From IMG/VR virus record IMGVR_UViG_2537561603_000004, positions 1 to 53,635 of that record: DNA of 53,635 bases. One strand, given 5' to 3'. Source of the stretch: a virus. Its lineage: Duplodnaviria > Heunggongvirae > Uroviricota > Caudoviricetes. Position 1 is the first letter of the stretch, and each line of letters starts with the position of its first letter. The notes beneath the pieces were generated by a model. The model saw only the letters and a program-made list of their open reading frames with translations, searched no databases and had not been told where the DNA came from. Shown here piece by piece: positions 1-53,635 of the stretch. A program made the translations under genes and the position numbers.

Positions 1-1143
1 CTATGCTGTTTTGATATCTACGATAATCCAGTCTTTACCACGATCATCATTGTATCGGTCGGTCATTTTTCTGGATTTATGGCCTAACAACTTTTGCGTA
101 TCCAGACCCTGTTCCCGATATAACCGTTCTGACAGAGATCGCTGCTCATGAAATGTGGGCGCAGTTCCTTGCTCCCATTTTATGCCACATTTTTCCCGGG
201 CCTTTTTAAAAGCCGTTGTCAGAGTATTTGCAGAAACCTGGTCTCCTCTGTTTGCTTGAGAGGTAGTGTGACGGTAATGGACCAGATATTTACTAACAAC
301 AGCATCCCTGCACTGAGATATAACTTCACGAAGGGTAATATTCAGAGCATCGCATTTCAGGTTAAGCGGAATAGCAAGTTTTGAACCGGTTTTTTCCTGA
401 GTAATGTGCAACATGTCGTCCCATATATCAGAGAATTTCAAATTGCAGATATCGCCTAAACGTTGTCCAGTAACAAGAGCAAGTAGCATGCCGCATTTTA
501 AATAGGGCTGCCGTCTGCTTACGCTGTCAAATATTGCCTGCCATTCGGGCAGTGACAATCTTTGGCGGTTTACTCGATTTCGCGGTTGTTTTGTTGCCTG
601 CGCTGGGTTAAATCCTGGCGGAACATGTCCTGCGTGTTGTGCTTCTTTGAAGACGTCGATCAACACCATTCTCACGACTTGCGCCATCCTGTTATGACCT
701 TCAGCCTTTACAGCATCAATTATTTCGGCAATATCAAGTGCGGTAATATCCTTGAGGTGTTGCATTCCACAATGCTCACGGAAAAGACGAATGGGTTTGC
801 CTTTTTGCCGATAGGAGTTGGGTCTTAGTTCATTATGTTGCAGCCTGTCCTCTTGGATAGAAATATATTTATCAAGCCATTCTGTCACCGTAATGTCTGA
901 GCGCCTGCCTTTCATTCTTTCCAGACGCTCATTGACGCTTAATATTTGTCTGGTACGTTGTTCAGCAATAATGGTATTTGCTTCAGTAGCAACTTGTTTT
1001 GCTTCATTCTCATCAGTTCCTAAGCTATGAAAACGACCGGATAGTGGATGTTTGTATTGCCAATATACCTTTCCGGTTCGCTTATCTAATTTGCAATATA
1101 AATTGGGTATAGAGATTTTGTGAGATCGGGGTCTAGCAGCCAT
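1..1143 (-). CDS. int: Phage integrase, tyrosine recombinase (lambda Int family)
   Basis: 380-aa ORF; C-terminal catalytic motifs (TFHEQRSL H-x-x-R box, LLGHKS...DRY tyrosine region) and overall similarity to lambda Int; sits at prophage end next to xis. Confidence 0.9.
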   Translation of the reverse strand: MAARPRSHKISIPNLYCKLDKRTGKVYWQYKHPLSGRFHSLGTDENEAKQVATEANTIIAEQRTRQILSVNERLERMKGRRSDITVTEWLDKYISIQEDRLQHNELRPNSYRQKGKPIRLFREHCGMQHLKDITALDIAEIIDAVKAEGHNRMAQVVRMVLIDVFKEAQHAGHVPPGFNPAQATKQPRNRVNRQRLSLPEWQAIFDSVSRRQPYLKCGMLLALVTGQRLGDICNLKFSDIWDDMLHITQEKTGSKLAIPLNLKCDALNITLREVISQCRDAVVSKYLVHYRHTTSQANRGDQVSANTLTTAFKKAREKCGIKWEQGTAPTFHEQRSLSERLYREQGLDTQKLLGHKSRKMTDRYNDDRGKDWIIVDIKTA

Positions 1144-1369
1144 CAGCGATTATCCTTTGGAGTTTTGGGTTTGCGTTTATTGGGAGTTGCGGTTCTGCAA
1201 GCGTTCCTACAAAACGGGAATTTCGGTCAATCATCCAGTAGCGACCAACTTTTATAGCGGGTGGGGCCATCATTTTCCCTTGCGCGTATTTTTTCAGAAC
1301 TCGCTCACTTGGTGCTAAGTCCCCAAATTCTTCTTTAGCCCAGTCCTGTAAAGTGATTAGTCGAGACAT
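1133..1369 (-). CDS. xis: Excisionase (Xis-like)
   Basis: 78-aa ORF overlapping the int start, the typical int-xis arrangement; small basic protein. Confidence 0.6.
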   Translation of the reverse strand: MSRLITLQDWAKEEFGDLAPSERVLKKYAQGKMMAPPAIKVGRYWMIDRNSRFVGTLAEPQLPINANPKLQRIIADGC

Positions 1370-1508
1370 TTGTCCTCCTCTTAGCTGCTGAGGGAGTTTG
1401 TGACCGATATATCTGACATGATATTAAGCTCATGGCAGGTACATCTCTTGACTGGTCATAGAGATAAATTTAATGCTGAGAAATGCAGTATTGAATTTAT
1501 CAATTTTT

Positions 1509-1748
1509 CTATTTCCTGCGCATGTCACGTAACTTCTTAATGTGTTCTGCCGTTTCGATCTCTTCTGCTATCCGATCTGCATCAGCTTTATTCACAGGTT
1601 CAAAGTCATGATTAAAGCGGAACATGCTGGCGATACATGTTCTGCCTTTTCGGATGTAGTGAACTTTGTTGTGGGTAGAACGCAGGATTTTGCAGGGAGT
1701 GCCGTGGTGGTCGACGTACCAGGTGTTAGGGTCAATCACTCTGAACAT
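1509..1748 (-). CDS. Hypothetical prophage early-left protein
   Basis: 79-aa ORF co-oriented with the leftward operon; no recognisable motif. Confidence 0.35.
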   Translation of the reverse strand: MFRVIDPNTWYVDHHGTPCKILRSTHNKVHYIRKGRTCIASMFRFNHDFEPVNKADADRIAEEIETAEHIKKLRDMRRK

Positions 1749-2061
1749 TCTTGACCTTGTGTTGTGCGGATTGATATTCAGTGCTGATATTCACCTTTAT
1801 AGCGAACACCTTTACCGGTTTATCGCCAAAGTGCGGATGTGTGATTGTCTTCACTTCATATCCGTCATACGGAACATCAATTCTGCGACTGGAATCGTCG
1901 CGCTTCGGATATCCCTTTGTGATAATCAGGCGGTCATATTCCCGGAACATAATTCGCTTATTCCAGTAGTCATTACACAAGCGATACTCTTCCGTTTTCT
2001 CTCCGCGAATCATGGCATCGAAGTATTCACTTTTAACAGCAAGTTGCAGGTTAGCCATCAC
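1732..2061 (-). CDS. ASCH/PUA-like domain protein (putative)
   Basis: 109-aa ORF; N-terminal pattern (LAVKSEYFDAMIRGEKTEEYR) resembles ASCH-domain proteins. Confidence 0.4.
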   Translation of the reverse strand: MMANLQLAVKSEYFDAMIRGEKTEEYRLCNDYWNKRIMFREYDRLIITKGYPKRDDSSRRIDVPYDGYEVKTITHPHFGDKPVKVFAIKVNISTEYQSAQHKVKNVQSD

Positions 2062-2279
2062 TTAATCCCCCTTTGTTTGCGGATAAGCTCCAGATCTTGC
2101 TGGCAACTGGCGCAAGTCCGACAACCCTGAACGGCCAGGCGTCTTCGTTCATCTATCGGATCGCCACACTCACAACAATGAGTGGCAGATACAGCCAGGT
2201 AGTTCAGGCGGCGCATTTTTATTGCTGTGTTGCGCTGTAATTCTTCTATTTCTGATGCTGAATCAATGATGTCTGCCAT
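2058..2279 (-). CDS. DksA/TraR-family C4 zinc-finger protein
   Basis: 73-aa ORF with CxxC...CxxC (CCECGDPIDERRR...CRTCASCQ) typical of phage TraR-like proteins. Confidence 0.6.
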   Translation of the reverse strand: MADIIDSASEIEELQRNTAIKMRRLNYLAVSATHCCECGDPIDERRRLAVQGCRTCASCQQDLELIRKQRGIK

Positions 2280-2377
2280 CTTTCATTAATCCCTGAACTG
2301 TTGGTTAATACGCTTGAGGGTGAATGCGAACAATAAAAAAGGAGCCTGTAGCTCCCTGATAATTTTGCTTTTCATGT

Positions 2378-2659
2378 TCATCGTTCCTTAAAGACGCCGT
2401 TTAACATGCCGATTGCCAGGCTTAAATGAGTCGGTGTGAATCCCTTCAGCGTTACCGTTTCGCGGTGCTTCTTCAGTACGCTACGGCAAATGTCATTGAC
2501 GTTTTTATCCGGAAACTGCTGTCTGACTTTTTTGATTTCAGAATTAGCCTGACGGGCAATGCTGCGAAGGGCGTTTTCTTGCTGAGGTGTCACTGAACAA
2601 GCCCCATGTCGGCAAGCATAAGCACACAGAATATGAAGCCCGCTGCCAGAAAAATGCAT
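2378..2659 (-). CDS. Hypothetical protein
   Basis: 93-aa ORF in the leftward operon; start uncertain. Confidence 0.25.
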   Translation of the reverse strand: MHFSGSGLHILCAYACRHGACSVTPQQENALRSIARQANSEIKKVRQQFPDKNVNDICRSVLKKHRETVTLKGFTPTHLSLAIGMLNGVFKER

Positions 2660-2669
2660 TCAGTGGTTG

Positions 2670-2861
2670 TCATACCTGGTCTCTCTCATCTGCTTCTGCT
2701 TTCGCCACCATCATTTCCAGCTTTTGTGAAAGGGATGTGGCTAACGTATGAAATTCTTCGTCTGTTTCTGCTGGTATTGGCACAAACCTGACTCCAATTT
2801 GAGCAAGGCTATGTGCCAAATCAATACTCGTTCTTAACTCAACAGGAGATGCTTTGTGCAT
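2670..2861 (-). CDS. Hypothetical protein
   Basis: 63-aa ORF in the leftward operon. Confidence 0.25.
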   Translation of the reverse strand: MHKASPVELRTSIDLAHSLAQIGVRFVPIPAETDEEFHTLATSLSQKLEMMVAKAEADERDQV

Positions 2862-3012
2862 ACCGCCCCCCGTTTATTATTTATCTCCTCAGCCAGCCGC
2901 TGGGCTTTCAGCGGATTTCGGATAACAGAAAGACCGTGAAATACCCAGCCTCGCTTTGTAACGGAGTAGACGAAAGTGATCGCGCCTACCCGGATATTAT
3001 CGTGAGGATGGG

Positions 3013-3693
3013 TCATCGCCATTGCTCTCCAAATACAAAACCAATTTCAGCCAGTGCTTCGTCCATTTTTTCGATGAACTCCGGCACCATCTCGTCAAAA
3101 CTCGCCATGTACTTTTCATCCCGCTCAACCACGACATAATGCAGGCCTTCACGCTTCATTCGTGGGTCATAGTTGGCAAAGTACCAGGCATCTTTTCGTG
3201 TCACCCACATGCTGTACTGCACCTGGGCCATGTAAGCCGACTTTATGGCCTCGAAACCACCGAGCCGGAACTTCATGAAATCCCGGGAGGTAAACGGGCA
3301 TTTCAGCTCAAGGCCATTGCCGTCACTGCATAAACCATCGGGAGAGCAGGCGGTGCGCATACTTTCGTCGCGATAGATGATCGGGGATTCAGTAACATTC
3401 ACGCCGGAAGTGAATTCAAACAGGGTTCTGGCGTCGTTCTCGTACTGTTTTCTCCACGCCAGCGCCTTAGCATTAACTTCCGGAGCCACACCGGTGCAAA
3501 CCTCAGCCAGCAGGGTGTGGAAGTAGGACATTTTCATGTCAGGCCACTTCTTTCCTGAGCGGGGCTTTGCTATCACGTTGTGAACTTCTGAAGCGGTGAT
3601 GACGCCGAGCCGTAATTTGTGCCATGCATCATCCCCCTGTTCGACAGCTCTCACGTCGATCCCGGTACGCTGCAGGATAATGTCCGGTGTCAT
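3013..3693 (-). CDS. exo: Lambda exonuclease (Red-alpha)
   Basis: 226-aa translation is near-identical to lambda Exo as I recall it ([37 protein letters not shown]...). Confidence 0.95.
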
Positions 3694-4475
3694 GCTGCCA
3701 CCTTCTGCTCAGTGGCTTTCTGTTTCAGGAATCCAAGAGCTTTCACTGCTTCGGCCTGTGTCAGTTCTGACGATGCGCGAATGTCGCGGCGAAATATCTG
3801 GGAACAGAGCGGCAATAAGTCGACATCCCATGTTTTGTCCAGGGCAATCAGCAGAGTGTTAATCTCCTGCATGGTTTCATCGTTAACCGGAGTGATGTCG
3901 CGTTCCGGCTGACGTTCCGCAGTGTATGCAGTATTTTCGACAATGCGCTCGGCTTCATCCTTGTCATAGATACCAGCAAATCCGAAGGCCAGACGGGCAA
4001 ACTGAATCATGGCTTTATGCCGTAACATCCGTTTGGGATGCGACTGCCACGGCCCCGTGATTTCTCTGCCTTCGCGAGTTTTGAATGGTTCGCGGCGGCA
4101 TTCATCCATCCATTCGGTAACGCAGATCGGATGATTGCGGTCTTTGCGGTAAATCCGGCACGTACATGATTCATTGTCCTGCTCAAAGTCCATGCCATCA
4201 AACTGCTGGTTTTCATTGATGATGCGGGACCAGCCATCAACGCCCACCACCGGAACGATGCCGTTCTGCTTATCAGGGAAGGCGTAAATTTCTTTCGTCC
4301 ACGGATTAAGGCCGTACTGGTTGGCGACGATCAGCAATGCGATGAACTGCGCATCGCTGGCATCACCTTTAAATGCCGTCTGACGAAGAGTGGTGATCAG
4401 TTCCTGTGGGTCGACAGAATCCATGCCGACACGTTCAGCCAGCTTCCCAGCCAGCGTTGCGAGTGCTGTACTCAT
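3690..4475 (-). CDS. bet: Recombination protein Bet (Red-beta)
   Basis: 261-aa translation near-identical to lambda Bet ([37 protein letters not shown]...); 4-nt overlap with exo. Confidence 0.95.
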
Positions 4476-4480
4476 CCGTT

Positions 4481-4777
4481 TTATACCTCTGAATCAATAT
4501 CAACATGGTGGTGAGCAATGGTTTCAACCATGTACCGGATGTGTTCTGCCATGCGCTCCTGAAACTCAACATCGTCATCAAACGCACGGGTAATGGCTTT
4601 TTTGCTGGCCCCGCAGCGTTGCAAATGATCGATGCAGAGTGATTCAAACAGGTGCTGTGGAAGACCTTTTTCCATGTCGTCTGCCAGTTCTGCCTCTTTC
4701 TCTTCACGGGCGATCTGCTGGTAGTGACGCGCCCAGCTTTGAGCCTCAAGACGATCCTGAATGTAATAAGCGTTCAT
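4481..4777 (-). CDS. gam: Host RecBCD inhibitor Gam (short form)
   Basis: 98-aa translation near-identical to lambda Gam-S ([21 protein letters not shown]...); an in-frame stop 19 codons upstream precludes the long isoform here. Confidence 0.9.
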
Positions 4778-4852
4778 GGCTGAACTCCTGAAAATGGCTG
4801 TGAAAATATCGCCTGCGAAATGCCGGGCTGATTAGGTAAACAGGAAAGGGGA

Positions 4853-5239
4853 TTAGTGATTCAGGCCGTTGCCGCGTCCGTCGAGAAAAACTTCCACGAG
4901 CAAATCACGGGTATAAGTGCGCTCGATGCCGCGATGCAGATAAAGCCGTCCGCGTAAATTAGCTGATGCAGTCCAGGTACCATCTTTGTGTTTGACCAGC
5001 ATTCCTGGCATGACCGCACCGCGATTAACGGTCTGCGTTCCGTAATGTTGATGAACCATAAAAACTCCTGCCCGTAAGCTGGGCTGCTGAACATATAGAG
5101 ACTTCTGCGCGCATTCAGGCGGTGGATGGCCGCCGGTTGTCATAACTAAGCCGCCTCGTTGAAGCGACTGAGGTATGAAGTGTTGAGTTGATTTCAGCTG
5201 GTCACACCGACGTTCACGCGTCCGTTTCACCCCTCGCAC
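4853..5239 (-). CDS. Hypothetical early-left protein; possible N-like antiterminator and/or Kil-position ORF
   Basis: 128-aa ORF with GTG start just downstream of the OL-like motifs; arginine-rich N-terminus (KRTRERR) reminiscent of N-protein ARM; its 3' end occupies the position of lambda kil. Assignment is by position and composition only. Confidence 0.3.
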
Positions 5240-5343
5240 TCCCCGAAGCCTGCTGAAATCAAGCTGCGGATCTAAGCGGTCATCGCAACGGTGAATCAGG
5301 TGGTTGCCGTATCGTTGTGTTGTTGCGACATGGTGATGATAGC

Positions 5344-5381
5344 CATTGCTATTGGTGATATCAATACTTATTGCTATTATT
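5344..5381. promoter_or_regulatory. Putative leftward operator/promoter (OL/PL-like) with TTGCTATT motifs
   Basis: Motif TTGCTATT at 5346-5353 and 5371-5378 matches the motif repeated in the repressor/cro intergenic region (7146-7153, 7171-7178). Confidence 0.35.
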
Positions 5382-5610
5382 AAATGTGTTTTGATATTAA
5401 ATGTTTGATAGCAAAAAGAATTAATTTTGTGACTTGCATCGCATAGCGATAACTGAAGCGAGGTCGTGGTGGTTTTTTGAACGGTTTGTGTGATGAGGGG
5501 AAGGCAAAAGAAAACCCGGCACTGGGGCCGGGTTTAGATGGATAAGAAAGGGTAATAGGGAATGAAAAATCGCTTTGCGTAATGCAAGGTGGCGAGCAGT
5601 TTCTTAAGCA

Positions 5611-6051
5611 CTAAAGAAAAAAGTACATTGATAGCTTATAAAGACCTGTTCCTGCAGCGATGATTGCTGGAACACCAAGCAATACCGCAAGCTTTGCGTC
5701 TGAAACCTTTCTATCGACAGCATCGATGGAGGGTTTTTTGGCTAGTGAATCTTTTATTGAATCGAGTCGCTCCAGAACAGCGATCATGTTTCTGTCGATA
5801 GATTTGACATCTGTCTTAAGCTCATCAACGTCACGTCGGATATAGGACACATCAGACTCAAGCTTTGCAACTTTCGATTCAAGCACATTATTACTCCCAG
5901 AGCCACCGCTACCACTTGATTGTAGCATAGGTACATTACCGCCAGACATACCAGCTGATTGAGAAAATGCTGCAGTATGCAAAGATGATGATCTTGCCGC
6001 TTGTTCAAGCTTTTCAGTTAGGTTTGGAGCTTCGTAATAACCGTGTTTCAT
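5611..6051 (-). CDS. Coiled-coil protein with C-terminal transmembrane anchor
   Basis: 146-aa ORF; central heptad-like region (KVAKLESDVSYIRRDVDELKTDVKSIDRNM) and hydrophobic C-terminus (LAVLLGVPAIIAAGTGLY); AT-rich; downstream of and co-oriented with the repressor. Confidence 0.5.
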   Translation of the reverse strand: MKHGYYEAPNLTEKLEQAARSSSLHTAAFSQSAGMSGGNVPMLQSSGSGGSGSNNVLESKVAKLESDVSYIRRDVDELKTDVKSIDRNMIAVLERLDSIKDSLAKKPSIDAVDRKVSDAKLAVLLGVPAIIAAGTGLYKLSMYFFL

Positions 6052-6059
6052 TGTTAATA

Positions 6060-6329
6060 TTATGACTTATTGGTTTTAGCTCTATCATGCTGATCGCGAA
6101 TAAAGTCAGCGAGTTTAAGCATTAAATCTTCCGTCATGCGAATTGTTGCAATGTTGTACTTTACGTTTTCAGTGTCATTACTACCATCAGCGCCCCATTC
6201 TGTAACATGCTGAAAGAAAGATATGGAGCCTAAGCGATCGTCATCTTCCCCAAAAGATGAATATCCAAATGCATCAGCATATGCATCTACACAGTTATTT
6301 GATTTTTTTATAAGTTTTTTATCACTCAT
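6060..6329 (-). CDS. Hypothetical acidic protein
   Basis: 89-aa ORF immediately downstream of the repressor gene, same strand, AT-rich. Confidence 0.45.
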   Translation of the reverse strand: MSDKKLIKKSNNCVDAYADAFGYSSFGEDDDRLGSISFFQHVTEWGADGSNDTENVKYNIATIRMTEDLMLKLADFIRDQHDRAKTNKS

Positions 6330-6408
6330 TTTTGCCTTTCCCGTAATGTTATTTTTATAAAGAATTCTTTCAGCGCATTACCCAAAAGCCTCATCAGCAC
6401 GCAGCTGA

Positions 6409-7101
6409 TTATCCGTGTTTCCTATACGTCTGCGGCATACTGCCAATAACCTTCCCGAAAATGAACACCCGGTTCATCTCGTCTTTCTCGATCGGGTCCC
6501 ACGGTGAGTAGCTCTTGTTATCAGAGATAACCAGTAGCTTATCTTTCATCATTTGCAGGCGCTTTACATGGGCTGTGTCGTCGTATAGAAACGCATAGAT
6601 ACCATCACCGTCGAAAGATTTAACCGTGATATCAACGAACAGCAGATCACCTGGTTCGATCGTTCCTGACATGCTGTCACCGCGTACGTTAATGATGCGG
6701 ATATTTTCTGCCTTCCTGCCATCGAACATGTGACGAGCATCGTCAAACGAGTACTCAACCGAGCGTAGGACTTCTACAAACTCACGGTTGATGACGCCCG
6801 GCCCAGCACTGACTTCTATATCAAGAACGTCAATCTTGAAGTATTTGGAATGGTTGACAGCAGGCTTTCCTGATTGTTGACCGTCATTTCTCATCGGGCC
6901 TATGCCTGATGAGAGCCACTCTGTTCGAACACCCAATGCATTAGCTATTTCAACAATTTTTGTTGAGCCGCGCGCGTTGCCGCTTGTCAGTCTCCAGATT
7001 GTGGGTTGAGCTACGCCAGACGCCTTTGCAAGAGCGCCTTGAGACATTCCAGATTGTTCCATCGCTAGGTTTAAGCGATCAGCAAGAGTTTCTTTTTTCA
7101 T
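6409..7101 (-). CDS. CI-like prophage repressor (HTH_XRE + S24 LexA-like peptidase)
   Basis: N-terminal HTH (MSQGALAKASGVAQPTIWRL), C-terminal S24 motifs (VRGDSMSGTIEPGDLLFVD serine region; HVKRL lysine), possible Ala-Gly cleavage site (VSAGPG). ATG at 7099-7101 preferred over the TTG at 7137 used by the ORF track. Confidence 0.85.
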   Translation of the reverse strand: MKKETLADRLNLAMEQSGMSQGALAKASGVAQPTIWRLTSGNARGSTKIVEIANALGVRTEWLSSGIGPMRNDGQQSGKPAVNHSKYFKIDVLDIEVSAGPGVINREFVEVLRSVEYSFDDARHMFDGRKAENIRIINVRGDSMSGTIEPGDLLFVDITVKSFDGDGIYAFLYDDTAHVKRLQMMKDKLLVISDNKSYSPWDPIEKDEMNRVFIFGKVIGSMPQTYRKHG

Positions 7102-7211
7102 AAGTTTTAATTTATACGCTTGCGTATTGATGGTCAAAACACGTTTTGCTATTGAATGGGTTGATACGCATTGCTATTATCTGTTCATTGCAATACCAAT
7201 AGGAATTGATA
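7102..7211. promoter_or_regulatory. Divergent PRM/PR-like promoter-operator region
   Basis: Intergenic region between divergent repressor and cro-like genes with repeated TTGCTATT motifs and an inverted copy (cattgcaata at 7186-7195). Confidence 0.5.
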
Positions 7212-7439
7212 ATGACAAATCAAACCATTCAACTCGCAATCAGTATTACAGGTAGTCAAAAACGACTGGCAGATCTATGCGGTGTAGCCCAACCCACTGT
7301 TTGGCGTTGGCTACACGGTGGCGGAATTGATGCCCGCTATGTAATGAAAATTGTCTCAGCCACTGGTGGAAAGATTAAACCAGCAGATATTCGTCCCGAC
7401 CTCGCACCATTGTTTAACGCGAGTAATTCTGCCGCCTAA
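7212..7439 (+). CDS. Cro-like HTH regulator
   Basis: 75-aa protein divergent from the repressor; HTH-like segment (LADLCGVAQPTVWRWL); ATG at 7212 preceded by aggaa. Confidence 0.7.
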   Translation: MTNQTIQLAISITGSQKRLADLCGVAQPTVWRWLHGGGIDARYVMKIVSATGGKIKPADIRPDLAPLFNASNSAA

Positions 7440-7463
7440 ACTGCGGCGTTAACTGATAAGGCA

Positions 7464-8009
7464 ATGACTATGCAACCACTTACATACCAACAGACTAGCG
7501 GATTTAGCCCGACAGCGGTGATAAATCGTTCTCAAACAAAACAGGTGCCAGGCCACGAAAAAATCCGTGATGCCGTCCGCGCCTGGTCGGCTGTAGATAA
7601 TCAGGATGTCGTTGCCACACTCATTGTGAATGAGTATCGGGAGCAGGGCGGCGGCACCATCGATTTCCCTGATGATGTCAGCCGTGCACGCCAGAAGCTG
7701 TTCCGCTTCCTCGATAACAAATTCGATTCTGAAAAATACCGAAATAACGTGCGTGAATTGACCCCGGCAATTCTGGCGGTACTACCGCTGGAATATCGCG
7801 GCCACTTGGTTGAGCAGGATAGCTTCATGGCTCGGCTGGCTGAAATGGAAAAGGAACTCAGTGAGGCAAAACAGGCTGTCATTCTCAACGCACCACGCCA
7901 CCAGAAACTGAAGGAGATGAGTGAAGGCATTGTGTCGATGTTTCGTGTGGACCCGGACCTGGCTGGTCCATTGATGGCGATGGTCACCACCATGCTGGGG
8001 GCAATATGA
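7464..8009 (+). CDS. CII-position regulatory protein (YdaT-like, tentative)
   Basis: 181-aa ORF between cro-like gene and O, the position of cII; family assignment from weak recollection only. Confidence 0.4.
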   Translation: MTMQPLTYQQTSGFSPTAVINRSQTKQVPGHEKIRDAVRAWSAVDNQDVVATLIVNEYREQGGGTIDFPDDVSRARQKLFRFLDNKFDSEKYRNNVRELTPAILAVLPLEYRGHLVEQDSFMARLAEMEKELSEAKQAVILNAPRHQKLKEMSEGIVSMFRVDPDLAGPLMAMVTTMLGAI

Positions 8010-8095
8010 CAGGTTCAGAAATGGCAAAAGCCGGTCTGCGCGAACAGAACCGACTTTCAGGTGCAAATCGTAACACACTCATTGCGGGAGGAATT

Positions 8096-9025
8096 ATGGC
8101 AAACACTGCTGAGATATTCAATTTTCCAGTGCCGGATGCGGCACAAAAGGAGCCGCGCGTGGCAGATCTCGATGATGGTTATACGCGCATTGCAAATGAG
8201 TTGCTGGAAGCTGTGATGCTGGCCGGATTAACACAGCACCAGCTTCTGGTCTTCCTGGCTGTCATGCGCAAAACATATGGCTTTAATAAAAAACTGGATT
8301 GGGTTAGCAACGAGCAACTTTCCGAATTAACCGGGATATTGCCGCACAAGTGTTCTGCTGCAAAAAGTGTTCTGGTAAAGCGTGGGATTTTTATTCAGAG
8401 CGGGCGGAATACCGGCATTAATAATGTGGTCAGTGAATGGTCAACATTACCCGAATCAGGTAAGAAAAATAAAGTTTACCTGAAAGAGGTAAATTTACCT
8501 GAATCAGGTAAAAAAAGTTTACCCAAATCAGGTAAAGGCGTTTACCCGAATCAGGTAAACACAAAAGACAAACTAACAAAAGACAATATAAAACCTTTTT
8601 CGTCCGAGAATTCTGGCGAATCCTCTGACCAACCAGAAAACGATCTTCCTGTGGTGAAACCGGATGCTGCAATTCAGAGCGGCAGCAAGTGGGGGACAGC
8701 AGAAGACCTGACCGCCGCAGAGTGGATGTTTGACATGGTGAAGACCATCGCGCCATCAGCCAGAAAACCGAATTTTGCAGGGTGGGCTAACGATATCCGC
8801 CTGATGCGTGAACGTGACGGACGTAACCACCGCGACATGTGCGTGCTGTTCCGCTGGGCATGCCAGGACAACTTCTGGTCCGGTAACGTGCTAAGTCCGG
8901 CCAAACTCCGCGACAAGTGGACCCAACTCGAAATCAACCGTAACAAGCAACAGGCAGGCGTGACAGCTAGCAAACCAAAACTCGACCTGACAAACACAGA
9001 CTGGATTTACGGGGTGGATCTATGA
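8096..9025 (+). CDS. O: Replication initiator protein O
   Basis: Strong similarity to lambda O N-terminus (VADLDDGY...LLEA...KTYG.NK) with the LPESGK repeat region encoded by ori iterons; ATG at 8096 preceded by gggagg. Confidence 0.9.
   Translation: MANTAEIFNFPVPDAAQKEPRVADLDDGYTRIANELLEAVMLAGLTQHQLLVFLAVMRKTYGFNKKLDWVSNEQLSELTGILPHKCSAAKSVLVKRGIFIQSGRNTGINNVVSEWSTLPESGKKNKVYLKEVNLPESGKKSLPKSGKGVYPNQVNTKDKLTKDNIKPFSSENSGESSDQPENDLPVVKPDAAIQSGSKWGTAEDLTAAEWMFDMVKTIAPSARKPNFAGWANDIRLMRERDGRNHRDMCVLFRWACQDNFWSGNVLSPAKLRDKWTQLEINRNKQQAGVTASKPKLDLTNTDWIYGVDL
8447..8558 (+). repeat. Origin of replication iterons (ori-lambda type) inside O
   Basis: Five ~17-bp repeats TTACC(C/T)(G/A)AA(T/A)(C/G)AGGTAA at 8447, 8476, 8496, 8519 and 8542, followed by an AT-rich stretch. 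Confidence 0.8.
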
Positions 9026-9723
9026 AAAACATCGCCGCACAGATGATTAACTTTGACCGTGAGCAGATGCGTCGGATCGCCAACAACATGCCGGAACAGT
9101 ACGACGAAAAGCCGCAGGTACAGCAGGTAGCGCAGATAATCAACGGTGTATTCAGCCAGTTACTGGCAACTTTCCCGGCGAGCCTGGCTAATCGTGACCA
9201 GAACGAACTGAACGAAATCCGCCGCCAGTGGGTTCTGGCTTTCCGGGAAAACGGGATCACCACGATGGAGCAGGTGAGCGCCGGAATGCGTGTTGCCCGT
9301 CGGCAGAATAGACCATTTCTGCCATCACCCGGGCAGTTTGTTGCATGGTGCCGGGAAGAAGCATCCGTTACCGCCGGGCTGCCAAACGTCAGCGAGCTGG
9401 TTGATATGGTTTACGAGTATTGCCGGAAGCGTGGTCTGTATCCGGATGCAGAGTCTTATCCGTGGAAATCAAACGCGCACTACTGGCTGGTTACCAACCT
9501 GTATCAGAACATGCGGGCCAATGCGTTGACTGACGCGGAATTACGGCGCAAGGCTGCCGATGAACTGGCCTGTATGACCGCGCGAATTAACCGTGGTGAG
9601 GCTATACCTGAACCAGTAAAACAACTTCCTGTCATGGGCGGTAGGCCTCTAAATCGTGCACAGGCTCTGGCGAAGATCGCAGAAATCAAAGCTAAGTTCG
9701 GGCTGAAAGGAGCGATGAAATAG
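9022..9723 (+). CDS. P: Replication protein P (DnaB helicase loader)
   Basis: 233-aa translation near-identical to lambda P (MKNIAAQMINFDREQMRRIANNMPEQYDEKPQVQQ...). Confidence 0.95.
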   Translation: MKNIAAQMINFDREQMRRIANNMPEQYDEKPQVQQVAQIINGVFSQLLATFPASLANRDQNELNEIRRQWVLAFRENGITTMEQVSAGMRVARRQNRPFLPSPGQFVAWCREEASVTAGLPNVSELVDMVYEYCRKRGLYPDAESYPWKSNAHYWLVTNLYQNMRANALTDAELRRKAADELACMTARINRGEAIPEPVKQLPVMGGRPLNRAQALAKIAEIKAKFGLKGAMK

Positions 9724-9972
9724 AGCTAAAGTATTAGCTTAAAAATAAAGTATACCTAGCGAATATAATCTAGGACTAGTTGTAACGCCCGAAATGATTG
9801 ATTGCGTGAGCAACAAAATTTTTCTTCCATTGTTGTGAAATCATTTAGCCATAAAGTTTATGCAGAGATTTTATTTTATTTTTGAGTTGATTTTTTTGTA
9901 ACGAGCTGTATATTTCGCGCCTCTTGTCATACCAGTTATTTTTTTCATTATATTCATAACGTTGATTGAACT

Positions 9973-20911: not shown

Positions 20912-21125
20912 CGGGTCCTTTCCGTCGATCCAACAGGTTACGGGGCGGCGACCTCGCGGGTTTTCGCTATTTATGAAAATTTTCCGGTTTAAGGCGTTTC
21001 CGTTCTTCTTCGCCGTAACTTAATGTTTTTATTTAAAACACTCCCTGAAAAGAAAGGAAACGACAGGTGCTGAAAACGGGCTTTTTGGCCTCTGTCGTTT
21101 CCTTTCTCTGTTTTTGTCCGTGGAA
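20912..21125 (+). other. cos: Prophage cos site (cosQ-cosN-cosB); cosN at about 20943-20954
   Basis: Sequence matches the lambda cohesive-end region (gggcggcgacctcgcgggttttcgctatttatgaaaattttccggtttaaggcgtttccgttcttctt...) immediately upstream of nu1. Confidence 0.9.
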
Positions 21126-21131
21126 TGAACA

Positions 21132-21651
21132 ATGGAAGTCAACAAAAAGCAGCTGGCTGACATTTTCGGCGCGAGTATCCGTACTATTCAGAACTGGCAG
21201 GAGCAGGGAATGCCCGTTCTGCGAGGCGGTGGGAAGGGTAATGAGGTGCTTTATGACTCTGCCGACGTCATAAAATGGTATGCCGAAAGGGATGCTGAAA
21301 TTGAGAACGAAAAGCTGCGCCGGGAGGTTGAAGAACTGCGACAGGCCAGCGAGACAGATCTCCAGCCAGGGACTATTGAGTACGAACGCCATCGACTTAC
21401 GCGTGCGCAGGCCGACGCACAGGAGCTGAAAAATGCCAGAGACTCCGCTGAAGTGGTGGAAACCGCATTCTGTACTTTCGTGCTGTCGCGGATCGCAGGT
21501 GAAATTGCCAGTATTCTCGACGGGATCCCCCTGTCGGTGCAGCGGCGTTTTCCGGAACTGGAAAACCGACATGTTGATTTCCTGAAACGGGATATCATCA
21601 AAGCCATGAACAAAGCAGCCGCGCTGGATGAACTGATACCGGGGTTGCTGA

Positions 21652-21677
<26 letters not shown>
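21132..21677 (+). CDS. nu1: Terminase small subunit Nu1
   Basis: 181-aa translation near-identical to lambda Nu1. Confidence 0.95.
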
Positions 21678-25358
<3,681 letters not shown>

Positions 25359-25378
<20 letters not shown>

Positions 25379-26678
25379 TCTCCCGCATATTGCCAGTATG
25401 GCCTTTAATGAGCCGCTGATGCTTGAACCCGCCTATGCGCGGGTTTTCTTTTGTGCGCTTGCAGGCCAGCTTGGGATCAGCCGCCTGACGGATGCGGTAT
25501 CCGGCGACAGCCTGACTGCCGGAGAGGCACCCGCGGCGCTGGCGTTATCCGTTGATGATGACGGACCACGACAGGCCCGCAGTTATCAGGTCATGAACGG
25601 CATCGCCGTGCTGCCGGTGTCCGGCACGCTGGTCAGTCGGACGCGAGCGCTGCAGCCGTATTCGGGGATGACCGGTTACAACGGCATTATCGCCCGTCTG
25701 CAACAGGCTGCCAGCGACCCGATGGTGGACGGCATTCTGCTCGATATGGATACGCCAGGCGGGATGGTGGCAGGGGCATTTGACTGCGCTGACATCATCG
25801 CCCGTGTGCGTGACATAAAGCCGGTATGGGCGCTGGCCAACGACATGAACTGCAGTGCAGGTCAGTTGCTTGCCAGCGCCGCCTCCCGACGTCTGGTCAC
25901 GCAGACCGCCCGGACAGGCTCCATCGGCGTCATGATGGCTCACAGTAATTACGGTGCTGCGCTGGAGAAACAGGGCGTGGAAATCACGCTGATTTACAGC
26001 GGCAGCCATAAGGTGGATGGCAACCCCTACAGCCATCTACCGGATGATGTCCGGGAAACACTGCAGTCCCGGATGGATGCAACCCGCCGGATGTTTGCAC
26101 AGAAGGTGTCGGCATATACCGGCCTGTCCGTGCAGGCTGTGCTGGATACCGAGGCTGCAGTGTACAGCGGTCAGGAGGCCATTGATGCCGGACTGGCTGA
26201 TGAACTTGTTAACAGTACCGATGCGATCACCGTCATGCGTGATGCACTGGATGCACGTAAATCCCGTCTCTCAGGAGGGCGAATGACCAAAGAGACTCAA
26301 TCAACAACTGTTTCAGCCACTGCTTCGCAGGCTGACGTTACTGGCGTGGTGCCAGCGACGGAGGGCGAGAACGCCAGCGCTGCGCAGCCGGACGTGAACG
26401 CGCAGATCACCGCAGCGGTTGCGGCAGAAAACAGTCGCATTATGGGGATCCTCAACTGTGAGGAAGCTCACGGACGCGAAGAACAGGCACGCGTGCTGGC
26501 CGAAACCCCTGGTATGACCGTGGAAACGGCCCGCCGCATTCTGGCAGTTGCACCACAGAGTGCACAGGCGCGCAGTGACACTGCGCTGGATCGTCTGATG
26601 CAGGGGGCACCGGCACCGCTGGCTGCAGGTAACCTGGCATCTGATGCCGTTAACGATTTGCTGAACACACCAGTGTAA
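25359..26678 (+). CDS. C: Head maturation protease C (Nu3 scaffold nested in frame)
   Basis: GTG start at 25359 (VTAELRNLPHIASMAFNEPLM...) gives a 439-aa protein matching lambda gpC. Confidence 0.9.
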
Positions 26679-26687
26679 GGGATGTTT

Positions 26688-27020
26688 ATGACGAGCAAAG
26701 AAACCTTTACCCATTACCAGCCGCTGGGCAACAGTGACCCGGCTCATACCGCAACCGCGCCCGGCGGATTGAGTGCGAAAGCGCCTGCAATGACCCCGCT
26801 GATGCTGGACACCTCCAGCCGTAAGCTGGTTGCGTGGGATGGCACCACCGACGGTGCTGCCGTTGGCATTCTTGCGGTTGCTGCTGACCAGACCAGCACC
26901 ACGCTGACGTTCTACAAGTCCGGCACGTTCCGTTATGAGGATGTGCTCTGGCCGGAGGCTGCCAGCGACGAGACGAAAAAACGGACCGCGTTTGCCGGAA
27001 CGGCAATCAGCATCGTTTAA
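26688..27020 (+). CDS. D: Head decoration protein D
   Basis: 110-aa translation from the ATG at 26688 ([12 protein letters not shown]...) matches lambda gpD. Confidence 0.95.
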
Positions 27021-27040
27021 CTTTACCCTTCATCACTAAA

Positions 27041-27062
27041 GGCCGCCTGTGCGGCTTTTTTT
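27041..27062 (+). terminator. Hairpin plus T-run between D and E (possible attenuator)
   Basis: ggccgc-ctgt-gcggc followed by ttttttt. Confidence 0.35.
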
Positions 27063-27075
27063 ACGGGATTTTTTT

Positions 27076-27351
27076 ATGTCGATGTACACAACCGCCCAGC
27101 TGCTGGCGGCAAATGAGCAGAAATTTAAGTTTGATCCGCTGTTTCTGCGTCTCTTTTTCCGTGAGAGCTATCCCTTCACCACGGAGAAAGTCTATCTCTC
27201 ACAAATTCCGGGACTGGTAAACATGGCGCTGTACGTTTCGCCGATTGTTTCCGGTGAGGTTATCCGTTCCCGTGGCGGCTCCACCTCTGAATTTACGCCG
27301 GGATATGTCAAGCCGAAGCACTTAGCATGGCTTTCTGAGGCTTTCGTGTAG
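27076..27351 (+). pseudogene. E: Major capsid protein E, 5' portion (codons 1-81), interrupted by insertion at 27320/27321
   Basis: Translation MSMYTTAQLLAANEQKFKFDPLFL...TPGYVKPKH matches the lambda gpE N-terminus, then reads into unrelated sequence (LAWLSEAFV) and stops; the remainder of E resumes at 38043. Confidence 0.9.
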
Positions 27352-27448
27352 TTGCTGGTTTTTACACTTAATCTTTTGATAATAAAGAATAAGTCTATCT
27401 GGCGCTTTCACTGGATTTTCCTCGTTATCTGTGTGTTGCAATCATCTC

Positions 27449-27469
27449 TGTATTGCAGCTTGTATTGCT
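27449..27469 (+). repeat. Arm-type repeat, left copy (TGTATTGCAGCTTGTATTGCT)
   Basis: 21-bp sequence repeated in the same orientation at 37942-37962 (one mismatch), just inside each element end. Confidence 0.6.
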
Positions 27470-27483
27470 TTTTGGGGCTTAAA

Positions 27484-28719
27484 ATGGCTGGCGAGAACAA
27501 ACTGAGCGACAAAGCACTTAAAGGATATCTGGGGAAACCCAGAGAAAAGCAGATCACCATTGCTGATGGAAAGGGGCTTTCTATTCGTGTGAGTACCAAG
27601 GGGGCTGTGAGCTTTGTTTTCTTCTACAGGTTAGCAGGTGGCCGGGCTGCTCCGGTCTGGCTAACGTTGGGTAAATATCCTGATATGTCACTCAAACAGG
27701 CAAGGGAAAAGCGCGACGAGTGCCGTGGTTGGTTGGCTGACAAACGTGATCCGCGTATCCAGATTAAGATTCAGGCTGAAGAACGCTTAAAGCCGGTCAC
27801 AGTGGAGGATGCACTAAATTACTGGTATGAAAATTACTGTAAGGTGCGTCGTAAAACTCATGCTGTAACGCTTGGCAGATTTCGAAAGCATATTTTTCCC
27901 TATATCGGTCATTTGCCTGTAAATGACACTCACCTATATGAATGGCTGGACTGTTTTGACCGAATTAAACGTAATGCACCAGTTATGGCGGCGTATGTTT
28001 TTTCTGACACTAAATTAGCTCTTCGTTTTTGTCGGGTACGCCAGTACGCGACGTGTGATGCTTTAAAGGATTTGCGCATGAGTGATGTGGGGCAGATTGC
28101 AGGTAAGCGGGATCGGGTTCTGGATGAAGCCGAGCTGGGCCAGCTCTGGAAAGCAATTTTTGTCGAGCCTGATTTAAAACTAATGTCTGAATACACGCGA
28201 AAAATGTTTGTACTTTGTACAGTATTTGGATGTCGAATGAGTGAAGCCCGATTATCAGAATGGAGCGAATGGGATCTCGAAAGTTGGGTTTGGACTGTAC
28301 CAAAAGATCACTCAAAAACTGGTGTTGAAATCGTCAGACCAGTACCTGAAATTCTACGACAGTGGGTAACGGATGTTCACGAAGAGACAAAACATACTGG
28401 TTATGTGCTGGGAAGTCTGCGAATTAGAGAAAGCGTAAGCAAGATTGGGGGGAAAATCGGTAAACGTTTGGGCCATGAAAAACAATGGTCACTACACGAC
28501 CTTAGAAGAACGCTATCTACTCATCTAAGTGATCTCGGTGTTGAATTTTATGTAGTAGAACAACTGTTAGGCCATGCGCTACCTGGCGTGGCAGGTGTTT
28601 ACAACCGGAGTAAGTTTATGGCTAAAAAACTGGATGCTCTGGAACTCTGGACTACATATCTCAATAGCATCGCAGGTGCTGATTCAAAAGTGATAATCCT
28701 CAAACAAAAGGCTGGTTAA
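27484..28719 (+). CDS. Tyrosine integrase (P4-type, satellite-associated)
   Basis: 411-aa protein from the ATG at 27484; catalytic motifs HDLRRT and LLGHA...GVYNR; the N-terminal extension in the ORF track is unlikely to be coding. Confidence 0.85.
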   Translation: MAGENKLSDKALKGYLGKPREKQITIADGKGLSIRVSTKGAVSFVFFYRLAGGRAAPVWLTLGKYPDMSLKQAREKRDECRGWLADKRDPRIQIKIQAEERLKPVTVEDALNYWYENYCKVRRKTHAVTLGRFRKHIFPYIGHLPVNDTHLYEWLDCFDRIKRNAPVMAAYVFSDTKLALRFCRVRQYATCDALKDLRMSDVGQIAGKRDRVLDEAELGQLWKAIFVEPDLKLMSEYTRKMFVLCTVFGCRMSEARLSEWSEWDLESWVWTVPKDHSKTGVEIVRPVPEILRQWVTDVHEETKHTGYVLGSLRIRESVSKIGGKIGKRLGHEKQWSLHDLRRTLSTHLSDLGVEFYVVEQLLGHALPGVAGVYNRSKFMAKKLDALELWTTYLNSIAGADSKVIILKQKAG

Positions 28720-28720
28720 C

Positions 28721-28948
28721 ATGAAAAAAATGGCGATTGTTGATAAAAAGGGTCTGGAGTACATTCCTAACATCGATCGTATGATCCGTGAGAAAGAATG
28801 TCGGGAGCTAACCACTCTTGCGAACAGCACACGCTGGAAGCTGGAGAAGGAAGGGAAATTTCCTAAGCGGATCAAGATTGGCTCCACTGCTGTTGCATAT
28901 CGTCTTTCAGAAGTGCAGGCATGGATTCGAGGTGAGTGGGTAGTTTAA
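28721..28948 (+). CDS. AlpA-family transcriptional regulator/excisionase
   Basis: 75-aa protein with AlpA-like HTH (LANSTRWKLEKEGKFPKRIKIGSTAVAYRLSEVQAWI) directly after the integrase. Confidence 0.7.
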   Translation: MKKMAIVDKKGLEYIPNIDRMIREKECRELTTLANSTRWKLEKEGKFPKRIKIGSTAVAYRLSEVQAWIRGEWVV

Positions 28949-29017
28949 ATTATCTCAGAATAAAATATTATGAATTACTGATTTGAGAATTTGCACTCAA
29001 ATCAGTAATAACATTCT

Positions 29018-29554
29018 TTATAAGAGATTAAATCCAAATAAAGAGTAATCATATGCCGGGGTGCATTGCATCCCACTGAATATGCTGATATTTTTTTCTG
29101 TTTCTATCCTTTTTTCAATAAGTTGTTGTATATTTTTACAGTACAATTTGTGTGTGATGTTATTATCGTAAGCCTGATATAACAACGTCAATGTTGACGC
29201 TATGAAACATGCAGAAAGAAAATGAACTAGTACATGTGAACGTTTTTTGGTTGTCCATGATGCATTCGCTTGTGAAATATAAATCATTCTGAGAAGGATA
29301 ATGATGATAGACAGTAACAGACCACTCAATAAAATAAGCATTGGGTTTGCGTATTTTATTAATGGTTGAGAGCAAAAAACCATTATGGCTCCTGTGACTG
29401 CGTATGAGAAAAAGGAGTAATTAAACTTTTTACTTCTTCTCTCAAGTATTTTAATTTCATCTTGTGTGGGGGTTTTAGATGCCTCTAATATAAGTTTATT
29501 GAATGTTTCTATTATCTTGTTTTTTATGTTTGTGGCTATTTTTTTTAGATTCAT
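29018..29554 (-). CDS. Multi-pass membrane protein of unknown function (accessory cargo)
   Basis: 178-aa ORF with ~4 hydrophobic helices in a strongly AT-rich segment (about 28950-29870); own RBS (gggag). Confidence 0.5.
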   Translation of the reverse strand: MNLKKIATNIKNKIIETFNKLILEASKTPTQDEIKILERRSKKFNYSFFSYAVTGAIMVFCSQPLIKYANPMLILLSGLLLSIIIILLRMIYISQANASWTTKKRSHVLVHFLSACFIASTLTLLYQAYDNNITHKLYCKNIQQLIEKRIETEKNISIFSGMQCTPAYDYSLFGFNLL

Positions 29555-29904
29555 AGTATTCTAACTCCCTTAACTTATTTATTACTTTCTCTTTATGATA
29601 AGAGAGGGGAATGACTTGGTAAAGTGATTTGTAATTAATAATGATAATCCTTGCGATAAATATTTCTGCAAGTTATTTATCTGTTTGTTGCTATCTTGTT
29701 AAGCGTTGGGTGTGGTTTATGTTTGGAGCGACTTTATTTAATCGTGATTTTATGGATCTATATTTATATCCTGTAAGATAAGCGCATGTTAGTTCAGGAG
29801 TAGTGTCAGATAAAATTATTCGGAGTAGAACTACCTTTTCTGTTTATTGCCAGTATTTACATAGCAATGCGCCGTAGTTACTCACATCACGGCGCTGATA
29901 GTAA

Positions 29905-30207
29905 TTATTCAGATTCTTTGGCTTTACGCCGCTGGAGTTCTTCACGAGCGACGGCTACGAGTTGCCCGATTTCCTCCGCTGCCTTGATGCCGATTTGTTC
30001 GACCTTAGCTAAGGCATCCAGTGAAGACACGAGGGGATTTTCTCCGCTTCCTTCTGCCTGGCGGCGGGCGATCTCACCGCGCATGGCGGTTACTATGAAT
30101 CCGGCGTTGCTTTCGCCGTCCAGTTTTACGGATTCCATGCCCTCCATAACATCGTGGGGAACCCTGATCGTTGTCATTTGCGATTTTGCATTTTTGTATA
30201 CAGACAT
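29905..30207 (-). CDS. Ribbon-helix-helix (CopG/Arc-like) DNA-binding protein, putative repressor
   Basis: 100-aa ORF; N-terminal TTIRVPHDVMEGMESV pattern resembles an RHH beta-strand/helix; divergent from the rightward replication operon with operator-like repeats between. Confidence 0.45.
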   Translation of the reverse strand: MSVYKNAKSQMTTIRVPHDVMEGMESVKLDGESNAGFIVTAMRGEIARRQAEGSGENPLVSSLDALAKVEQIGIKAAEEIGQLVAVAREELQRRKAKESE

Positions 30208-30226
30208 AGTTAATCACCAATTTGTT

Positions 30227-30329
30227 ATGTGTATATCACTATACACAAAAGTGAGATATAAAAACACTTGCAATGTATATCACCACAATATAATGTATAT
30301 CTCACATCATGGTCGCTATGTATCTCACA
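30227..30329. promoter_or_regulatory. Divergent promoter region with repeated TGTAT(A)TC(A/T)CA operator-like motifs
   Basis: Direct repeats at 30227-30240, 30273-30284, 30293-30306 and 30318-30329, plus an inverted element (atatcac ... gtgagatat). Confidence 0.5.
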
Positions 30330-30415
30330 ATGATCGATTCATAAAAACGACGAAACCCGGCAGTGCGCGAACACTAACCGGGCTTCTAACCAAACCGTTA
30401 AACGAGGTAACGATT

Positions 30416-30781
30416 ATGGCTGGAACACAGCATACCCAAACTCACCCTAAATTTATATACACCTTTCTGGCACTACACCACGACCGCATGGCAGATGGAG
30501 CAACTACGGTACATGTTGCCGCTGACACGCTGGTTGATGCCCGCAAGATGGTTAAGGAGATGGGCTATACTGCGGCTTTCTGGAAAGGGCGTGAAGAAAA
30601 CACGCTGTTTATTCAGAAATGCGAAAACAATTTCATCTGGCGTTTTATCGCCCTGAGCACCGCACAACCACGCGTAATACACATCGAGGCCGCCAGCGAA
30701 CAGGAAGCCCGCCAGCAATTCCCAACTGGCTACGTGATGATATTCGCCGCCCGTATTCGTCAGGAGGTGTGCCATGAATGA
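30416..30781 (+). CDS. Hypothetical protein (first gene of rightward operon)
   Basis: 121-aa ORF from the ATG at 30416; the upstream part of the 304-aa track ORF spans the promoter and is rejected. Confidence 0.4.
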   Translation: MAGTQHTQTHPKFIYTFLALHHDRMADGATTVHVAADTLVDARKMVKEMGYTAAFWKGREENTLFIQKCENNFIWRFIALSTAQPRVIHIEAASEQEARQQFPTGYVMIFAARIRQEVCHE

Positions 30782-30998
30782 TCTTTATTTTAAAGTGCTG
30801 ACACATGCTGAAAACGCGCTCGTTTGTGGCAAAAATATGCGAGAAATCTTATCAACCTGGCTTGATGGGACAACAAATGCGGAACACGATGAACGGGATG
30901 CTAATTTAGCTGGAGCGTTAATTACGTTACTTGATCCTGTCATCAAAGAGCTGGATGAAGCTATAAAAATACACGACCAGAGCTATACCGGAGAATAA
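30774..30998 (+). CDS. Hypothetical protein
   Basis: 74-aa ORF with strong RBS (aggaggtg), overlapping the upstream gene stop. Confidence 0.4.
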   Translation: MNDLYFKVLTHAENALVCGKNMREILSTWLDGTTNAEHDERDANLAGALITLLDPVIKELDEAIKIHDQSYTGE

Positions 30999-31001
30999 AA
31001 A

Positions 31002-31289
31002 ATGAAAAATAAATTTTCTGGCTTTATTGCCAGCGGTCAAACTCATTCAAAAATCAGCCTTGGGGATATTTTCAAAGACAGCTATGGCTATCGGGTAAAG
31101 ATTATTTCGGTTGATGATCGTCGTGTCTCTTATTTGCGTGATGGTTATGATTTTGAATGTGTTATGCCGCGTCAGCAGTTCGAAAGAGATTTCATTCTGG
31201 TAAAAAATTGCAAGACAGATAATCAGAGGCGTGCCGCAGGCTATATCCGTAAAATTCGGGCAATGTTAGTTGCCGGAGGTAACAAATGA
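31002..31289 (+). CDS. Hypothetical protein
   Basis: 95-aa ORF overlapping the primase start. Confidence 0.4.
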   Translation: MKNKFSGFIASGQTHSKISLGDIFKDSYGYRVKIISVDDRRVSYLRDGYDFECVMPRQQFERDFILVKNCKTDNQRRAAGYIRKIRAMLVAGGNK

Positions 31290-33106
31290 AACGTGCTCCG
31301 AACTTAAAATACCAACCGCGCGACAAAATGACGGAAGTCATCATTTTTGCTGGCAGTGATGCCTGGAGCCATGCAAAAGAATGGAATGAATGGGCAGGTA
31401 AGCATATTGCAGCAGATGATACACCACCAGTCATTCTGGGTACGGAACAACTGGAAAACCTGGATGATATGCAAATTATCGATGAAGGCCGTCATTATGT
31501 GCGTGTTTATCGTGCCGGAAAGATTGCAGAGAAAAGTCTGACGAAGGTTGCGACATTACTTGCTATTGCAGGCGTAAAGGAAGCACGTTGTTACCGTAGC
31601 TTTGTTGATCGAGAGCCTGAAGACTGGACTCCGCGCCTTGTCGGCCTAAAAGCTGAAGCGGAGCATGGGGAAAGTCTGGTGATTGAACTGCCAGTTAAGA
31701 AGGCTGAGCGCAAAAATGACGAGCGTGCTTCATCTTTGGCGTTGAATCAGATGGGGGCCAGCCAGCGCGGTGAAGTTCTCCTTGCACATTACGGCGGCGA
31801 ACTGGCAATCAATGCCGACTCTGACACCGTTCATCATTACAACGGCGTTGTATGGGAGCCGGTTCAGGATAAAGAGTTACAGCGTGCTATGGCGCAGATT
31901 TTCATTGATGCGGAGATCAGCTATTCGCAGAACGCTATTAAATCGGCGGTAGATACCATGAAGTTAAGTTTGCCTGTAATGGGGAATACAGCCCGTAACC
32001 TGATTGGATTCAGTAACGGGGTATTTGATACCAGAACTGGTAACTTTCGGGAGCATAACAAAAACGACTGGTTGTTAATTGCCAGTGAATTACCTTTCAG
32101 CCCACCAGCAGAGGGGGAAACGCTGGCAACACATGCGCCGAATTTCTGGAAGTGGTTGCGCCGTTCGGTGGCTGAGAATGACCGCAAGGCAGATCGCGTA
32201 CTGGCGGCATTATTCATGGTGCTGGCGAACCGGTACGACTGGCAGTTATTCATTGAGGTAACAGGGCCGGGGGGAAGTGGTAAAAGTGTGATGGCGGAGA
32301 TTTGCACCATGCTGGCGGGTAAGGCTAATACAGTATCAGCAAGCATGAAGGCGCTGGAAGATGCAAGGGAACGTGCGTTAGTGGTTGGCTTTTCGCTGAT
32401 TATCATGCCGGATATGACCCGCTACGCTGGTGATGGGGCAGGGATTAAGGCCATTACAGGCGGTGACAAGGTGGCAATTGACCCGAAACACAAAGCCCCC
32501 TATTCAACGCGTATTCCGGCAGTAGTGCTGGCGGTTAACAATAACGCCATGTCATTCAGTGACCGCAGCGGGGGGATCTCACGTCGTCGGGTGATATTCA
32601 ATTTTTCGGAAGTTGTACCGGAGAACGAACGCGATTCGATGCTGGCGGAAAAAATAGAAGGTGAGCTGGCGGTAGTGATTCGCCATCTGCTTACACGGTT
32701 TGCTGATCAGGACGAAGCCAGACGCCTGTTATATGAGCAGCAGAAATCTGAAGAAGCACTGGCGATAAAGCGAGAGGGGGATTCGCTGGTGGACTTCTGC
32801 GGCTATCTCATGGCATCGGTAATGTGTGATGGCCTGTTAGTGGGTAATGCTGAAATTGTGCCATTCAGCCCACGCAGGTATCTCTATCATGCCTATCTGG
32901 CTTATATGAGGGCACATGGGTTTGGTAAACCTGTAACACTGACGCGCTTCGGTAAAGATATGCCGGGGGCAATGGCGGAATATGGCAGGGAGTATATGAA
33001 ACGGAAAACGAAGCACGGTTTGCGTTCAAACGTGACACTGACGGAGGAATCAGAAGACTGGATGCCATCATGTGTATCGGTCACTAATGACGATAGCAAA
33101 AATTAA
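31286..33106 (+). CDS. Primase-helicase (P4/PICI-type Pri-Rep, SF3 helicase C-terminal domain)
   Basis: 606-aa protein with Walker A (GPGGSGKS) and following Walker B-like region; RBS ggaggt; followed immediately by iterons. Confidence 0.75.
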   Translation: MKRAPNLKYQPRDKMTEVIIFAGSDAWSHAKEWNEWAGKHIAADDTPPVILGTEQLENLDDMQIIDEGRHYVRVYRAGKIAEKSLTKVATLLAIAGVKEARCYRSFVDREPEDWTPRLVGLKAEAEHGESLVIELPVKKAERKNDERASSLALNQMGASQRGEVLLAHYGGELAINADSDTVHHYNGVVWEPVQDKELQRAMAQIFIDAEISYSQNAIKSAVDTMKLSLPVMGNTARNLIGFSNGVFDTRTGNFREHNKNDWLLIASELPFSPPAEGETLATHAPNFWKWLRRSVAENDRKADRVLAALFMVLANRYDWQLFIEVTGPGGSGKSVMAEICTMLAGKANTVSASMKALEDARERALVVGFSLIIMPDMTRYAGDGAGIKAITGGDKVAIDPKHKAPYSTRIPAVVLAVNNNAMSFSDRSGGISRRRVIFNFSEVVPENERDSMLAEKIEGELAVVIRHLLTRFADQDEARRLLYEQQKSEEALAIKREGDSLVDFCGYLMASVMCDGLLVGNAEIVPFSPRRYLYHAYLAYMRAHGFGKPVTLTRFGKDMPGAMAEYGREYMKRKTKHGLRSNVTLTEESEDWMPSCVSVTNDDSKN

Positions 33107-33116
33107 ACTTATGGAA

Positions 33117-33345
33117 TAACTGTTCACCACTGTTCACCCTGTCATAAATATCTTTTATATCAGTATATTATAGGGTGAACAGTTATTTATGAACTGTTCA
33201 CCAAACTATTCACTGTTCACCTTTTTGATTGTTTATTGAGCTTCAAGGGTGAACAGTGGTGAACAGTTGGTGAATAGTTTTTGTGAAACTGTTCACCAAT
33301 TAACATTATGAATTAAAAGAGAAAATATCAAAAGGTGAACAGGTG
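33117..33345. repeat. Replication origin iterons (CTGTTCACC / GGTGAACAG, about 10 copies in both orientations)
   Basis: Dense array of 9-bp repeats immediately downstream of the primase-helicase gene. Confidence 0.8.
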
Positions 33346-33393
33346 AAGGGTTAAAACGCAAAAATTTTAATTTACTGCTGTGAGATAAAGCCT

Positions 33394-33639
33394 ATGACAG
33401 CGAAGCACACAAAAAAATCACAATCGCACGCCCTTGATTTGACGGAACACTGGTTAAGGGTGTCGATAAAAATCATCGACCGCAACGCCGGGGAAGGATA
33501 CGCGAAAGCACATCCCGAACTGATTAGCGCATTCATGACAACGGCGGCTGCAAACTTTGCCACTCTGACCGAACGGGAGATTGCTGAAGCGGAGGAAGTG
33601 ACAACAATCAATATTAAGTCCGGAGAGCAGGCAGCATGA
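33394..33639 (+). CDS. Hypothetical protein
   Basis: 81-aa ORF between ori and ssb. Confidence 0.35.
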   Translation: MTAKHTKKSQSHALDLTEHWLRVSIKIIDRNAGEGYAKAHPELISAFMTTAAANFATLTEREIAEAEEVTTINIKSGEQAA

Positions 33640-34085
33640 CGGCGCAAATATCAGTTTACGGGCGGTTGGTGGACGACCCGCAGACAAAACAGACCAGCAA
33701 GGGCACCCCCATGACGCTGGCGCGTATGGCGGTATCACTGCCCTGCAGTCAGTCGGATGACGGTCAGGCGACGATGTGGTTATCTGTCCTGGCGTTTGGC
33801 AGACAAGCCGACGCGCTGGCAAAGCATCACAAAGGCGAACTCCTGAGCGTGGCGGGTAACATGCAGATGAGCCAGTGGACTGGACAGAACGGCGAAACGC
33901 GGCAGGGCTGGCAGGTTATCGCAGACAGCGTAATCAGTGCGCGATCGGTGCGACCGGGCGGCAATAAAGGCCAACAGGGGCAGGCTACTGACGCACTGAA
34001 CAGAGCAAAACAACAGGCAGATCAGCAAGGAAGCCAGCCACCAGTGGGAGATAATGAGCAATGGGGAGATGATATCCCGTTTTAA
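33636..34085 (+). CDS. ssb: Single-stranded DNA-binding protein (SSB)
   Basis: 149-aa protein with OB-fold-like N-terminus (ISVYGRLVDDPQ...), Gly/Gln-rich linker and the SSB-signature acidic tail DDIPF. Confidence 0.7.
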   Translation: MTAQISVYGRLVDDPQTKQTSKGTPMTLARMAVSLPCSQSDDGQATMWLSVLAFGRQADALAKHHKGELLSVAGNMQMSQWTGQNGETRQGWQVIADSVISARSVRPGGNKGQQGQATDALNRAKQQADQQGSQPPVGDNEQWGDDIPF

Positions 34086-34302
34086 ATATTGCCAATAAAA
34101 AAAGGCCGGAAAAAATAAATTTTCCGGCATGCTACATAAATCCCGACCAAAGGGAGTGAAGATATTAACACTAATTTTCCGCACTGAAGTTGTCACCCCA
34201 AAACTTTATACAACATTGCACTCGGTTGCATGTATTCGCATGACAAATATCGGTGATAGCATATATCCACAATTATTTTTAATGAATGCAAAGAGGATGC
34301 GT

Positions 34303-35343
34303 ATGGTTGATTTATATTCGCCTACTCAGCTTGTACAGGTGGTTAATGCTGTAGATGTACAAAAACAACTAAATGCGTTGTTTACCAGTTTGTTTTTTAC
34401 TCGCTCGGTAATGTTTGAATCGCGCGATATTATTCTTGATACAATCGACGATCCAAATATCCCAATTGCAGCGTTTTGTTCTCCTATGGTGGGTAGTAAA
34501 GTTTCACGTGACGAAGGGTACGAATCAAAAACAATTCGTCCAGGCTATATGAAGCCGAAAAGCAGCATTGATCCAAATAAGTTAGCTGTGCGCCCTGCTG
34601 GTGTATCACCTGAGCAATACAATGCTTTTGGGGCGCGTAATATTAAAGTTAAACAGGCGATTGTAAATCAAGCTAAAGCTATTCGTGCACGTATTGAATG
34701 GCTTGCTGTTCAGGCAATCACAACGGGGAAAAATATCATTGAGGGCGATGGTATTGAACGTTATGAGCTGGACTGGAATATTAAACCACAAAATATCATC
34801 ACTCAGTCTGGCGGTGCTGAGTGGTCAGGTAAGGATAAAGAAACTTTTGATCCAAATGATGATATTGAGAGCTACGCAGAATTTAGTGAGGGCGTCACTA
34901 ATATTATCATTATGGGCGGTAATGTATGGAAGAAATACCGTTCATTCAGAGCGATAAAAGAGGCTCTGGATACCCGTCGTGGTTCTAATTCCGAACTGGA
35001 AACGGCCCTTAAAGACCTTGGTGATTCGGTGAGTTTTAAAGGGTATATGGGCGATGTTGCGATTGTTGTTTACAGCGGGCGTTATACCGACGAGGACGGA
35101 ACAGAAAAACATTTCCTTGATCCTGATTTGATGGTGCTTGGCAATACGGCTCTTCAGGGGATTGTCGCCTATGGCGGTATTCAGGATCCGGAGCTAATCC
35201 GAATGGGGCTGACTAAAGCCGAACTTGCACCGAAAAACTATATTGTGCCTGGTGATCCGGCTATTGAATATGTGCAGACACATTCAGCACCACAGCCAAT
35301 ACCGGCCCGCATCAATCGTTTTGTTACCGTTCGCATTGGCTAA
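34303..35343 (+). CDS. Element-encoded major capsid protein, divergent homologue of lambda gpE
   Basis: ~346-aa protein with clear but partial similarity to lambda gpE along its length (e.g. TRRGSNSELETA.KDLG...GDVAIVVYSG); ATG at 34303 with RBS aagagga. Confidence 0.8.
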   Translation: MVDLYSPTQLVQVVNAVDVQKQLNALFTSLFFTRSVMFESRDIILDTIDDPNIPIAAFCSPMVGSKVSRDEGYESKTIRPGYMKPKSSIDPNKLAVRPAGVSPEQYNAFGARNIKVKQAIVNQAKAIRARIEWLAVQAITTGKNIIEGDGIERYELDWNIKPQNIITQSGGAEWSGKDKETFDPNDDIESYAEFSEGVTNIIIMGGNVWKKYRSFRAIKEALDTRRGSNSELETALKDLGDSVSFKGYMGDVAIVVYSGRYTDEDGTEKHFLDPDLMVLGNTALQGIVAYGGIQDPELIRMGLTKAELAPKNYIVPGDPAIEYVQTHSAPQPIPARINRFVTVRIG

Positions 35344-35352
35344 GGGGGAGCA

Positions 35353-35694
35353 ATGGCTACTCATTACACTGAACTCATGGCTGGCACTGAAGCACTGGTG
35401 ACTACGCTGGGGATATTTTCAGCTAATAAAGGGGTAATTCCTGCATTTACGCCACTGATGCAGGAAGATGCAACAGGTGCACTGGTGGTATGGGATGGTT
35501 CGAGCGTAGGTAAAGCGGTTTATGTTTCCGCTGTACAAATCGACACCGCGAAAAAAACACAGGCTCAGGTCTATAAGACAGGTGTCTTAAATGTTGATGC
35601 TCTGAACTGGCCTGAGTCTGTTAAAGAACTGTCAGTAAAGGTTGCAGCGTTTGTTGGCTCAGGTATTTCTGTTCAGCCGCTGGCTCGTGTGTAA
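35353..35694 (+). CDS. Element-encoded decoration protein, divergent homologue of lambda gpD
   Basis: 113-aa protein alignable to lambda gpD (PAFTPLMQEDATGALVVWDGSSVGKAV... versus [27 protein letters not shown]...). Confidence 0.7.
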   Translation: MATHYTELMAGTEALVTTLGIFSANKGVIPAFTPLMQEDATGALVVWDGSSVGKAVYVSAVQIDTAKKTQAQVYKTGVLNVDALNWPESVKELSVKVAAFVGSGISVQPLARV

Positions 35695-35705
35695 AGGGGG
35701 ATACA

Positions 35706-36089
35706 ATGCAGAATGATTACAATGACCTTAAGCCAATTGCCGAAATGATGTACCCGAATCAAGCTGTAGAGGAATTAAAAGCTATCGCTGACAAAATGTG
35801 TTTAAGCGAGCGCCTTGTTGATATGAATCAGGTGATGGAAATTACAACCCTGAGTCGTCGTACACTGCTAAACCTTGAGGCTAGTGGAGAGTTCCCGGAG
35901 CGTGTGCAGGTTACGGAAGGGCGTAAGGCCTGGTATTTAAGTGAAGTGATCGACTGGATAAATAATATTCCTCGCGCTTCTGAATATTGCCGCGTACCTG
36001 TCCCAAAAAAGCCAGATGCGGCGCTATGCCTCAAGATTGAGCGTGTACGCCGCAATGCACGGGATGGTCGCTATAAGCTGATTGGTTGA
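35706..36089 (+). CDS. AlpA/MerR-like winged-HTH protein upstream of the element cos site
   Basis: 127-aa protein; segment MEITTLSRRTLLNLEASGEFPERVQVTEGRKAWYLSEVIDWI is AlpA-like. Confidence 0.5.
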   Translation: MQNDYNDLKPIAEMMYPNQAVEELKAIADKMCLSERLVDMNQVMEITTLSRRTLLNLEASGEFPERVQVTEGRKAWYLSEVIDWINNIPRASEYCRVPVPKKPDAALCLKIERVRRNARDGRYKLIG

Positions 36090-36109
36090 TGAAATTAGGG
36101 CCCGCTCTG

Positions 36110-36320
36110 GCTGGCGGGTCCTTTCCGGCGATCCAGAACGTTACGGGGCGTCAGGCGCGCAGTTTTTTGCTATTTGTGAAAATTTTCCTGTTTAAGGCGT
36201 TTCCGTTCTTCTTCGCCGTAACTTAATGTTTTTATTAAAAACACCCCCTAAAAAGAAAGGAAACGACAGGTGCTAAAAACAGGCTTTTTGGCCTCTGTCG
36301 TTTCCTTTCTCTGGTTTTGT
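36110..36320 (+). other. Second cos-like site (cosQ/cosB conserved, cosN region divergent)
   Basis: ~210 bp alignable to the prophage cos at 20912-21125; the cosN-equivalent reads gggcgtcaggcg instead of gggcggcgacct. Confidence 0.8.
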
Positions 36321-36687
36321 TGCCATCCGTCGCGGTCTATCACCAGAAAAAATCTTATCCCTGAGTTGAATCAGGCACTATTCAGAAGCGGCCAATAACG
36401 CGCCGCTAGCTTCACTTCATAGTTATGGCCTACTTCTGCGCCATTGCAATTGCTTTATGCGCCTTGATGGTGGAATATAGAGCAAGCAGTTTGCGAATAA
36501 CAAAGTTTCATATGTTTTTTGCTGTGTGGCTAGACAACTTTACAGCAGAGTTTTGTGTCAGTTCTTTATGTGTGCAAGCAAGCTTGAGGGGGAATTACTT
36601 CTGGCTGCATCTTTGCTTAAGAACAGCAATAATTTAATCATAAGGAAATGTATATAAGCCTGATTAAATTTCAGGCTTATTGAAATG

Positions 36688-37830
36688 TTAACTCCTTATT
36701 AGAGAGTAAATTCCATCCTCTTTAAGGAAGTCTATTACTTCAAAGAATGAGATAAAGAATTCCCAAGAACCAAAAGCATATGCATGAATTTCGTAAGGTG
36801 CAAAATGGAATCTAAATCCATCACTATTTATTGTGAACGAGTCTAAGTTACTATCCATGATACCCGTTGCAAACGTACTAATGTCGTCCTCACTTGGTTT
36901 TTCACCAGTTTTCTCCCAAAATTCACGAGCTGATTCAGAGATTATTTTTTGTTTTATCTTATTAATCGCTTCTTGCTCTTTCCCTTCGGTAAATACATCC
37001 CATAAACTAAATTTGTATGCGTAGTCATCCTTGGTTATTACGAAATTACTAGTTTCAAAATGACTGTTAGGGTGTGCTGCTCCCGCACCATACCAATGTA
37101 CGGAATGAAGGATGCTCATGACATTTTCGTTACAGTATGAGATGTTATAACTTTCATTATAGGAACTAGTGTAAGTGTGTTTATATTCTTCATCCCAATA
37201 TGGTGTTCCTGGCCATAGTGATGTGCGTTCAGAAAAAATATGTAAAGCCGCTTTTCCTGAAAAGTAATCACTAATGAGTTTTGCTGATTTCGGTAATGTA
37301 TGGCTTTCAATTCTTGGATATGCTATTTCAATTTCATGCCCTGGGATCTTGTTATATTCTTCCTTGAAAACCTCGCTGCTAAAGTTAAATGGCCCATAAG
37401 TGATACCTTGAGATATTTCAAGTTTTTGTTGCGATGCTGCTAATCTTAAAGATCTAGATAAAATGTCCCAACCATCATTTCTCTTAAAATCAATGAATTG
37501 GAGCTTGCTTGATATGTAGGCGGGTACTTCGCAATCATCAATAAGTAATGGTATCACGAACACATCATCTGGTTTGTAATACTTTAGTTTATCAATGGCG
37601 TCATTTATTTCGCGGCGAATATAACCATTTTTCTGAGTGCTCACTTTGCTAAGGATAAGGATTATCAAGTTTGAATTAGCGAAGTTTTTTTGGATTTCAT
37701 AATCCCAGTTTACGCCAGCGGGTATATCTTTTACATCCATCCAAGGGGAATATCCTCCACTTTTTAGCCTTTCATAGATTTCTTCAGTTATCGTTTCATC
37801 TTCTTTTGCATGAGCAAGAAAAATTTTCAT
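36688..37830 (-). CDS. TIR-domain protein with uncharacterised C-terminal domain (candidate anti-phage effector)
   Basis: 380-aa ORF; N-terminal ~120 aa fit a bacterial TIR fold (MKIFLAHAKEDE...LKSGGYSPWMDVKDIPAGVNWDYEI...SNLIILILSKVS...REINDAI); AT-rich, own RBS (aagga); between the element cos and its right end. Confidence 0.7.
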   Translation of the reverse strand: MKIFLAHAKEDETITEEIYERLKSGGYSPWMDVKDIPAGVNWDYEIQKNFANSNLIILILSKVSTQKNGYIRREINDAIDKLKYYKPDDVFVIPLLIDDCEVPAYISSKLQFIDFKRNDGWDILSRSLRLAASQQKLEISQGITYGPFNFSSEVFKEEYNKIPGHEIEIAYPRIESHTLPKSAKLISDYFSGKAALHIFSERTSLWPGTPYWDEEYKHTYTSSYNESYNISYCNENVMSILHSVHWYGAGAAHPNSHFETSNFVITKDDYAYKFSLWDVFTEGKEQEAINKIKQKIISESAREFWEKTGEKPSEDDISTFATGIMDSNLDSFTINSDGFRFHFAPYEIHAYAFGSWEFFISFFEVIDFLKEDGIYSLIRS

Positions 37831-37941
37831 TGAATATTCCTTTATAATTTAACTAATTAAGTGAAGGAGGCTTTACTTGGCTGTGTTAGAAAAAATTCGG
37901 TTTGTTTTTTGTACGATGCCAAGAAGGCTTTTCCCTAACCA

Positions 37942-37962
37942 TGTATTGCAGCATGTATTGCT
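37942..37962 (+). repeat. Arm-type repeat, right copy (TGTATTGCAGCATGTATTGCT)
   Basis: Same-orientation copy of the 27449-27469 repeat. Confidence 0.6.
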
Positions 37963-38042
37963 ACGTAATTCTGCACCCTCTCATTTATAAAATAAATCTC
38001 TGTTAAATCAAGTATCTTTTTTCTATTTGACTCATGTAACCC

Positions 38043-38828
38043 AAGCATGAAGTGAATCCGCAGATGACCCTGCGTCGCCTGCCGGATGAAGATCCGCAGA
38101 ATCTGGTGGACCCGGCTTACCGCCGCCGTCGCATCATCATGCAGAACATGCGTGACGAAGAGCTGGCCATTGCTCAGGTCGAAGAGATGCAGGCAGTTTC
38201 TGCCGTGCTTAAGGGCAAATACACCATGACCGGTGAAGCCTTCGATCCGGTTGAGGTGGATATGGGCCGCAGTGAGGAGAATAACATCACGCAGTCCGGC
38301 GGCACGGAGTGGAGCAAGCGTGACAAGTCCACGTATGACCCGACCGACGATATCGAAGCCTACGCGCTGAACGCCAGCGGTGTGGTGAATATCATCGTGT
38401 TCGATCCGAAAGGCTGGGCGCTGTTCCGTTCCTTCAAAGCCGTCAAGGAGAAGCTGGATACCCGTCGTGGCTCTAATTCCGAGCTGGAGACAGCGGTGAA
38501 AGACCTGGGTAAAGCGGTGTCCTATAAGGGGATGTATGGCGATGTGGCCATCGTCGTGTATTCCGGACAGTACGTGGAAAACGGCGTCAAAAAGAACTTC
38601 CTGCCGGACAACACGATGGTGCTGGGGAACACTCAGGCACGCGGTCTGCGCACCTATGGCTGCATTCAGGATGCGGACGCACAGCGCGAAGGCATTAACG
38701 CCTCTGCCCGTTACCCGAAAAACTGGGTGACCACCGGCGATCCGGCGCGTGAGTTCACCATGATTCAGTCAGCACCGCTGATGCTGCTGGCTGACCCTGA
38801 TGAGTTCGTGTCCGTACAACTGGCGTAA
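38043..38828 (+). pseudogene. E: Major capsid protein E, 3' portion (codons ~80-341), separated from 5' portion by the insertion
   Basis: Translation KHEVNPQMTLRRLPDEDPQNL...FVSVQLA matches lambda gpE from residue ~80 to the C-terminus, in frame with the core. Confidence 0.9.
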
Positions 38829-38869
38829 TCATGGCCCTTCGGGGCCATTGTTTCTCTGTGGAGGAGTCC

Positions 38870-39268
38870 ATGACGAAAGATGAACTGATTGCCCGTCTCC
38901 GCTCGCTGGGTGAACAACTGAACCGTGATGTCAGCCTGACGGGGACGAAAGAAGAACTGGCGCTCCGTGTGGCAGAGCTGGAAGAGGAGCTTGATGACAC
39001 GGATGAAACTGCCGGTCAGGACACCCCTCTCAGCCGGGAAAATGTGCTGACCGGACATGAAAATGAGGTGGGATCAGCGCAGCCGGATACCGTGATTCTG
39101 GATACGTCTGAACTGGTCACGGTCGTGGCACTGGTGACGCTGCATACTGATGCACTTCACGCCACGCGGGATGAACCTGTGGCATTTGTGCTTCCGGGAA
39201 CGGCGTTCCGTGTCTCTGCCGGTGTGGCAGCCGAAATGACAGAACGTGGCCTGGCCAGAATGCAATAA
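38870..39268 (+). CDS. FI: DNA-packaging protein FI
   Basis: 132-aa translation (MTKDELIARLRSLGEQLNRDVSL...) matches lambda FI. Confidence 0.9.
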   Translation: MTKDELIARLRSLGEQLNRDVSLTGTKEELALRVAELEEELDDTDETAGQDTPLSRENVLTGHENEVGSAQPDTVILDTSELVTVVALVTLHTDALHATRDEPVAFVLPGTAFRVSAGVAAEMTERGLARMQ

Positions 39269-39279
39269 CGGGAGGCGCT

Positions 39280-39633
39280 GTGGCTGATTTCGATAACCTG
39301 TTCGATGCTGCCATTGCCCGCGCCGATGAAACGATACGCGGGTACATGGGAACGTCAGCCACCATGACATCCGGTGAGCAGTCCGGCGCAGTAATACGTG
39401 GTGTTTTTGATGACCCTGAAAATATCAGCTATGCCGGACAGGGCGTGCGCGTTGAAGGCTCCAGCCCGTCCCTGTTTGTCCGGACTGATGATGTGCGGCA
39501 GCTGCGGCGCGGCGACACGCTGACCATCGGTGAGGAAAACTTCTGGATAGACCGGATTTCGACGGATGATGGCGGAAGCTGTCATCTCTGGCTTGGGCGT
39601 GGCGTGCCGCCTGCCGTTAACCGTCGTCGCTGA
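39280..39633 (+). CDS. FII: Head-tail connector FII
   Basis: 117-aa translation matches lambda FII. Confidence 0.9.
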   Translation: MADFDNLFDAAIARADETIRGYMGTSATMTSGEQSGAVIRGVFDDPENISYAGQGVRVEGSSPSLFVRTDDVRQLRRGDTLTIGEENFWIDRISTDDGGSCHLWLGRGVPPAVNRRR

Positions 39634-39644
39634 AGGGGGGATGT

Positions 39645-40223
39645 ATGGCCATAAAAGGTCTTGAGCAGGCCGTTGAAAACCTCAGCCGTATCAGCAGAAC
39701 GGCGGTGCCCGGTGCCGCCGCAATGGCCATTAACCGCGTTGCTTCATCCGCGATATCGCAGTCGGCGTCACAGGTTGCCCGTGAGACAAAGGTACGCCGG
39801 AAACTGGTAAAGGAAAGGGCCAGGCTGAAAAGGGCCACGGTCAAAAATCCGCAGGCCAGAATCAAGGTTAACCGGGGGGATTTGCCCGTAATCAGGCTGG
39901 GTAACGCGCGGGTTGTCCTGTCCCGACGCAGGCGTCGTAAAAAGGGGCAGCGTTCATCCCTGAAAGGTGGCGACAGCGTGCTTGTGGTGGGAAACCGTCG
40001 TATTCCCGGCGCGTTTATTCAGCAACTGAAAAATGGCCGGTGGCATGTCATGCAGCGTGTGGCCGGGAAAAACCGTTACCCCATTGATGTGGTGAAAATC
40101 CCGATGGCAGTGCCGCTGACCACGGCGTTTAAACAGAATATTGAGCGGATACGGCGTGAACGTCTTCCGAAAGAGCTGGGCTATGCGCTGCAGCATCAAC
40201 TGAGGATGGTAATAAAGCGATGA
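39645..40223 (+). CDS. Z: Minor tail protein Z
   Basis: 192-aa translation matches lambda Z. Confidence 0.9.
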   Translation: MAIKGLEQAVENLSRISRTAVPGAAAMAINRVASSAISQSASQVARETKVRRKLVKERARLKRATVKNPQARIKVNRGDLPVIRLGNARVVLSRRRRRKKGQRSSLKGGDSVLVVGNRRIPGAFIQQLKNGRWHVMQRVAGKNRYPIDVVKIPMAVPLTTAFKQNIERIRRERLPKELGYALQHQLRMVIKR

Positions 40224-40615
40224 AACATACAGAACTCCGTGCAGCCGTACTGGATGCACTGGAAAAACATGACACCGGGGCGACGCTTTTTGATGGTCGC
40301 CCCGCTGTTTTTGATGAGGAGGATTTTCCGGCAGTTGCCGTTTATCTCACCGGCGCTGAATACACGGGCGAAGAGCTGGACAGCGATACCTGGCAGGCGG
40401 AGCTGCATATTGAAGTTTTCCTGCCTGCTCAGGTGCCGGATTCAGAGCTGGATTCGTGGATGGAGTCCCGGATTTATCCGGTGATGAGCGATGTCCCGGC
40501 ACTGTCAGATTTGATCACCAGTATGGTGGCCAGTGGCTATGACTACCGGCGCGACGATGATGCGGGCCTGTGGAGTTCAGCCGATCTGACTTATGTCATT
40601 ACCTATGAAATGTGA
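40220..40615 (+). CDS. U: Tail terminator U
   Basis: 131-aa translation matches lambda U. Confidence 0.9.
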
Positions 40616-40622
40616 GGACGAT

Positions 40623-41363
40623 ATGCCTGTACCAAATCCAGTAATGCCGGTGAAAGGGGCCGGGACCACCCTGTGGGTTTATAAGGGGAACGGTGACCCT
40701 TATGCGAACCCGCTTTCAGACGTTGACTGGTCGCGTCTGGCTAAAGTTAAAGACCTGACGCCCGGCGAACTGAGCGCTGAGTCCTATGACGACAGCTATC
40801 TCGATGATGAAGATGCGGACTGGACTGCGACCGGGCAGGGGCAGAAATCTGCCGGAGATACCAGCTTCACGCTGGCGTGGATGCCCGGAGAGCAGGGGCA
40901 GCAGGCGCTGCTGGCGTGGTTTAATGAAGGGGATACCCGTGCCTATAAAATCCGCTTCCCGAACGGCACGGTCGATGTGTTCCGCGGCTGGGTCAGCAGT
41001 ATCGGTAAGGCGGTGACGGCGAAGGAAGTGATCACCCGCACGGTGAAAGTCACCAACGTGGGACGTCCGTCGATGGCAGAAGATCGCAGCACGGTGACGG
41101 CGACAACCGGCATGACGGTGACACCCGCCAGTGCTTCCGTAGTGAAAGGGCAGAGCACTACGCTGACCGTGGCATTCCAGCCGGAGGGCGCAACCGACAA
41201 GAGCTTCCGTGCGGTGTCTGCGGATAAAACAAAAGCCACCGTGTCGGTCAGCGGTATGACCATCACCGTGAACGGCGTTGCTGCAGGCAAGGTCAACATT
41301 CCGGTTGTATCCGGTAATGGTGAGTTTGCTGCGGTTGCAGAAATCACCGTCACCGCCAGTTAA
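40623..41363 (+). CDS. V: Major tail protein V
   Basis: 246-aa protein from the ATG at 40623 ([21 protein letters not shown]...) matches lambda V. Confidence 0.9.
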
Positions 41364-41378
41364 TCCGGAGAGTCAGCG

Positions 41379-41801
41379 ATGTTCCTGAAAACCGAATCAT
41401 TTGAATATAACGGCGTGACCGTCACGCTTTCTGAACTGTCAGCCCTGCAGCGTATTGAGCATCTTGCCCTGATGAAACGGCAGGCAGAACCGGCGGGATC
41501 CGACAGCAACCGGCAGGTTACTGTGGAAGACGTCATCAGAACCGGCGCGTTTCTGGTGGCGATGTCCCTGTGGCATAACCATCCGAAGAAGACGCAGATG
41601 CCGTCCATGAATGAAGCCGTTAAACAGATTGAGCAGGAAGTGCTTACCACCTGGCCCACAGAGGCAATTTCTCATGCTGAAAACGTGGTGTACCGGCTGT
41701 CCGGTATGTATGAGTTTGTGGTGAATAATGCCCCCGAACAGGCAGAGGACGCCGGGCCTGCAGAGCCTGTTTCTGCGGGAAAGTGTTCGACGGTGAGCTG
41801 A
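41379..41801 (+). CDS. G: Tail assembly chaperone G
   Basis: 140-aa translation matches lambda G; slippery GGGAAAG at 41777-41783. Confidence 0.9.
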   Translation: MFLKTESFEYNGVTVTLSELSALQRIEHLALMKRQAEPAGSDSNRQVTVEDVIRTGAFLVAMSLWHNHPKKTQMPSMNEAVKQIEQEVLTTWPTEAISHAENVVYRLSGMYEFVVNNAPEQAEDAGPAEPVSAGKCSTVS

Positions 41802-42217
41802 GTTTTGCCCTGAAACTGGCGCGTGAGATGGGGCGACCCGACTGGCGTGCCATGCTTGCCGGGATGTCATCCACGGAGTATGCCGACTGGCACCGCTTTT
41901 ACAGTACCCATTATTTTCATGATGTTCTGCTGGATATGCACTTTTCCGGGCTGACGTACACCGTGCTCAGCCTGTTTTTCAGCGATCCGGATATGCATCC
42001 GCTGGATTTCAGTCTGCTGAACCGGCGCGAGGCTGACGAAGAGCCTGAAGATGATGTGCTGATGCAGAAAGCGGCAGGGCTTGCCGGAGGTGTCCGCTTT
42101 GGCCCGGACGGGAATGAAGTTATCCCCGCTTCCCCGGATGTGGCGGACATGACGGAGGATGACGTAATGCTGATGACAGTATCAGAAGGGATCGCAGGAG
42201 GAGTCCGGTATGGCTGA
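41379..42217 (+). CDS. GT: Tail assembly chaperone G-T fusion (-1 programmed frameshift at GGGAAAG)
   Basis: T reading frame (41783..42217; matches lambda T) is in -1 frame relative to G and overlaps the slippery heptamer. Confidence 0.8.

Positions 42218-53635: not shown

What the first reader, a model, noticed from the sequence alone, without database searches (positions are those of the whole stretch)
36110..36320. Second cos-like site inside the element, with conserved terminase-binding flanks but a different cosN
About 210 bp at 36110-36320 align to the prophage cos region at 20912-21125, including the cosQ side and the cosB-like region (…tttccggtttaaggcgtttccgttcttcttcgccgtaactt…). The 12-nt cohesive-end position reads gggcgtcaggcg instead of gggcggcgacct. 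The element therefore appears built for packaging by the helper lambda-type terminase, as P4 and PICIs do with their helper cos. The altered cosN could change nicking efficiency or cohesive-end compatibility.
Basis: seen in the sequence. Interest (0 to 1): 0.8.

Follow-up and report, generated by a model that had tools for sequence, protein, structure and literature searches.

The report
Embedded satellite's lambda-type cos site
This is the DNA-packaging (cos) site of a small satellite element that sits inside its helper prophage's capsid gene. It is real and looks functional, but the element and its cos-like site are already published, and its different cohesive-end sequence is one allele of a common natural polymorphism that lambda-type terminase is known to tolerate.

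Summary
Window 36116-36320 aligns without gaps to the helper prophage cos at 20913-21117 (185/205, 90.2%). The cohesive-end 12-mer is GGGCGTCAGGCG instead of GGGCGGCGACCT.

Site 2 belongs to a 10.7-kb int-alpA-primase satellite that splits the helper's lambda-E capsid gene. This is the published helper-embedded PICI type "11capE" (NAR Genom Bioinform 2023), whose authors already noted a 258-bp, 90%-identical cos-like segment. I reproduced that figure (232/258) in their strain NRG857c, which carries the same variant cosN.

The block is exactly a minimal cos. All 20 differences avoid cosQ, the CG pairs flanking both nicks, bp 1-5, and R3, R2 and R1 (P about 4e-4). The satellite has no terS and no Rpp, so the helper's Nu1/A should package it directly.

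The variant cosN is ordinary. Published lambda genetics show that right-half changes are tolerated. I found at least 8 natural alleles, several at real phage cos sites whose terminases are about 99% identical to this helper's. Helper and satellite alleles differ in 9 of 10 pairs, so the hybrid ends are predicted to be incompatible (-9 against -19 kcal/mol).

The finding is already known in kind. The cosN detail is a minor, unremarked addition.

The parts
36116..36320 (+). Satellite cos block (site 2): a minimal complete lambda-type cos, from cosQ through R1
   Evidence: 185/205 identical to the helper cos, without gaps. In many E. coli genomes the match stops exactly at 36320, where the cargo differs.
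36116..36122 (+). cosQ (GGGTCCT), the packaging-termination signal
   Evidence: Identical to the helper and to lambda. Published as highly conserved.
36144..36159 (+). cosN: CG | GGGCGTCAGGCG | CG. The cohesive-end 12-mer is at 36146-36157.
   Evidence: Both nick-flanking CG pairs and bp 1-5 are kept. It differs from the helper at bp 6, 8, 9, 10 and 12. The published 11capE has the same allele.
36158..36194 (+). Spacer between cosN and R3 (the I2 region); its length is unchanged
   Evidence: No indels. Five substitutions, at bp 16, 18, 23, 31 and 44. The published requirement is a fixed cosN-to-R3 spacing.
36195..36210 (+). R3 (bp 50-65), the critical TerS (Nu1) binding site
   Evidence: AGGCGTTTCCGTTCTT, 16/16 identical to the helper.
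36211..36253 (+). I1 region (A/T-rich IHF bend site between R3 and R2)
   Evidence: Three substitutions against the helper, at bp 92, 100 and 105. The assignment is by position only; no exact IHF consensus match was found at either site.
36254..36269 (-). R2 (inverted R element)
   Evidence: AGAAAGGAAACGACAG, 16/16 identical to the helper.
36295..36310 (+). R1
   Evidence: CTGTCGTTTCCTTTCT, 16/16 identical to the helper.
20913..21117 (+). Helper prophage cos (site 1): canonical cosN at 20943-20954, R3 20992-21007, R2 21051-21066, R1 21092-21107
   Evidence: It is followed by Nu1 and A.
21132..23577 (+). Helper terminase genes: Nu1 (TerS, 21132-21677) and A (TerL, 21652-23577)
   Evidence: ORFs of 181 and 641 aa. 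Annotated as DNA-packaging protein and terminase large subunit in identical contexts.
27318..38044 (+). The satellite (helper-embedded PICI, 11capE type), about 10.7 kb, splitting the helper's lambda-E capsid gene at codons K-P-K-H
   Evidence: The E N-terminal fragment ends at about 27321 and the E C-terminal fragment resumes at about 38040. The gene set is int, alpA, primase, SSB, capsid and decoration. It is 97-99% identical to the NRG857c composite outside the cargo.
27484..28948 (+). Satellite integrase (27484-28719) and small AlpA (28721-28948)
   Evidence: phrog_1 integrase and phrog_2790 excisionase/regulator; annotation.
31286..33106 (+). Satellite D5-type primase/helicase (intact here)
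   Evidence: Pfam D5_N, DUF5906 and Pox_D5. It is a pseudogene in Rb-23, AR_0013 and IAI39.
34303..35694 (+). Satellite's own E-family major capsid gene (34303-35343) and D-family decoration gene (35353-35694)
   Evidence: Pfam Phage_cap_E 2e-41 and HDPD 5e-15. About 48% and 37% identical to the helper's E and D.
35706..36089 (+). 127-aa AlpA-family wHTH protein (HTH127), conserved immediately upstream of cos in all relatives. It is not an Rpp.
   Evidence: Pfam Phage_AlpA. phrog_2790 over its full length, 3e-49. The only PDB match is AlpA 8c3t, with none to RppC. Synteny holds in about 80 loci.
36688..37830 (-). Cargo gene in the variable slot between cos and attR: a TIR + DUF3298 protein (candidate anti-phage defence)
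   Evidence: Pfam TIR_2 3e-21 and DUF3298. PADLOC TIR-family models at 2e-17. Relatives have HEPN/DUF262, terS-like genes or other cargo in this slot.

Best explanation
Site 2 is the satellite's own packaging site, a complete lambda-type cos. After the satellite excises from the helper's capsid gene and replicates into concatemers, the helper's small terminase subunit (Nu1) binds the satellite's R3, R2 and R1. These are identical to the helper's own R elements, with IHF expected to bend I1. Nu1 thereby positions the helper's large subunit (gpA) to make staggered nicks 12 bp apart at the satellite's cosN. cosQ allows termination at a downstream cos. With a 10.7-kb unit, four units (42.9 kb) would fill a lambda-size head, as reported for EcCICFT073 multimers. 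The different 12-mer is a naturally occurring cosN allele. Its changes lie almost entirely in the half that lambda terminase reads loosely, so cutting should be normal. The satellite's ends match each other but not the helper's.

Shown: the anatomy, the pattern of conservation, and the distribution of alleles. Inferred: binding, cutting and packaging.
For: (1) The block runs exactly from cosQ to R1, and all 20 differences avoid the 64 positions that published genetics define as functional: cosQ, both CG nick flanks, bp 1-5, and R3, R2 and R1. P is about 4e-4 (rules).
(2) There are no indels, so the critical cosN-to-R3 spacing is kept.
(3) The satellite has no terS and no Rpp, so it depends on the helper's Nu1, whose binding sites it copies.
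(4) The cos sits at the same place, just after the 127-aa AlpA-like gene, in about 80 relatives whose flanking cargo varies.
(5) Published data: lambda TerL nicks right-half cosN variants efficiently, G2C is harmful while C11G is not, and yields are equal on lambda and N15 cosN.
(6) The same allele occurs at 3-4 real phage cos sites followed by Nu1 (2 aa differences) and gpA (7 conservative differences out of 641). Other alleles, such as GGGCGGAAGGCG, occur in at least 55 phage contexts whose terminases are about 99% identical to this helper's, and in the named phages YDC107_1 and PhiR46_1.
(7) The published sibling 11capE has the same allele beside a canonical helper cos. Its authors also presume cos packaging by the helper and showed that the satellite excises and the composite replicates after induction.
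Against: No packaging has been demonstrated. The authors of 11capE could not detect plaque-forming particles from the induced NRG857c composite. The change at bp 6 (G to T) lies in the half of the cohesive end reported to be under selection, although T6 also occurs at phage cos sites. No exact IHF consensus was found in I1 at either site. Several relatives have a primase pseudogene, so part of the family is decaying; the copy in this window is intact.
Confidence: 0.78

Rival explanations
1. The cosN difference is an adaptation. On this view the satellite keeps private cohesive ends that cannot anneal to the helper's. Chimeric chromosomes cut at the satellite cos and at the next helper cos in an unexcised composite (about 38-44 kb apart, a packageable length) then cannot circularise, and helper and satellite DNA cannot join end to end. 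This rival concerns why cosN differs. It is compatible with the site being a working cos.
For: Helper and satellite alleles differ in 9 of 10 pairs examined. All 28 satellites with helper-type cosB carry the variant allele and none carries the canonical one, while cosN/cosB recombinants do exist in the other direction. The variant is common in satellites (about 46 of 80) and rare at phage cos sites (3-4 against at least 60 canonical in a truncated sample). Hybrid ends are predicted at -9 against -19 kcal/mol.
Against: Random pairing of the two allele pools already predicts roughly three quarters mismatched pairs. The association is largely explained by lineage, since there are two upstream lineages that each mostly keep one cassette. 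Canonical cosN does occur in satellites with X-type and Y-type cosB. The chimeric chromosome wastes a capsid whether or not it circularises, so no clear benefit to the satellite can be stated. Right-half cosN is published as being free of selection.
Confidence: 0.1
2. Site 2 is a non-functional relic: a leftover of recombination with the helper or of a tandem prophage, carried along passively.
For: It is 90% identical to the helper cos in the same replicon and the same orientation. No particles have been demonstrated. Some relatives are decaying.
Against: No phage remnants flank it here: there is no Nu1 and there are no lysis genes. The boundaries coincide with the functional limits of cos. 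All differences avoid the functional positions (P about 4e-4). Position and integrity are conserved in about 80 relatives while the neighbouring cargo turns over.
Confidence: 0.05
3. Site 2 is a terminase decoy. It binds the helper's Nu1 at perfect R elements but is not cut, because cosN is altered. It would titrate terminase and interfere with the helper instead of serving packaging.
For: R elements are perfect and cosN is changed at 5 of 12 positions. Satellites commonly interfere with helper packaging.
Against: The positions known to matter for nicking are kept: the CG flanks, bp 1-5 and the spacing. The same allele sits at phage cos sites served by an almost identical terminase. cosQ, which is needed only for termination, is also conserved. 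The satellite has no other cos.
Confidence: 0.03
4. Packaging is redirected by a satellite protein, as with Rpp in EcCICFT073. The candidate is the conserved 127-aa AlpA-like protein encoded just upstream. It might recognise the diverged patch at bp 6-23, or occlude the helper's version of that patch.
For: The gene is immediately upstream of cos in every relative. It is a winged-HTH protein of the broad fold class that includes TerS and Rpp DNA-binding domains. Differences between the two sites cluster at bp 6-23.
Against: By sequence it is a full-length member of the excisionase/regulator family, phrog_2790, the same family as the satellite's small AlpA. It shows no similarity to RppC or Nu1. 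Its sequence classes do not track the cosN allele or the cosB type strictly. Phage-context copies of the allele have a helper-type bp 13-44.
Confidence: 0.04

Closest known systems
11capE, the founding helper-embedded PICI (HE-PICI) of E. coli NRG857c, in helper prophage 50icd (Tommasini, Mageeney & Williams, NAR Genom Bioinform 2023, PMC10111431)
   Same: It uses the same integration site in the lambda-E homologue and has the same gene order. The composite is 97-99% identical outside the cargo. The cos position is the same, and so is the variant cosN (GGGCGTCAGGCG) beside a canonical helper cos. Their '258 bp, 90%' is reproduced as 232/258.
   Different: The cargo after cos differs: a TIR/DUF3298 gene here, against a Nu1 remnant plus HEPN and DUF262 genes there. 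In 11capE the shared block runs on into that Nu1 remnant, whereas here it stops at R1. The paper does not analyse cosN or the R elements.
EcCICFT073 PICI cos1 with Rpp (Fillol-Salom 2018 and 2019; Murialdo & Feiss 2022)
   Same: Both are E. coli satellites of lambda-type helpers with a cos that has lambda-like cosQ and cosN. Both lack terS and depend on the helper's TerS and TerL.
   Different: The pattern of conservation is reversed. EcCICFT073 keeps the helper's cosN, replaces cosB with an unrelated sequence read by an Rpp-TerS heterodimer, and has rpp directly after cos. This satellite keeps the helper's cosB exactly, has no Rpp, and differs in cosN instead.
P4 (helper P2) and SaPIbov5 (cos-type staphylococcal helpers)
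   Same: These satellites carry the helper's cos, so the unmodified helper terminase packages them.
   Different: They belong to unrelated element families with different cos types. Those satellites also redirect capsid size. Here any role of the satellite's own E-like and D-like genes is unknown.
Natural cosN variation among lambda-like phages (N15 and phiD326: bp 9 and 12; Gifsy-1: bp 8, 9 and 11; Feiss et al. 2015, PMC4669245; Vahanian et al. 2017, not readable here)
   Same: [quoted passage not shown] The terminase is not allele-specific.
   Different: There are five differences from lambda instead of two or three, and they include bp 6. This exact 12-mer was not found in the searchable literature or in deposited phage genomes.

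Membership tests
Lambda-type cos site (as defined genetically by the Feiss and Becker laboratories) | 7-bp cosQ upstream of cosN | tested here: met
   GGGTCCT at 36116-36122, identical to the helper and to lambda.
Lambda-type cos site (as defined genetically by the Feiss and Becker laboratories) | cosN with conserved 5'-CG-3' flanking both nick positions, 12 bp apart | tested here: met
   CG|GGGCGTCAGGCG|CG at 36144-36159.
Lambda-type cos site (as defined genetically by the Feiss and Becker laboratories) | [quoted passage not shown] | tested here: inconclusive
   bp 1-5 (GGGCG) are kept, but bp 6 is T instead of G. T6 also occurs at phage cos sites, so it is probably tolerated.
Lambda-type cos site (as defined genetically by the Feiss and Becker laboratories) | cosB architecture R3-I1-R2(inverted)-R1, with R3 at bp 50-65 at fixed spacing from cosN | tested here: met
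   R3 is at 36195-36210, R2 at 36254-36269 (inverted) and R1 at 36295-36310. Each is 16/16 identical to the helper, with no indels.
Lambda-type cos site (as defined genetically by the Feiss and Becker laboratories) | Bound and nicked by terminase, giving 12-nt 5' cohesive ends | not testable with these tools
   This needs in vitro cleavage or sequencing of particle DNA ends.
Helper-embedded PICI (HE-PICI), capsid-E site type | [quoted passage not shown] | tested here: met
   The helper's E gene is split at K-P-K-H, with junctions at about 27318 and 38044. The satellite's core genes are on the same strand.
Helper-embedded PICI (HE-PICI), capsid-E site type | PICI core: int, alpA and primase, unidirectional, 10-20 kb | tested here: met
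   int 27484-28719, alpA 28721-28948, primase 31286-33106; total 10.7 kb.
Helper-embedded PICI (HE-PICI), capsid-E site type | Close relationship to the founding element 11capE | tested here: met
   97-99% nucleotide identity to the NRG857c composite outside the cargo.
Helper-embedded PICI (HE-PICI), capsid-E site type | Excision and transfer upon helper induction | not testable with these tools
   Excision was shown for 11capE by its authors; no particles were detected.
Rpp-dependent PICI cos (EcCICFT073 type) | cosB unrelated to the helper's, with no helper R elements | tested here: not met
   All three helper R elements are present and identical.
Rpp-dependent PICI cos (EcCICFT073 type) | rpp gene (135-154 aa, TerS-like DNA-binding domain) directly downstream of cos | tested here: not met
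   Downstream is a TIR gene on the opposite strand. No satellite protein matches RppC (6hlk) or any Rpp-like family.
Satellite with its own small terminase subunit (as in pac-type SaPIs; also seen in relatives of this element) | terS homologue encoded by the satellite | tested here: not met
   None is present in this window. Relatives do carry one: a 183-aa TerS whose residues 1-98 are nearly identical to lambda Nu1, or a 175-aa distant TerS beside an X-type cosB.

The most novel reading that the evidence does not exclude
The satellite lineage actively keeps cohesive ends, and the adjoining bp 13-23 patch, different from those of whichever helper it is embedded in. This would act as an isolating device. 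Chromosomes cut at one satellite cos and one helper cos could not circularise, and the two cos copies would resist terminase-mediated or homologous exchange. Alternatively the patch could let a satellite factor, such as the adjacent AlpA-like protein, tell the two sites apart. That would be discrimination at cosN, the mirror image of the Rpp mechanism, which discriminates at cosB.
Probability: 0.07. Interest if true: 0.6.

Novelty: already known. Interest (0 to 1): 0.25.

Why it matters
The practical value is modest. First, it identifies this window as a sibling of the published 61icd/11capE composite with different cargo. Second, it shows that this subtype of embedded satellite uses the simplest hijacking route, an exact copy of the helper's TerS-binding sites with no Rpp and no terS of its own. 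That contrasts with the model E. coli PICI. Third, it documents something the publication did not remark on: satellite and helper in one replicon carry cohesive ends that differ at 5 of 12 positions. This offers a natural system for testing how much cohesive-end mismatch lambda-type DNA can tolerate, since published tests stop at 2 of 12. The survey also shows that cosN in E. coli lambda-type prophages and satellites is a multi-allele polymorphism served by one terminase. That supports the published view that the right half of cosN is functionally relaxed.

Tried and rejected
- **Rpp.** The 127-aa HTH protein next to cos matched only AlpA (8c3t) in the PDB and phrog_2790, not RppC. The Nu1-like genes downstream of cos in relatives are full-length TerS homologues, not Rpp.
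- **Variant allele as satellite-only.** This was my first impression from a 21-mer search. It was rejected once a flank-free pattern found 3-4 phage-context copies.
- **"Canonical cosN never occurs with non-X cosB."** This was rejected for Y-type cosB, where 2 cases exist. It still holds for helper-type cosB (0 of 28), but it is confounded by lineage.
- **Allele-specific terminase.** This was rejected. The gpA of a variant-cosN phage differs from this helper's by 7 conservative substitutions, and terminases across five alleles are about 99% identical.
- **Known RNA in the region.** Rfam gave only sub-threshold hits to miRNA models, caused by the R2/R1 inverted repeat.
- **Promoter and terminator scan of 35300-38100.** The counts were no higher than in shuffled sequence.
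- **A first regex for extracting cos blocks** failed on most loci because cosB types differ. I redid the extraction by position.
- **Vahanian et al. 2017**, the natural history of cosN, could not be read.
- **No structure prediction was run.** A winged-HTH fold would not discriminate between AlpA, Xis, TerS and Rpp.

Full report
**Observation.** The two regions were read and aligned. An ungapped comparison puts window 36116-36320 against 20913-21117: 205 bp, 185 identical (90.2%), no indels. Site 1 is a textbook lambda cos. It has GGGTCCT (cosQ), the lambda cohesive-end sequence GGGCGGCGACCT at 20943-20954, R3, an A/T-rich I1 region, inverted R2 and R1, followed by Nu1 at 21132 and A at 21652. 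Site 2 has GGGCGTCAGGCG at 36146-36157, which differs at bp 6, 8, 9, 10 and 12. Of the 20 differences, 14 lie in the first 74 bp (cosQ-cosN-I2) and 6 in the 131 bp of cosB. No other canonical cosN exists in the window.

**What surrounds it.** The window is a lambdoid prophage: int at 1-1143, Nu1, A, portal, protease and D, then tail genes H and J. Its major capsid gene, nearly identical to lambda E, is split at codons K-P-K-H by a 10.7-kb insertion from about 27318 to 38044. The insertion encodes an integrase and a small AlpA. It then carries an Icd-like protein, a DUF4222 protein, a D5-type primase and an SSB. Its late end holds its own E-family capsid protein and D-family decoration protein, and a 127-aa AlpA-family winged-HTH protein. 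After that come site 2 and a TIR/DUF3298 gene on the opposite strand. Identical contexts occur in several complete E. coli genomes. Only 36 of 5426 genomes hold the full site-2 context, while 3185 match the part shared with ordinary lambda-type cos sites.

**It is a published element type.** Tommasini, Mageeney and Williams described "helper-embedded satellites" (HE-PICIs). [quoted passage not shown] I located that element. Its cos-like site carries the same variant 12-mer, its helper cos is canonical, and the two share 232/258 positions (89.9%), which reproduces the published figure. The window is 97-99% identical to the NRG857c composite. The match ends exactly at 36320 and resumes at attR, so only the cargo differs: TIR here, against a Nu1 remnant plus HEPN and DUF262 genes there. 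The paper does not discuss cosN or the R elements.

**Does the site look functional?** Published lambda genetics define what matters. [quoted passage not shown] The right half of cosN (bp 7-12) is free to vary, because TerS bound at cosB anchors TerL for bottom-strand nicking. G2C is harmful but the symmetric C11G is not. N15 and phiD326 differ from lambda at bp 9 and 12, and Gifsy-1 at bp 8, 9 and 11. Lambda terminase gives equal yields on lambda and N15 cosN. Site 2 keeps cosQ, both CG flanks, bp 1-5, the spacing, and R3, R2 and R1 at 16/16 each. All 20 differences avoid these 64 positions, with P about 4e-4. The block begins at cosQ and ends just after R1, so it is a minimal cos cassette. 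The only departure from the rules is T at bp 6.

**No redirecting factor.** In the model PICI EcCICFT073, cosQ and cosN match the helper, cosB is replaced, and an Rpp-TerS heterodimer reads the new cosB. The rpp gene lies directly after cos. Here the pattern is reversed. The 127-aa protein next to cos matches AlpA (8c3t) and is a full-length member of the excisionase/regulator family phrog_2790, not RppC. No terS is present. This satellite should therefore be recognised directly by the helper's Nu1.

**The family.** Eighty relatives were collected through the 127-aa protein, independently of cosN. All have cos at the same place, but the cassette is modular.
- cosB is either helper-type (28 loci, all with the variant cosN) or one of two types found only in satellites: Y-type, and X-type, which is followed by a 175-aa TerS homologue.
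- About half of the helper-type members also carry a 183-aa TerS whose first 98 residues are nearly identical to lambda Nu1.
- cosN is polymorphic: GGGCGTCAGGCG (46), GGGCGGCGACCT (about 31) and several rarer alleles.
- Clustering on the upstream 1.5 kb shows two lineages, with cassettes exchanged between them.

**Is the allele special?** An exact-pattern scan found it on 53 viral contigs. Nearly all are satellites, but 3-4 are real phage cos sites with diverse upstream sequence. These are followed by Nu1 (2 aa differences from this helper), gpA (7 conservative differences out of 641) and portal. A scan for any allele with bp 12 not T in a lambda-type context found several more in phage contexts: GGGCGGAAGGCG in at least 55, GGGCGGCAGGCG (one base from this satellite's allele) in 4, and GGGCGTCAGACG in 1. 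Their terminases are about 99% identical to this helper's. The named phages YDC107_1 and PhiR46_1 carry GGGCGGAAGGCG, while no deposited phage carries the satellite's exact allele. Across all eight alleles seen, bp 1-5, C11 and both CG flanks are invariant. The "different cosN" is therefore one allele of a common natural polymorphism served by a single enzyme. It is enriched in satellites but not confined to them.

**Helper/satellite pairs.** The helper is canonical and the satellite variant in this window, in four other complete genomes and in NRG857c. On three viral contigs the helper has GGGCGGAAGGCG and the satellite has the variant or the canonical allele. One further contig probably has canonical in both, but with different cosB. 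Nine of ten pairs differ, which is close to what random pairing of the two allele pools predicts. Matching the helper's cosN is clearly not required. Predicted duplex energies are about -19 kcal/mol for matched ends and -9 for hybrid ends. A chromosome cut at one cos of each type would therefore cyclise poorly; a published 2 of 12 mismatch already costs about 4-fold.

**Length arithmetic (inference).** The two cos sites are 15.2 kb apart, too short for termination in a lambda-size head. The unexcised composite exceeds lambda's packaging limit, as the authors also note. The path from the satellite cos round to the next helper cos is roughly 38-44 kb. The exact figure depends on the prophage's right end, which lies beyond the window. 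Four satellite units make 42.9 kb.

**Verdict.** The feature is real and is best read as a working satellite cos used by the unmodified helper terminase. It is already described for this element family. The cosN difference is true but ordinary. An adaptive role for private cohesive ends cannot be excluded, but the data do not require it. Neither Rfam nor the promoter and terminator scans add anything.

Noticed in passing
window 27049-27321 and 38040-38828: The helper's lambda-E major capsid gene is split by the satellite, which carries its own E-like (about 48% identical) and D-like (about 37% identical) genes. Excision would restore E. This is known for HE-PICIs, but whether the satellite's capsid proteins build particles is untested.
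   Followed up: partly
window 36321-38040 (TIR/DUF3298 gene at 36688-37830, minus strand): The slot between cos and attR holds variable cargo. It contains a TIR-domain protein here (PADLOC TIR models, 2e-17) and HEPN plus DUF262 genes in NRG857c. Other relatives carry terS-like genes or unrelated ORFs there. It looks like a defence-gene hotspot. Sequence identity with relatives ends exactly at 36320.
   Followed up: partly
L009, L019, L020, L112, L128 (about +192 bp from cosN): Some relatives carry, directly after a helper-type cos, a 183-aa TerS. Its residues 1-98 are nearly identical to lambda Nu1 (the DNA-binding and dimerisation part), and its C-terminal half (the TerL-binding part) is diverged. 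It is a natural chimera that could pair lambda cosB recognition with a different partner.
   Followed up: partly
L010, L016, L113 and about 40 other viral contigs: Two cosB types were found only in satellites. X-type contains GGTGGTGGTTTTG and is followed by a 175-aa TerS homologue 36% identical to Nu1. Y-type contains TGCGATTTGCCGTTTC and has R-like repeats. No phage with either type was found by exact-pattern scans.
   Followed up: partly
L294-L352 and others; phages CP025712.1 (YDC107_1) and PV340565.1 (PhiR46_1): The cohesive-end allele GGGCGGAAGGCG (5 of 12 positions different from lambda) is common at real lambda-type phage cos sites, with at least 55 viral contigs. Their terminases are about 99% identical to those found with the canonical allele.
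   Followed up: yes
L135, L182, L196, L210: Some viral contigs carry two canonical cosN sequences in inverted orientation about 750 bp apart, with no Nu1, gpA or the 127-aa HTH gene nearby. They may be PICIs of the EcCICFT073 type, which has two cos sites.
   Followed up: no
L255 (Rb-23), L256 (AR_0013), L257 (IAI39): The satellite's primase is a pseudogene in three relatives (a frameshift or an internal stop). In IAI39 an IS3 element truncates the integrase and the helper's left arm is missing. Part of the family is decaying in place. The primase in this window is intact.
   Followed up: partly
window 35706-36089 and 28721-28948: The satellite has two AlpA-family paralogs in the same PHROG: a 75-aa one next to int, and a 127-aa one with N- and C-terminal extensions that is always immediately upstream of cos. 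The role of the second is unknown.
   Followed up: partly
window 9973-13881: A 1302-aa ORF lies in the helper's early/nin region, where the window does not match the NRG857c composite (the gap in the match runs from 9713 to 13914). It was not analysed.
   Followed up: no
window 19079-19420 (minus strand) and 19799-20179: Just upstream of the helper cos there are ORFs that correspond, in near-identical prophages, to the serum-survival lipoprotein Iss and a TonB-family protein. These are morons between the lysis genes and cos.
   Followed up: no
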